In this document: positions 1-36,024 of the stretch, piece after piece
How the letters are laid out: every line of letters begins with the position of its first letter
Position numbering within the stretch: position 1 is the stretch's first letter
Origin: a virus
Taxonomy: Duplodnaviria > Heunggongvirae > Uroviricota > Caudoviricetes
Virus record (IMG/VR): IMGVR_UViG_2778261396_000003
Strand: one strand, 5' to 3'
Length of the DNA: 36,024 nucleotides
Translations under genes and position numbers: made by a program
The notes under the pieces: model-generated
The model's database searches: none
What the model saw: the letters and a program-made list of their open reading frames with translations, nothing else
What the model was told of the DNA's origin: nothing

Positions 1-1032
1 TCAAAAACTTGCTATTGATGTTGGTAGTGTTGCCAGCGGATTAAACCGTAATGCAGTTTCCAGGTGATCCGGTGCCAGATGTGCGTAACGCATAGTCATT
101 TTTATGTCGTGATGTCCGAGGATTTTTTGCAAAGCAAGGATATTTCCACCCGACATCATAAAATGCGCCGCAAACGTATGGCGCAGAACGTGTGTCAGTT
201 GACCGCGAGGGAGCACGATAGACGTTTTTTCCATCACGGATAAAAATTGAAAATAGCAGTCTGTGAAGAAATTGAACCCATCAAGCGCCATGATCTCTTC
301 GTAAAGCTCTTTACTGATAGGGATGCTTCTGTTTTTCTTCCCCTTCGTTCTTACAAAGGTAATTCGGTATTTGGTCACCTGTGAGCGGGTAAGATTTACG
401 GCTTCACGCCAGCGTGCGCCTGTGCTTAAGCATATCTTAACTACCAGTGCCAGAATTGGGTCCTGACGTTTGCAATCAGCCAGCAATTCAACAATCTGCT
501 CATGGGTAAGCCATGCCATCTCTTTTTCTGCGATGGTGAATTTTCGCATGTTCTCCAGTGGGTTCGGATACGACCATTCGCCCAGACGGGATAGTTCGCT
601 AAAAACACTACTTAGATAGCTTTGCTCCAGGTTAATGGTGACCGGGCTTGCTCCTTTCTTCCATTTCTCGCTGAAGTAGATCTCGCCTGTCAGGCGTTTA
701 TCTCGATAGTGGGCAAACATTTTAGAGGTGAGATCGGTTGCAAGAGGATTGCCCAGAGCGTCAACCATCAACAGCAATTTGTCATAGACATGCTGCCCAG
801 CTGTCAGAGATTTACCATGTAGTTTGAACCATAGCTCAACCACGTCTTTCAGTGTTCGACGATCCACTGATTCACCCAGCCAGGGCTTTGCTTCGGTTTC
901 TTCCATCGTGTGGCGCTCAAAAGCCAGTGCTTCGCCTTTGGTAGCGAATTGTTTACGCACACGACGCCCACTTCGTCCGGCGGGGTAACATTCGCAAAGC
1001 CATTTCCCTGTGGTTAGTTTTCGTACTGCCAT
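1..1032 (-). CDS. int: Tyrosine integrase (phage integrase family), 343 aa
   Basis: C-terminal catalytic region HVLRHTFAAHF...ILALQKILGHHDIKMTMRYAHL (R/H-x-x-R...Y pattern); positioned at the prophage edge as in P2/186. Confidence 0.9.
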   Translation of the reverse strand: MAVRKLTTGKWLCECYPAGRSGRRVRKQFATKGEALAFERHTMEETEAKPWLGESVDRRTLKDVVELWFKLHGKSLTAGQHVYDKLLLMVDALGNPLATDLTSKMFAHYRDKRLTGEIYFSEKWKKGASPVTINLEQSYLSSVFSELSRLGEWSYPNPLENMRKFTIAEKEMAWLTHEQIVELLADCKRQDPILALVVKICLSTGARWREAVNLTRSQVTKYRITFVRTKGKKNRSIPISKELYEEIMALDGFNFFTDCYFQFLSVMEKTSIVLPRGQLTHVLRHTFAAHFMMSGGNILALQKILGHHDIKMTMRYAHLAPDHLETALRFNPLATLPTSIASF

Positions 1033-1114
1033 AAAAAGCCCTCATATCAGAGGGCTAAATTTAACTGTATATGTAACCAGTAATCAATGTGTGATTACTA
1101 TGAAACATACATTG

Positions 1115-2791
1115 CTAAGCAACATGTAGTTCATCGTTGGCGGAAGTGGCTGCTTTGCGCTCCTGCTCAATAGCTAGAGACTCTCTATATTCTTTCGCCT
1201 CTGCAAACATTGTCCAGTGGGCGTTGATGTTCATGTCTTCAATAACTGATTTGATTTCTTTTAAATTTACGTTAAAAAACTCTTTTCGTGAGTTAATTTT
1301 ATTGACCTGCTTTTCGTTGAAAACTTTATGCAGATGGTTTTCTAATGATGGTGCATCATCACTATAAATCATCGCATGAACATCGAACGAAAAAGGAACA
1401 CTAGCATCTCCGAGTTCACGAACACGATCAAGTGGTTCAAGGCGGCGTGTCATTCCAATTTTATATACATCTTCGCCAAATGAACCAATATTACTAATGA
1501 TATAGACGTGGCCTGATCTGGTTTGTTGAGCCATAGAAATAGCTCGTTGATTTTTAGCTTCAGCTTCTTCATATTTTAACTGTAGTTCAGCTATTTTTTG
1601 CTCTAAAGCTAAGCGTTGTTCTTCATTTGCAAGCATAAGTTCTTTCGTTGCTTTATTTATAGCTTGCTGAATAGCTTTTTCTTCTTTTTCAGCTTCTTTT
1701 ATCGCTTTTTCATATTCTCTACGAGCTCTTTCCTCTTCACGAAGCTGTTCTTTAATCCTTCTTTGCTCTTCTTTTTCTTCGAGCATAATTTCATTAACTG
1801 CTACACCCCATTTTAGCTCGTTGAGTCTTGCCTGAAGATAGATGTCACTTATTTTTGCGGACCTAAAGGCAGAGCCATTGTAATTTACTAGTTGAAATGC
1901 ATCTTTTATTTCTTGGGAAAGTTTTCCAAAATTGTTGTGTTTGACTTTTGATAAAATACTGTCAACTCTTCCATTGAAGGCATCCAAAACAAAGTTTATG
2001 GCAGTATTACGCCTCTTTTGCTCAACATAATCACACGAAGCAGCTTTATTAGTTTTTATTAATGATTTGGTTAACTCTCTGGCTTTTTGTAATTCCTTGC
2101 CTGCATCTGTAAATTCATAATTTTCTGCCAGCTCATCAAGTACACTACGGTTAGGGATGATCCATTCATCACCATAACCTTCAATTTTATTTTTCATTGA
2201 TTTTGCAACTGCTTCATATTTTTCTGCAAACTCTTTAGCTTCATATGCTGAACCAGCAATCTCCTTTGCTCTTTCTTCTGCATCAGAAATAATTTTTACT
2301 GCATTGTCATTAGCATTTGAGATTAGCTCATTTGCTTTATTATTAGCATTATCAAGACGTTCTTTGGCTTTCAGGCGTGCATCGCGAGCGTCTTTGGTGA
2401 TTGCTATAGCTTCGCTATTAGCGTTGCTTATTGTCATCTGAGCTTGATAATTTGCTTCGTTTACTGTTTTAGCCGCCTTAATTTGGGCTTCATCTATTTT
2501 TTGCTTGGCTATTGAGTCCGCATTTTTTATCTTATTCTCTGCATCCATTACTGCGCTGTGCAATTCTTCGTATTGCCACAATGGTGCTGCTCGCCCTTCA
2601 AGCTCTGATAATTCTCGTACGGTCTGTGCTAGTTTTTCTTGATTTTCAATCAGTTGGTTAGAAAGGGCTATGTTGTTAGCTGTCAGGTTATCTATAGCCG
2701 CTTTGTGTTTTTTACTTTGTTTAAATAATATTACAGCTAGAACAGGGGCGAGAAATGCTAATAAGAGTATAACGATGGCAAATGAATTCAT
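1115..2791 (-). CDS. Membrane-anchored coiled-coil protein with DUF4041-like middle region and C-terminal T5orf172/GIY-YIG-like domain (558 aa); candidate prophage-encoded exclusion/defence protein
   Basis: N-terminal hydrophobic segment FAIVILLLAFLAPVLAVILF; long A/K/E/N-rich heptad-like region; C-terminal HVYIISNIGSFGEDVYKIGMTRRLEPLDRVRELG...PFSFDVHAMIYS resembles GIY-YIG/T5orf172. Sampled GC ~33% against ~50% in core genes; only 20 bp from cI stop, same strand. Confidence 0.7.
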   Translation of the reverse strand: MNSFAIVILLLAFLAPVLAVILFKQSKKHKAAIDNLTANNIALSNQLIENQEKLAQTVRELSELEGRAAPLWQYEELHSAVMDAENKIKNADSIAKQKIDEAQIKAAKTVNEANYQAQMTISNANSEAIAITKDARDARLKAKERLDNANNKANELISNANDNAVKIISDAEERAKEIAGSAYEAKEFAEKYEAVAKSMKNKIEGYGDEWIIPNRSVLDELAENYEFTDAGKELQKARELTKSLIKTNKAASCDYVEQKRRNTAINFVLDAFNGRVDSILSKVKHNNFGKLSQEIKDAFQLVNYNGSAFRSAKISDIYLQARLNELKWGVAVNEIMLEEKEEQRRIKEQLREEERARREYEKAIKEAEKEEKAIQQAINKATKELMLANEEQRLALEQKIAELQLKYEEAEAKNQRAISMAQQTRSGHVYIISNIGSFGEDVYKIGMTRRLEPLDRVRELGDASVPFSFDVHAMIYSDDAPSLENHLHKVFNEKQVNKINSRKEFFNVNLKEIKSVIEDMNINAHWTMFAEAKEYRESLAIEQERKAATSANDELHVA

Positions 2792-2811
2792 TTTAAAATC
2801 CTTTTACTATA

Positions 2812-3408
2812 TTAATTCGAGACTATTGTACTTCTTATACAAGCAACCACTTCAATATCAGAAAATGCACATTCAAAGCTATTCTCTGCTGTTGTAATTT
2901 TAATCATTCCTTTAGGAAGCCTTGTGATTTTTCGAATGGAATAGGTTCCGTCGATATTGATTAACCAGTTTCCATCAAGTACTTCAGAAAATTTTTGATC
3001 ACAAATGTATGTGACGAGTCCATCCTGAACAACAATTGGTGATGAAAGGTTTGCAGGAAGAAATGATGAATCGAAGACATATGAACCGTCTTCAATCATT
3101 TTGCCAGCGGCAAGGCGAAACTTAACAAGCTCTTCTGTAGCTGCTGTCAGCGAGCTTTGCTTAAGGCCTTGTCCGGTAGTTAACCATTTGAGGGAGGTTC
3201 CTGTTTCAAGAGCACATTGGATTATCCAGTCAGCAGGAAATGTATCCCGCAAATACCTGTTCGCTAGTGTGCTTTTTGATACTTCCAAGTGATCAGCTAA
3301 AGCCTGTCGTGTCGTAAAGCCATAGGCTTCGACTAATCGCTCAATCGCAGCCTTACCACCTTTATTGGGATTTATTTTGATCTCACTTGGGTACTTTGAT
3401 GTTGACAT
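2812..3408 (-). CDS. cI: Phage 186-type CI immunity repressor (198 aa)
   Basis: HTH-like segment EAYGFTTRQALADHLEVSKSTLANRY, then CALETG..LKWLTTGQG and DGNWLINIDG motifs recalled from 186 CI; divergent from the early operon. Confidence 0.8.
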   Translation of the reverse strand: MSTSKYPSEIKINPNKGGKAAIERLVEAYGFTTRQALADHLEVSKSTLANRYLRDTFPADWIIQCALETGTSLKWLTTGQGLKQSSLTAATEELVKFRLAAGKMIEDGSYVFDSSFLPANLSSPIVVQDGLVTYICDQKFSEVLDGNWLINIDGTYSIRKITRLPKGMIKITTAENSFECAFSDIEVVACIRSTIVSN

Positions 3409-3453
3409 ATCTCTTTTGCGATCCTAGTATCAGTTTTGTACCCAATTGGGTAC
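3387..3453 (+). promoter_or_regulatory. Early lytic promoter pR with CI operator elements: -35 TTGACA (3402-3407), -10 TAGTAT (3424-3429), perfect 16-bp palindrome GTACCCAATTGGGTAC (3438-3453), extra half-site TTGGGTAC (3387-3394)
   Basis: Consensus-like sigma70 hexamers with 16-bp spacer immediately upstream of apl; palindrome and repeated half-site read directly from the sequence. Confidence 0.6.
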
Positions 3454-3503
3454 TTGTCACGATTACTACAGGCTCACCACAAGCCAATAGGAGATGTTGC
3501 ATC

Positions 3504-3725
3504 ATGACCCCTAACATTTCAATAACTCTGAATACGCCACACGTCACAATCGAGCGTTATAGCGAACTTACTGGTCTTTCAATCGACACAATCAACGATA
3601 TGTTGGCGGATGGTCGCATTCCTCGGCATCGTCTTCGTAAAGACAAGAAAAGAGAAAAGGTAATGATCAACCTTGCTGCTCTTACCGTTGATGCACTTAC
3701 TGATTGCAATGTTGTATTCAACTAG
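3504..3725 (+). CDS. apl: Apl/Cox-like excisionase and transcriptional regulator (73 aa)
   Basis: First gene after pR; internal ATG at 3504 preceded by AGGAG; HTH-like [22 protein letters not shown]. The ORF-track start at 3387 would run through the promoter, so it was trimmed. Confidence 0.6.
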
Positions 3726-3757
3726 TTCCATTTTGGGATACATCAGAGGTGTCGACC

Positions 3758-4267
3758 ATGTTTGATTACCAAGTTTCCAAACATCCACATTTTGATGAAG
3801 CCTGTCGTGCATTCGCACTGCGCCACAATCTGGTGCAACTGGCAGAACGTGCGGGCATGAATGTGCAGATTCTGCGGAACAAGCTGAACCCAGCTCAACC
3901 TCATTTATTAACCGCACCAGAAATCTGGCTGCTTACCGATCTGACTGAAGATTCAACGTTGGTAGATGGTTTTCTGGCACAGATTCATTGTCTGCCATGT
4001 GTACCGATTAATGAGGTAGCAAAAGAGAAACTGCCGCATTACGTCATGAGCGCAACTGCAGAGATCGGGCGTGTTGCAGCAGGTGCGGTATCTGGTGATG
4101 TAAAAACTAGTGCCGGTCGTCGTGATGCTATCAGCAGCATTAACTCTGTAACACGACTGATGGCGCTGGCTGCTGTTTCATTGCAAGCCCGTTTACAGGC
4201 TAATCCTGCGATGGCGAGTGCAGTTGATACCATGACTGGCCTTGGTGCTTCATTCGGTTTGCTGTGA
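3758..4267 (+). CDS. cII: 186 CII-like lysogeny establishment regulator (169 aa)
   Basis: [45 protein letters not shown]... closely resembles 186 CII as recalled; ATG 3758 preceded by GAGGTG. Confidence 0.75.
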
Positions 4268-4274
4268 GGTGTTT

Positions 4275-4571
4275 ATGCTGACGAAAGAACCATCATTTGC
4301 ATCGCTGCTGGTAAAACAAAGCCCGGCAATGCACTACGGTCACGGCTGGATCACGGGTGAGGATGGAAAACGCTGGCATCCATGTCATTCACAAGATGAA
4401 TTGCTGTCTGAATTGACCACGAGGAAACGGAGAAAGTCCAAATGTATGCGGCAGAAAGTGAAGTGGTTTATCAGTTTCGTTACAGAGGGGAGAGTTATTC
4501 AGTACCTGAAGATGATTTGCTCTGTTGCTATCCGTCATTGTCGGGCGATGGCAGTTACTTTTTCACGTTAA
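4275..4571 (+). CDS. Hypothetical early protein (98 aa as drawn); C-terminal third looks like out-of-frame read-through
   Basis: ATG 4275 preceded by GAGGTG; K/R/C-rich tail overlaps the next ORF in another frame. Confidence 0.3.
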   Translation: MLTKEPSFASLLVKQSPAMHYGHGWITGEDGKRWHPCHSQDELLSELTTRKRRKSKCMRQKVKWFISFVTEGRVIQYLKMICSVAIRHCRAMAVTFSR

Positions 4572-4666
4572 AGGATGGGACGTTTTTACGGGGAGAGCAG
4601 GTTAAAGAGACGATACGAAAAAATGTATCTCCTCTTGAGCGTTACCGTAAGAACAAAGAACGATAG
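4442..4666 (+). CDS. Hypothetical early protein (74 aa)
   Basis: Protein-like translation MYAAESEVVYQFRYRGESYSVPEDD...; overlaps the 3' end of the preceding ORF in +1 frame. Confidence 0.4.
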   Translation: MYAAESEVVYQFRYRGESYSVPEDDLLCCYPSLSGDGSYFFTLKDGTFLRGEQVKETIRKNVSPLERYRKNKER

Positions 4667-4688
4667 CTGCGTTTGGGGGATATGAAGT

Positions 4689-5030
4689 ATGGCAATTAAT
4701 GGCGCTGCAGCAACTGTTCCATTAAGCCCCGGTGAACGCCTGAATGGACTTAATCACATTGCGGAGTTAAGGGCGAAAGTTTTTGGCCTGAATATTGAGT
4801 CAGAGCTTGAGCGGTTTATTAAAGATATGCGTGATCCACGGGATATCAATAATGAACAAAATAAACGGGCACTGGCTGCCATATTCTTTATGGCAAAAAT
4901 TCCAGCTGAACGTCATAGCATCAGCATTAATGAGCTGACCACTGACGAAAAGCGGGAGCTGATTAAAGCAATGAATCATTTTCGTGCAGTGGTGAGCTTA
5001 TTTCCCAGACGGCTAACCATGCCGAATTAA
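4689..5030 (+). CDS. Hypothetical early-operon protein (113 aa)
   Basis: Intact ORF co-oriented in early operon; no family recognised. Confidence 0.5.
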   Translation: MAINGAAATVPLSPGERLNGLNHIAELRAKVFGLNIESELERFIKDMRDPRDINNEQNKRALAAIFFMAKIPAERHSISINELTTDEKRELIKAMNHFRAVVSLFPRRLTMPN

Positions 5031-5097
5031 CCAACTAATGAAATTAATGGCGTAAACCCGCCGGGCATCCCTTTATCTAAATTCAGGAGAATTGATT

Positions 5098-5331
5098 ATG
5101 CGTAATATTGAAACCCTCACGACTAAAACCGGACCGGATGACGCAGGGCTTAATATTTTACTGACAGAGGCTCGTCTGGAAGAACGCCGGGCAAGGGCTG
5201 AAGCAATGGCTGCTCGCCTTGATAGCCTGGCGTGTCATATCTCATCCCGCCAGCTAAACCACGTGGAAGCGGCAGAACTGCTGCGCGTGACTGCTGAAGC
5301 AATCCAGAACGAAGCGCAGGAGATCCACTAA
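5098..5331 (+). CDS. Hypothetical early-operon protein (77 aa)
   Basis: ATG 5098 preceded by AGGAGA (the ORF-track start at 5092 is TTG). Confidence 0.5.
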   Translation: MRNIETLTTKTGPDDAGLNILLTEARLEERRARAEAMAARLDSLACHISSRQLNHVEAAELLRVTAEAIQNEAQEIH

Positions 5332-5558
5332 TGGCTGATGCAATGGATCTCGTACAGCAGCGCGTTGAAGAAGAACGCCAGCGCCATATCCGTGCAGCCC
5401 GTGCCAAATCACCGGGCGTGTCACGCGTACTTTGCATTGAATGTGAAGCGCCAATTCCGCCAGCACGACGCCGCGCCATTCCGGGAGTGCAGCTTTGCAT
5501 TACCTGTCAGGAAATCGCAGAACTGAAAGGCAAACATTACAACGGAGGTGCTGTATGA
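5331..5558 (+). CDS. TraR/DksA-family C4 zinc-finger protein (75 aa)
   Basis: CIECEAPIP...CITCQ gives a CxxC-N17-CxxC motif; start overlaps upstream stop (TAATG). Confidence 0.7.
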   Translation: MADAMDLVQQRVEEERQRHIRAARAKSPGVSRVLCIECEAPIPPARRRAIPGVQLCITCQEIAELKGKHYNGGAV

Positions 5559-6412
5559 GCACCATCCTGAAATGGGCGGGAAATAAAACCGCCATTATGC
5601 CAGAACTGAAAAAATACCTTCCTGCTGGCCCGCGACTGGTTGAACCTTTCGCGGGTTCCTGTGCTGTGATGATGGAAACGGATTATCCCAGCTATCTGGT
5701 TGCGGATATTAATCCTGATTTAATCAACCTCTATAAAAAGGTTGCCGCTGATTGTGAATCGTTTATATCTCGCGCCAGAGTTTTATTTGAGATCGCAAAC
5801 AGGGAGGTGGCTTATTACAACATAAGGCAGGAGTTTAACTGCTCAACTGAAATTACTGATTTCATGAAAGCGGTATATTTCCTGTATCTCAATCGTCACG
5901 GTTACCGTGGTTTATGTCGCTATAACAAGAGCGGGCATTTCAACATTCCCTACGGTAATTATAAAAATCCGTATTTCCCTGAAAAAGAACTTCGCACATT
6001 TGCAGAAAAAGCCCAGCGAGCAACGTTTATCTGCGCCAGCTTTGATGAAACGCTGGCGATGTTGAAGGCGGGAGATGTGGTGTATTGCGATCCGCCATAT
6101 GACGGTACGTTTTCCGGCTATCACACTGATGGTTTCACTGAAGATGACCAGTATCACCTGGCATCCGTTCTTGAACATCGGTCATCAGAAGGACATCCGG
6201 TCATTGTTTCTAACAGTGACACATCCCTGATCCGTTCGCTGTATCGCAATTTTACTCACCACTATATCAAGGTAAAACGCAGCATCGGTGTGGCAGCTGG
6301 CGAGGGTAAATCAGCAACAGAAATCATTGCTGTTTCCGGGCCGCGCTGCTGGATGGGATTTGATTATTCGCGTGGCGTGGATAGTTCTGCCGTGTACGGA
6401 GTACGTGCATGA
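5555..6412 (+). CDS. dam: Dam-type N6-adenine DNA methyltransferase, 285 aa
   Basis: N-terminal LKWAGNK, FAGSCAV (AdoMet motif) and catalytic DPPY; ATG 5555 preceded by GGAGGTG; stop overlaps A start. Confidence 0.85.
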
Positions 6413-8823
6413 GTCATGCCGATATGAACAACTGCTGCGGCTTTAACGAGGCTGCCGCAGCATTCTCATGGAACAGCCCGAAAAAGGCCATTAACCCTTA
6501 TCTGGACCCGGCGGAAGTTGCGCCGGTTTCTACGCTTTCAAACCTGATCACTCTGTACGCTGCCGATAACGAGCAGGAACAGTTGCGCCGCGAGGCACTG
6601 AGTGATCAGGTCTGGGAGCGTTATTTCTTTAATGAATCACGTGATCCTGTCCAGCGCGAAATGGAGCAGGATAAGCTCATTAGCCGGGCAAAGCTGGCGC
6701 ATGAGCAGCAGCGTTTTAATTCAGACATGGTCATTCTGGCGGACGTCAACGCCCAGCCTTCCCATATCAGCAAGCCGCTGATGCAACGTATTGAATACTT
6801 CAGCAGCCTGGGCAGGCCAAAGGCTTATTCCCGCTATTTACGTGAGACGATTAAGCCATGTCTGGAACGACTGGAGCATGTACGCGACAGTCAGCTATCT
6901 GCATCTTTTCGCTTTATGGCAAGCCATGAAGGGCTGGACGGCCTGCTGATCCTGCCTGAAATGAGTCAGGATCAGGTGAAACGCCTGTCCACCCTGGTAG
7001 CTGCGCATATGAGTATGTGCCTTGATGCAGCTTGTGGTGATTTGTATGCCACCGATGACGTTAAGCCAGAAGAAATCCGCAAGACATGGGAAAAGGTGGC
7101 AGCGGAAACCCTGCGTCTGGATGTCATCCCACCTGCGTTTGAGCAACTCCGTCGGAAAAGAAACCGCCGTAAACCCGTGCCCTATGAACTCATTCCGGGT
7201 TCGCTGGCGCGTATGTTGTGCGCCGACTGGTGGTATCGGAAATTATGGAAGATGCGTTGCGAATGGCGGGAAGAGCAGTTGCGCGCTGTTTGCCTGGTCA
7301 GCAAAAAAGCATCTCCTTATGTCAGCTATGAAGCCGTGATGCATAAACGTGAGCAGCGCCGTAAGTCGCTGGAGTTTTTCCGTTCTCATGAACTGGTGAA
7401 CGAAGACGGCGACACGCTGGACATGGAGGATGTGGTAAACGCCAGCAGCAGCAACCCTGCGCATCGCCGCAATGAGATGATGGCCTGTGTTAAAGGTCTG
7501 GAGCTTATCGCGGAAATGCGCGGTGACTGCGCCGTTTTTTACACTATCACCTGTCCGTCGCGTTTCCATTCCACGCTAAATAACGGCAGACCAAACCCGA
7601 CCTGGACAAACGCGACGGTAAGACAAAGCAGCGATTATCTGGTCGGCATGTTTGCTGCATTTCGTAAGGCGATGCACAAAGCCGGGTTGCGCTGGTATGG
7701 CGTGCGGGTGGCTGAGCCGCATCATGACGGCACAGTTCACTGGCACCTGTTGTGTTTCATGCGCAAAAAAGACCGCCGTGCCATTACTGCATTACTGCGT
7801 AAGTTTGCCATCCGTGAAGACCGCGAGGAGCTGGGCAATAACACTGGGCCGCGCTTTAAGTCTGAGTTGATTAACCCGCGCAAAGGAACGCCGACAAGCT
7901 ACATCGCGAAATATATCAGTAAGAACATTGACGGTCGTGGTCTGGCTGGCGAGATCAGCAAGGAAACGGGTAAATCTCTGCGTGATAACGCTGAATACGT
8001 GAATGCCTGGGCGTCTCTGCATCGTGTTCAGCAATTCCGCTTCTTTGGTATTCCGGGGCGTCAGGCTTATCGTGAACTTCGCTTGCTGGCTGGTCAGGCG
8101 GCAAGGCAACAGGGTGACAAAAAAGCAGGTGCGCCGGTACTGGATAACCCGCGTCTTGATGCCATTCTGGCTGCTGCTGATGCTGGCTGTTTTGCCACCT
8201 ACATCATGAAGCAGGGCGGCGTGCTGGTTCCCCGCAAATATCACCTTATCAGAACAGCTTATGAAATTAACGAAGAGCCGACCGCCTATGGCGATCACGG
8301 TATTCGTATTTATGGCATCTGGTCACCCATTGCAGAGGGCAAGATCTGCACTCATGCCGTGAAGTGGAAAATGGTTCGTAAGGCCGTTGACGTTCAGGAG
8401 GCGGCAGCCGACCAGGGCGCTTGCGCCCCTTGGACTCGTGGCAATAACTGTCCCCTTGCTGAAAATTTGTACCAACAAGGGAAAGACAAATCAGCTGATG
8501 GGGATACCAGAACGGATATCACCCGCATGGATGACAAGGAGTTGCACGATTACCTGCACTGTATGAACAAAAAAGAGCGCCGGGAACTGGCAGCAAGATT
8601 ACGCCTGGTTAAACCGAAACGGCGTAAAGACTACAAACAGCGAATTACAGAGCATCAGCGTCAGCAGCTCGTCTATGAACTGAAGTCCAGAGGATTTGAT
8701 GGCAGCGAGAAAGAGGTCGATTTGCTCCTTCGCGGTGGCAGTATTCCGTCAGGAGCAGGCCTGCGTATCTTCTATCGGAACCAGCGTTTGCAGGAAGATG
8801 ATAAGTGGCGGAACCTGTATTAA
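6409..8823 (+). CDS. A: P2 gpA-type rolling-circle replication initiator (HUH endonuclease), 804 aa
   Basis: HUH motif [10 protein letters not shown] and paired-tyrosine motif [13 protein letters not shown]; size and position as P2 A. Confidence 0.9.
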
Positions 8824-8915
8824 TTACGCGGGTTAACAATTCGTGCTCTTAATAATACCAGGCATATCAGGCTGATGAACGTAAAAAAACGTTTTACATC
8901 AGTAAGATTATTATA

Positions 8916-8935
8916 TACTGTAAATATAAACAGTG
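8916..8935 (+). promoter_or_regulatory. LexA (SOS) box TACTGTAAATATAAACAGTG
   Basis: Matches CTGT-N8-ACAG exactly, with AT-rich spacer and flanking TA/TG as in consensus TACTGT(AT)4ACAGTA; lies just upstream of a two-gene module. Confidence 0.65.
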
Positions 8936-8976
8936 TTTATGAATACAGTATTGCTTGTGGTGTCATAGGAGGAAAG

Positions 8977-9165
8977 ATGCAGGACTATTTTTTGGAGTCT
9001 TTGAAGCTCCAGCGCATTGATTTTTTTCTTAAGCTTGTAGCGGCTAGTGAGTGTAGTGATGAAGAGAAGGGGCTGGCTCTGCAGTGGGTTTCTGAATTGA
9101 CAGATGAACTCATGGCAAAAATCAGAAGCCACGAATACAACCGCTCAATGGATGTCATCAACTGA
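8977..9165 (+). CDS. Small SOS-controlled protein (62 aa), possible Tum-like antirepressor component
   Basis: ATG 8977 preceded by AGGAGG; sits between LexA box and DinI-like gene. The ORF-track start at 8875 would place the LexA box inside the ORF. Confidence 0.45.
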   Translation: MQDYFLESLKLQRIDFFLKLVAASECSDEEKGLALQWVSELTDELMAKIRSHEYNRSMDVIN

Positions 9166-9175
9166 GGTGACTTTT

Positions 9176-9409
9176 ATGCGCATTGAAATAATGATCGATA
9201 AAGAGCAGAAGATTAGCCAGTCTATCCTGGACGCCCTTGAATCCGAGCTTTACCGCAATCTGCGCCCCCTGTATCCCAAAACGGTAATTCGTATCCGCAA
9301 AGGTAGCTCTAACGGTGTGGAACTGACCGGACTGCAACTGGACGAAGAAAGAAAACAAGTGATGAAAATTATGCAGAAGGTGTGGGAAGACGACAGCTGG
9401 CTGCATTAA
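9176..9409 (+). CDS. DinI-family protein (77 aa)
   Basis: MRIEIMIDK...ILDALESELYRNL...EERKQVMKIMQKVWEDDSW aligns by eye to E. coli DinI (MRIEVTIAK...IDALAGELSRRI...KQRISEILQETWESADDWF); ATG preceded by GAGGTGA. Confidence 0.7.
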   Translation: MRIEIMIDKEQKISQSILDALESELYRNLRPLYPKTVIRIRKGSSNGVELTGLQLDEERKQVMKIMQKVWEDDSWLH

Positions 9410-9612
9410 GAAACGTTGCTGGCGTCTGAACTTGCTTCTGGCGTCAGCAAGGTTGAACAACGAGCTGTGCGAGGCGTTAGCTCTGTGGTGCATGTCTATG
9501 CCGCATGAGATCGCATGATCGTTTGAGGATCGTTTTTGCTAAGGCCTGCCAGAACTGGCGGGCTTTTGCGTAGATCATGCAGGTGCATGAAAACCACTAC
9601 ATAAAGCGGGCA

Positions 9613-9631
9613 GGCGTGGCGGGGATACGAG
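9613..9631. other. Candidate cos (cohesive-end) site GGCGTGGCGGGGATACGAG
   Basis: First 13 nt match the 186 cohesive end as I recall it (GGCGTGGCGGGGAAAGCAT); located between the replication region and Q, where P2/186 cos lies. Confidence 0.4.
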
Positions 9632-9749
9632 CGCGCGCTGTGCTGTGTGGTATAGGCCTTAATTTAGTATGATTCAATAGTGTCGGGAGCTTTGCGCTGA
9701 TCAGTCCTAAGTTATATGATAAGAAAAATGCATAAAAAAGGTTCGGTTC

Positions 9750-10724
9750 ATGGGGTTAGGATTAAAAGACGCTATTGTGCATACCGCTGCGTTTCATCAA
9801 AAGGAAACTAATGAATTGCAATTGCCAAACAATCATTGGCATCCTGGTTTTATCACTGTCTTAGCAGCTTACGTGAATCATCACAAAATTACCGAAGATA
9901 ACTGTGTTTTGTCATGCCCTGGCTATATGCGAGCTATCAATTTACATGGTGCTTTATGGGGAGAGGATCAGTATCAACAGGAACGTGTAAATGTTGGAAG
10001 AAATTACAGTTTGGTTACAGCATTAACCAATGTTGAAGCTGTTGACGTTGCCACTGGTAGTATTAACAGTTGTGTAAGGCAGTTAACATTCCCTGATCGT
10101 GATCCGAGAGATTGTCCCAAGGGACTTACAGATCTAACCCATGTTATAGGTGAGCTTCACGATAACGTTTGGTCGCATGGAAAATCAACGGGTTTTTCTT
10201 TTGCACAACGTTCGGCTGTACCCCACACTCAAAAAAAAGAGCACTATTTAGAATTTTCTTTGGCGGACTGTGGGTTAGGATTTCTCCGAGAATTGCGGCG
10301 AGCTGGTATACCCGGAATTGAGACTCACCAGGATGCGATCGCATGGTGTATTCAAGAGGGACATTCATCTAAGCATGCTGATTTGCAGGATGATTGGGCA
10401 CAGCAGCTTCCCCAGGACTTTATTGGGGGTAGTGTGTTTGGCCACGGGGTTTCGGTCAAAGAAAAAGATAATAATCATCAAGGGCTTGGGTTGTATCACT
10501 TGATGAAATTGATAAAAACATATAACGGGGAATTGCAACTGGCTTCAGGAAATGTATGCTTAGAAGCAATAGGTGATGAAGTGAGCTATACTGAATTACG
10601 TACTGAATGGCCGGGTGTAGCAATTTCTTGCCGTTTTAAGATTCATGAACTGGCAGTCGATAAAGATAGCGAAGAAAATGACCCTCAGCTTATGGAAATA
10701 ATGCGGGCGTTAGGAGGAGAGTAA
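9750..10724 (+). CDS. GHKL/Bergerat-fold ATPase (histidine-kinase-like ATP-binding domain) with ~130-aa unique N-terminal region, 324 aa
   Basis: N-box-like ELHDNVWSH, G1-like DCGLG, G2-like GLGLYHL, read from the translation; sampled GC ~37%; stop overlaps next start (TAATG). Confidence 0.75.
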   Translation: MGLGLKDAIVHTAAFHQKETNELQLPNNHWHPGFITVLAAYVNHHKITEDNCVLSCPGYMRAINLHGALWGEDQYQQERVNVGRNYSLVTALTNVEAVDVATGSINSCVRQLTFPDRDPRDCPKGLTDLTHVIGELHDNVWSHGKSTGFSFAQRSAVPHTQKKEHYLEFSLADCGLGFLRELRRAGIPGIETHQDAIAWCIQEGHSSKHADLQDDWAQQLPQDFIGGSVFGHGVSVKEKDNNHQGLGLYHLMKLIKTYNGELQLASGNVCLEAIGDEVSYTELRTEWPGVAISCRFKIHELAVDKDSEENDPQLMEIMRALGGE

Positions 10725-11062
10725 TGAACAAAATCGCATACAAGTTACCCGAGGGTGACCTGGCTTCGCGCAATCAGGCTATCCCCCAACGACACAAGAT
10801 TGAAGGGTTCATTAAAGAAGGGTATACCGTAGATTTAGATCTGAGCGGTGTTTATTCAATTTCAGAATCATACTCTGATGAAATCTTTGGTGTTTTGGTA
10901 GTGAAATTCGGTGTAACCAAAGTTTTGAGTCAAGTTAAGGTTCGCAATGCACCCCCTTCAATTTTAAAAAGTATTGCAAAAGTGATCCAACGCCGTAGTA
11001 ATGAAGTAGCATCAAAAAAGGTTCATTCCGTTGGATTTGATGGTTTATACGCCGTTTGTTAA
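10724..11062 (+). CDS. Small protein (112 aa), tentatively STAS-like (DUF4325-type)
   Basis: Translationally coupled to the upstream ATPase; size and predicted alternation of hydrophobic strands consistent with a STAS-type fold, but the domain call is from memory only. Confidence 0.65.
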   Translation: MNKIAYKLPEGDLASRNQAIPQRHKIEGFIKEGYTVDLDLSGVYSISESYSDEIFGVLVVKFGVTKVLSQVKVRNAPPSILKSIAKVIQRRSNEVASKKVHSVGFDGLYAVC

Positions 11063-11079
11063 TATATGGTTAGTTAGAT

Positions 11080-11110
11080 AAAAGGCGCTGAGATTAGCGC
11101 CTTTTCTTTT
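11080..11110. terminator. Bidirectional rho-independent terminator hairpin AAAAGGCGCT-GAGATT-AGCGCCTTTT between the accessory pair and convergent Q
   Basis: GC stem flanked by A-run on one side and T-run on the other. Confidence 0.6.
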
Positions 11111-12149
11111 ATTCCTGAACACCTAAAACATAGTCATCAAAACGTATTACTTCTGCACCCACCCATTCGTTTAGTTCATGTAGTCGCTTCTGTAGTGGCA
11201 TCAATTCATTGCGAACAAATACAAGACTAGCCTTCTCCACATCCCCAAAACCCCCAACATTATTTGGCATAATCCCCATCATCTGTGGCGGAACGCGATG
11301 TGCTGCCATCATGTCATCGCGGCTGACATTTTTGATATTCAGAAACTCATCCTTCGCCGCAACTTCTGACAAAGGGATGATCTGAAGGCCGTCCTTTTTG
11401 CCGTTAGGCGAGTACATAAACAGGTTGCGGAAGTTGCCTGGACCTTTGGCGCTTTTCATCGCGTTGCGGAGATTGTTCACATCCTCCTGATTCTGCGCGG
11501 CGTCGGTCATGTACATGATGAAGCCTGCATGGCTGCCGTTGATGTAATACTTACGGCGGAACAGCGTGGCGGACTCATTGAGCAGGGCTGACGGAATGGC
11601 AGAAAGATAGCCGGGCAGGCCGTAGATCTCCTGGTTAATGTCCGGTTCCATCAGATGAAAGATGCTGCCTTTCGTGAACTGATACGGCTGTGTTGTCATA
11701 CCGTATTGCACAAACCAGTAGGTATCCAGGTCTAACCCGCGTCGTGTGTATTTCGCCAAGGCAGGTTCAAGGGCGATAACTTCACCGAAGCGGTTCGTGC
11801 GTTTCTCCAGGTAGGCGTTACCAAATACCAGATAGTCTTGCACAAAACGCGAAAAAGCCTGCTGGCTGAGCAGCGGATGAGGGATATAGGTACTGGTCAG
11901 AATGTTGCACTTTACTGCAATCGGGGAACTGTGATGCACGGCGGCGCGGAAGGTGCGCGCCAGTCCGTCAAAGCTGACGGGCGGCTCATACCAACGGTCC
12001 ATCTGTATGCATTCCACATAGTCCAGTAATTCTCGGCGGTCCAGAACAGGAACGGGATCGCCGAAGCTGAATGCTTCGGCTGAAGTCTGGCTTTTATACT
12101 GGATGTGATTCATCGCCGCAGCGCGGTTTTTCTTACTCTTTCCCATCAA
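11109..12149 (-). CDS. Q: Portal protein (P2 gpQ-like), 346 aa
   Basis: Size, position and orientation upstream of terminase large subunit as in P2. Confidence 0.85.
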   Translation of the reverse strand: MMGKSKKNRAAAMNHIQYKSQTSAEAFSFGDPVPVLDRRELLDYVECIQMDRWYEPPVSFDGLARTFRAAVHHSSPIAVKCNILTSTYIPHPLLSQQAFSRFVQDYLVFGNAYLEKRTNRFGEVIALEPALAKYTRRGLDLDTYWFVQYGMTTQPYQFTKGSIFHLMEPDINQEIYGLPGYLSAIPSALLNESATLFRRKYYINGSHAGFIMYMTDAAQNQEDVNNLRNAMKSAKGPGNFRNLFMYSPNGKKDGLQIIPLSEVAAKDEFLNIKNVSRDDMMAAHRVPPQMMGIMPNNVGGFGDVEKASLVFVRNELMPLQKRLHELNEWVGAEVIRFDDYVLGVQE

Positions 12150-13912
12150 AAAATCTCCACAATATTGCTTGTATTGGCGGACTCGCCCTGCAGCGGTTCA
12201 TTAAACAGTGCGTGCATCGTTGCCCAGGCCAGATCGGCGTGGCTGGCTTCTTCGCTGCGGCTGGCTTCATAGGTCGGGCGGTTGCCACTGGCGGTGGTGG
12301 CGCGACGGATTGCCATGAATGACTGCGCAATGTCGGTGTGCCCGGCGTCAAACTCCAGACGGCGGTGGCTGATAATGTCGTATGCCTTGAGTACCAGGGC
12401 GTTTTTAACGTTGGGGTTGTAGACAAACTCCCGGACGGCAGGAAAAAACGCTTTCACGTTCTCGTAAACCCCGTGACCAACGCCGGTTGAGTCGATGCCG
12501 ATATAGGTCACGTTGTACTGTTCGGTCAGTTTTTTGATGGCGTCAGCCTGGGCGCGAAAGTCCATCCCGCGCCACTGGTGACGCTCAAGAATGCGGAACT
12601 TGCCGCCCGGCACGGCTGGCGGTGCCACCACCACGCATCCGGCACTGTCGCCGTTCTGCGTACCTTTCGCCGGGTCATAACCGATCCACACTTCGCGCCA
12701 GCCAAATGGGCGCAGCGCCAGTGCATGAAAGTCGGTCCAGACTTCCCAACTGTCCACCATGCACGCCTGCAGCTCGCTGAGCGGAAACACGGACGCGAGA
12801 TCGTCCACAAACTCGCACATCAGCAGGTTCTGGTATTCGTCCGGGCTGTACTCCATGCGTAGCTGGTCGAGGTCGAACAGGTTACAGCCGCCGCGCACCG
12901 CATCTTCCACGGTGACTATCTGGCGGTATTGCCCGTCTGCGCACAGCAGGCCGGGGGCCAGATTGTTGTGGGACAGGTCGATGTCCACCTTATCGGCTTT
13001 GTTGCGCCCACGGTTAAACAGCGCACCGGACCAGAACGGATAAGCACTGTGTGTCAGGCTGGATGGCGTGGAAAAATAGGTTTGTCGCCATTTTTTGTGA
13101 ATAGCCATACCGGAAGCCACTTTGCGCAGCTCCTGGAATTTCGGTATCCAGAAATATTCATCCAGATACAGGTTGCCGTGATAACTCTGGGCCGTGCGGG
13201 CATTAGTGCCGAGGAAGTAAAGCGTGGCCCCGTTAGGAAGCACCATCGGATCGCCTTTCAGCTCCACCTCCACTTCTTTGGCGAAGTCGATGATGTACTG
13301 CTTAAAGACGTGAGCCTGTGCCTTACTGGCAGAAAGGAAAATCTGGTTACGTCCGGTAAGCAGGGCGTCAATCAGGGCTTCACGGGCAAAGTAAAAGGTC
13401 GCGCCGATCTGGCGTGACTTCAGCAGGTTGCGGATGCGGTTGGTTTTTCCGGCTTCCCACCAGTGGCGCTGGTAGTTGAACATGGAGGAATGGAAAATTT
13501 CTTCCAGCTTCTCAATCTGTTCATCGGTGAAGACATTTTTTTCCGGTTGACGGCGCGGGCCTTTGTTGCGGTTGGCGACGTTAGGGTTTAAGTCGGCTTC
13601 GTTGCCGCCATTGTTAAACTTGCCGATCCGCGCGTGGCGCTCCGACTGGCGCGCCAGCAGGTCAATCTCTTTGAAATCTTTCCCTTCTTTGTGCTCCTTC
13701 ATAATGAGCTGGCAGTAGCGGGCGGCGGTGGTGAGCTGCATCTGATCCAGCGGCCCATAGTCACCCCACTTGTCGCGTTTCTTCCAGCTGTGAACAGTTG
13801 CAACTTTCTCGCCCAGCATTTCAGCAATGCGGGCTACGCGGTATCCCTGAAAGTACAGCAGCATGGCCTGCCGACGGGGATCGAGATCTGCGGGTGTCAG
13901 TGTGGTGTTCAT
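12146..13912 (-). CDS. P: Terminase large subunit/ATPase (P2 gpP-like), 588 aa
   Basis: 588 aa, leftward, overlapping Q by 4 nt, divergent from O; P2 Q-P arrangement. Confidence 0.85.
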   Translation of the reverse strand: MNTTLTPADLDPRRQAMLLYFQGYRVARIAEMLGEKVATVHSWKKRDKWGDYGPLDQMQLTTAARYCQLIMKEHKEGKDFKEIDLLARQSERHARIGKFNNGGNEADLNPNVANRNKGPRRQPEKNVFTDEQIEKLEEIFHSSMFNYQRHWWEAGKTNRIRNLLKSRQIGATFYFAREALIDALLTGRNQIFLSASKAQAHVFKQYIIDFAKEVEVELKGDPMVLPNGATLYFLGTNARTAQSYHGNLYLDEYFWIPKFQELRKVASGMAIHKKWRQTYFSTPSSLTHSAYPFWSGALFNRGRNKADKVDIDLSHNNLAPGLLCADGQYRQIVTVEDAVRGGCNLFDLDQLRMEYSPDEYQNLLMCEFVDDLASVFPLSELQACMVDSWEVWTDFHALALRPFGWREVWIGYDPAKGTQNGDSAGCVVVAPPAVPGGKFRILERHQWRGMDFRAQADAIKKLTEQYNVTYIGIDSTGVGHGVYENVKAFFPAVREFVYNPNVKNALVLKAYDIISHRRLEFDAGHTDIAQSFMAIRRATTASGNRPTYEASRSEEASHADLAWATMHALFNEPLQGESANTSNIVEIF

Positions 13913-13957
13913 GACACAAACCTACAGCCTTGAATGAAGGCTTTCCCCGCCTGCGGT

Positions 13958-13975
13958 TTGTGTGGTTGTCGGTAC
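13958..13975. promoter_or_regulatory. Ogr-type late-promoter activator dyad TGT-N12-ACA in the divergent P/O intergenic region
   Basis: TGTGTGGTTGTCGGTACA, about 80-97 bp upstream of O start; P2 late promoters carry this dyad near -55. Confidence 0.5.
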
Positions 13976-14054
13976 AAATACCGCGCATTGTTTCACTGCC
14001 CCCATCACCGCAACCATAAGGCTCCAGTAAGTTTTTTCTAACGGAGCACGGCTC

Positions 14055-14888
14055 ATGACAGTGAAAGCAAAGCGTTTTCGCATCGGGGTGGAAGGTGCCA
14101 CTACCGACGGACGCGAAATCCAGCGTGAATGGCTGGAACAGATGGCAGCCAGCTACAACCCGGCGGTGTATACCGCGCTGATTAACCTTGAGCACATCAA
14201 GTCTTATCTGCCGGACAGCACCTTTAACCGCTACGGCAAGGTGACGGCGCTGTTTGCTGAAGAAATCACGGAAGGTCCGCTGGCGGGCAAGATGGCGCTG
14301 TATGCCGACGTTGAGCCAACGGAATCCCTGGTAGAGCTGGTGAAAAAAGGCCAGAAATTATTCACCTCTATGGAAGTCAGCCCGAAGTTTGCTGATACGG
14401 GCAAAGCCTACCTGGTCGGCCTGGCTGCCACTGATGATCCCGCCAGTCTGGGCACTGAAATGCTGACATTCAGCGCCAGTGCGGCCCATAACCCGCTGGC
14501 AAACCGCAAGCAGAATCCTGCCAATCTCTTTACCGCTGCAGAGGAAACGGTGATCGAACTGGAAGAAATCCAGGATGACAAACCGTCCCTGTTTGCCCGT
14601 GTCACGGCGCTGTTCGCCAAAAAAGAGCAGTCCGATGACGCCCGATTCTCTGATGTGCATAAGGCCGTGGAGCTGGTCGCCACTGAGCAGCAGAACCTGA
14701 GCGCACGCACCGAAAAATCCCTGTCTGAGCAGGAAGAACGCCTGTCTGAGCTGGAGACTGCTCTGCAGGAGCAGCAAACCGCCTTTAACGAACTGGTGAA
14801 TAAGCTGAGTCATGAAGACAGCCGCCAGGACTATCGCCAGCGTGCAACAGGCGGTAACGCCCCCGCTGACACTCTGACCAATTGCTGA
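14055..14888 (+). CDS. O: Capsid scaffolding protein (P2 gpO-like), 277 aa
   Basis: Position and size; acidic coiled-coil C-terminal region. Confidence 0.85.
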   Translation: MTVKAKRFRIGVEGATTDGREIQREWLEQMAASYNPAVYTALINLEHIKSYLPDSTFNRYGKVTALFAEEITEGPLAGKMALYADVEPTESLVELVKKGQKLFTSMEVSPKFADTGKAYLVGLAATDDPASLGTEMLTFSASAAHNPLANRKQNPANLFTAAEETVIELEEIQDDKPSLFARVTALFAKKEQSDDARFSDVHKAVELVATEQQNLSARTEKSLSEQEERLSELETALQEQQTAFNELVNKLSHEDSRQDYRQRATGGNAPADTLTNC

Positions 14889-14904
14889 TGGAGCACAAAA
14901 CCTG

Positions 14905-15963
14905 ATGAAGAAGAATACCCGCTTTGCTTTTAACGCTTACCTGCAGCAGCTGGCGCGTCTGAACGGTGTGGCAGTTGAAGAACTGTCCAGCAAGTTCACC
15001 GTGGAGCCGTCCGTGCAGCAGACGCTGGAAGACCAGATCCAGCAGTCCGCTGCTTTCCTGACGCTGATTAATGTCACCCCGGTGTCTGAACAGTCCGGTC
15101 AACTGCTGGGGCTGGGTGTTGGTAGTACCATTGCCGGAACCACTGATACCTCCGCGAAAGAGCGTGAACCCGTCGATCCGACGCTGATGGTCGATGTGGA
15201 ATACAAATGCGAGCAGACCAACTTTGACACGGTGCTGACCTACGCGAAGCTGGACCTGTGGGCGAAGTTTCAGGATTTCCAGGTGCGTATCCGTGACGCC
15301 ATCGTGAAACGTCAGGCACTGGACCGCATCATGATCGGCTTTAACGGCGTGAAGCGTGCGAAAACCTCCAACCGTAGTGAAAACCCGCTGCTGCAGGATG
15401 TGAACAAAGGCTGGCTGCAGAAAATCCGTGAGGATGCACCGGATCACGTCATGGGCAGCACCACCACGGGCGGTGAAACCACACCGGGCGCGGTGAAAGT
15501 CGGTAAAGGTGGCGAATATGCCAACCTGGACGCCGTGGTGATGGATGCGGTCAATGAGCTTATCGACGTGGTCTACCAGGACGATGACGATCTGGTGGTG
15601 ATTTGCGGTCGTGAACTGTTGTCTGACAAGTATTTCCCGCTGGTCAACAAAGAGCAGGAAAACAGTGAAAAACTGGCTGCCGATATGATCATCAGTCAGA
15701 AGCGCATGGGTGGCCTGCAGGCCGTGCGTGCGCCGTTCTTCCCACCGAATGCGCTGCTGATCACCCGTCTGGATAACCTGTCCATCTACTGGCAGGAAGA
15801 CACCCGCCGCCGTTCAGTTATCGACAACCCGAAACGTGACCGGATTGAAAACTTTGAATCCGTTAACGAAGCCTATGTGGTTGAGGACTACCGCTGCGCC
15901 GCACTGGTGGAAAACATCCAGATTGGCGACTTCAGCGCCGCCGCAGCAGAAACCGGAGCGTAA
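14905..15963 (+). CDS. N: Major capsid protein (P2 gpN-like), 352 aa
   Basis: Position and size between O and M. Confidence 0.9.
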   Translation: MKKNTRFAFNAYLQQLARLNGVAVEELSSKFTVEPSVQQTLEDQIQQSAAFLTLINVTPVSEQSGQLLGLGVGSTIAGTTDTSAKEREPVDPTLMVDVEYKCEQTNFDTVLTYAKLDLWAKFQDFQVRIRDAIVKRQALDRIMIGFNGVKRAKTSNRSENPLLQDVNKGWLQKIREDAPDHVMGSTTTGGETTPGAVKVGKGGEYANLDAVVMDAVNELIDVVYQDDDDLVVICGRELLSDKYFPLVNKEQENSEKLAADMIISQKRMGGLQAVRAPFFPPNALLITRLDNLSIYWQEDTRRRSVIDNPKRDRIENFESVNEAYVVEDYRCAALVENIQIGDFSAAAAETGA

Positions 15964-15966
15964 TCC

Positions 15967-16617
15967 ATGAGCCTGAGTCCCGCACGGCAGCATCGCCTGC
16001 GCGTTCAGGCTGAACAGGCCGCCCGTGAGGGTGGCAGTGTTCGCCACGCGTCGGGCTATGACCTGATGCTGCTGCAACTGGCGGAAGACCGCCGCCGTCT
16101 CAAGGGCGTTCAGTCCACGGTGAAAAAAGCGGAAATCAAGGTGGAGCTGCTGCCGAAATATGCCGCCTGGGCGGAGGGCGTCCTGGCTGCCGGAGGCGCT
16201 CAACAGGATGACGTGCTGATGTACGTGATGCTGTGGCGCATTGATGCCGGAGATTATGCCGGGGCGCTGGAGATCGGGCGTCATGCCCTGCGTCATGGCT
16301 GGGTGATGCCGCTGGGTAACCGCAACGTGCAGACCGTGCTGGCAGAGGAAATGGCAGACGCGGCGCAGAGCGCAATGCTTGCCGCCACCGGCTTTGATGC
16401 CGATCTGTTGCTGCAGACGCTGGAGCTGACAGACGGTCTGGATATGCCGGACCAGTCACGGGCGCGTCTGCATAAAGCGATTGGCGCTGTCCTGAGTGAA
16501 AGCAACCCGGCTTCCGCCCTTAATCATCTCAACCATGCGTTACAGCTCGATCCCCGCTGTGGCGTGAAAAAAGACAAACAGCAGCTGGAGCGCAGACTGC
16601 GCAATGACAGCCGCTGA
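15967..16617 (+). CDS. M: Terminase small (endonuclease) subunit (P2 gpM-like), 216 aa
   Basis: Position and size after N. Confidence 0.85.
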   Translation: MSLSPARQHRLRVQAEQAAREGGSVRHASGYDLMLLQLAEDRRRLKGVQSTVKKAEIKVELLPKYAAWAEGVLAAGGAQQDDVLMYVMLWRIDAGDYAGALEIGRHALRHGWVMPLGNRNVQTVLAEEMADAAQSAMLAATGFDADLLLQTLELTDGLDMPDQSRARLHKAIGAVLSESNPASALNHLNHALQLDPRCGVKKDKQQLERRLRNDSR

Positions 16618-16649
16618 CAGAACGTGCCCCCGCGCACGGGCGGCACGGG

Positions 16650-17177
16650 GTGGCGAAAGGCACTGCCACATCAAAACCCCGTCCACCGCCCTCTATTTCA
16701 GGAGAAAGCAGCATGAAGTTTGTTGCGCCAGAACAGGCACCGGAACAGGCGGAAATCATCAGGAATACGCCGTTCTGGCCTGATGTGGACCTGTCGGAGT
16801 TTCGCAGCGTGATGCGCACTGACGGCACGGTGACGCAGCCGCGTTTAAAGCAGGTTGCGCTGTCGGCAATTTCGGAGGTCAACGCAGAGCTGTATGAGTT
16901 TCGCAGACGCCAGCAGATGCTGGGGTATGCCTCGCTGGCAGAGGTTCCGGCGGAACAGCTGGACGGCAAAAGTGAGCGCATTCAGCACTATTTCAACGCG
17001 GTTTACTGCTGGGCACGCGCCATGCTCAACGAACGTTACCAGGACTATGACGCCACGGCGTCCGGTGTGAAGCGGGGCGAGGAACTGGCGGAAGCAAGCG
17101 GTGATTTGTGGCGTGACGCCCGCTGGGCCATCAGCCGGGTGCAGGATGCGCCGCACTGCACAGTGGAGCTTATCTGA
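16650..17177 (+). CDS. L: Head completion/stabilisation protein (P2 gpL-like), 175 aa
   Basis: Position and size. Confidence 0.85.
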   Translation: MAKGTATSKPRPPPSISGESSMKFVAPEQAPEQAEIIRNTPFWPDVDLSEFRSVMRTDGTVTQPRLKQVALSAISEVNAELYEFRRRQQMLGYASLAEVPAEQLDGKSERIQHYFNAVYCWARAMLNERYQDYDATASGVKRGEELAEASGDLWRDARWAISRVQDAPHCTVELI

Positions 17178-17380
17178 TGAAAGTGCGTGCGCATCAGTAT
17201 GACACGGTGGACGCGCTTTGCTGGCGTCATTACGGGCGCACGCAGGGTGTCACGGAGCAGGTACTGAAGGCAAATCCGGGGCTTGCCGAATACGGCCCCT
17301 TTTTACCTCACGGGCTGCAGGTGGAGCTGCCGGACATTCCGACCACCACCACCGTGCAGACCGTCCAGCTATGGGACTGA
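17177..17380 (+). CDS. X: Tail protein X (P2 gpX-like), 67 aa
   Basis: Small ORF overlapping L stop, before the lysis cassette, as in P2. Confidence 0.75.
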   Translation: MKVRAHQYDTVDALCWRHYGRTQGVTEQVLKANPGLAEYGPFLPHGLQVELPDIPTTTTVQTVQLWD

Positions 17381-17383
17381 ATT

Positions 17384-17599
17384 ATGACGCTTGAGCGAAT
17401 CAGCGCCTTTATCACGTATTGCATCGCCGTCGTGCTGGCCTGGCTGGGCGATTTGTCCATCAAGGATGCCTCAACGCTGGGCGGCCTGATGATTGGTGTG
17501 CTGATGCTGGCTATCAACTGGTACTACAAACACAAAGCCTACCAGCTTCTGCGCGACGGGCAGATCTCGCGGGAGGACTATGAATCCATCAATCGTTAA
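17384..17599 (+). CDS. Small two-TMD holin (pinholin-like), 71 aa
   Basis: Two hydrophobic helices (ISAFITYCIAVVLAWLG, LGGLMIGVLMLAINWYY) and charged C-terminus; directly upstream of endolysin. Confidence 0.6.
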   Translation: MTLERISAFITYCIAVVLAWLGDLSIKDASTLGGLMIGVLMLAINWYYKHKAYQLLRDGQISREDYESINR

Positions 17600-18092
17600 A
17601 CGCTGCCTTGTCGGGACCGTGCTGGCTATTGCTGCCACGCTGCCGGGTTTTCAGCAGCTTCACACCTCCGTGGAGGGGCTGAAACTGATTGCCGATTACG
17701 AAGGCTGTCGTCTGCAGCCGTATCAGTGCAGCGCGGGTGTCTGGACCGACGGCATTGGTAATACATCGGGCGTCATTCCCGGCAAAACCATTACGGAACG
17801 ACAGGCAGCGGAAGGGCTGATCTCCAACGTGCTGCGTGTGGAGCGGGCGCTGGAAAGGTGTGTGAAGCAACAGCCGCCGCAGAAGGTGTATGACGCGGTG
17901 GTGTCGTTTGCCTTCAACGTGGGAACGGGCAATGCCTGCAGTTCCACGCTGGTGAAATTACTCAACCAGCGGCGCTGGGCGGATGCGTGCCGACAGTTGC
18001 CGCGCTGGGTTTATGTGAAAGGTGTTTTTAATCAGGGGCTGGATAACCGCCGTGCGCGGGAGATGGCCTGGTGCTTACAGGGAGCAAACTGA
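17580..18092 (+). CDS. SAR endolysin, P1 Lyz-like lysozyme (170 aa)
   Basis: N-terminal weakly hydrophobic Gly/Ala-rich SAR-like segment LVGTVLAIAATLPG; catalytic region YEGCRLQPYQCSAGVWTDGIGNT resembles P1 Lyz; Cys at residues 9, 43 and 50. Confidence 0.8.
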   Translation: MNPSIVKRCLVGTVLAIAATLPGFQQLHTSVEGLKLIADYEGCRLQPYQCSAGVWTDGIGNTSGVIPGKTITERQAAEGLISNVLRVERALERCVKQQPPQKVYDAVVSFAFNVGTGNACSSTLVKLLNQRRWADACRQLPRWVYVKGVFNQGLDNRRAREMAWCLQGAN

Positions 18093-18093
18093 A

Positions 18094-18471
18094 ATGAAAA
18101 AGAAATTAATCAGCGGGCTGTTTCTGATGTTATGGATGGGGCTGTTGATCGCAACAATGATGTATCCACAGGGGATTTTTCCGGTACTGGCAGCATCTGG
18201 TGTCTGGGTAGCCTGTCTGCTGACATGGGCAGTAATTCCGGTAGCACTGGCTGCGTTAATTAAGAACGGCCCTCTCTGGCAGGAGTTGAGGGCATCTTTG
18301 CTGAAGAGCATTACCCGAAAAGAAAACGTATTTATCAGCTGGGTGATGCGATTGCTGATTGTCGTCAGTCTCGCCTGGACGGGGTGGGCCATTACCCTGG
18401 TCTTTTATCTGCTGACCGTTATTGCCTTCTGGATCACACGTAACCAGATGGCGCAACAGGTAGCCGCATGA
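18094..18471 (+). CDS. lysA: Membrane protein of the lysis cassette (LysA-like), 125 aa
   Basis: ATG 18094 preceded by GGAG; multiple TM helices; position as P2 lysA. Confidence 0.55.
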   Translation: MKKKLISGLFLMLWMGLLIATMMYPQGIFPVLAASGVWVACLLTWAVIPVALAALIKNGPLWQELRASLLKSITRKENVFISWVMRLLIVVSLAWTGWAITLVFYLLTVIAFWITRNQMAQQVAA

Positions 18472-18896
18472 ACCGGTTGCTGCTGGTTGTGCTGGCGTTA
18501 TTACTGGCGGCGCTGGGCTGGCAGACGTGGCGGCTGGCTGATGCCAGCCAGACCATCAGCACGCAGGCAGACGAGCTGCAGAGCAAAAGCCAGGAACTGG
18601 CAAAGAGCAACAGCCAGCTTATCAGCCTGTCCATTCTGGCTGAAACCAACAACCGGGAGCAGGCGCGGCTTTATGCCGACGCCGAACAGACCAGCGCACT
18701 GCTGAGACAACGACAACGCCGGATCGAGGAACTGAAACGTGAGAACGAGGATTTACGCCGCTGGGCTGATACTCCTTTGCCTGCTGACATTATCCGGCTG
18801 CGGGAACGTCCGGTACTCACCGGAGGTGCAGCTTACCGTCAGTGGTTGTCCGCGAGTGACGCCGTGTCGGCTGGAGCAGGCAGCGCCGCGCACTAA
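18468..18896 (+). CDS. lysB: i-spanin (Rz/LysB-like), 142 aa
   Basis: N-terminal TM anchor LLLVVLALLLAALGW followed by coiled-coil-like periplasmic region. Confidence 0.7.
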   Translation: MNRLLLVVLALLLAALGWQTWRLADASQTISTQADELQSKSQELAKSNSQLISLSILAETNNREQARLYADAEQTSALLRQRQRRIEELKRENEDLRRWADTPLPADIIRLRERPVLTGGAAYRQWLSASDAVSAGAGSAAH

Positions 18897-19029
18897 CGGT
18901 GATCTGAACGCGTTGCTGGATGAAACGGAAGCCGCCTGGGCGGTCTGTGCAGACAAAGTGGACATGATTATTGCGTGTCAGGAGCGAAACAGTGAACAAA
19001 CCACAATCCCTGCGCCACACCCTCAATAA
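18739..19029 (+). CDS. lysC: o-spanin lipoprotein (Rz1/LysC-like), 96 aa, starting inside lysB in another frame
   Basis: Signal peptide with lipobox LTLSGC. Confidence 0.6.
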   Translation: MRTRIYAAGLILLCLLTLSGCGNVRYSPEVQLTVSGCPRVTPCRLEQAAPRTNGDLNALLDETEAAWAVCADKVDMIIACQERNSEQTTIPAPHPQ

Positions 19030-19423
19030 AGCGGTGCCTTATGTCCGTAATAACCCGGACAAACTGCATCTGTTTGTGGATAACGGTTCGCTGGTTGCCA
19101 CGGGGGCCAGCTCCATGTCATGGGAGTACCGTTACACCCTGAACGTGGTGATAGAAGATTTCAGCGGCGACCAGAATCTGCTGATGGCCCCGGTTTTGCT
19201 GTGGCTGCGGAATAACCAGCCCGATGCCATCAATAATCCGACGTTACGGGAAAAGTTATTCACCTTTGAGGTGGATATTTTGCGCAACGATATCTGTGAT
19301 ATCAGCCTTAACCTGCAACTGACGGAGCGTGTGCTGGTCAGCACTGACGGCAGTGTGTCGAGCGTTGAAGCGATAACGGAACCTGATGAACCTGAAGAAA
19401 TGTGGACGGTGAAACGTGGCTGA
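18971..19423 (+). CDS. R: Tail completion protein (P2 gpR-like); true start may be GTG at 18992
   Basis: Position and size; AGGAGCG precedes GTG 18992. Confidence 0.75.
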   Translation: MRVRSETVNKPQSLRHTLNKAVPYVRNNPDKLHLFVDNGSLVATGASSMSWEYRYTLNVVIEDFSGDQNLLMAPVLLWLRNNQPDAINNPTLREKLFTFEVDILRNDICDISLNLQLTERVLVSTDGSVSSVEAITEPDEPEEMWTVKRG

Positions 19424-19862
19424 ACTGCAGAAAGTGGACGACTGGCTGAGTGCCTTGCTGGCGAATCTGGAGCCAGCCGCAAGAAGCCGTATGATGCGCC
19501 AGCTGGCGCAGGAACTGCGCCGGACACAGCAGCAGAATATCAGGATGCAGCGCAATCCTGACGGCAGCAGCTATGAACCGCGACGGTTAACAGCACGCAG
19601 TAAAAAAGGCCGTATCAAACGTCAGATGTTTGCAAAGCTGCGCACCACAAAATACCTGAAAACTGCCGCCAGCGCTGATTCTTCCAGCGTACAGTTTGAA
19701 GGTAAGGTGCAGCGTATTGCCCGCGTTCATCACTACGGCTTACGTGATCGCGTCAGTCGCAAAGGACCTGAGGTCCGTTACGCAGAGCGTCGCCTTCTGG
19801 GTGTAAATGATGATGTTGAGGCAATGACCCGCGACATGATTCTGCAATGGCTGGCGGGGTGA
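19416..19862 (+). CDS. S: Tail completion protein (P2 gpS-like), 148 aa, GTG start
   Basis: Position and size; start overlaps R stop. Confidence 0.8.
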   Translation: MAELQKVDDWLSALLANLEPAARSRMMRQLAQELRRTQQQNIRMQRNPDGSSYEPRRLTARSKKGRIKRQMFAKLRTTKYLKTAASADSSSVQFEGKVQRIARVHHYGLRDRVSRKGPEVRYAERRLLGVNDDVEAMTRDMILQWLAG

Positions 19863-19866
19863 TCTT

Positions 19867-19884
19867 TGTATCAGCACTGATACA
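19867..19884. promoter_or_regulatory. Ogr-type late-promoter dyad TGT-N12-ACA upstream of V
   Basis: TGTATCAGCACTGATACA, itself an 8-2-8 palindrome, ~50-65 bp upstream of V start. Confidence 0.55.
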
Positions 19885-19930
19885 AGTTGCAGCACTGCCG
19901 GCTTTCTTCCCCTGATGGCAACCTTTCCCT

Positions 19931-20509
19931 ATGAACGCACAATTAACCGAAATCATGCGCCTTATCATCAACCTGATCCGCACAGGTGTAGTCACCGAAG
20001 TGGACCGGGAAAACTGGCTTTGCCGGGTGAAAACGGGCGACCTTGAAACCAACTGGATCAGCTGGCTGACGCTGCGTGCCGGGAATGCCCGCACATGGTG
20101 GCGACCATCGGAAGGTGAACAGGTTGTGCTGCTGAGTCTGGGCGGCAATCTTGAAACCGCCTTTGCGTTGCCCGCTGTCTATTCGAATCAGTTCGCTCCA
20201 CCGTCGACGTCGGCGGACGCCTGCGTGACAGAACATCCTGACGGTGGCTGGTTTGAATACGAACCCGCCACCGGGCGCTGGTATGTCAGGGGCATCAAAT
20301 CAATGGTCATTGAGGCCGCTGACAACATCACCATGAAAACCACTGAGTTTGTACTGGAGGCTGACCGCACGCGCATTAACAGCGAAGTGGTGATCAATGG
20401 TGGCGTTACCCAGGGCGGCGGAGCGATGAGTTCTAACGGGATCGTGGTTGATGCGCATCAGCATACTGGCGTCCTGAAAGGCGGCGATACAACCGGAGGC
20501 CCGGTATGA
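19931..20509 (+). CDS. V: Baseplate spike/assembly protein (P2 gpV-like), 192 aa
   Basis: Position and size. Confidence 0.85.
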   Translation: MNAQLTEIMRLIINLIRTGVVTEVDRENWLCRVKTGDLETNWISWLTLRAGNARTWWRPSEGEQVVLLSLGGNLETAFALPAVYSNQFAPPSTSADACVTEHPDGGWFEYEPATGRWYVRGIKSMVIEAADNITMKTTEFVLEADRTRINSEVVINGGVTQGGGAMSSNGIVVDAHQHTGVLKGGDTTGGPV

Positions 20510-20865
20510 CGCTTTATAGCGGGATGAACAATACCAGCGGCAAAGTCATTACTGATATTGATCATCTGCGCCAGTCTGTGCGGGACATTCTGCTGACACC
20601 GCAGGGCAGCCGCATTGCCCGCCGGGAATATGGTTCCCTGCTGTCGGCACTGATAGACCAGCCACAAAATCCGGCGTTACGCCTGCAGGTCATGTCGGCA
20701 GTGTATGTGGCGCTGAGTCGCTGGGAGCCACGGCTGACGCTGGATTCCATCACCATTAACGGCAATTTTGACGGTTCAATGGTGGTGGAGCTGACCGGGC
20801 GGCGTAATAACGGTGTGCCTGTTTCCCTTTCCGTATCAACAGGAGTAGAGAATGGCAGTGATTGA
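20506..20865 (+). CDS. W: Baseplate protein (P2 gpW-like), 119 aa
   Basis: Position and size. Confidence 0.85.
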   Translation: MTLYSGMNNTSGKVITDIDHLRQSVRDILLTPQGSRIARREYGSLLSALIDQPQNPALRLQVMSAVYVALSRWEPRLTLDSITINGNFDGSMVVELTGRRNNGVPVSLSVSTGVENGSD

Positions 20866-21760
20866 TCTTTCGCAGTTGCCTGCGCCGCAGATTGTGGATG
20901 TGCCTGACTTTGAGACGCTGCTTGCCGAACGCAAGGCAGAATTTGTGGCGCTTCATCCGAAAGATGAGCAGGAAGCCGTGATCCGCACGCTGGAACTGGA
21001 ATCTGAACCCGTCACCAAATTGTTGCAGGAGAACGCTTACCGTGAGTTGCTTCTGCGCCAGCGCATTAACGAAGCCGCGCAGGCGGTGATGGTGGCTTAC
21101 GCGATGGGCGGCGATCTGGACCAAATCGCTGCCAACTACAACGTGAAACGCCTGACGGTGACGCCTGCTGATAATGACGTTGTGCCACCCGTTGCGGCTG
21201 TGATGGAAAGTGATGAAGCGTTACGCCTGCGTGTGCCTGCAGCCTTTGAAGGGCTTTCAGTTGCGGGGCCAACTGCAGCTTATGAGTTTCATGCACGAAG
21301 CGCTGACGGTCGGGTGGCGGATGCCAGTGCAACCAGCCCGGCACCTGCAGAGGTGGTGCTGACTGTCCTTAGCCGCGAAGGCGATGGAACTGCAGAAAAA
21401 GACCTGCTGGATGTGGTGGAGAAAGCCCTGAACAGTGAGAACGTCCGCCCGGTGGCTGACCGTCTGACGGTTCGCAGCGCAGAAATCATCCCGTACCGCG
21501 TGGAAGCCACCATTTTTCTCTATCCGGGGCCGGAAGCAGAGCCGGTAATGGCAGCGGCAAAAGCCAGCCTGCAGAGGTACATCGCCAGTCAGACGCGGCT
21601 GGGTCGGGATATTCGCCGTAGCGCCATTTTTGCCGCCCTGCATGTGGAGGGTGTGCAGCGTGTGGAACTGGCTTCCCCGCTGGCGGATGTGGTCCTGAAC
21701 AAAACGCAGGCGGCATCATGTACGCAGTGGAGCGTGACCAACGGGGGAACGGATGAATAG
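20852..21760 (+). CDS. J: Baseplate protein (P2 gpJ-like), 302 aa
   Basis: Position and size. Confidence 0.85.
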   Translation: MAVIDLSQLPAPQIVDVPDFETLLAERKAEFVALHPKDEQEAVIRTLELESEPVTKLLQENAYRELLLRQRINEAAQAVMVAYAMGGDLDQIAANYNVKRLTVTPADNDVVPPVAAVMESDEALRLRVPAAFEGLSVAGPTAAYEFHARSADGRVADASATSPAPAEVVLTVLSREGDGTAEKDLLDVVEKALNSENVRPVADRLTVRSAEIIPYRVEATIFLYPGPEAEPVMAAAKASLQRYIASQTRLGRDIRRSAIFAALHVEGVQRVELASPLADVVLNKTQAASCTQWSVTNGGTDE

Positions 21761-22358
21761 TCTGCTGCCACCGGGTTCAACACCACTGGAGCGCCGACTG
21801 GCGCACACCTGCAGCGGGATTTCTGATCTGCAGGTGCCACTGCGTGACTTGTGGAATCCGGCGACCTGTCCGGTCAGTTTCCTGCCTTATCTCGCCTGGG
21901 CGTTCTCTGTGGATCGCTGGGACGAGAGCTGGACGGAAAGCGTCAAGCGCCAGGTGGTGAAGGATGCTTTTTATATTCATCAGCATAAAGGGACCACCAG
22001 TGCCGTGCGGCGGGTGGTGGAGCCGTTCGGCTTTCTGATCCGCATTATTGAGTGGTGGCAGACCGGAGAGGCACCGGGCACGTTTCGCCTGGATATCGGC
22101 GTGCAGGACCAGGGCATCACTGAAGATACCTATCTGGAACTTGAGCGACTGATAAGCGATGCCAAACCATGTAGCCGCCACATGATCGGCATGTCCATCA
22201 ATCTGCAGACCAGCGGCCCGCATTGGGTGGGAGCCGCCAGCTATCTTGGCGAAGAAATCACGATCTATCCGTATATCAACGAAACGATTATTTCCGGTGG
22301 CACCGCGCATGAAGGCGGGGCGGTCCATGTTATTGACACAATGAGAGTGAATCCATGA
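21753..22358 (+). CDS. I: Baseplate/tail protein (P2 gpI-like), 201 aa
   Basis: Position and size. Confidence 0.85.
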   Translation: MNSLLPPGSTPLERRLAHTCSGISDLQVPLRDLWNPATCPVSFLPYLAWAFSVDRWDESWTESVKRQVVKDAFYIHQHKGTTSAVRRVVEPFGFLIRIIEWWQTGEAPGTFRLDIGVQDQGITEDTYLELERLISDAKPCSRHMIGMSINLQTSGPHWVGAASYLGEEITIYPYINETIISGGTAHEGGAVHVIDTMRVNP

Positions 22359-23854
22359 GCACAAAATTTTATACCCTGCTGACGGATATTGGCGCGGCGA
22401 AACTTGCCAGCGCCGCCGCGCTCGGTGTGCCGCTAAAAATTACCCATATGGCGGTGGGCGATGGCGGCGGAGTATTGCCAACGCCGGACGCAAAGCAGAC
22501 GGCACTGGTAAATGAGAAACGCCGGGCTGCGCTGAATATGCTTTATATCGACCCGCAGAATAGCAGCCAGATTATTGCTGAACAGGTGATCCCTGAAAAC
22601 GAGGGCGGTTGGTGGATACGTGAAGTGGGCCTGTTTGATGAGTCCGGGGCATTGATTGCCGTGGGCAACTGCCCGGAAAGCTATAAGCCGCAACTGGCTG
22701 AAGGCAGCGGGCGCACCCAGACCGTGCGCATGGTGCTGATTACCAGCAGTACGGACAATATCACCCTGAAAATCGACCCTGCTGTAGTGCTGGCAACCCG
22801 CAAGTATGTGGATGACAAGGTACTGGAGCTGAAGGTGTACGTGGATGACCTGATGGCAAAACATCTTGCTGCACAGGACCCACATTCACAGTACGCGCCA
22901 AAAGCCAGCCCGACATTTACCGGAACCCCCAAAGCGCCAACGCCAGCGGCGGGGAATAATACCACGCAGGTTGCGACCACTGCGTTTGTACAGGCGGCAC
23001 TGACGGCCCTTATTAATGGTGCGCCAGCCACGCTGGACACGCTGAAAGAAATAGCCGCAGCCATTAACAATGATCCGAATTTCAGTACCACCATTAACAA
23101 TGCGCTGGCACTAAAAGCACCGTTGTCGAGTCCGGCACTCACCGGAACGCCAACAGCCCCCACGGCGGCGCAGTCGGTCAACAATACACAGATTGCCACC
23201 ACGGCTTTTGTGAAATCAGCAATTGCGGCAATGGTGGGTTCTGCCCCTGCGGCACTGGATACACTGAATGAACTGGCGGCGGCGCTGGGGAATGACCCTA
23301 ACTTTTCAACAACAGTGCTTAATGCACTGGCAGGCAAACAACCGCTGGACAATACGCTTACTAATTTGAGTGGAAAGGATGTGGCTGGTCTTCTCGCATA
23401 CCTTGGTTTGGGAGAAGGCTCTGCATTACCTGTTGGTGTCCCTGTTCCGTGGCCTTCAGCTACGCCGCCAACAGGCTGGCTGAAATGCAATGGCGCTGCC
23501 TTTGATAAGGTTAAATATCCCCGTCTTGCTACAGCATATCCATCAGGGAAACTACCTGATCTCCGCGGTGAGTTTATTCGTGGCTGGGATGATGGGCGCG
23601 GCATTGATACAGGGCGTGCTTTATTGAGTATTCAGAGTGATGAAGTCAGAAAGCTCGCATTAAAATACTGGGGACCAGCTTCAATCGGTTCACCATCAAA
23701 AACATTTGCACTCAGCGAAAGTGCCGGTGGCGGGTTGTACACGGATGGAATAAGTCAGGCAAGCGGTGGGATTATCAACGCTTTTCAGCTCCCCGGCGGG
23801 AGTGAAACCCGTCCACGAAATATTGCATTTAACTATATCGTGAGGGCTGCATAA
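22355..23854 (+). CDS. H: Tail fibre protein (P2 gpH-like), 499 aa; constant N-terminal part plus variable C-terminus inside the invertible segment (current orientation)
   Basis: Position, size, and internally duplicated NDPNFSTT-containing units; the 26-bp crossover site falls at codons ~346-354 (LGLGEG). Confidence 0.85.
   Translation: MSTKFYTLLTDIGAAKLASAAALGVPLKITHMAVGDGGGVLPTPDAKQTALVNEKRRAALNMLYIDPQNSSQIIAEQVIPENEGGWWIREVGLFDESGALIAVGNCPESYKPQLAEGSGRTQTVRMVLITSSTDNITLKIDPAVVLATRKYVDDKVLELKVYVDDLMAKHLAAQDPHSQYAPKASPTFTGTPKAPTPAAGNNTTQVATTAFVQAALTALINGAPATLDTLKEIAAAINNDPNFSTTINNALALKAPLSSPALTGTPTAPTAAQSVNNTQIATTAFVKSAIAAMVGSAPAALDTLNELAAALGNDPNFSTTVLNALAGKQPLDNTLTNLSGKDVAGLLAYLGLGEGSALPVGVPVPWPSATPPTGWLKCNGAAFDKVKYPRLATAYPSGKLPDLRGEFIRGWDDGRGIDTGRALLSIQSDEVRKLALKYWGPASIGSPSKTFALSESAGGGLYTDGISQASGGIINAFQLPGGSETRPRNIAFNYIVRAA
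22904..23347 (+). repeat. Tandem internal duplication in H (two ~74-codon units, aa 184-257 and 258-331)
   Basis: ..TGTPKAPTPAAGNNTTQVATTAFV..GAPATLDTLKEIAAAINNDPNFSTT..ALALKAPL vs ..TGTPTAPTAAQSVNNTQIATTAFV..SAPAALDTLNELAAALGNDPNFSTT..ALAGKQPL; diverged at nucleotide level. Confidence 0.6.
23391..23416. other. Left 26-bp crossover site of tail-fibre invertible segment (gix/hix-like): TTCTCGCATACCTTGGTTTGGGAGAA
   Basis: Matches the reverse complement of the site at 25233-25258 at 21/26 positions, including an identical 14-bp arm TTGGTTTGGGAGAA. Confidence 0.6.
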
Positions 23855-24456
23855 TGGATAACGCCGTATTAAATAGCGAGCTTATTGCCACGAAGGCGGG
23901 GAATATTACCGTCTATAACTATGATGGTGAAACTCGGGAATATATTTCCACATCAAATGAATATCTTGCCATTGGTGTCGGTATCCCTGCATATTCCTGT
24001 TTAGATGCGCCAGTTACACATAAAGCTGGTTATGCTATCTGCCGCTCAGCAGATTTTAACTCATGGGAATATGTGCCAGACCATCGCGGTGAAATCGTCT
24101 ATAGCACAGAAACAGGAGAATCAAAAGAAATCACAGCTCCGGGTGATTACCCTGAAAATACAACCACTATCGCCCCTTTATCTCCATACGATAAATGGGA
24201 TGGTGAGAAATGGGTGACCGATACTGAGGCACAGCATAGCGCCGCAGTCGAAGCGGCAGAAGCACAGCGCCAGTCACTGATTGATGCTGCTATGGCTTCC
24301 ATCAGTCTGATTCAACTGAAATTGCAGGCCGGACGGAAACTGACGCAGGCAGAAACAACCCGACTTAACGCCGTGCTGGATTACACTGACGCGGTGACGG
24401 CAACAGATACCAGCACCGCGCCGGATGTCATCTGGCCTGAACTGCCGGAGGCGTAG
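23854..24456 (+). CDS. G: Tail fibre assembly chaperone (P2 gpG-like), 200 aa, inside invertible segment
   Basis: Immediately follows H; convergent with a second assembly gene. Confidence 0.75.
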   Translation: MDNAVLNSELIATKAGNITVYNYDGETREYISTSNEYLAIGVGIPAYSCLDAPVTHKAGYAICRSADFNSWEYVPDHRGEIVYSTETGESKEITAPGDYPENTTTIAPLSPYDKWDGEKWVTDTEAQHSAAVEAAEAQRQSLIDAAMASISLIQLKLQAGRKLTQAETTRLNAVLDYTDAVTATDTSTAPDVIWPELPEA

Positions 24457-24868
24457 GCCATTCAATATCTGGAGCACTGGAAATATCAACCATTTCCAGT
24501 GCGTCCAGATAATCAAGCCATGAATTATATTGCGCCAGTTCCTCACCTTTCAGACGACCAATAGCAGCCTTTCCTGGCCACTGCTTACTGTTAATATATT
24601 CATTAACTCGATTTATGAGTGCCTGTTTTTTTCGTTCCGCTTCTGACAGTTGTTCTTCATGAGTTAGCGGCGGTACGTCATCCCATGCAGGATAGCCATC
24701 ATCACCCGCAACTCTCACCTTCCCTGGAGGTGAGGACAGGTACTTAATAAATATATCCTCATCAACTTCAACTCCATTATGAGGCCATAACCCAGACTCC
24801 TTATACTGACTTTCCAGAGTAAATGGGTAAAACATATTAGTTTTAGCATCGTAAAGATATTTACTCAT
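24428..24868 (-). CDS. Alternative tail fibre assembly chaperone (G'), 146 aa
   Basis: ATG at 24868 (minus strand) preceded by AGGAAG; convergent and overlapping G by 29 nt; follows the alternative H C-terminal exon. Confidence 0.7.
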   Translation of the reverse strand: MSKYLYDAKTNMFYPFTLESQYKESGLWPHNGVEVDEDIFIKYLSSPPGKVRVAGDDGYPAWDDVPPLTHEEQLSEAERKKQALINRVNEYINSKQWPGKAAIGRLKGEELAQYNSWLDYLDALEMVDISSAPDIEWPTPPAVQAR

Positions 24869-24869
24869 T

Positions 24870-25245
24870 TTATCTTCCTGTAGCAAACCAGCGGCAACCA
24901 GCGACAGTTGGAACATTGAAGGATGGATTTCCTTTATCAAGAGATCCCAGGTTCTCTGCTATGACATTTGAGTTAGTCAATTTATAGAATTGCCATACTG
25001 ACATTTTCCCTGCCACAGGAGCCTGGTCATGTTCATTAATAGAAATGACGGCTGTCGGAAATGGGATAGGAAAATTAATCAAAACTTCATTTGTTGTGGC
25101 CCCAGTTAGCCCCCATTGTTCAATATAACCATCCGGGCTTCGCCTCCATCCCGTCGTTGTATCTCCCCCACACTCCCACGCTGACATATCAGGAATTTGG
25201 TTTTGCCCGTTACCCACATCCCGTTTTGCCGCTTCTCCCAAACCA
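24870..25245 (-). other. Promoter-less alternative C-terminal tail-fibre exon (Hv'), fused in frame to H after inversion
   Basis: Minus-strand ORF with no plausible start of its own; its translation crosses the right crossover site with the same ..GLGE.. junction as H. Confidence 0.6.
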
Positions 25246-25258
25246 ACGTTTATGAAAA
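25233..25258. other. Right 26-bp crossover site of invertible segment: TTCTCCCAAACCAACGTTTATGAAAA
   Basis: Resembles hixL/gix as recalled (TTCTTGAAAACCAAGGTTTTTGATAA); inverted relative to 23391-23416; ~55 bp upstream of invertase. Confidence 0.6.
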
Positions 25259-25313
25259 TGCAGAGATAACGGCTAACTGGCATCATCCCCGGTTTTTATT
25301 CAGGGGATTGATC

Positions 25314-25880
25314 ATGCTTATTGGCTATGTACGCGTGTCAACAAATGACCAGAACACCGATTTGCAACGTAATGCACTGAACTGCGCGGGATGTGAGCGG
25401 ATTTTTGAGGACAAAATCAGTGGCACTAAGTCCGACAGACCGGGACTGAAAAAACTGCTCAGGACATTATCGGCAGGTGACACTCTGGTTGTCTGGAAGC
25501 TGGACAGGTTGGGGCGCAGTATGCGGCATCTCGTTACGCTGATAGAAGAGCTGCGCCAGCGTGGCGTGAATTTCCGAAGCCTGACTGACAGTATTGATAC
25601 CAGTACCCCAATGGGCCGTTTCTTTTTTCATGTCATGGGGGCCCTGGCTGAAATGGAGCGCGAACTGATAGTTGAACGTACCAGGGCGGGGCTGGCTGCA
25701 GCTCGCGCCAAAGGCAGAGTAGGTGGACGCCGTCCTAAGTTGATCACCGAACAGTGGGCACAGATTGGACGTTTACTCGAGGCCGGAGAATCAAGACAGC
25801 GTATTGCACTGATTTTTGATGTAGGTGTTTCCACAATTTATAGAAAATTTCCGGCAAATAAGAGCAATGAATCCCCCTGA
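25314..25880 (+). CDS. Serine DNA invertase (Hin/Gin/Pin/Cin family), 188 aa
   Basis: N-terminal catalytic motif MLIGYVRVSTNDQNTDLQ and C-terminal HTH (GESRQRIALIFDVGVSTIYR); internal ATG chosen over ORF-track start 25197. Confidence 0.9.
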   Translation: MLIGYVRVSTNDQNTDLQRNALNCAGCERIFEDKISGTKSDRPGLKKLLRTLSAGDTLVVWKLDRLGRSMRHLVTLIEELRQRGVNFRSLTDSIDTSTPMGRFFFHVMGALAEMERELIVERTRAGLAAARAKGRVGGRRPKLITEQWAQIGRLLEAGESRQRIALIFDVGVSTIYRKFPANKSNESP

Positions 25881-25928
25881 ATCAGCATTATGTTGATTAT
25901 CCCTGCAAGCAGACAAATACCGTCATTT

Positions 25929-25946
25929 TGTATGAATAACGGTACA
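25929..25946. promoter_or_regulatory. Ogr-type late-promoter dyad TGT-N12-ACA upstream of FI
   Basis: TGTATGAATAACGGTACA, ~77-94 bp upstream of FI start. Confidence 0.5.
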
Positions 25947-26022
25947 ACTGCGCTTAGCTGTTTGTCAGGCACAATCACTTCAACATAGGGCGAAGCCTAA
26001 TCCAATCAGGAGGTTCGCCACT

Positions 26023-27195
26023 ATGGCTCAGGATTACCACCACGGGGTGCGCGTTGTTGAAGTCAACGAAGGCACCCGATCCATTACCACGGTGAGCACC
26101 GCCATCGTGGGTATGGTCTGCACGGGCGATGATGCCGATGCAAAAATGTTTCCTCTTAATAAACCCGTGCTGATCACTGATGTGCTGACTGCCAGCGGTA
26201 AAGCGGGTGAGTCCGGTACTCTGGCCCGTTCGCTGGATGCCATCGCTGACCAGGCAAAACCCGTGACCGTTGTTGTGCGTGTGCCGCAGGGTGAAACGGA
26301 AGACGAAACCACGACCAATATCATCGGCGCAGTGACTGCTGAAGGTAAAAAAACAGGTATGAAAGCCCTGTTATCTGCCCAGTCACAGCTCGGCGTTAAA
26401 CCGCGCATTCTCGGCGTGCCAGGCCACGATAACAAAGCCGTTGCGACTGAGTTGCTGAGCGTGGCGCAAAGCCTGCGTGGGTTTGCTTACCTGTCAGCGT
26501 ATGGCTGCAAGACGGTACAGGAGGCGATCACTTACCGTGAAAACTTCAGCCAGCGCGAAGGGATGCTGATCTGGCCTGACTTTACGGGCTGGGACACGGT
26601 GCTGAATGCCGAAGCAACGGCATATGCCACCGCCCGTGCGCTCGGTCTGCGCGCCAAAATTGATGAGCAGACCGGATGGCACAAAAGCCTGTCCAACGTG
26701 GGCGTGAACGGTGTCACCGGAATTTCTGCTGATGTGTTCTGGGATCTGCAGGATCCGGCAACCGATGCAGGTCTGCTTAACCAGAACGACGTTACCACGC
26801 TTATCCGCAAAGACGGTTTCCGCTTCTGGGGTTCCCGCTGTCTGAGCGATGACCCGCTCTTTGCCTTCGAAAACTACACCCGCACGGCGCAGGTACTGAT
26901 GGACACGATGGCAGAAGCGCACATGTGGGCAGTGGACAAACCGCTGAATCCGTCGCTGGCCCGCGACATTATCGAAGGTATCCGCGCCAAAATGCGCAGC
27001 CTGGTCAGTCAGGGGTATCTCATTGGTGGTGATTGCTGGCTGGACGAGTCGGTGAACGACAAAGACACTCTGAAAGCCGGGAAACTCACTATCGACTACG
27101 ACTACACGCCAGTGCCGCCACTTGAAAACCTGATGCTGCGTCAGCGCATCACCGATCAGTACCTGGTGAATTTCGCCAGCCAGGTCAGCGCGTAA
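26023..27195 (+). CDS. FI: Contractile tail sheath protein (P2 gpFI-like), 390 aa
   Basis: Position and size. Confidence 0.9.
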
Positions 27196-27204
27196 GGGGA
27201 CAAC

Positions 27205-27720
27205 ATGGCTTTACCACGCAAATTAAAACACCTGAACCTGTTTAACGACGGGAACAACTGGCAGGGGATCGTTGAGTCGCTGACGCTGCCGAAATTCACC
27301 CGCAAATATGAGAAGTATCGCGGCGGCGGAATGCCGGGGGCGGTGGATGTGGATCTGGGGCTTGATGACAGTGCTCTGGACACAGAATTTTCCATTGGTG
27401 GTACTGAACTGCTGCTGTTTAAGCAGATGGGCAAAGCCACTGTGGATGGCATCCAGCTGCGCTTTACTGGCTCTATCCAGCGTGACGATACCGGGGAAGT
27501 GCAGGCTGTGGAGCTTGTGGTGCGAGGACGTCACAAAGAAGTGGATTCCGGCGAGTGGAAGACGGGCGAAAGCAACACCACCAAAGTGACCAGTACCAAC
27601 AGCTACGCGAAGCTGACCATCAATGGTGAGGTGCTCTATGAAGTGGACCTTATCAACATGGTGGAAATTGTGGACGGTGTGGACCTGATGGAAGCGCACC
27701 GCAACGCCCTCGGCCTCTGA
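27205..27720 (+). CDS. FII: Tail tube protein (P2 gpFII-like), 171 aa
   Basis: Position and size. Confidence 0.9.
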   Translation: MALPRKLKHLNLFNDGNNWQGIVESLTLPKFTRKYEKYRGGGMPGAVDVDLGLDDSALDTEFSIGGTELLLFKQMGKATVDGIQLRFTGSIQRDDTGEVQAVELVVRGRHKEVDSGEWKTGESNTTKVTSTNSYAKLTINGEVLYEVDLINMVEIVDGVDLMEAHRNALGL

Positions 27721-27774
27721 TGTATCTGAACGGCGCGGGATACCGCGCCAGAACCCAATTTACAGGACAATAAA

Positions 27775-28077
27775 ATGAGCGATAAGCAGACTGAAAAGAC
27801 CATTCAACTGGATACCCCCATCATGCGCGGTAAAACAGAAATTACCGAAATTGTGCTGCGTAAACCGCAGTCCGGTGCGCTGCGCGGTATACGCCTGCAG
27901 GCCATTATGGATATGGATGTGAACGCGATGATGACCGTGATCCCCCGCATTTCCAGTCCGGCACTGACCGCACAAGAAATTGCAGAGATGGACCCGGCAG
28001 ATCTCACCGCTATGTCGGTTGAGGTTGTCACTTTTTTGTTGAAGAAGTCGGTGCTTGCCGGTTTACCGACAGCCTGA
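27775..28077 (+). CDS. E: Tail assembly chaperone (P2 gpE-like), 100 aa
   Basis: Position between FII and tape measure; contains slippery run near its 3' end. Confidence 0.8.
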   Translation: MSDKQTEKTIQLDTPIMRGKTEITEIVLRKPQSGALRGIRLQAIMDMDVNAMMTVIPRISSPALTAQEIAEMDPADLTAMSVEVVTFLLKKSVLAGLPTA

Positions 28078-28211
28078 CGGTTGACGATCTGGTGGCTGAT
28101 ATCGCCACCATCTTTCACTGGCCGCCATCCGTTACTGACGTTATGCCGCTGACCGAAGTGCTGGAATGGCGGTATAAAGCGATTCAGAGAAGCGGGGCTA
28201 ACGATGAGTGA
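27775..28211 (+). CDS. E': E+E' frameshift fusion product (-1 shift at T-TTT-TTG, 28032-28038)
   Basis: Hand translation of the -1 frame from 28038 stays open to TGA at 28209-28211, overlapping T start, as in P2 E/E'. Confidence 0.55.
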
Positions 28212-31200
28212 TAATAACCTGCGCCTGCAGGTCATTCTTAATGCGGTTGACAAACTCACCCGCCCATTCCGTGCTGCACAGGCCAGTTCGAAAGAGCTGG
28301 CTGGCGCAATCAGAAACTCCCGTGACGCATTAAAGCAACTCAATCAGGCGGGTAACAGCCTGGAAAAATTTCGCAAGCTGCAGGCCGATAACAAAAAGTT
28401 AGGCGACAGGCTGAACTATGCCAGACAGAAGGCAAATTTGCTTAGTTCTGAGCTGGAAGCGATGGAACAACCATCACAACGGCACCTTGTGGCTTTAGGT
28501 CGGCAAACGCTGGCAGTCCAACGCCTGGAAGAACAACAAAAATATTTGCAGAAGCAAACGGCGCTTGTGCGTGCAGAACTGTACCGGGCGGGAATTTCTG
28601 CGAAAGATGATGCGGGAGCAACTGCCCGTTTAGCCCGTGAAACATCACGTTATAACCAGGAACTGTCGAAACAGGAGGCGCGGCTGAAGCGACTGGGGGA
28701 AGCTCAGCGCAGGATGAATGCAGCGCGTGCCAGTTATGCCCGCTCGCTGGAGGTGCGCGATCGCATCGCAGGAGCCGGAGCCACCACCACGGCGGCAGGG
28801 CTGGCAATGGGGACGCCAGTGATGGCGGCAGTAAAAAGCTATACCAGCATGGAAGATGCCATGAAAGGTGTGGCAAAGCAGGTCAATGGTCTGCGTGACG
28901 ATAATGGCAACCGCACTGCACGTTTTTATGAAATGCAGGATGCCATCAAAGCTGCCAGCGAACAGTTGCCGATGGAAAACGGTGCGGTGGACTTCGCTGC
29001 ACTGGTTGAAGGTGGTGCGCGTATGAACGTTGCAAACCCTGACGACAGCTGGGAGGACCAGAAACGTGACCTGCTGGCCTTCGCCAGTACGGCAGCAAAG
29101 GCGGCAACAGCCTTTGAGCTGCCAGCGGATGAACTGTCAGAAAGTCTGGGGAAAATCGCCCAGCTCTACAAAATCCCTACCCGCAATATTGAACAGCTCG
29201 GTGATGCGCTGAACTATCTGGATGATAACGCCATGTCGAAAGGGGCAGACATCATTGATGTCATGCAACGCCTGGGCGGTGTGGCTGATCGTCTGGATTA
29301 TCGTAAAGCGGCGGCGCTGGGTTCCACCTTCCTGACACTGGGCGCTGCGCCAGAGGTTGCAGCCAGTGCAGCAAACGCGATGGTGCGTGAATTGTCCATT
29401 GCCACCATGCAGAGCAAGAGTTTCTTTGAAGGGATGAATCTGCTGAAACTCAATCCTGAAGTGATTGAAAAGCAGATGACGAAGGATGCGATGGGAACCA
29501 TCCAGCGCGTGCTGGAGAAGGTGAACGCACTGCCGCAGGATAAGCGCCTGTCTGCCATGACCATGTTGTTTGGTAAAGAGTTTGGCGATGACGCAGCGAA
29601 ACTGGCAAACAACCTTCCGGAACTGCAGCGCCAGCTAAAACTGACAGCGGGCAATGATGCGCTCGGTTCCATGCAGAAAGAATCCGACATCAACAAGGAC
29701 TCACTTTCTGCTCAGTGGTTGCTGGTCAAAACCGGAGCGCAGAACACCTTCAGCAGCCTGGGCGAAACGCTGCGCCAGCCGCTGATGGATATTCTGTACA
29801 CGGTGAAAAGCGTCACAGGGGCGTTGCGTCGCTGGGTGGAAGCTAACCCGGAACTGACAGGCACACTGATGAAAGTAGCCGCTGTGGTGGCTGCCGTTAC
29901 CGTGGGCCTCGGCACCTTAGCGGTGGCGCTGGCTGCAGTGCTGGGGCCGCTGGCAGTGATCCGTCTGGGATTCTCTGTGCTGGGTATCAAAATGTTACCT
30001 TCCGTTACGGCAGCAGTAACTCGAACCAGCAGCGCGTTGTCCTGGCTGGCTGGCGCACCACTGGCACTGCTGCGACGCGGGCTTGCTTCATCGGGCAACG
30101 CCGCAGGTTTACTTACTGCGCCGTTGTCGTCTTTGCGCCGCACGGCATCACTGACGGGAAATGTCCTGAAAACGGTAGCAGGTGCGCCGGTTGCACTTGT
30201 GCGGTCTGGATTATCCGGGTTACGTGCGGTTGCTGTGATGTTTATGAATCCACTGGCAGCACTACGCGGTGGACTGGCTGCCGCAGGCGCGGTGCTGCGT
30301 GTGCTGGCATCCGGTCCGCTGGCGATGCTGCGCGTTGCCCTGTATGCCGTATCTGGTCTGTTAGGTGCTCTGCTCAGTCCGATAGGTCTTGTGGTTACTG
30401 CACTGGCGGGCGTGGCGCTGGTTGTCTGGAAATACTGGCAACCCATCACCGCATTTCTCGGTGGCGTGGTGGAAGGATTCAAAGCGGCGGCAGGTCCCAT
30501 CAGTGCTGCATTCGAACCGCTTAAGCCCGTGTTTCAGTGGATTGGCGACAAAGTACAGGCGCTGTGGGGCTGGTTTACTGATCTGCTGACGCCCGTTAAG
30601 TCGACCTCTGCCGAACTGCAGAGTGCAGCGGCAATGGGGCGGCGATTCGGGGAGGCACTGGCGGAAGGGCTGAATATGGTCATGCATCCGCTGGACTCCC
30701 TGAAATCCGGCGTTTCCTGGTTGCTGGAGAAACTCGGCATTGTCAGTAAAGAGGGCGCAAAGGCAAAACTACCGGAAAGCGTGACGCGTCAGCAACCTGC
30801 GACGGTGAATGCAGACGGTAAAGTGATGATGCCATCGGGTGATTTTCCGTCATGGGGATATGGCTTTGCGGGTATGTATGACAGCGGCGGCTATATCCCG
30901 CGTGGGCAGTTTGGCATCGTCGGTGAAAACGGGCCGGAAATTGTTAACGGCCCGGCAAACGTGACCAGCCGGAGAAATACAGCTGCACTGGCTGCCGTTG
31001 TCGCCGGAATGATGGGCGTTGCTGCCGCGCCAGCAGAGCTTCCACCGTTGCATCCTTTGGCGCTTCCCGCGAAAGGCGGTGAAGCGATGGTGAGTCGTGC
31101 AGCTACTGTGCCGCCCATTTACCGGATTGAAGCACCGACGCAGATCATCATCCAGACACAGCCAGGACAAAGTGCGCAGGATATTGCGCGGGAGGTGGCC

Positions 31201-31281
31201 CGCCAGCTTGATGAACGTGAACGCAGGTTGAAGGCAAAAGCCAGGAGTAACTACAGCGATCAGGGGGGATACGACGCATGA
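28204..31281 (+). CDS. T: Tail tape measure protein (P2 gpT-like), 1025 aa
   Basis: Largest tail-operon ORF; coiled-coil N-terminal part and Ala/Leu/Gly-rich hydrophobic repeats. Confidence 0.9.
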   Translation: MSDNNLRLQVILNAVDKLTRPFRAAQASSKELAGAIRNSRDALKQLNQAGNSLEKFRKLQADNKKLGDRLNYARQKANLLSSELEAMEQPSQRHLVALGRQTLAVQRLEEQQKYLQKQTALVRAELYRAGISAKDDAGATARLARETSRYNQELSKQEARLKRLGEAQRRMNAARASYARSLEVRDRIAGAGATTTAAGLAMGTPVMAAVKSYTSMEDAMKGVAKQVNGLRDDNGNRTARFYEMQDAIKAASEQLPMENGAVDFAALVEGGARMNVANPDDSWEDQKRDLLAFASTAAKAATAFELPADELSESLGKIAQLYKIPTRNIEQLGDALNYLDDNAMSKGADIIDVMQRLGGVADRLDYRKAAALGSTFLTLGAAPEVAASAANAMVRELSIATMQSKSFFEGMNLLKLNPEVIEKQMTKDAMGTIQRVLEKVNALPQDKRLSAMTMLFGKEFGDDAAKLANNLPELQRQLKLTAGNDALGSMQKESDINKDSLSAQWLLVKTGAQNTFSSLGETLRQPLMDILYTVKSVTGALRRWVEANPELTGTLMKVAAVVAAVTVGLGTLAVALAAVLGPLAVIRLGFSVLGIKMLPSVTAAVTRTSSALSWLAGAPLALLRRGLASSGNAAGLLTAPLSSLRRTASLTGNVLKTVAGAPVALVRSGLSGLRAVAVMFMNPLAALRGGLAAAGAVLRVLASGPLAMLRVALYAVSGLLGALLSPIGLVVTALAGVALVVWKYWQPITAFLGGVVEGFKAAAGPISAAFEPLKPVFQWIGDKVQALWGWFTDLLTPVKSTSAELQSAAAMGRRFGEALAEGLNMVMHPLDSLKSGVSWLLEKLGIVSKEGAKAKLPESVTRQQPATVNADGKVMMPSGDFPSWGYGFAGMYDSGGYIPRGQFGIVGENGPEIVNGPANVTSRRNTAALAAVVAGMMGVAAAPAELPPLHPLALPAKGGEAMVSRAATVPPIYRIEAPTQIIIQTQPGQSAQDIAREVARQLDERERRLKAKARSNYSDQGGYDA

Positions 31282-31763
31282 TGATGGTGCTGGGATTGTA
31301 CGTGTTTATGCTGCGCACCGTGCCGTATCAGGAACTGCAGTATCAACGCAGCTGGCGACATGCGGCTAACAGCCGGGTAAATCGTCGTCCGTCCACGCAG
31401 TTTCTGGGACCGGACAACGACATGCTGACGCTTTCCGGTGTTCTTATGCCGGAGATAACAGGCGGCAGGCTGTCGTTGCTGGCACTTGAGCAGATGGCAG
31501 AACAGGGGAAAGCATGGCCCCTGATTGAAGGCAGCGGCACGATTTACGGCATGTATGTGATTGAGGGACTGAATCAGACTAAAACGGAGTTTTTCCGCGA
31601 CGGTATGCCGCGCCGGATTGAGTTCACCCTGTCGCTCAAACGGGTGGATGAATCCCTGTCCGATATGTTCGGTGATCTCAGTGCGCAGCTGAATAATCTG
31701 CAGGACACGGCAACATCTGCATTAAGCGATATCAGTAAAACGGTGGGAGGGCTGCTGTCGTGA
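31278..31763 (+). CDS. U: Tail protein (P2 gpU-like), 161 aa
   Basis: Position and size. Confidence 0.85.
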   Translation: MMMVLGLYVFMLRTVPYQELQYQRSWRHAANSRVNRRPSTQFLGPDNDMLTLSGVLMPEITGGRLSLLALEQMAEQGKAWPLIEGSGTIYGMYVIEGLNQTKTEFFRDGMPRRIEFTLSLKRVDESLSDMFGDLSAQLNNLQDTATSALSDISKTVGGLLS

Positions 31764-32860
31764 ATTTCAGCTCTGAACTGCTTAACAAAGGCAACAAAAC
31801 TCCTGCATTCAGCATCAGTATTGAGGGCAGGGATATCACTACTGTGCTGGATAACCGCCTGATGAGTCTGACGCTGACGGACAATCGGGGATTTGAAGCG
31901 GACCAGCTTGATCTGGAGCTGGACGACGCCGACGGAAAAATCGTGCTGCCGCGCCGTGGTGCGGTCATTACGCTGGCGCTGGGGTGGAAGGGGCAGCCGC
32001 TTTTCCCGAAAGGGGCATTCACGGTGGACGAGATTGAACACACTGGCGCACCGGACCGCCTGACTATCCGGGCGCGAAGTGCTGATTTTCGTGAAACGCT
32101 GAATACCCGCCGTGAAAAATCGTGGCACAAGACCACCGTTGGGGAAGTCGTGAAGGAAATATCTGCGCGGCACAAACTGAAGATGGCATTGGGTGAAGAC
32201 CTGTCGGATAAACCCGTGGAGCATATAGACCAGACCAATGAGAGTGACGGCAGTTTTCTGATGCGGCTGGCGCGCCAGTACGGTGCTATTGCGTCGGTGA
32301 AAAATGGCAATCTGTTATTCATCCGGCAGGGACAGGGTAAAAGCGCCAGCGGTAAACCACTACCGGTTATCACTATCACACGTAAGGACGGCGACAGTCA
32401 CCGCTTTACCCTGGCAGATCGCGGAGCCTACACGGGCGTAATTGCCAGCTGGTTGCATACCCGCGAACCCGCGAAGAAAGAAAGCACCACGGTGAAGCGT
32501 AAGCGCAGGACTAAGAAGCAGAAGAAAGAGCCGGAAGCGAAGCAGGGCGATTACCTGGTGGGTACGGATGAAAACGTGCTGGTACTTAATCGCACTTATG
32601 CCAACCGGAGCAACGCCGAACGAGCGGCGAAAATGCAGTGGGAACGCCTGCAACGCGGCGTTGCGTCATTCTCGTTACAACTGGCGGAAGGGCGGGCAGA
32701 TCTCTACACGGAAATGCCAGTGAAAGTCAGTGGCTTTAAACAGCCGATAGATGATGCGGAATGGACCATTACGACTCTGACGCATACCGTAAGCCCGGAT
32801 AATGGTTTTACGACCAGTCTGGAGCTTGAAGTGAGGATTGATGATTTCGAAATGGAATGA
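31760..32860 (+). CDS. D: Tail protein (P2 gpD-like), 366 aa
   Basis: Position and size. Confidence 0.85.
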   Translation: MNFSSELLNKGNKTPAFSISIEGRDITTVLDNRLMSLTLTDNRGFEADQLDLELDDADGKIVLPRRGAVITLALGWKGQPLFPKGAFTVDEIEHTGAPDRLTIRARSADFRETLNTRREKSWHKTTVGEVVKEISARHKLKMALGEDLSDKPVEHIDQTNESDGSFLMRLARQYGAIASVKNGNLLFIRQGQGKSASGKPLPVITITRKDGDSHRFTLADRGAYTGVIASWLHTREPAKKESTTVKRKRRTKKQKKEPEAKQGDYLVGTDENVLVLNRTYANRSNAERAAKMQWERLQRGVASFSLQLAEGRADLYTEMPVKVSGFKQPIDDAEWTITTLTHTVSPDNGFTTSLELEVRIDDFEME

Positions 32861-32950
32861 TTCTTCGCAATGGAGAACTTTTAAGTTTGCAAAATGGAAT
32901 AATGCGGTATCATTATTGTGAATTTAGCAAAAATGGGGAGAACTCGAAAA

Positions 32951-33169
32951 ATGATGATTTGCCCACTGTGTGGAAGTGCCGCCCATACTCGCAGCAGTTT
33001 TCAGGTATCTTCATTGACCAAAGAGCGTTACAACCAGTGCCAGAACATTAACTGCAGCCATACTTTTGTTACCCATGAAACTTTTGTTCGTTCGATTGCA
33101 ACGCCAAAAGAGTCAAATCCGGTTCAGCCGCATCCAATGAAATCAGGACAGGTGGCGCTCTCTCTTTGA
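32951..33169 (+). CDS. ogr: Late-gene transcriptional activator, zinc-finger Ogr/Delta family, 72 aa
   Basis: MMICPLCGSAAHTRSS...KERYNQCQNINCSHTF...PHPMKSGQ resembles P2 Ogr as recalled (CPLC...CQNVNC); last phage gene before the host junction. Confidence 0.8.
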   Translation: MMICPLCGSAAHTRSSFQVSSLTKERYNQCQNINCSHTFVTHETFVRSIATPKESNPVQPHPMKSGQVALSL

Positions 33170-33255
33170 CGCTGCCGCCATTTTGTCGCCATCGTTAAAA
33201 AACAGTGATTCTAACATCATGATTTTAAACATCTTAAATTTCAGGCAACAAAAAA

Positions 33256-33292
33256 CCCATCAACCTTGAACCGAAATGGCGGGGTTGATGGG
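33256..33292. terminator. Perfect 10-bp inverted repeat CCCATCAACC...GGTTGATGGG (17-nt loop) in the ogr/ybjL convergent intergenic region; possible bidirectional terminator or junction element
   Basis: Read directly; preceded by an A-run. Loop is long for a classical terminator. Confidence 0.35.
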
Positions 33293-33404
33293 CTCCACAA
33301 AATGGGGACATCAAAGAAAAGCAGTGGCACTAATTAAGACTGATGCCCTGCGGAAAAGTTCTGCGGTTGTGCAAAAAAATTTCATTTTCAGGGCAACTTC
33401 AGTT

Positions 33405-35090
33405 TTATCCTAATCCTGGCCATACCATGACGATGATTGTCCCTGCCAGCGTCAGCAGGACGTTGGCGATTGCATAGGTGCCCGCATAGCCCAGCGCCGG
33501 GATGTTACTGCGAGCTGTATCACTGATGATCTCCATTGCCGGCGCGCAGGTACGTGCGCCCATCATTGCGCCGAACAACAGTGCGCGGTTCATTCGCAAT
33601 ACATAAGCACCGAACAAGAAACAGATAACCACGGGCACCAGACTGACAATCAATCCGGCAATCAACATCTGACCGCCAATCGCGCCCAGGCCGTTATTAA
33701 TACCGCTACCGGCGCTCAGACCAACGCCTGCCATAAACACCATCAAGCCGAACTCTTTCACCATGCTTAATGCACCCTGCGGAATGTAACCGAAGGTCGG
33801 GTGGTTAGCACGCATAAAGCCCAGCATAATTCCGGCGAATAACAACCCGGCAGCGTTCCCCATGCCGAAACTGAATGTGCTGAACTGGAAGGTGATCATC
33901 CCGATCATCAGCCCAATAACAAAGAAGGCGCAGAATGCCAGCAGGTCAGTGACCTGGCTGTGAATCGAGATAAAGCCGATGCGATCGGCGATGGTTTTTA
34001 CGCGGCGGGCATCGCCGCTGACTTGTAAAACGTCACCTTTGTTAAGCACGACGTTGTCATCTATCGGCATCTCAATCTGGCTACGAATGACGCGGTTAAG
34101 GAAGCAACCGTGATCGGTCAACTTCAGTTGTGCGAGACGTTTACCTACAGCGTTATGGTTTTTAACGACCACTTCTTCAGTGACGATACGCATGTCGAGA
34201 AGGTCACGATCGAAAACTTCTTTACCGTTACGGAAGCTGGGATCGAGTCGGGCATGGGCGTCGGGATAGCCTACCAACGCTATTTCATCGCCCATTTGTA
34301 GCACGGCATCACCGTCTGGATTTGCCAGAATCCCGTTACGTCGAATACGTTCAATGTAGCAGCCGGTTTGTCGATAAATACCCAGTTCACGCAGATTTTT
34401 GCCGTCGGTCCAGGCCACCAGTTCCGGGCCGACGCGATAGGCGCGGATCACCGGTAAATAAACCTTACGGTTGGCATCAGTGTCCAGGCCACGTTCGCGG
34501 GCGATTTGCTGGGCGCTGGTCTGTAAGTCCTGATGCTGCAATTTCGGCAAGTAACGCGCACCAACAATCAAACTCACCAGACCGATTAAATAGGTTAAGG
34601 CATACCCGAGGCTCAGATTATCCAGTGCCAGTGAGAGCTGCCTGCTTTCCATGCCGGAATGACGCAGTGTATCGCCAGCACCGACCAGAACCGGTGTCGA
34701 CGTCATAGAGCCTGCTAACATACCGGCCGTCAGGCCAATATCCCAGCCAAACAGCTTACCTAACCCTAAGGCGATCACCAGCGCACTGCCAACCATCACC
34801 AGTGCTAACATTAGGTAATTTTTCCCATCGCGAAAAAAAATGGAAAAAAAGTTCGGTCCGGCTTCGACCCCGACGCAGAAAATAAACAGCATAAAGCCAA
34901 GATTAAGCGCATCGGTGTTAATGCTGAAATGTTGTTGGCCTAATAACAGCGATACGACTAAAACGCCAATGGAATTACCCAGTTGGATCGAACCAAGTCG
35001 TAACTTTCCGAGACATAGCCCAAGCGCGAGGACCACAAATAATAACAGAATGTAATTCCCATTTAACAATTCGGCGACGTTTATATTCAC
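33405..35090 (-). CDS. ybjL: Putative transport protein YbjL (membrane transporter with duplicated TM domains and central TrkA-C-like region), 561 aa
   Basis: [29 protein letters not shown]... matches E. coli YbjL as recalled; host context with ybjM and grxA. Confidence 0.8.
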
Positions 35091-35359
35091 GGAGGCTAAC
35101 TTCTTGTTTACTAGTAAGCTGTTGAAAGAAATGGTAATTTACGATAATGTTTTTTACCAGAATTCAGGGCGCAGATTCATTCAGCGCACCTAAACGATAG
35201 TAAAGTAACAATATATTTTACTAGTGTAATCACATTAGGTATCAACGGCTATATGAATTGCGTTGGCCTATATTAGCATGGAATGCGAAGCGGCTTTATC
35301 TTACTGAACGCCACACTGGCGAAAAATGTGTTCGATAGACGCAGTGTCAGGAGGAACGA

Positions 35360-35737
35360 GTGAAACATAAACAACGTTGGGCGGGGGCAATCTGCTGTTT
35401 TGTCCTCTTCATTGTGGTGTGCCTTTTTCTGGCGACGCACATGAAAGGCGCTTTTCGGGCTGCCGGGCATCCTGAAATCGGCTTGCTATTTTTCATTCTT
35501 CCTGGAGCAGTCGCCAGCTTCTTTTCACAGCGTAGAGAAGTCCTGAAACCTCTGTTTGGCGCAATGCTGGCGGCACCCTGTTCGATGCTCATTATGCGGC
35601 TGTTTTTTTCACCGACGCGCTCATTCTGGCAAGAGCTGGCATGGTTATTAAGTGCGGTGTTCTGGTGTGCGCTGGGGGCACTGTGTTTCTTATTTATCAG
35701 TAGTTTGTTTAAACCACAGCACAGAAAAAATCAGTAA
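35360..35737 (+). CDS. ybjM: Inner membrane protein YbjM, 125 aa
   Basis: Small polytopic membrane protein between ybjL and grxA as in E. coli. Confidence 0.7.
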   Translation: MKHKQRWAGAICCFVLFIVVCLFLATHMKGAFRAAGHPEIGLLFFILPGAVASFFSQRREVLKPLFGAMLAAPCSMLIMRLFFSPTRSFWQELAWLLSAVFWCALGALCFLFISSLFKPQHRKNQ

Positions 35738-35758
35738 AGCCCTCAACGCGAGGGCTTG
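35738..35758. terminator. Hairpin AAGCCCTCAACGCGAGGGCTT between convergent ybjM and grxA
   Basis: GC-rich 7-bp stem GCCCTCG/CGAGGGC with short loop directly after ybjM stop. Confidence 0.45.
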
Positions 35759-35766
35759 TCAGACGA

Positions 35767-36024
35767 TCAGGCGTCCAGATTTTCTTTCACCCATGCAGCA
35801 AAATCGGTATAGCCGCCGATATGTTGCTGATCGACAAAAATCTGCGGCACGGTTTCTACGGGTTTACCTGCCTTTTGTTGTAGATCTTCTTTAGTGATCC
35901 CTTCCGCACGAATATCTACATAGTGATACTGAAAATCATCGTGTTCATTGCTCAATTTCTCAGCCAGATCTTTTGCACGCACACAGTAAGGGCAACCCGG
36001 ACGACCAAAAATAACGGTTTGCAT
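35767..36024 (-). CDS. grxA: Glutaredoxin 1, 85 aa
   Basis: CPYC active site (GRPGCPYCVRAK) and overall match to E. coli GrxA; start codon is the last 3 nt of the window. Confidence 0.9.
   Translation of the reverse strand: MQTVIFGRPGCPYCVRAKDLAEKLSNEHDDFQYHYVDIRAEGITKEDLQQKAGKPVETVPQIFVDQQHIGGYTDFAAWVKENLDA

Follow-up and report, generated by a model that had tools for sequence, protein, structure and literature searches.

A SNIPE-family gene between cI and int of a 186-like prophage: very probable anti-phage cargo of a lysogenic operon

In phage 186, the repressor gene cI and the integrase gene int overlap by 1 nt, and consequently nothing lies between them. What, then, is encoded by a large ORF that separates these two genes in a related prophage, and is it cargo or part of the phage core? 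The window analyzed here, a 36,024-nucleotide stretch of viral DNA (IMG/VR record IMGVR_UViG_2778261396_000003), comes from a 186-like, P2-family myovirus prophage that is integrated beside rcdA/ybjL in an enterobacterial chromosome. On the minus strand, the gene for the 186-type CI immunity repressor (2812..3408; Pfam Phage_CI_repr and Phage_CI_C) is the first gene of a presumed lysogenic operon, and the tyrosine integrase gene int (1..1032, minus strand; Pfam Int_N and Phage_integrase) forms its downstream end. The ORF listing places between them an ATG-initiated frame of 558 aa plus a stop codon (1115..2791, minus strand). The original prediction had described just such an ORF, 20 bp downstream of cI and upstream of int, which follows 82 bp on; of the span it had given, 1115-2811, the start is exact, but the end takes in the 20-bp spacer to the cI stop codon, the ORF itself reaching only to 2791. 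The ORF has a GC content of 37.0%, whereas the whole window stands at 51.5%, int at 47%, and cI at 40%; its lowest individual 300-bp windows fall to 34-36%. Thus, it had rightly been called strongly AT-rich, although the figure of ~33% GC was a little low. On compositional grounds, this low GC content marks the ORF as apparent acquired cargo.

The product is matched over most of its length by profiles of a single defense family. The PADLOC PD-Lambda-1 profile PDLC03976 aligns to residues 105-550 through positions 35-481 of 491 (E=2e-120, 401 bits), a second PADLOC PD-Lambda-1 profile covers the same residues 105-550 (E=5.8e-117), and PHROG 1847 is matched with E=2.5e-133. PD-λ-1 has been shown by experiment to defend against λ (Vassallo et al. 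2022, PMC9519451), and it has since been renamed SNIPE, an inner-membrane-anchored GIY-YIG nuclease that cuts phage DNA during injection (Saxton et al., Nature 2026, PMC13190303). For comparison, the reference SNIPE used was the 500-aa protein at L003:9001-10503; the PD-λ-1 accession and coordinates were taken from the supplement of Vassallo 2022, and the protein was verified by its agreement with the published primers (MTQTPLLLAI at the 5' end, RKTPEFADAI at the 3' end) and with the size of ECOR26 RCP76574.1 (1503 nt, 500 aa). BLASTP against this reference gives 50% identity over 293 aa spanning DUF4041, the linker, and the nuclease (E=5e-77), with a constant offset of +70. By these profile and alignment matches, the 558-aa product belongs to the SNIPE (PD-λ-1) family. 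This family is already named and mechanistically characterized, and the identity of the gene as SNIPE is itself already known: newer RefSeq annotations call it "SNIPE associated domain-containing protein."

The N-terminal part of the protein is that of a tethered molecule. A scan with Kyte-Doolittle hydropathy (19-residue windows, threshold 1.6) finds windows above 1.6 starting at residues 1-9 only, with a peak of 3.16, and a single transmembrane helix is placed at residues 4-23, FAIVILLLAFLAPVLAVILF (2723..2782, minus strand). It is directly followed by KQSKKHK, and consequently an N-out/C-in topology is predicted. The product is thus predicted, from hydropathy alone, to be a single-pass membrane protein, in agreement with the hydrophobic anchor that had been proposed. 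The predicted helix and positive-inside pattern match the like N-terminal layout of the reference SNIPE, MTQTPLLLAIIFLLVVLVLYIAAIKRIKK, for which the topology has been established with PhoA-LacZα fusions (PMC13190303). In the published description of the family, membrane targeting relies on a single-pass helix located among the first 70 amino acids, with a periplasmic N-terminus and a cytoplasmic remainder (PMC13190303); the helix predicted at 4-23 falls inside this range.

Beyond the anchor extends a long helical stalk of ~180 residues (residues 24-203; 2183..2722, minus strand), of which A, K, E, and N make up 53% and which lacks proline from residue 80 to 200. AlphaFold2 models it as part of a nearly unbroken helix 2-203 (helices 2-179 and 181-203); the A/K/E/N-rich, coiled-coil-like stretch noticed earlier is thus present. 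Relative to its counterpart in the reference SNIPE, the stalk has 70 additional residues. [quoted passage not shown] 2026, PMC13190303). On the stalk, NCBIfam yields weak, sub-threshold matches to DivIVA and ATP-synthase b/E profiles. Saxton et al. have already tabulated ATP-synthase-b and DivIVA-like classes for SNIPE homologues with transmembrane helices, and it is in these classes that the sub-threshold matches place the stalk.

The remaining parts are those of a SNIPE nuclease. DUF4041 (PF13250, now named 'SNIPE' in the precomputed Pfam tables) occupies residues 267-322 (1826..1993, minus strand; E=3.1e-12, 46.6 bits vs a cutoff of 27). In SNIPE, this module serves to bind the tape measure protein as well as DNA (PMC13190303). 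The region is only 28% identical to that of the reference. In the family alignments, F272, N287, and N303 show no variation or almost none. At the positions of published gain-of-function mutations, the protein has S292 for E223, K327 for W257, and Q375 for K305; one of these mutations is W257R, and K327 is likewise basic. A charged helical linker (residues 323-425; 1517..1825, minus strand; AlphaFold2 helices 316-387 and 390-425), 47% identical to that of the reference, leads to the GIY-YIG nuclease domain (residues 427-520; 1232..1513, minus strand). Here Pfam finds T5orf172 at 427-520 (E=3.2e-17) and MUG113 at 443-520 (E=3.6e-20); both, like DUF4041, score above the curated cutoffs, so that the two domains named in the original prediction, a DUF4041-like middle and a T5orf172/GIY-YIG C-terminus, are found where they had been expected. 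The nuclease domain is 72% identical to that of the reference. Its catalytic residue, E414, was placed by means of the published E414A primer, which encodes DAPSL[A]KKLHDVF, and it aligns with E484 (codon 1340..1342, minus strand; translation PSLENHL). E484 is invariant in family alignments of 61 and 63 sequences, as are Y430, G446, T448, R449, R450, E459, and N497. Thus, by alignment, the catalytic glutamate is conserved. The full-length AlphaFold2 model (pLDDT 81) is elongated, consisting of a helix, a small globular domain, a second helix, and an α/β domain, a shape that agrees with the published description of SNIPE (PMC13190303). A Foldseek search of this model against the PDB returned only non-significant coiled-coil matches, and a sequence search of solved structures gave nothing at E≤1.

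The gene is present in 163 of 5,426 complete E. coli genomes (~3%), and the subfamily also occurs in many genomes of Klebsiella, Citrobacter, Salmonella, and Enterobacter. In Klebsiella, the layout is identical: cI, 20 bp, the gene, 82 bp, int. Relative to the Klebsiella allele, dN is 0.105 and synonymous sites are saturated; wherever a dN/dS ratio can be calculated, it lies at 0.03-0.07. This strong amino acid conservation indicates purifying selection, in a qualitative sense only, since dS is saturated in most segments.

How the gene is expressed can be approached through its two spacers. In the 20-bp spacer to cI (2792..2811, minus strand), an AAAGGA Shine-Dalgarno sequence precedes the ATG by 7 nt, and a promoter/terminator scan finds no promoter-like or terminator-like site within this spacer; the sole terminator-like match upstream of the ORF on the same strand lies inside the cI coding sequence. 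Given the 20-bp spacing, a spacer free of such sites, and the analogy with the pL/pE operon of 186, we infer that the gene would be co-transcribed with cI and expressed in the lysogen. A consensus scan reveals no sigma-70-like site on the minus strand upstream of either cI or the ORF, and the operon promoter was not located. On the other side, the 82-nt spacer to int (1033..1114, minus strand) folds as two hairpins (-30.3 kcal/mol, z=-5.35). The second (1037..1056, minus strand; AGCCCTC-TGATAT-GAGGGCT, then TTTTT) abuts the int ATG and holds the only Shine-Dalgarno-like element for int. This spacer is the conserved left border of a cargo slot: ~60 nt of it are kept across prophages with differing cargo, and related prophages carry in the same place the PADLOC candidate PDC-M18, the KAP-NTPase PDC-S20, or unknown genes. 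The gene therefore sits in a variable cargo slot between cI and int.

Given all of these findings, the locus is very probably a lysogenic operon, cI - SNIPE - int, in which a 186-like prophage carries a SNIPE-family anti-phage protein as cargo, and three other explanations have to be set against this reading. Its position within the cI-int operon, and a layout kept between E. coli and Klebsiella prophages, might indicate a core gene of the 186 lineage with a role in integration, excision, immunity, or the control of lysogeny, rather than an accessory moron. However, close prophages at the same rcdA site and with the same int-proximal flank hold unrelated genes in the slot, and among the 344 E. 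coli genomes with this flank, just 163 carry the SNIPE gene. Compared across relatives, the interval is thus empty in 186 and filled with unrelated cargo in related prophages, which is not the behavior of a conserved core gene. Since the reference homologue resides in a lambdoid prophage, at ren-nin, and the GC content of the window gene is low, a core function is very unlikely. Public records offer another identity: GenBank entries for vB_EcoM-813R9 and Klebsiella phage KP12 label the gene chromosome segregation ATPase, and JGI records call it 'V-type ATPase subunit H', names that, together with the weak NCBIfam SMC, DivIVA, and ATP-synthase matches, would suggest a structural or segregation-type coiled-coil protein with no defense role. 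Assignment to any of these three families was rejected, because the NCBIfam scores fall well short of the curated cutoffs (SMC, 15.5 bits vs 729.4, on the linker helix only; DivIVA, 23 bits vs 260) and Pfam finds no ATPase domain in the 558-aa protein. These matches are confined to compositionally biased helix, whereas PD-Lambda-1 is matched strongly and over the full length. A segregation protein is therefore effectively refuted already, its probability being negligible, and the "chromosome segregation ATPase" labels on near-identical public phage genes are mislabelings.

The remaining alternative accepts the SNIPE architecture but assigns it another job, either as an abortive or toxin-like membrane nuclease or in the exclusion of P2-like myoviruses or of conjugative or plasmid DNA. 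It would account for the fact that the regions implicated in specificity, the N-terminal region and DUF4041, diverge most (24% and 28% identity), for the different residues at published gain-of-function positions (S292/E223, K327/W257, Q375/K305), and for a carrier that is a myovirus prophage rather than the lambdoid prophage of the reference gene. Nevertheless, the nuclease and linker retain 72% and 47% identity, the catalytic Glu is intact, the transmembrane helix and positive-inside pattern are arranged as in the reference, and the sequence bears no sign of a different effector logic. Furthermore, the reference SNIPE defends directly, does not block plasmid transformation, and does not act on myoviruses or podoviruses (PMC13190303). 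Another job is consequently improbable, if less so than the other two alternatives. The earlier conception of a membrane-tethered, nuclease-like exclusion or defense protein is supported by the PADLOC PD-Lambda-1 match to a known family; the earlier reading as a whole was real and correctly interpreted, while the family name, the RefSeq SNIPE label, and the cI-int cargo site were already known.

Taken together, these results lead to a model of the SNIPE-family cargo whose steps are taken by homology from the experimentally studied SNIPE and whose basis in the window is the architecture, the family membership, the catalytic Glu, the selection, and the slot position. In this model, the protein would be made in the lysogen alongside the repressor and seated in the inner membrane, where auto-inhibition and separation from the chromosome would restrain its nuclease. 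Upon injection of a genome by a competitor, most likely a siphovirus, the DUF4041 region would engage both the tape measure protein and the DNA as it enters, and the GIY-YIG domain would then cut this DNA at the entry site. The cell and its resident prophage would be protected without cell death. For the 558-aa subfamily, the target range, the membrane partner, and a direct as opposed to an abortive outcome are extrapolated from the reference SNIPE, whose action requires the tape measure protein or ManYZ (PMC13190303). Divergence of the longer stalk and of the DUF4041 surface probably adjusts the choice of membrane partner and the recognition of tape measure proteins, and hence the target range. 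More tentatively, and with somewhat less than even probability, the subfamily may use another membrane partner and recognize another set of tape measure proteins than the ECOR26 prototype; in addition, its dose may track repressor transcription, with the conserved hairpins insulating int from the cI-cargo transcript. This idea of a different recognition rests on the 70-residue-longer stalk, the 28%-identical DUF4041, and the basic K327 at the W257R position, and if true, the defense spectrum would be distinct from that of ECOR26 SNIPE.

What has been gained is a correct functional annotation rather than a discovery. It implies that the prophage would equip its host with a nuclease acting at the injection stage, directed most probably against siphovirus competitors. 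With the subfamily in ~3% of complete E. coli genomes and in other enterobacteria, it is relevant to the prediction of host range in phage therapy. Moreover, as a natural variant in both regions that are proposed to determine SNIPE specificity, the subfamily would provide a useful structure-function comparison, and the several uncharacterized cargo genes in the cI-int slot of rcdA-integrated 186-like prophages are reasonable defense candidates.

Comparison with known systems places the gene more exactly. According to two reports, cI-int is a defense hotspot in P2-related, K139-like phages of Vibrio (Rousset et al. 2022, PMC9122126), and 'integrase-primase' is a minor hotspot in P2-like prophages (NAR 2026, PMC13586616). 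Both describe interchangeable defense systems in the slot, as here, but they cover Vibrionaceae phages or an aggregate count only; SNIPE/PD-λ-1 is not named at the cI-int site in the available part of PMC9122126 or in the main text of PMC13586616. Zorya and Kiwa are, like SNIPE, membrane-localized and act at the injection step (PMC13190303), but they are not homologous, being multi-protein systems that sense envelope perturbation and lack the fusion of DUF4041 to GIY-YIG. The PADLOC candidate PDC-S57 has the T5orf172/GIY-YIG domain in common (E=4.5e-20 over residues 424-546), but its match is to the nuclease domain only; like other T5orf172-only proteins, it lacks the DUF4041, stalk, and transmembrane architecture. 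The SNIPE of E. coli ECOR26 (RCP76574.1, equivalent to WP_000195116.1, 500 aa) differs in its setting, a lambdoid prophage in which it lies between ren and nin, whereas the window gene belongs to a 186-like myovirus prophage and lies within its cI-int operon. It also differs in length: the 558-aa protein is 58 aa longer overall, having 70 more residues ahead of DUF4041 and 12 fewer in its tail. Yet both are prophage-borne, single-gene systems, and they have the same order of parts: helix, basic cluster, stalk, DUF4041, linker, GIY-YIG/T5orf172, and C-terminal helix.

A 558-aa ORF with an ATG start is indeed present between cI and int on the minus strand, at 1115..2791. Of the span given in the original prediction, 1115-2811, the start stands, but the end corresponds to the ORF end at 2791 plus the 20-bp spacer that leads to the cI stop. 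The ORF is also AT-rich as claimed (37.0% GC versus 51.5% for the window), although the sampled figure of ~33% lies below the local 300-bp values of 34-38%. PADLOC returns a near full-length match to PD-Lambda-1 (residues 105-550, E=2e-120), and its existing models already detect the gene; in PHROGs, the protein belongs to phrog_1847, a family without annotated function. PD-λ-1 was obtained from ECOR26 by functional selection for λ resistance (PMC9519451); Saxton et al. (Nature 2026, PMC13190303) later characterised it and gave it the name SNIPE. The system is one that is already known, named, and mechanistically characterised, and the proposal of a membrane-tethered nuclease-like exclusion or defence protein was a correct reading.

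The proposed domain names are all three borne out by Pfam, each above the curated cutoff: DUF4041 at residues 267-322 (E=3.1e-12), T5orf172 at residues 427-520 (E=3.2e-17), and MUG113 at residues 443-520 (E=3.6e-20). The predicted hydrophobic anchor corresponds to a single predicted transmembrane helix at residues 4-23 (FAIVILLLAFLAPVLAVILF), which is followed by KQSKKHK and is the sole segment that hydropathy marks as hydrophobic enough to cross the membrane. Beyond it lies the stretch that had been described as coiled-coil-like and rich in Ala, Lys, Glu, and Asn; these account for 53% of residues 24-203. In a full-length AlphaFold2 model (63-sequence alignment, mean pLDDT 81), residues 2-203 form one long helix comprising the transmembrane segment and a stalk, residues 217-315 form a small helical globular region that includes DUF4041, and a second long helix (316-425) leads to an α/β domain (427-520) and a terminal helix. 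Coiled-coil matches swamped the Foldseek output obtained with this model, and residues 421-558 were therefore modelled alone (pLDDT 91.8, pTM 0.82).

SNIPE is a single-pass inner-membrane protein with a periplasmic N-terminus and an otherwise cytoplasmic body; its DUF4041 is a DNA-binding module that also contacts the tape measure proteins of siphoviruses, and its GIY-YIG domain, in which E414 is the catalytic residue, cuts phage DNA as it is injected (PMC13190303). When the transmembrane helix is removed, the nuclease is toxic to the host (PMC13190303). Defence is direct and non-abortive and is aimed at λ and many siphoviruses, but not at BASEL myoviruses and podoviruses (PMC13190303). For the window protein, the analysis establishes architecture, family membership, catalytic residues, fold, conservation, and cargo status; we infer expression, localisation, activity, and target range by homology. 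[quoted passage not shown] As a competing phage injects, DUF4041 together with the linker would engage both its tape measure protein and the DNA on its way in; the GIY-YIG domain would then cut this DNA. The carrier of the gene is itself a myovirus, a class that the reference SNIPE did not target, and its DNA in the lysogen is never injected; thus, the system should act on heterotypic competitors and spare the resident prophage.

The window carries a 186-like prophage of the P2 family, whose genes run, left to right, int, the SNIPE gene, cI, apl/cox, cII, fil, dam, gpA, portal, terminase, capsid, tail, sheath, tape measure protein, and gpD, with host ybjL (an Asp-Al_Ex/TrkA_C permease) and ybjM at the right end (33405..35737). 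Given this host DNA, the prophage ends near 32.9-33.4 kb. At the left end, bases 1..20 lie outside the alignments to the best-matching phages and prophages, and int encodes 343 aa in the window and in LD22-1 versus 350 aa in most related prophages, which together suggest that the 3' end of int overlaps the attachment site. Pfam identifies the neighbors of the SNIPE gene as a 186-type cI repressor (2812..3408, minus strand) and a tyrosine integrase (int, 1..1032, minus strand), the latter 82 bp downstream. In phage 186, cI and int share one nucleotide and make up, together with orf69, the pL/pE lysogenic operon; in the window, the SNIPE gene is thus inserted into an operon of this type. The layout of cI, 20 bp, gene, 82 bp, and int is identical in Klebsiella contigs.

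This interval holds interchangeable cargo. In prophages at the same rcdA site as this one, the ~60 nt adjoining int are common to all and the cargo differs: LD22-1 carries the two-gene candidate system PDC-M18A/B (PADLOC; L005:4586-6524), E2348/69 a KAP-family NTPase that matches PDC-S20 and PifA (L006:4580-7267), and Ecol_224 a hypothetical protein of 329 aa that matches DUF2207_C, a predicted membrane protein, below threshold (L007:4584-7050). Klebsiella phage 4LV2017 has a 349-aa hypothetical (L002:1851-3844) with no Pfam or PADLOC match; this and the 329-aa protein are defence candidates. In another 186-like prophage (L011), a 53%-identical SNIPE homologue again lies between cI and int, within an expanded interval of ~6 kb (L011:2533-10054). 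Upstream of the homologue are unknown proteins of 57 aa and 521 aa; downstream, on the opposite strand, are unknowns of 260 aa and 44 aa and a Peptidase_M78/HTH_3 (ImmA/IrrE-Xre-like) pair, so that the interval resembles a small defence island occupying this slot. A cI-int defence hotspot is already described for Vibrio K139-like P2-related phages (PMC9122126), and the location is a recognised minor hotspot. Related prophages also encode long "CI" proteins of 293-313 aa (L005:5586-6524, L006:6386-7267, L007:6127-7050, L002:2903-3844), in which two Phage_CI_repr HTH stretches and one Phage_CI_C indicate a tandem HTH duplication. E2348/69 encodes both a normal 189-aa CI and one long form; the long forms may serve as the immunity repressor or belong to the cargo.

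Co-transcription of the SNIPE gene with cI is the simplest reading. In a consensus scan, the 20-bp spacer, where an AAAGGA ribosome-binding site lies 7 nt before the ATG, shows neither a promoter-like nor a terminator-like site, and the single terminator-like match upstream of the ORF on the same strand falls within the cI coding sequence. The promoter scan did not find a pL equivalent. The 82-nt spacer before int (1033..1114, minus strand) folds into a pair of hairpins with an energy of -30.3 kcal/mol (z=-5.35). The second (1037..1056, minus strand) has a 7-bp GC-rich stem followed by TTTTT and abuts the int ATG; its 3' arm (GAGGG) provides the sole Shine-Dalgarno-like element available to int. 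Among related prophages, the ~60 nt that include this hairpin are kept irrespective of which cargo is present; the Klebsiella phage has a G·U-compatible change in the hairpin. The hairpin may terminate or insulate the cI-cargo transcript, act as a translational gate for int, or do both.

Elsewhere in the window, the classical P2 defence hotspot, bordered by gpA (6409..8823) and the portal gene (11109..12149, minus strand), holds genes for a 324-aa protein (9750..10724, plus strand) and a 112-aa DUF4325 (STAS-like) protein (10724..11062, plus strand) that overlap by one base. The former has no Pfam or PADLOC match, and since no known system is assigned, the pair is a candidate two-gene defence cargo. 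Two tail-fibre-assembly genes in opposite orientation (23854..24456, plus; 24428..24940, minus) and a serine resolvase/invertase with Resolvase and HTH_7 domains (25197..25880, plus) resemble an invertible host-range switch of the Mu G-segment or P1 C-segment type (23854..25880).

An exhaustive profile-free search yielded 3,366 clusters (representatives at 50% identity) at E≤1e-3, including 1,405 at E≤1e-30; several clusters at 40-55% identity align over residues ~2 to ~548. Proteins of 558 aa that are 82-100% identical occur in Escherichia, Klebsiella, Citrobacter, Salmonella, Enterobacter, Raoultella, and others. At ≥80% coverage, the gene is present in 163 of 5,426 complete E. coli genomes, and in 163 of the 344 that have the int-proximal flank. 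Comparison with a Klebsiella allele of 84% identity gives a dN of 0.105 with synonymous sites saturated; the transmembrane helix and stalk are least conserved (67-75% identity) and the core, residues 204-522, most (90-93%). RefSeq names the gene "DUF4041 domain-containing protein" in older entries and "SNIPE associated domain-containing protein" in newer ones. Other labels are misleading: "chromosome segregation ATPase" appears in two public phage records, those of vB_EcoM-813R9 and Klebsiella phage KP12 (accessions ON470620.1, L001:4095-5771, and OM835953.1), and JGI records call the gene "vacuolar-type H+-ATPase subunit H". The former was rejected: Pfam detects no ATPase domain, and the score for the SMC model, 15.5 bits, compares with a cutoff of 729. 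Both labels arise as artefacts of the coiled-coil composition.

For comparison with the prototype, the reference gene was recovered from a complete E. coli genome via the published cloning primer. Its 500-aa translation starts MTQTPLLLAI and ends RKTPEFADAI, in agreement with the primers, and its size agrees with the coordinates in the Vassallo supplement. This gene is carried by a lambdoid prophage, where ren and the nin region flank it, and the window gene by a 186-like one; the gene therefore moves between phage types. BLASTP aligns 293 residues of the two proteins at 50% identity (E=5e-77), the offset staying constant at +70. By region, identity is 28% in DUF4041 (window residues 265-325), 47% in the linker (326-425), 72% in the nuclease (426-522), and 31% in the C-terminal tail (523-558). 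The published E414A mutagenic primer encodes DAPSL[A]KKLHDVF, and the aligned window sequence is DAPSLENHLHKVF; E484 is thus the counterpart of E414. Y430, G446, T448, R449, R450, E459, E484, and N497 are invariant among diverse family members (61- and 63-sequence alignments).

The predicted structure of the window protein has the same elongated architecture as that published for SNIPE (PMC13190303). Upstream of DUF4041, the window protein is 70 residues longer than the prototype. The N-terminal region (residues 1-264) is not detected by BLASTP against the reference and reaches 24% identity in a forced global alignment. The stalk gives DivIVA and ATP-synthase b/E subunit matches, all sub-threshold. 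Among SNIPE homologues, 59% have one predicted transmembrane helix in the first 70 residues, and "ATP synthase subunit b" and DivIVA are among the commonest N-terminal similarities (PMC13190303). Because Saxton et al. tabulate such N-termini, the difference lies inside the described variation of the family. Finally, at positions where substitutions change SNIPE specificity, the window protein has S292 (E223), Q320 (N250), K327 (W257), Q375 (K305), and N389 (T319); states like E223K and W257R are common in SNIPE homologues (PMC13190303).

Follow-up and report, generated by a model that had tools for sequence, protein, structure and literature searches.

The two short genes directly 3' of the replication gene A in this prophage can be read, with a probability of about 0.86, as the SOS operon of a Fels-2-like prophage of the 186 type (Peduoviridae), in which the tum gene is present in split form. 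The stretch of DNA that was analyzed, referred to here as the window, is a 36,024-nucleotide segment of an E. coli chromosome and contains a complete-looking P2/186-like prophage (Peduoviridae, Fels-2-like). Its genes are arranged in the order int (1-1032, minus strand), a cargo gene, cI, an apl-like gene and cII, followed by the replication gene A (6409-8823), the SOS module, further cargo, the portal and terminase genes, and the late genes. The same gene order is found in prophage DuoHS of E. coli HS. The module is in the same place as tum in 186, so the original prediction, which put it near the position of that gene, was correct on this point. The features of the module, its flanks and the repressor gene are as follows.

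2812-3408, minus strand: cI, 186-type immunity repressor by its Pfam domains, the presumed target of TumA
8893-8898, plus strand: -35 hexamer TTTACA of a predicted p95-like SOS promoter, read from the sequence by analogy to 186 p95
8916-8921, plus strand: predicted -10 hexamer TACTGT, formed by the left half of LexA box 1 and arranged like the annotated -10 in 186 p95
8916-8935, no strand: LexA box 1, TACTGTAAATATAAACAGTG, PWM score 24.0 bits, conserved in relatives
8931-8950, no strand: LexA box 2 (putative), CAGTGTTTATGAATACAGTA, weaker, PWM score 15.5 bits, adjoining box 1
8967-8972, plus strand: ribosome binding site (RBS) AGGAGG of ORF1, from the sequence
8977-9165, plus strand: ORF1, tumA-like gene, 62 aa, homologous to the N-terminal half of 186 Tum
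9154-9171, plus strand: small hairpin GTCATCAACTGAGGTGAC across the tumA stop codon and the tumB RBS, from a terminator scan
9164-9169, plus strand: RBS GAGGTG of ORF2, from the sequence
9176-9409, plus strand: ORF2, tumB-like gene, 77 aa, DinI-family protein, by Pfam DinI and the C-terminal half of Tum
9412-9454, plus strand: strong stem-loop directly after the tumB stop codon, without a T-run, from RNA folding
9543-9567, plus strand: terminator-like G+C-rich hairpin followed by TTTT, from RNA folding

The original prediction described a LexA box (CTGT-N8-ACAG) upstream of two short tandem genes with good ribosome binding sites, and all of these elements were recovered in the analysis. TACTGTAAATATAAACAGTG was the only CTGT-N8-ACAG in the 36-kb window. 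The 16-mer core alone is not rare, with 0.66 expected per window, so the full 20-mer was scored with an approximate PWM derived from E. coli LexA operators. Motif scoring had been proposed as a check and supported the box: its 24.0 bits compared with a maximum of 19.8 bits in 200 first-order Markov-shuffled windows, and the sites used to train the matrix scored 13.1-27.2 bits. Box 1 was identical in Fels-2, in DuoHS and in Escherichia phage vB_EcoM-813R9.

The LexA operator overlaps the promoter directly upstream of ORF1, as it does in the SOS operon of 186-type phages (p95-tum). This p95-like promoter was predicted from its likeness to the annotated layout of 186 p95: the spacer between TTTACA and TACTGT is 17 nt in the window, and the annotated 186 promoter consists of TTCACA, 18 nt, and TACTGT. 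A generic promoter scan missed it, returning a minus-strand consensus match as its sole match, because TACTGT is a poor -10 hexamer in which three of six bases match TATAAT. The location of the -10 inside box 1 and the presence of box 2 are both points absent from the original prediction.

The 16-mer cores of box 1 and box 2 overlap by one base. In colicin operators the two LexA boxes also overlap by one base. Five sites in the window reached the score of box 2, compared with 0.055 expected per 36 kb at that score or better, both figures being from the approximate PWM. The counterparts of box 2 in relatives were CAGTGGTTATATGTACAGTA, CAGTGGTTATACATACAGTA or CAGTGGTTATGCGTACAGTA. In Fels-2, DuoHS and 813R9, CAGTG and TACAGTA were retained and nearly all of the differences were in the central spacer. 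Retention of the half-sites with variation in the spacer is the pattern expected of a real LexA site, and box 2 is considered a putative one. Overlapping double SOS boxes are known in colicin genes (PMC2994835), and by analogy we infer that box 2 may function as the second half of a double, colicin-like LexA operator.

The identity of ORF1 was not evident from pairwise comparison. BLASTP gave no alignment between ORF1 and either 186 Tum or PSP3 TumA, nor between PSP3 TumA and 186 Tum, and a Pfam search with ORF1 returned nothing meaningful. Because pairwise BLASTP was silent, profile comparison was needed. ORF1 was assigned to phrog_698 (E 9.7e-38), and residues 1-70 of 186 Tum also matched phrog_698 (E 5.9e-6, positions 6-44 to 6-44). 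Two further families matched ORF1, namely phrog_8554 (E 1.1e-8), to which the N-terminal half of Tum belongs, and phrog_1993 (E 0.002), to which PSP3 TumA belongs; the PHROG matches between ORF1 and the N-terminal half of Tum were reciprocal. An exhaustive search for relatives of ORF1 yielded 67 clusters at 50% identity, nearly all of about 60-100 aa, and the family had 484 database proteins at E <= 0.01. When an alignment of ORF1 and 27 diverse relatives from this search was compared with 186 Tum using hhalign, residues 3-44 aligned to residues 3-44 with a probability of 94.9% (E 4.5e-8) and an identity of about 19%. The motif C-x6-[IL]-A-L-x-[LW]-[IV]-x-E-[LI] was common to ORF1 and Tum. The direct profile link between ORF1 and PSP3 TumA was weak, consisting of the phrog_1993 match and an hhalign probability of 8.6% (E 0.0039). 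ORF1 was 98.4% identical to STM2728 of Fels-2 and identical at 61 of 62 residues (98%) to ECHS_RS04495, the 'tum' gene of DuoHS. These comparisons indicate that ORF1 is a tumA-like gene, homologous to the N-terminal half of 186 Tum, and that its product is a predicted antirepressor. The predicted structure of ORF1 was a two-helix hairpin (pLDDT 88.5), for which Foldseek found generic helical hairpins alone in the PDB, none at E <= 0.001; therefore, the structure adds nothing on function.

The ORF1 protein is 84-106 aa long in many database entries, with an N-terminal extension from ATG 8875 or a similar start. The 96-aa reading from ATG 8875 was rejected: that codon is upstream of the promoter and LexA box, and does not have the RBS that precedes ATG 8977. 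Because this start precedes the promoter and the operator, the extended entries are probably start-codon miscalls. In many records the antirepressor gene is labeled 'hypothetical protein', and one source calls the ORF1 family 'levan regulatory protein', a name without support here. A literature search for 'tumA/tumB' returned unrelated papers only.

The description of ORF2 as DinI-like was well founded. ORF2 matched the Pfam DinI family (PF06183) over profile positions 1-63 of 63 (E 1.3e-22, 80.4 bits versus a cut-off of 24.2), and matched the structure of E. coli DinI (1GHH) over its full length (E 3.6e-6). It was 41% identical to residues 71-145 of 186 Tum (E 9e-25), 76.6% identical to PSP3 TumB, and 98.7% identical to the Fels-2 DinI-family protein STM2726.1. 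Although ORF2 and E. coli DinI (1GHH; RecA-DinI complex 7YWA) have this full-length alignment in common, ORF2 differs from the host protein in being phage-borne, in being predicted to be co-transcribed with an antirepressor gene, and in being closer to the C-terminal half of Tum. The annotation of 186 also gives the DinI-like part as a separate product of an internal GTG, with a role in modulating SOS induction. The most likely role of TumB is to bind RecA filaments and adjust the SOS signal, and not to inactivate CI.

The suggestion of a split Tum-like antirepressor therefore agrees with where the two proteins fall on Tum, ORF1 by profile on residues 3-44 and ORF2 on residues 71-145. The original prediction had named a lack of similarity of either ORF to Tum as the result that would count against it, and such similarity was found for both, although a BLAST search with ORF1 alone would mislead. 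The tumA stop codon (TGA) is at 9163-9165, there is a 10-nt gap before ORF2, and the two ORFs are in different frames. The halves of Tum are not in one polypeptide here, which is what defines the split form. The 3' arm of the hairpin at 9154-9171 holds the tumB RBS, which suggests that the RBS may be sequestered and that translation of tumB may be coupled to that of tumA.

The 801 bases around the module were 99.9% identical to several E. coli chromosomes and 97-98% identical to vB_EcoM-813R9 and Fels-2. The module was present in 1143 of 5426 complete E. coli genomes, approximately one fifth, with up to 4 copies in some genomes. Twenty-six loci were compared: the window, Fels-2, 813R9, 186, PSP3, DuoHS, and 20 diverse Enterobacterales genomic loci found with a tumA-family pattern. 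In 23 of the 26 loci, including distant ones, a LexA box of at least 20 bits preceded the tumA-like start by 34-61 nt. Among the three without a strong box, one box had lost a base and another locus had no recognizable box. Locus L024 had a truncated tumA gene behind a mutated box. The DinI-like partner had a narrower distribution in the 26 loci, being limited to the Fels-2 group, PSP3, and two Mixta/Pantoea loci, and fused in 186. The remaining tumA-like genes, which included most of the more distant loci, were alone behind the LexA box. Because tumA-like genes are often alone, antirepressor function appears to be independent of the DinI part, which argues that TumA is a self-sufficient antirepressor and that the DinI part is accessory.

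The repressor encoded in the window was of the 186 type, as had been predicted. It contained the Pfam domains Phage_CI_repr (E 8.2e-32) and Phage_CI_C (E 3.5e-27), the same search found no Peptidase_S24 domain, and the protein was 32% identical to 186 CI. Because this CI does not have the S24 autocleavage domain, it is not expected to cleave itself on activated RecA, and an antirepressor would be needed for SOS induction. The window CI was 55% identical to the CI of DuoHS and 41.5% identical to that of Fels-2, with the differences mostly in the C-terminal domain.

TumA and CI were compared in nine related phages for which there was a TumA value. TumA was 87-98% identical among phages whose CI was 39-55% identical to the window CI. 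When CI was split by Pfam domain, the HTH domain was 70-81% identical in phages with near-identical TumA, compared with 44-50% in phages in which TumA was divergent or barely alignable (ESSI2_ev015, 186, and PSP3). The C-terminal domain of CI was 29-42% identical among the phages sharing near-identical TumA (L005-L009 and L031-L034) and 27-42% identical across all phages compared. Conservation of TumA may thus track the HTH domain of CI and not the C-terminal domain, a pattern that is only suggestive, and we infer from it that TumA may contact the DNA-binding (HTH) domain. The C-terminal (oligomerization) domain appears to have been exchanged, or to be evolving much faster than the DNA-binding domain. 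A tentative and rather doubtful extension is that TumA of the Fels-2 group is a broad-range antirepressor that recognizes the conserved HTH domain of CI and not the variable C-terminal domain. In that case, a single TumA made in the SOS response could also induce other Fels-2-like prophages in the same cell that differ in CI, crosstalk of the kind shown for the Gifsy antirepressors, and a double, colicin-like LexA operator would hold the shared trigger very tightly off.

The following sequence of events is proposed for the module. In the lysogen, LexA would occupy the strong box and the adjoining weaker box of an operator that overlaps the -10 of the p95-like promoter. Upon DNA damage RecA would be activated, LexA would cleave itself, and the promoter would fire to produce the tumA-tumB transcript. 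TumA, a predicted helical hairpin of 62 aa, would bind the 186-type CI and block its binding to the operators, and with CI off the operators the lytic promoter would be derepressed and the prophage induced. TumB would correspond to the C-terminal half of Tum as a free-standing DinI homolog. What this analysis establishes is the anatomy of the sequence, the homologies, and the conservation of the LexA box. Other parts of this model are carried over by analogy from near-identical or related phages, namely the need for tumA and for a cleavable LexA from DuoHS and the action of Tum on CI from 186. In 186, Tum is an anti-CI factor expressed from the LexA-regulated p95 (PMC7708051). In E. coli HS, the Phollow study found that deletion of 'tum' (ECHS_RS04495) abolished mitomycin C-induced lysis and virion formation, and lexA(Ind-) likewise abolished mitomycin C induction of DuoHS (PMC12055606). 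ECHS_RS04495 encodes 62 aa and directly precedes the DinI-like gene (ECHS_RS04500). Transfer of the deletion result to the window assumes that TumA acts on the window CI too.

The same evidence bears on how the work is divided between the two proteins. TumA and TumB together cover both halves of Tum (62 and 77 aa versus 146 aa), their genes are 10 nt apart, and the hairpin over the tumA stop codon suggests coupled synthesis, all of which would suit a two-component antirepressor in which the proteins reassemble non-covalently into a Tum-like whole and both are needed against CI. This is considered unlikely, because most of the distant tumA-like genes have a LexA box and no DinI-like neighbor, because 186 itself makes the DinI-like part separately as an annotated modulator, and because the antirepressor activity of PSP3 has been credited to the upstream gene alone (PMC3121763). 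The DuoHS deletion, which removed the 62-aa gene only, demonstrates a need for tumA and is compatible with a need for tumB. There is scarcely any likelihood that the roles are reversed, with the DinI-like ORF2 as the inducing factor and ORF1 as a small, unrelated leader ORF. Pairwise similarity to Tum is confined to ORF2, and a RefSeq-style annotation calls Tum itself 'RecA filament binding protein DinI', but ORF1 belongs to a conserved family of 67 clusters that is linked by profile to the N-terminal half of Tum, deletion of the 98%-identical homolog of ORF1 alone blocks induction of DuoHS, and the annotation of 186 treats its truncated DinI-like product as a modulator and not as an antirepressor.

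A further alternative is that the module is an accessory cassette that modulates the SOS response, tuning RecA for the host, and that the prophage is induced otherwise or not at all. ORF2 is a full-length DinI homolog, DinI-like genes are also found in lambdoid prophages such as Gifsy-2, and the window CI differs considerably from the CI of DuoHS and Fels-2. This alternative is nevertheless very improbable, since a CI without an autocleavage domain needs an antirepressor for SOS induction, ORF1 is a homolog of the N-terminal half of Tum and 98% identical to a gene required for induction, and the HTH domain of CI remains 70-81% identical among phages sharing this TumA. A split-tum SOS operon is the preferred reading, and this identity of the module indicates how the prophage would sense DNA damage and helps to predict the inducibility of a common type of E. 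coli prophage.

The SOS transcript probably ends at the hairpin and TTTT at 9543-9567. A terminator scan placed this hairpin below its T-run threshold; the same sequence is found downstream of STM2726 in Fels-2. The region from 9410 to 9645 is a mosaic, in which 9410-9490 resembles the sequence after PSP3 tumB and 9490-9645 is the sequence downstream of Fels-2 STM2726. Because the latter is equal to the sequence that follows STM2726, the orf97-like gene is missing here. The region folds more stably than shuffled sequences (z = -3.1), and an Rfam search of 8700-9900 matched no RNA family.

Several other sites and genes in the window were noted. A LexA-box-like site, AACTGTATATGTAACCAGTA (1063-1082), scored 23.9 bits with the approximate PWM, as high as the tum box. 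It is intergenic, between the start of int (1032) and the stop of the minus-strand gene at 1115-2791. Read on the minus strand, it falls between the two hexamers of a possible promoter (TTGATT, 17 nt, TTAAAT), and int begins about 30 nt downstream. Next come a hairpin and a T-run, which extend into the int ATG. The site is kept as CACTGGTTATACACACAGTA in Klebsiella phage 4LV2017, in which the flanking DNA is 81% identical and the upstream cargo is different. Integrase expression may be under SOS control via AACTGTATATGTAACCAGTA. Weak LexA-like matches were also found at 10052-10071 (CACTGGTAGTATTAACAGTT, 16.3 bits, in a HATPase-like cargo gene) and at 24586-24605 (TACTGTTAATATATTCATTA, 16.1 bits). 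The gene at 1115-2791 (minus strand), between int and cI, encodes a 558-aa protein identified as the anti-phage defense protein PD-Lambda-1 (PADLOC E 2e-120), with DUF4041 and T5orf172/MUG113 domains, and is annotated as 'chromosome segregation ATPase' in related phage records. Between tumB and the portal gene, at 9750-11062 (plus strand), are two cargo genes overlapping by one base: the first encodes a protein of 324 aa that faintly matches HATPase_c (phrog_3364), and the second a STAS-like DUF4325 protein of 112 aa that weakly matches part of DrmA. No known system was matched by this cargo. Because Fels-2, DuoHS, 813R9 and PSP3 each carry different genes at this position, the interval looks like a variable cargo or defense hotspot.

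The split-tum module is already known, in that its mechanism, its split form and its genetic requirement have all been published. The additions of this analysis are the putative second, weaker LexA box, the solitary tumA-like genes, and the suggestive parallel between conservation of TumA and of the HTH domain of CI. According to Lemire et al. (2011), a stop codon divides tum in Fels-2 and PSP3, and the antirepressor is encoded by the upstream gene; for PSP3 this attribution is second-hand, a personal communication of G.E. Christie via Bunny et al. 2002 (PMC3121763). The closest relatives are Fels-2 of Salmonella Typhimurium LT2 (STM2728 and STM2726.1) and DuoHS (ECHS_RS04495 and ECHS_RS04500), in which the two genes are in the same position after gene A, with box 1, an adjoining box 2 and a 10-nt gap, and encode proteins 98-99% identical to those in the window. 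They differ in the cargo between tumB and the portal gene. In Fels-2 the DinI-like gene is followed by STM2726, an orf97-like gene of 732 nt like orf97 of 186 that is missing in the window, and DuoHS has an unnamed 678-nt gene at the orf97 position.

PSP3 is like the window in having two genes behind a LexA box after gene A, and its annotation describes tumA as 'similar to 5' end 186 tum; UV induction of prophage' and tumB as 'similar to dinI and 3' end of 186 tum'. However, PSP3 TumA belongs to phrog_1993 whereas ORF1 belongs to phrog_698, the two being barely alignable, and the single LexA box of PSP3 precedes the start codon by 40 nt, with a gap of 3 nt between the genes. Phage 186 resembles the window in its LexA-repressed promoter, whose -10 is within the LexA box, in the position of the operon behind gene A and in the type of CI, and Tum has the same N-terminal half and DinI-like C-terminal half as TumA and TumB. 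In contrast to the window, 186 Tum is a single polypeptide of 146 aa with internal starts, and orf97 is downstream. Both 186 and PSP3 have a single LexA box, whereas the window module has two candidate boxes. The Gifsy antirepressors GfoA and GftA and AntC of N15 follow the same logic, in which a small SOS-induced antirepressor inactivates a non-cleavable repressor. The Gifsy operons also contain a dinI homolog, like the window module, but dinI is first in the operon, the reverse of the order seen here, and the repressors are of another family (PMC3121763).

Follow-up and report, generated by a model that had tools for sequence, protein, structure and literature searches.

A two-gene cassette of the P2 prophage hotspot resembles the DNA-damage-sensing anti-phage switch VapKSC without its toxin

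Introduction

Kinase-STAS phospho-switch control of bacterial immunity was first shown in 2026, always with a visible output, either a CapS repressor domain or a VapC PIN toxin. VapKSC comprises the kinase VapK, the STAS antitoxin VapS and the PIN toxin VapC, and confers approximately 2-log protection against phage (Chambers et al., EMBO J 2026, PMC13373217). In the characterized kinase-STAS modules, single-stranded DNA activates phosphorylation of a serine in the STAS protein, and the kinase does the sensing rather than acting as a toxin (PMC13373217). Phosphorylation of a helix-2 serine is the logic proposed for CapK-CapS, which controls adjacent immune operons (PMC13373217).

The gpA-gpQ interval of P2 is a hotspot from which more than one third of the cloned systems were active (Rousset et al. 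2022, PMC9122126). The Table S5 summary of that survey includes a P2-hotspot 'system 112, DUF4325' with 28 occurrences; its comment field is empty, its large protein is labelled 'hypothetical', and it is absent from the cloned and tested set of Table S2 (Rousset et al. 2022, PMC9122126). Here we describe a pair of genes, A and B, carried in this interval by a P2-like E. coli prophage within a 36,024-nt stretch of viral DNA (the window). The initial annotation of this DNA had called the pair a candidate uncharacterized module and did not recognize it as any named defence system, while allowing that it might already be catalogued. It is indeed catalogued, as system 112, and its concept has characterized counterparts: the two proteins, WP_004011553 (A) and WP_032175284 (B), are listed in Table S5 of Rousset et al. 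2022, where the system 112 summary entry is, by eye, about 90% identical to ours for B and about 70-75% for A, and CapK/CapS and VapK/VapS/VapC are characterized kinase-STAS immune modules (PMC13373217). Among publications mentioning DUF4325 we found no functional treatment of the domain, and our literature search found none joining partner switching with anti-phage activity. Knowing what A and B act on would give a function to a 'hypothetical protein' cargo that recurs in this well-studied defence hotspot.

Results

The left edge of the cargo region is marked by a cos-type core motif, GGCGTGGCGGGG (9613-9624, no strand assigned), which lies outside the cassette and occurs once in the 36,024-nt window, with 0.01 copies expected by chance. 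The linear record of Salmonella phage SEN8 ends at window position 9612, and together with the motif this places the cargo between cos and Q; homology to other P2-like phages runs out at approximately 9640-9645. The cassette thus maps to the cos side of the gpA-gpQ interval, as had been proposed from the first reading of the sequence.

Gene A (324 aa; 9750-10724, plus strand) and gene B (112 aa; 10724-11062, plus strand) were verified as same-strand open reading frames with the 1-nt stop/start overlap, TAATG, originally described, and the same overlap is found in 35 of 62 homologous viral loci. Upstream of A lies a predicted sigma-70-like promoter (9692-9720, plus strand) with a -35 element TTGCGC at 9692-9697, a 17-nt spacer and a -10 element TATGAT at 9715-9720. 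Because a strict sigma-70 consensus scan upstream of A returned no promoter, this element is a prediction from cross-locus conservation: when the upstream regions of carriers with as little as 58% protein identity are aligned, the columns TTTGC and ATAT.AT are invariant or nearly so. The ribosome-binding region of A, AAAAAAGG (9736-9743, plus strand), retains AAAGG 7-10 nt 5' of the ATG across the upstream alignment. On the other side, the bidirectional terminator noted at first corresponds to a terminator-like hairpin (11080-11105, no strand assigned; 11-bp stem with five GC pairs and a T-rich tail). It separates the stop codons of B (11062) and of the convergent portal gene (11109) and is common to B on the plus strand and portal gene Q on the minus strand. 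Between cos and the portal gene the cassette contains A and B only. It is a self-contained, horizontally mobile two-gene moron with its own predicted promoter, overlapping genes and terminator.

The cassette sits just 3' of a LexA-box-controlled DinI-like (Tum-like) operon. The sole perfect LexA box, at 8918-8933, precedes that operon, and none is present directly 5' of A.

GC content is 42.6% in A, 39.8% in B and 41.6% over 9632-11110, about 10 points below the surroundings (window 51.5%, gpA 52.8%, portal gene 50.6%); the AT-rich composition first reported is therefore real, but its value of about 37% GC was wrong. Among 5,426 complete E. coli genomes, the flanks were found in 1,277 and the cassette in 19, in keeping with the proposal of horizontally acquired hotspot cargo; within the hotspot the cassette is rare and variable, not core. 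It occupies the gpA-gpQ slot in 39 of 62 viral loci and is carried by the isolated P2-like phages RSA1 and vB_SBP7. In a P22-like Salmonella prophage it lies in a moron slot adjoining HigBA, in other carrier genomes integrases, transposases and restriction-modification genes are close by, and some contexts are ordinary housekeeping neighbourhoods. Carriers span P2-like phages, lambdoid prophages and other mobile elements of Gamma- and Betaproteobacteria. A target specific to a single prophage is excluded by the movement of the cassette among unrelated phages and sites outside phages.

Linkage of the two genes is strict. B lies directly 3' of A at all 19 informative genome loci, at all 62 viral loci and also at loci L022-L027, and so their adjacency is not due to chance. 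No conserved third gene accompanies them: all-versus-all neighbour clustering, Pfam and PADLOC searches of 90 proteins encoded nearby and a phmmer search with VapC as query revealed nothing recurrent, no neighbour recurred across the 19 genome loci, and neither a sigma factor nor a PP2C phosphatase was found linked to the cassette. A VapC PIN toxin was present at 6 of 6 VapK loci, our positive control, and at 0 of 81 A/B loci, with no VapC homologue in the 62 viral loci and no PIN protein among the neighbours in the 19 genome loci. The architecture is thus that of VapK plus VapS minus VapC, as would be expected if a three-gene system like VapKSC had lost its toxin and were decaying without function. 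That explanation is effectively refuted by selection and distribution: A and B are both intact at all 62 viral loci, dN/dS is 0.03-0.13 for each gene, the family is deep and distinct (163 clusters at 50% identity), a PIN gene accompanies no family member, and the family has a conserved lid insertion and promoter of its own. A/B is a sensor-switch core without an output gene, yet purifying selection on it is strong, its conservation is strict and it has spread widely.

Protein A consists of a variable N-terminal alpha/beta domain followed by a SpoIIAB/VapK-type GHKL kinase domain with a Bergerat alpha/beta sandwich fold. Its GHKL identity, recognized in the initial annotation, is upheld by structural comparison, in which SpoIIAB is the best match and RsbW, UsfX and SiaB match too. 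The Bergerat-fold motifs occur in the order first noted (ELHDNVWSH 135-143, DCGLG 173-177, GLGLYHL 245-251), with key residues invariant or nearly so in a 42-sequence alignment. In the N-box, E135-L-H-D-N139-V-W-S-H143 (10152-10178, plus strand), which is of the ExxxNxxxH form, E135 is near-invariant and N139 and H143 are invariant. D173, G175 and G177 are invariant in the G1 box, D173-C-G-L-G177 (10266-10280, plus strand), as are H243, G245, L246, G247 and L248 in the G2 box, H243-Q-G-L-G-L248 (10476-10493, plus strand). A clade motif, W199-C-I-Q-E-G-H/N-S-S-K208 (10344-10373, plus strand; W199, C200 and K208 invariant), is held in common with W-A-C-Q-S-G-N-T-T of VapK and matches invariant W, G and T columns of the VapK family by hhalign.

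The Pfam HATPase_c model, suggested earlier as a check, scores A at 13.6 bits, under its gathering cutoff of 26.4; characterized VapK, at 23.4 bits, is also below. A BFVD structure search with A gave generic GHKL matches only, and NCBIfam matched neither A nor B. Single-sequence and profile searches of PDB sequences returned no real match for either protein, the crystallized VapS and CapS thus being too distant for HMMER. Among the defence-system models that the initial annotation had named for a check, those of PADLOC-DB v2.0.0 contained no significant match; the weak matches of A to PDC-M65A (13.3 bits) and of B to an internal segment of DrmA (21.9 bits) were dismissed as local or insignificant.

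A family-specific ATP-lid insertion in A of about 30-40 residues (approximately 205-244; 10362-10481, plus strand) falls in a gap in VapK by hhalign. Its model confidence is low, yet its sequence is conserved, at D214, W216, Q218, P221, G226 and N241, with 83% identity among close relatives. The fast-evolving N-terminal domain (residues 1-92; 9750-10025, plus strand) gave only weak STAS-like signals in a fold search, and profile-profile alignment did not relate it to the STAS domain of VapK; it is possibly a degenerate STAS-like sensor domain. Pfam detected no HTH in A, whose N-terminal domain spans only about 92 aa from residue 1 onwards. The combination of a variable N-terminal domain and a conserved lid insertion fits a sensor-plus-catalytic design.

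Protein B, tentatively called STAS-like at the outset, is a STAS-like protein of Pfam DUF4325 (36.8 bits, cutoff 23). The domain covers residues 26-79 and is followed by a tail of about 20 aa that is missing in many homologues; no winged-HTH or other DNA-binding domain was found in the protein, which is basic (pI 9.4). The residues with which STAS helix 2 starts, S47-E48-S49-Y-S-D52-E53 (10862-10882, plus strand), form a candidate phospho-acceptor cluster. All 44 aligned sequences have S47, S49, D52 and E53; position 48 varies, with E in 36 of the 44. The invariant phospho-serine of VapS, S48, aligns with this mostly glutamate position, with a register uncertainty of one residue. Consequently, one of the adjacent serines would have to be the acceptor in B, or B may be no substrate at all.

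Alternatively, A may be a kinase toxin that phosphorylates essential host or phage proteins, with B a tightly bound pseudo-substrate antitoxin that holds A inactive until displaced or degraded, the pair serving as an abortive-infection or addiction module. Glutamate, in most sequences, at the column of the phospho-serine would suit such a non-phosphorylatable mimic, gene order and translational coupling recall toxin-antitoxin pairs, and none of the 81 loci encodes another effector. At loci L021 and H35, furthermore, A is frameshift-split while B is intact, and the Salmonella pair has the HigBA module as its neighbour. Against this, the invariant S47 and S49 point to a genuine acceptor, the kinase is a sensor rather than a toxin in the characterized relatives, and we know of no SpoIIAB-type kinase that acts as a toxin. 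We therefore consider this arrangement unlikely, while giving it real weight. The same weight goes to the pair being a complete immune system whose weapon is the GHKL kinase itself, with B gating A and infection freeing or activating A to phosphorylate phage or host proteins in trans; in a variant of this reading, A/B would plug into an unlinked host effector. Were the kinase the weapon, A would be the first anti-phage effector among SpoIIAB-type (non-Hanks) protein kinases, and its fast-evolving N-terminal domain and conserved lid insertion would constitute a new trigger-recognition unit.

By profile comparison, VapK and VapS of VapKSC are the closest characterized relatives of A and B, as remote homologues. 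The A and VapK families align by hhalign at 92.9% (E 3.7e-7) over 130 columns, with a W-x-C-Q-x-G-N-S/T motif in common, and the B and VapS families at 77.6% (E 1.9e-5), both belonging to Pfam DUF4325. In both systems the kinase gene is followed immediately by that of a DUF4325 protein of about 112-116 aa with a short C-terminal tail, and both are tied to mobile and immune loci. VapK, like A, has an additional domain N-terminal to a homologous GHKL domain with an ExxxNxxxH N-box (EIYANSFEH in VapK). Apart from the toxin, the differences lie in the N-terminal domains of A and VapK, which fail to align, in the conserved lid insertion of about 30-40 residues in A, and in the small proteins: the conserved 'FASPFF' surface of VapS is missing from B, the column of its serine is variable in B and flanked by invariant serines, and the basic character of B also sets it apart from VapS.

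The membership of B in the Pfam family of an antitoxin, together with carriage of the cassette by bona fide virions (isolated phages RSA1 and vB_SBP7), could instead indicate counter-defence, in which the STAS protein or the kinase would disturb STAS-gated immunity of the host, for example by standing in for a VapS-like antitoxin or by aberrant phosphorylation of host CapS or VapS, and so protect the phage and not the host. We think this improbable. B is only remotely VapS-like and lacks the FASPFF surface, the characterized cargo of the hotspot is defensive, the cassette is also found outside phages, and its predicted promoter is of a constitutive type that suits expression in a lysogen.

CapK-CapS has the same order of genes, with a SpoIIAB-like GHKL kinase gene first and a STAS gene adjoining it, but CapK is an HTH-STAS-GHKL protein whereas A has no N-terminal HTH, and CapS is a STAS plus winged-HTH protein whereas B, at 112 aa, has no winged-HTH and so cannot be a CapS-type repressor. 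CapK-CapS also lies upstream of an immune operon, whereas B is followed only by the terminator and the convergent portal gene. SpoIIAB and RsbW likewise share with A the closest fold, the ExxxNxxxH N-box and an adjoining gene for a STAS-type antagonist. However, these kinases and SiaB are of about 140-170 aa, in contrast to the 324 aa and extra domains of A; their partners SpoIIAA, RsbV and SiaC are canonical STAS proteins, in contrast to DUF4325 in B; and A/B is prophage cargo without a sigma factor or PP2C phosphatase. Of the partner-switching architecture put forward initially, the SpoIIAB-like fold and STAS-like partner stand, but the lack of a sigma factor and of a PP2C phosphatase in the cassette leaves classical partner switching unsupported.

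These comparisons also bear on whether A/B is a regulatory switch for its carrier, tuning host or prophage expression, for example by sequestration of a sigma factor or regulator or by an influence on how readily DNA damage induces the prophage, with no role in anti-phage defence. The anti-sigma factor SpoIIAB as the closest fold, the transcriptional control exerted by CapK/CapS and the LexA-box-controlled DinI-like (Tum-like) operon just upstream all speak for this. The absence of a DNA-binding domain from B and of an HTH from A, the lack of a linked sigma factor or PP2C phosphatase, the movement of the cassette among unrelated phages and non-phage sites, and its rare and variable occurrence in the hotspot speak against it, and on balance we find it doubtful, more so than either role for the kinase as effector.

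A P4-satellite hotspot system, number 69 ('HATPase_c | DUF4325'), also pairs a GHKL protein with DUF4325 in a cos-adjacent hotspot, but has three genes, including one for a predicted membrane protein (Rousset et al. 2022, Table S1). Kinship of A with the system 69 kinase was rejected (hhalign probability 2.9%).

Discussion

A/B resembles a DNA-damage-sensing anti-phage switch, VapKSC, minus the toxin. The analysis shows how the proteins fold and to which families they are related, that the genes are strictly linked, under selection and mobile, and that they lie in the hotspot. From this we infer that the pair is an infection- or damage-triggered kinase-STAS phospho-switch that works through an effector in trans and protects the lysogen from superinfection, and we assign this reading as a whole a probability of about 0.5. 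Within the GHKL superfamily, A would belong to the SpoIIAB/CapK/VapK branch and act as a serine/threonine protein kinase, with B as its putative substrate. The mechanism that we propose is modelled on VapKS and CapKS. Produced in a fixed ratio, the two proteins would form a complex; the N-terminal domain or lid of A might then sense a cue associated with infection or DNA damage and switch the kinase on. A would phosphorylate B on the invariant serines that cluster where STAS helix 2 starts (S47/S49), and phosphorylation would change the binding partner of B.

The cassette encodes neither a toxin nor a DNA-binding domain, so the output must be in trans or through the kinase. In this phospho-switch the output, a purely conjectural step, would have as its trans target a protein of the host or of an invading phage, or would be exerted by the kinase, and the outcome would be a lysogen shielded from superinfection. 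Finding the target of A/B would reveal either STAS switches that gate in trans or a GHKL kinase as an immune effector. The cassette is small, approximately 1.4 kb including its native promoter, and directly clonable.

The cassette lies between cos and the portal gene

The prophage is P2/186-like, inserted in E. coli between rcdA and ybjL, and carries an integrase, CI, CII and the replication gene A (gpA, 6409-8823), followed by portal gene Q, terminase P and the head, tail and lysis genes. The interval from gpA to the portal gene holds four elements: a 62-aa ORF (PHROG 698, 8977-9165), a DinI-like gene (9176-9409; Pfam DinI, E 1e-22), a cos-type site and a two-gene cassette whose genes we call A (distinct from gpA) and B. 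The cos-type motif GGCGTGGCGGGG occurs once in the window (9613-9624), Salmonella phage SEN8 has a linear record that terminates at the equivalent of position 9612, and similarity to other P2-like phages ends at ~9640-9645. These observations delimit an acquired segment at ~9646-11075, between cos and Q, and the SEN8 end implies that the packaged DNA carries this cargo at its left end, on the side of cos facing Q. As the initial annotation had described, two overlapping genes and a terminator lie beside cos: A (9750-10724, plus strand, 324 aa) and B (10724-11062, plus strand, 112 aa) overlap as TAATG, and a hairpin terminator (11080-11105) separates the stop codon of B from that of Q, which is convergent on the minus strand (11109-12149). 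A predicted promoter conserved across carriers (-35 TTGC(G/T/C)C, 17-nt spacer, -10 TAT(G/C/T)AT) occupies 9692-9720. The reported low GC content was borne out relative to the flanks, but not at ~37%: the acquired segment has 41.6% (A 42.6%, B 39.8%), whereas the window as a whole has 51.5% and the flanking phage genes 50.6-56.5%.

Just 5' of the PHROG 698 ORF is a LexA box of perfect consensus, CTGTAAATATAAACAG (8918-8933), although finding a box of this kind by chance in a window is not unusual (51/100 shuffles). From sequence, the box, this ORF and the DinI-like gene look like an SOS-controlled, Tum-like operon directed at cos and the cassette. A hairpin and T-run at ~9543-9575 may stop read-through.

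A and B form a mobile, conserved unit

Rousset et al. 2022 (PMC9122126) identified the cos-proximal gpA-gpQ region as a defence hotspot and counted 1,650 arrangements across 18,150 loci. The suggestion that the pair was unknown to the literature does not hold: A and B have RefSeq accessions WP_004011553 and WP_032175284, exactly the proteins named in Table S5 of that study, which summarises them as 'system 112, DUF4325, 28 occurrences' and leaves the comment field blank. Its table of tested systems contains neither the DUF4325 name nor the A/B protein sequences. Consistent with the initial failure to recognise a named system, PADLOC-DB v2 has no model for the cassette, and NCBIfam has none for A or B.

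Among 5,426 complete E. coli genomes, 19 carry the cassette whereas 1,277 share the flanking sequence, indicating that it is variable cargo and not core. A P2-type portal gene lies within 1.5 kb downstream of A/B in 39 of 62 viral loci, the same slot as in the window, and two P2-like phage isolates, Ralstonia RSA1 and Burkholderia vB_SBP7, encode A homologues near the genome end. In Salmonella enterica (loci L023-L027) the pair, at 53% identity, occupies a P22-like prophage moron slot between the Q antiterminator/Bro-N region and holin, with a HigB/HTH toxin-antitoxin pair (HigBA) ~2 kb upstream. Other neighbours include integrases, transposases, a resolvase, restriction-modification (R-M) methylases in 2-3 loci, and plain housekeeping genes. 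In RSA1 (L092, NC_009382, ~4385-4747) only the A homologue is annotated, as ORF51; an unannotated B homologue (MKSIAF...DLASR...SMSESYADEAFGVL...) lies 3' of it, near the genome end and past int/attP.

The full-length A family comprises 295 clusters at 90% identity and 163 representatives at 50% identity (E <= 1e-30), called 'hypothetical' in every source giving a name and with no recorded Pfam hit. In species-representative genomes, 19/19 informative loci have a B homologue directly 3' of A, even where A is as little as 36% identical to the window protein; 62/62 IMG/VR viral contigs and further contigs have one as well. None of the 62 viral loci has a disrupted A or B, 35 of them show the 1-nt overlap, and comparison with diverged copies gives each gene a dN/dS of 0.03-0.13. 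These selection data contradict the reading of A/B as a decayed remnant of the three-gene system VapKSC, which we regard as scarcely credible. In upstream-region alignments, promoter elements and the ribosome-binding site accompany the cassette even in carriers whose proteins are as little as 58% identical. Together with the strict linkage, intactness, selection and overlap, this defines the unit as promoter, A, B and terminator. One locus (L062) is mosaic, with nucleotide identity to the window of 89% in B and only 72% in A, a mismatch also seen in Rousset's system-112 example; the comparison points to recombination, or to A, and above all its N-domain, evolving faster.

A is a divergent GHKL kinase and B a DUF4325 protein

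In profile searches, B passes Pfam DUF4325, 'STAS-like domain' (36.8 bits, cutoff 23), whereas A falls below the HATPase_c threshold (13.6 bits, cutoff 26.4). Nevertheless, the A motifs are invariant or nearly so in the family (N-box E135-x3-N139-x3-H143, G1 D173-x-G-x-G177, G2 G245-L-G247), and a GHKL protein with a STAS-like partner in the gpA-gpQ defence slot is upheld. Structural matches of A also include RsbW, the Rv1364c RsbW domain, UsfX/RsbW and SiaB, above or equal to sensor histidine kinases. GHL ATPases (topoisomerase II, MutL, Hsp90, MORC) gave matches of large rmsd only, and A lacks a transducer domain. A varies most in its N-domain and C-tail, which average 44% and 39% identity to the window copy, compared to 66% in the catalytic core; a family-specific ATP-lid insertion of ~30-40 residues is well conserved (D214, W216, Q218, P221, G226, N241). 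A is acidic (pI 5.6) and B basic (pI 9.4).

Across 44 B sequences, S47, S49, D52 and E53 are invariant and position 48 is Glu in 36. The C-terminal tail of ~20 aa is missing from many homologues. In Enterobacterales this tail (residues 93-112, window 11000-11059) is variable with a conserved aromatic-Ala-x-Cys end (YAVC, WATC, LATC); Pseudomonas, Acinetobacter and Marinobacter homologues lack it. B also gave a local match to PADLOC DrmA model PDLC02567 (21.9 bits, E 4.7e-6, positions 314-397 of 1750), so some DISARM DrmA proteins may embed a DUF4325-like domain.

The pair is an effector-less relative of VapKSC

When ssDNA activates CapK (HTH-STAS-GHKL), this kinase phosphorylates a helix-2 serine of the repressor CapS, a STAS-wHTH protein (Chambers et al., EMBO J 2026, PMC13373217). 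In VapKSC, VapK (STAS-GHKL) phosphorylates the antitoxin VapS (STAS plus short tail), which releases the PIN toxin VapC and protects by ~2 logs against one phage (PMC13373217). We took the sequences of VapK and VapS from the model file of that study (PMC13373217); VapS is a DUF4325 protein (E 2.7e-17), and VapK, like A, is below the HATPase_c threshold. Profile-profile comparison matched the A family to the VapK family across the entire kinase domain (92.9% probability, E 3.7e-7), and A W199-C-I-Q-E-G-N/H-S-S aligned with VapK W-A-C-Q-S-G-N-T-T, a motif beyond the generic boxes. The B and VapS families matched over 65 columns without gaps (77.6% probability, E 1.9e-5). These results establish A/B as a mobile cassette under selection in a validated defence hotspot, in which a SpoIIAB/VapK-type kinase is co-transcribed with a VapS-type STAS protein; to this identity we assign a probability of about 0.9.

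Kinase, DUF4325 and PIN genes are in tandem in 6/6 VapK loci fetched, whereas A/B has no PIN gene; neither a VapC homologue nor another recurrent third gene adjoins it in 19 genome and 62 viral loci, and in the window the cassette is sealed off by its terminator. Because B lacks the wHTH of CapS, it is no repressor of the CapS type. A is set apart by the conserved lid insertion and by an N-domain that did not align to that of VapK. The cassette is a distinct, effector-less branch of CapK/VapK kinase-STAS switches. An alternative, with A a kinase-toxin and B its STAS antitoxin, appears unlikely. Three of the six VapK loci (L094, L096, L097) lie directly 3' of type I R-M methylase and specificity genes, echoing the R-M association reported for capKS, and a Fic protein follows VapKSC in two.

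On a trigger, A would phosphorylate B on S47/S49, a kinase-substrate relation that we consider probable. The invariant S48 of VapS ('FASPFF') aligns with position 48 of B, mostly Glu; judging from the alignment, a serine next to it may serve as acceptor, or B may be a pseudo-substrate. By analogy with CapK/VapK the trigger could be ssDNA, but conservation does not extend to the sensing domain and we hold this suggestion to be doubtful. Phospho-B or freed kinase would then act on a target in trans, excluding superinfecting phages; for such a defence role we see roughly even odds. Classical partner switching, as initially proposed, is not supported, and a regulatory partner switch serving host or prophage is distinctly improbable. 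A counter-defence decoy would be very improbable indeed.

Tail-fibre region and comparison with E. coli EEC_W5

E. coli EEC_W5 (NZ_CM130020.1) is 100% identical to the window over the cassette, though not over the full length, with ~330 bp of coordinate drift in the tail-fibre region. The window encodes an ogr/Delta-like gene (32918-33169) as an uninterrupted ORF, which the EEC_W5 record annotates as frameshifted. The tail-fibre region (~23854-25880), where GC falls to 42%, contains tail-fibre-assembly and gp53-like ORFs in opposite orientation and a serine recombinase, called 'recombinase family protein' in a related RefSeq record; its arrangement looks like that of an invertible host-range segment.

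Follow-up and report, generated by a model that had tools for sequence, protein, structure and literature searches.

The 36,024-nucleotide stretch of DNA analysed here (the window) carries an apparently complete P2-like prophage, and this prophage very probably possesses a functional tail-fibre switch with two states, of the kind represented by the e14 P segment and the Mu G segment. By the flip of a 1.84-kb segment the tail fibre receives either of two tips together with the matching helper proteins, and the flip most likely alters, judging by the different domain families of the tips, the range of bacteria to which the phage attaches. The P2-like (Peduoviridae) nature of the prophage was recognised in the ORF map, where the gene order V-W-J-I-H-G ... 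FI-FII-E-T-U-D-ogr is found with Ogr-type late promoter motifs, and the window is collinear with annotated P2-like prophages and with the P2 RefSeq genome. By sequence comparison, the switch module is of the e14 type and grafted onto a P2-type H N-terminus. It occupies the G-FI (Z/fun) interval, a location advanced in the original prediction and in agreement with both the P2 RefSeq annotation and a published hotspot survey.

The anatomy of the locus was read directly from the window. The constant part of the fibre gene, Hc (residues 1-354 of H; 22355-23416, plus strand), lies outside the invertible segment, contains the Pfam Phage_tail_fib N-terminal domain (E 7e-65) and is 54% identical to residues 1-329 of P2 H. 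Inside the segment are two opposed C-terminal exons, each of which fuses in frame with Hc and is followed by its own assembly chaperone. The exon fused at present (Hv, ON; 23417-23854, plus strand; Pfam Collar, E 4e-14) completes a 499-aa H protein with a tail-collar domain and is 55% identical to e14 StfE. Behind it lies the gene of a 200-aa TfaE-type chaperone (23854-24456, plus strand; Pfam Caudo_TAP, E 1e-32), 93% identical to e14 TfaE. The alternative exon Hv', now OFF, is carried by the minus strand (24870-25232; Pfam Gp53-like_C, E 2e-12), in a mechanically called ORF that extends to 25286, and is followed by the gene of the 146-aa alternative chaperone Tfa' (24428-24868, minus strand; Pfam Caudo_TAP, E 4e-34). 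The latter corresponds to the second, convergent chaperone gene that had been announced, and it overlaps the first one by 29 bp; in its C-terminal half Tfa' shows 67% identity to e14 TfaP, and the protein is 33% identical to Mu U'. When the segment was inverted in silico, H residues 1-354 were joined in frame to the minus-strand exon, giving a 474-aa H' free of the in-frame stops that had been named beforehand as the finding to speak against a switch. The predicted H' is identical at 474 of 474 residues to WP_251301748.1, a protein annotated in E. coli FDAARGOS_1248. The two tips belong to different domain families, Collar for one and Gp53-like_C for the other, and it is from this difference that the two orientations may be expected to have different host ranges.

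The segment is bounded by two 26-bp crossover sites of the pix/gix type. The left site (23391-23416, plus strand; TTCTCGCATACCTTGGTTTGGGAGAA) covers H codons 346-354 (LLAYLGLGE), at the LGLGEG junction where it had been placed, and the right site (25233-25258, minus strand; reverse complement TTTTCATAAACGTTGGTTTGGGAGAA) is located in the 5'-terminal part of ORF 24870-25286 on the minus strand, whose translation carries the same junction motif and reads ...NVGLGEAAK. Direct comparison confirmed that the sites are inverted and match at 21 of 26 positions. Each consists of imperfect 12-bp half-sites around a 2-bp core, TT/AA in both (TT at 23403-23404 on the left; 25245-25246 on the right), the layout also obtained for the Mu gix sites in the same scan. 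An identical arm is indeed present at both sites, but it measures 15 bp (23403-23417 and 25232-25246) and not the 14 bp first proposed; each strand of the window has exactly one copy of the 14-mer TTGGTTTGGGAGAA. The right site is identical at 26 of 26 positions to the e14 site adjoining pinE, the left one differs from the distal e14 site at three positions, and the common arm TTGGTTTGGGAGAAG is the repeat of the e14 inversion. In about 60 relatives the right site stands at a constant -81 from the invertase ATG, the outer half-sites being conserved in non-coding DNA. The length of the repeat was dropped as evidence, as about 12 distinct exact inverted 14/15-mer pairs are present in the 36-kb window and a search allowing three mismatches performed at chance level; the significance of the sites comes instead from their identity with the e14 sites, their positions in the reading frames and the natural inversion breakpoints described below. 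No further crossover site with at least 15 of the 20 specified positions was detected in the window, so the system is a two-state switch and no shufflon.

The gene of the recombinase (25314-25880, plus strand) begins 55 bp beyond the right site, just outside the segment as anticipated, and codes for a 188-aa serine DNA invertase of the Gin/Hin/Cin/Pin family with Ser9 as nucleophile (MLIGYVRVSTNDQ). The protein combines an N-terminal catalytic domain (Pfam Resolvase, E 2e-53) with a C-terminal helix-turn-helix (HTH_7, E 1e-14), and its residues 1-184 align without gaps to Gin (PDB 3uj3; E 5e-92). Over 180 codons it is 86% identical to PinE, 79% to Cin and 76% to Gin, the overall range quoted being 74-86%. 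All the catalytic residues are intact, S9 in the motif YVRVST and D64, R65 and R68 in KLDRLGRS, together with R7. The residues expected to contact Fis and the enhancer are conserved as well. K46, K47 and R50 (in PGLKKLLR) are presumably the counterparts of Hin K47, R48 and K51, given an offset of one residue at the N-terminus, and in the 1hcr alignment Q150, R153 and L154 stand opposite Hin Q151, R154 and L155. In the Hin system these contacts have been assigned to K47, K/R48 and K/R51 of helix B and to Q151, R154 and L155 of helix 1 of the DNA-binding domain (PMC3798978).

A candidate recombinational enhancer (25336-25398, plus strand) was found in the 5' end of the invertase gene, where the enhancer of Gin, Cin and Hin also lies, which is consistent with a probable dependence on Fis. 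It consists of two 15-bp Fis-core candidates, TGTCAACAAATGACC (25336-25350) and GCGCGGGATGTGAGC (25384-25398), separated by 48 bp from centre to centre and conserved at matching gene positions in pinE, gin and cin; the first begins with T where G is the preferred base. A 48-bp spacing of the two enhancer Fis sites is reportedly the rule given by Johnson et al. in 1987. An earlier choice of cores, GTGTCAACAAATGAC, with a spacing of 49 bp, gave way to the 48-bp register that pinE, gin and cin have in common. The candidate cores flank an AT-rich ATTTG...TAATG, as in the Hin enhancer, where ATTTA/TAATG is found between the Fis sites (PMC3798978). Synonymous variation is lower in invertase codons 7-33 (0.51 vs 0.76 bits, one-sided Mann-Whitney p = 0.006, in sequences that are phylogenetically related), and the synonymous entropy climbs steadily along the gene with no dip confined to the enhancer. 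The 5' ends of genes are often under constraint for other reasons.

Two TGT-N12-ACA motifs, putative Ogr-dependent late promoters, frame the region. P_V (19867-19884, plus strand), found by pattern search upstream of gene V, likely drives V-W-J-I-H-tfa, a role suggested by knowledge of P2 and by its annotation; driving H, it would also drive whichever cassette is fused to H. P_F (25929-25946, plus strand) is located upstream of FI, matches the annotated pF activator site of P2 and forms the downstream boundary of the inserted module. The same pattern search returned no Ogr-type TGT-N12-ACA motif between P_V and P_F. In a simple sigma-70 scan the number of hits was that expected from shuffled sequence (6 vs 4.7), which gives no support to a promoter for the minus-strand cassette; the scan called no invertase promoter either, leaving out the conserved TGGCATCAT (25278-25286, plus strand). 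This element is invariant in the relatives, in e14 and in EPEC, its Mu counterpart being TGGCATGAT, and may act as the extended -10 of an invertase promoter whose -35 region would abut the right site. A hairpin resembling a terminator (25275-25294), in the spacer that separates the right site from the invertase ATG, was rejected as such on its folding z-score (-0.75, not significant); the conserved element of this spacer is the extended -10-like TGGCATCAT.

Both orientations of the segment occur in nature, as revealed by comparative genomics of relatives, one of which is 100% identical to the window over 22355-26100. In E. coli FDAARGOS_1248, two tandem prophages are 99.75-99.99% identical except for the inversion of exactly this 1847-bp stretch. 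The window does not itself derive from this genome: outside 22355-26100 the identity falls to 89-99%, and the right end of the window is host flank. The window and copy 2 differ by this inversion too, and the breakpoints map to 23400-23417 and 25232-25246. Among the related viral contigs of IMG/VR, 7 are ON and 17 OFF, and two pairs of phages differ by the inversion only.

Such differences might be old, inversion having ceased in the present prophage, which would then be frozen Hv-ON. The window itself displays one orientation only, and invertase-bearing prophage remnants are numerous, for example the truncated EPEC P2-like remnant devoid of Hc; yet that remnant and the cryptic e14 still invert experimentally. 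Moreover, the invertase ORF is intact with every catalytic residue in place, the two crossover sites are undamaged and agree in their core dinucleotides, and the OFF cassette is free of stops. Flipping is also recent, since the near-identical tandem copies of FDAARGOS_1248 (about 99.8%, with one mismatch within the segment) already differ in orientation, and we consider a fossil switch very improbable. That the orientations were exchanged by RecA-dependent homologous recombination at the short GLGE-coding inverted repeat, the invertase being irrelevant, is in our opinion hardly credible. The repeat does encode a conserved peptide motif, and the window is not short of exact inverted 14-mers. 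However, efficient RecA exchange needs identity far longer than the 15 bp available here, the sites have the full 26-bp architecture of two gix/pix half-sites, and the conservation of the outer half-sites, at their constant distance from the invertase, extends into non-coding DNA.

A further reading concerns the role of the switch and would add to virion host range a phase-variable superinfection barrier in the lysogen, where a StfE-like fibre fragment, produced at low level in one of the two orientations, would mask outer-membrane receptors. The homology of Hv and its chaperone with StfE and TfaE and the crossover repeat, which is as in e14, speak in its favour, e14 StfE2 having been reported to block T2 superinfection (PMC12529663). 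That effect, however, involved a chimeric ORF peculiar to e14 with its truncated genes (PMC12529663). In the window, by contrast, the fibre gene belongs to a late operon of P2 type that is apparently complete and is preceded by an Ogr-type promoter motif, and the orphan cassette is devoid of a detected promoter, so that expression in the uninduced lysogen is unlikely. We regard such a barrier as improbable; if it existed, the Z/fun defence hotspot of intact P2-like prophages would harbour a defence subject to phase variation.

The locus is best read as a functional switch of virion tail fibres, which could operate in the following way. Dimers of the invertase would bind both inverted 26-bp sites, host Fis would bind the enhancer near the start of the invertase gene (its first ~90 bp), and the sites, invertase, Fis and enhancer would assemble into an invertasome on supercoiled DNA. 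Ser9 would then cleave both sites at the central TT/AA, one half of the tetramer would turn by 180 degrees, and rejoining of the ends would leave about 1.84 kb (23403-25246) inverted. In the orientation as sequenced, late transcription from P_V would yield H(1-354)+Hv, the 499-aa fibre with the collar-type tip, and the TfaE-type chaperone; in the other it would yield H(1-354)+Hv', the 474-aa fibre with the gp53-like tip, and the 146-aa chaperone. The cassette facing away, having no late promoter, would therefore be silent, and with the two cassettes alternating, a population of lysogens is proposed to release two virion types of different receptor specificity.

The main weight of these results lies in annotation. 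PGAP labels the parts separately, as 'recombinase family protein', 'gp53-like domain-containing protein' and two 'tail fiber assembly proteins', and leaves the switch unmarked; from a genome caught in a single orientation, therefore, neither the real H' product nor the probable second host range is apparent. To know that this prophage encodes two receptor-binding tips and can flip between them is useful for phage typing, host-range prediction and the engineering of P2-like phages and tailocins. The system is probably a real and functional, intact and ordinary case of a well-known phage device. No new biology is involved: the homologous modules of e14 and of an EPEC P2-like prophage have been shown to invert, and DNA invertases with tail-fibre swapping were already noted in the Z/fun hotspot of P2-like phages (bioRxiv 10.1101/2024.10.15.618418).

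The original prediction had grouped the module with Mu G, P1 C and the e14 P segment; this architecture holds, but the module is specifically of the e14 P-segment/PinE type and not of the Mu type. The e14 P segment with PinE, in a cryptic prophage of E. coli K-12, was reportedly described by Plasterk and van de Putte in 1985. It shares with the window the order tip - tfa - tfa(-) - tip(-) - invertase and the 29-bp convergent tfa overlap, besides the identities of TfaE (93%), StfE (55%) and PinE (86%). However, e14 is a defective lambdoid element with a truncated fibre gene, whereas the window module is joined to an H N-terminus of P2 type and belongs to a P2-like prophage that is apparently complete; Hv' is without detectable similarity to e14 StfP, and Tfa' resembles TfaP in its C-terminal half only. 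Inversion of e14 at the common repeat was demonstrated by sequencing and qPCR (Kirigo et al. 2025, PMC12529663). In EPEC E2348/69, inversion of a P2-like prophage locus (NC_011601.1 2977580-2979467) was seen by whole-genome sequencing, with 93 +/- 4% in the forward orientation (Goldberg et al. 2014, PMC4272514). This locus is like the window in architecture, gene order, inverted-repeat core and position adjoining the tail sheath gene, with 82-86% nucleotide identity in Hv/tfa/tfa' and 80% protein identity for the invertase, but the element is truncated upstream, an integrase pseudogene abutting the left site, and has no Hc, whereas the window prophage keeps the whole H. The EPEC repeat as printed is nearly identical to ours with one G fewer, probably a typographical error (PMC4272514).

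With Mu G/Gin and P1 C/Cin the window has in common a fibre whose constant N-terminus is encoded outside the segment, a pair of opposed tip and chaperone cassettes within it, an invertase just beyond (76-79% identical over 180 codons) with the enhancer, a candidate here, in its 5' end, and the 12-2-12 site layout. In contrast, the Mu half-sites TTATCCAAAACC and TTCCTGTAAACC differ from those of the window, and the segment is of 1.84 kb where about 2.8 kb separate the gix sites in a Mu relative (L003). The alignment with Mu S/S' and U/U' that had been suggested did not bring out a kinship: between the window tips and Mu Sv/Sv' no similarity was detected, and the chaperones reach only 30-33% identity with U/U', the kinship being with e14. 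The Salmonella Hin / H segment has an enzyme of the same subfamily, with the contact residues conserved, and the Fis/enhancer mechanism that we infer here. The DNA flipped by Hin carries a promoter, and its inversion switches flagellin genes, whereas the flip in the window swaps coding exons of one protein. P2 itself contains fun(Z) in the interval taken by the module, which follows G and precedes the pF promoter and FI; the H of P2 is fixed and longer (669 aa), and there is only one G.

The tail-fibre gene H contains the left crossover site (23391-23416, reading TTCTCGCATACCTTGGTTTGGGAGAA) at codons 346-354 (LLAYLGLGE), in agreement with the original prediction that placed it inside H at the LGLGEG junction. 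The right site (25233-25258, reverse complement TTTTCATAAACGTTGGTTTGGGAGAA) is found where a minus-strand exon starts (...NVGLGEAAK), and the same junction motif had been expected there at the 5' end of a minus-strand ORF. Direct comparison of the two sites, which are inverted, showed agreement at 21 of 26 positions as predicted, and the same pair was returned by the repeat finder as the top inverted repeat of the window (27 nt, 81%). An identical arm is indeed shared, its exact length being 15 bp and not the 14 bp first proposed. The 14-mer of this arm is present in exactly two copies in the window, one per strand; however, about 12 pairs of exact inverted 14-mers exist in these 36 kb and such a repeat is unremarkable alone, so that the evidence rests on other data than repeat length. 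Positions 13-14 are TT in both sites (AA on the opposite strand), which makes the two crossover cores compatible for inversion. When the window was scanned with a symmetric half-site consensus, exactly two sites were recovered. The same scan of e14, a cryptic prophage of E. coli K-12, gave two sites flanking stfP...stfE, and in Mu it gave the gix sites at equivalent positions. The e14 site adjoining pinE is identical to the right site (26/26), whereas the distal one differs from the left site by 3 nt.

H (22355-23854, plus strand, 499 aa) combines a P2-type N-terminal fibre domain with a C-terminal tail-collar domain, and is followed by a TfaE-type chaperone gene (23854-24456, plus strand, 200 aa, Caudo_TAP). 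On the minus strand lie the alternative exon Hv' (24870-25232, the mechanical ORF extending to 25286), coding for a gp53-like C-terminal domain, and the anticipated second, convergent chaperone gene (24428-24868, 146 aa, Caudo_TAP). In-frame stops in the minus-strand exon after fusion had been named as evidence against a switch, but in-silico inversion of 23403-25246 joins H residues 1-354 in frame to this exon and yields a 474-aa product free of internal stops, so this objection falls away. The e14 proteins TfaE, StfE and TfaP are, respectively, 93% identical to the 200-aa chaperone, 55% to Hv (the C-terminal exon fused to H in the window) and 67% to the C-terminal half of the 146-aa chaperone, and P2 H is 54% identical to the H N-terminus. 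Of the suggested Mu counterparts, the chaperones are just 30-33% identical to those of the window, and Hv' has no detectable similarity to Mu Sv' or to e14 StfP. Judged from the e14-like cassettes and the P2-like N-terminus of H, the module is an e14-type P segment on a P2-type fibre shaft. The 3' ends of the convergent chaperone genes share 29 bp (24428-24456), and an overlap of the same length is seen in e14 (tfaP/tfaE) and in the P2-like locus of EPEC; it might matter by way of antisense effects, for instance, or of a common C-terminal motif, APD(V/I)xWP.

Both orientations of the segment were found in one bacterial genome. A prophage in E. coli FDAARGOS_1248 matches positions 22355-26100 of the window with 100% identity, and the in-silico flipped junction also has a 100% match in this strain, 33 kb away. 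The annotation reveals two tandem P2-like prophages between ybjL and rcdA (L001 and L002; NZ_CP069542.1 3542902-3609569), which are 99.75-99.99% identical outside the segment and carry it in opposite orientations across exactly 1847 bp, with 1 mismatch; induction would therefore release both fibre types at once. The same inversion also distinguishes the window from copy 2 of the tandem, its breakpoints mapping to 23400-23417 and 25232-25246, and the predicted 474-aa fusion is identical at 474/474 positions to WP_251301748.1, annotated in copy 2. Elsewhere the window shows 89-99% identity to FDAARGOS_1248, and on the right it ends in host flanking DNA, indicating that the window does not come from that strain. 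From these comparisons, we infer that inversion takes place in the window's own lysogen.

The survey of relatives covered 80 IMG/VR contigs encoding a close relative of the invertase. In this set, the proximal site is fixed at -81 from the invertase ATG and an inverted distal site is located 1.6-2.05 kb upstream; the TfaE-type cassette is joined to H (ON) in 7 contigs and faces away (OFF) in 17. Two contig pairs, L008/L019 and L066/L076, each represent the same phage with segment orientation as the sole difference. Inversion has been experimentally shown in e14, at the repeat TTGGTTTGGGAGAAGG (PMC12529663; PMC4272514), and in the P2-like prophage of EPEC E2348/69 at 2977580-2979467 (PMC4272514), a locus with the gene order of the window and 82-86% nucleotide identity. 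In both contig pairs and between the window and L001, the segment is 99.6-99.9% similar, compared with 96-98% for at least one flank, a difference which hints that it may travel among phages as a cassette. Three contigs (L025, L056 and L067) have three crossover sites each, and in L024, L025 and L056 the constant part of H lies downstream of the invertase gene on the minus strand; such arrangements imply multi-state, shufflon-like rearrangements able to include the invertase gene, and a rearrangement of this kind has been reported in one EPEC P2-like prophage.

The Gin/Hin-family serine invertase predicted just beyond the right site was recovered at 25314-25880 (plus strand, 188 aa, Resolvase and HTH_7). 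Its alignment with Gin (PDB 3uj3; E 5e-92) is gap-free, and identity over 180 codons is 86% with e14 PinE, 79% with P1 Cin and 76% with Mu Gin. The catalytic residues are complete (S9 in YVRVST; D64, R65 and R68 in KLDRLGRS). Certain basic residues of helix B and residues of DBD helix 1 are unique to Fis/enhancer-dependent invertases (PMC3798978), and residues of this type are kept (K46, K47 and R50; Q150, R153 and L154). A Fis-dependent enhancer had been proposed inside the gene, and two candidate Fis sites are compatible with it: 25336-25350 (TGTCAACAAATGACC) and 25384-25398 (GCGCGGGATGTGAGC), their centres separated by exactly 48 bp. They correspond to gene nt 23-37 and 71-85, where the best-conserved Fis-like 15-mers occur in this gene, pinE, gin and cin. 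The Hin enhancer carries ATTTA and TAATG between its two Fis sites (PMC3798978), matched here by ATTTG...TAATG. Among 74 distinct invertase genes, codons 7-33 show less synonymous variation than the remaining codons (entropy of 0.51 against 0.76 bits; p = 0.006, one-sided Mann-Whitney test), which is only suggestive of an enhancer because these sequences are mutually related and the entropy climbs gradually over the entire gene.

The location predicted for the module, the G-to-FI interval holding Z/fun in P2, was confirmed. The P2 RefSeq order is H, G, the V-operon terminator, fun(Z) on the minus strand, the pF activator site and FI, and in the window the opposed cassettes and the invertase gene occupy the interval between the first chaperone gene and the motif of P_F, the likely Ogr-dependent promoter before FI. 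A pattern search for the Ogr-type motif TGT-N12-ACA detected none between those before V (19867-19884) and before FI (25929-25946), and the minus-strand cassette thus lacks its own late promoter; in this respect the ORF is promoter-less as predicted, a sigma-70 scan giving hits at chance level only. The total of 13 such motifs in the window, against 9.3 expected, is near chance. The motif is also present in the O/P divergent region (13901-13976), and these three places are the expected late-promoter positions of P2. In the 55-bp spacer upstream of the invertase gene, TGGCATCAT (25278-25286) shows no variation among the relatives, e14 and EPEC, whereas the Mu counterpart is TGGCATGAT. This conserved element resembles an extended -10, with a putative -35 region abutting the right site, and invertase bound there could repress its own gene.

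The module is, with high confidence, an active two-state switch, in which Fis and an enhancer probably take part. Inversion would alternate two receptor-binding tips on a constant P2-type fibre shaft, each tip being paired with its own chaperone and expressed from P_V, the likely late promoter before V. That it should be a frozen fossil is very unlikely, given that its parts are intact and that the tandem copies of FDAARGOS_1248 differ by a very recent flip. RecA-mediated exchange at a coding repeat is scarcely credible in view of an identity of just 15 bp, of the complete layout of the sites in non-coding DNA and of the e14 genetics. By analogy with e14 StfE2, for which a receptor-masking, host-protective role has been reported (PMC12529663), the segment might have this additional function, an improbable one considering that the fibre gene lies in a late operon and that no promoter was found for the minus-strand cassette. 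For the preferred two-state switch, the kind of system, the position and the phage group are all already known: the sites match those of e14 exactly or almost exactly, and RefSeq already contains an identical copy that is not annotated as a switch.

Between the integrase gene (1-1032) and the CI repressor gene (2812-3408), all on the minus strand, a 558-aa gene (1115-2791) matches the anti-phage defence protein PD-Lambda-1 (PADLOC E 2e-120; Pfam DUF4041 and T5orf172/MUG113); it occupies the int-CI cargo spot and is absent from the related FDAARGOS_1248 prophages. The right end of the window (~33260-36024) is host chromosome, with ybjL (33405-35090, minus strand) and then the ybjM/grxA region, which places the prophage beside ybjL as in FDAARGOS_1248. 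The old/tin hotspot (9480-11148), between the replication and portal genes, holds an unannotatable 324-aa ORF (9750-10724, plus strand) translationally coupled to a 112-aa DUF4325 (STAS-like) ORF (10724-11062, plus strand). The two may be a so far uncharacterised pair of cargo or defence genes, and DUF262/GmrSD genes are found instead at this hotspot in the FDAARGOS_1248 prophages.
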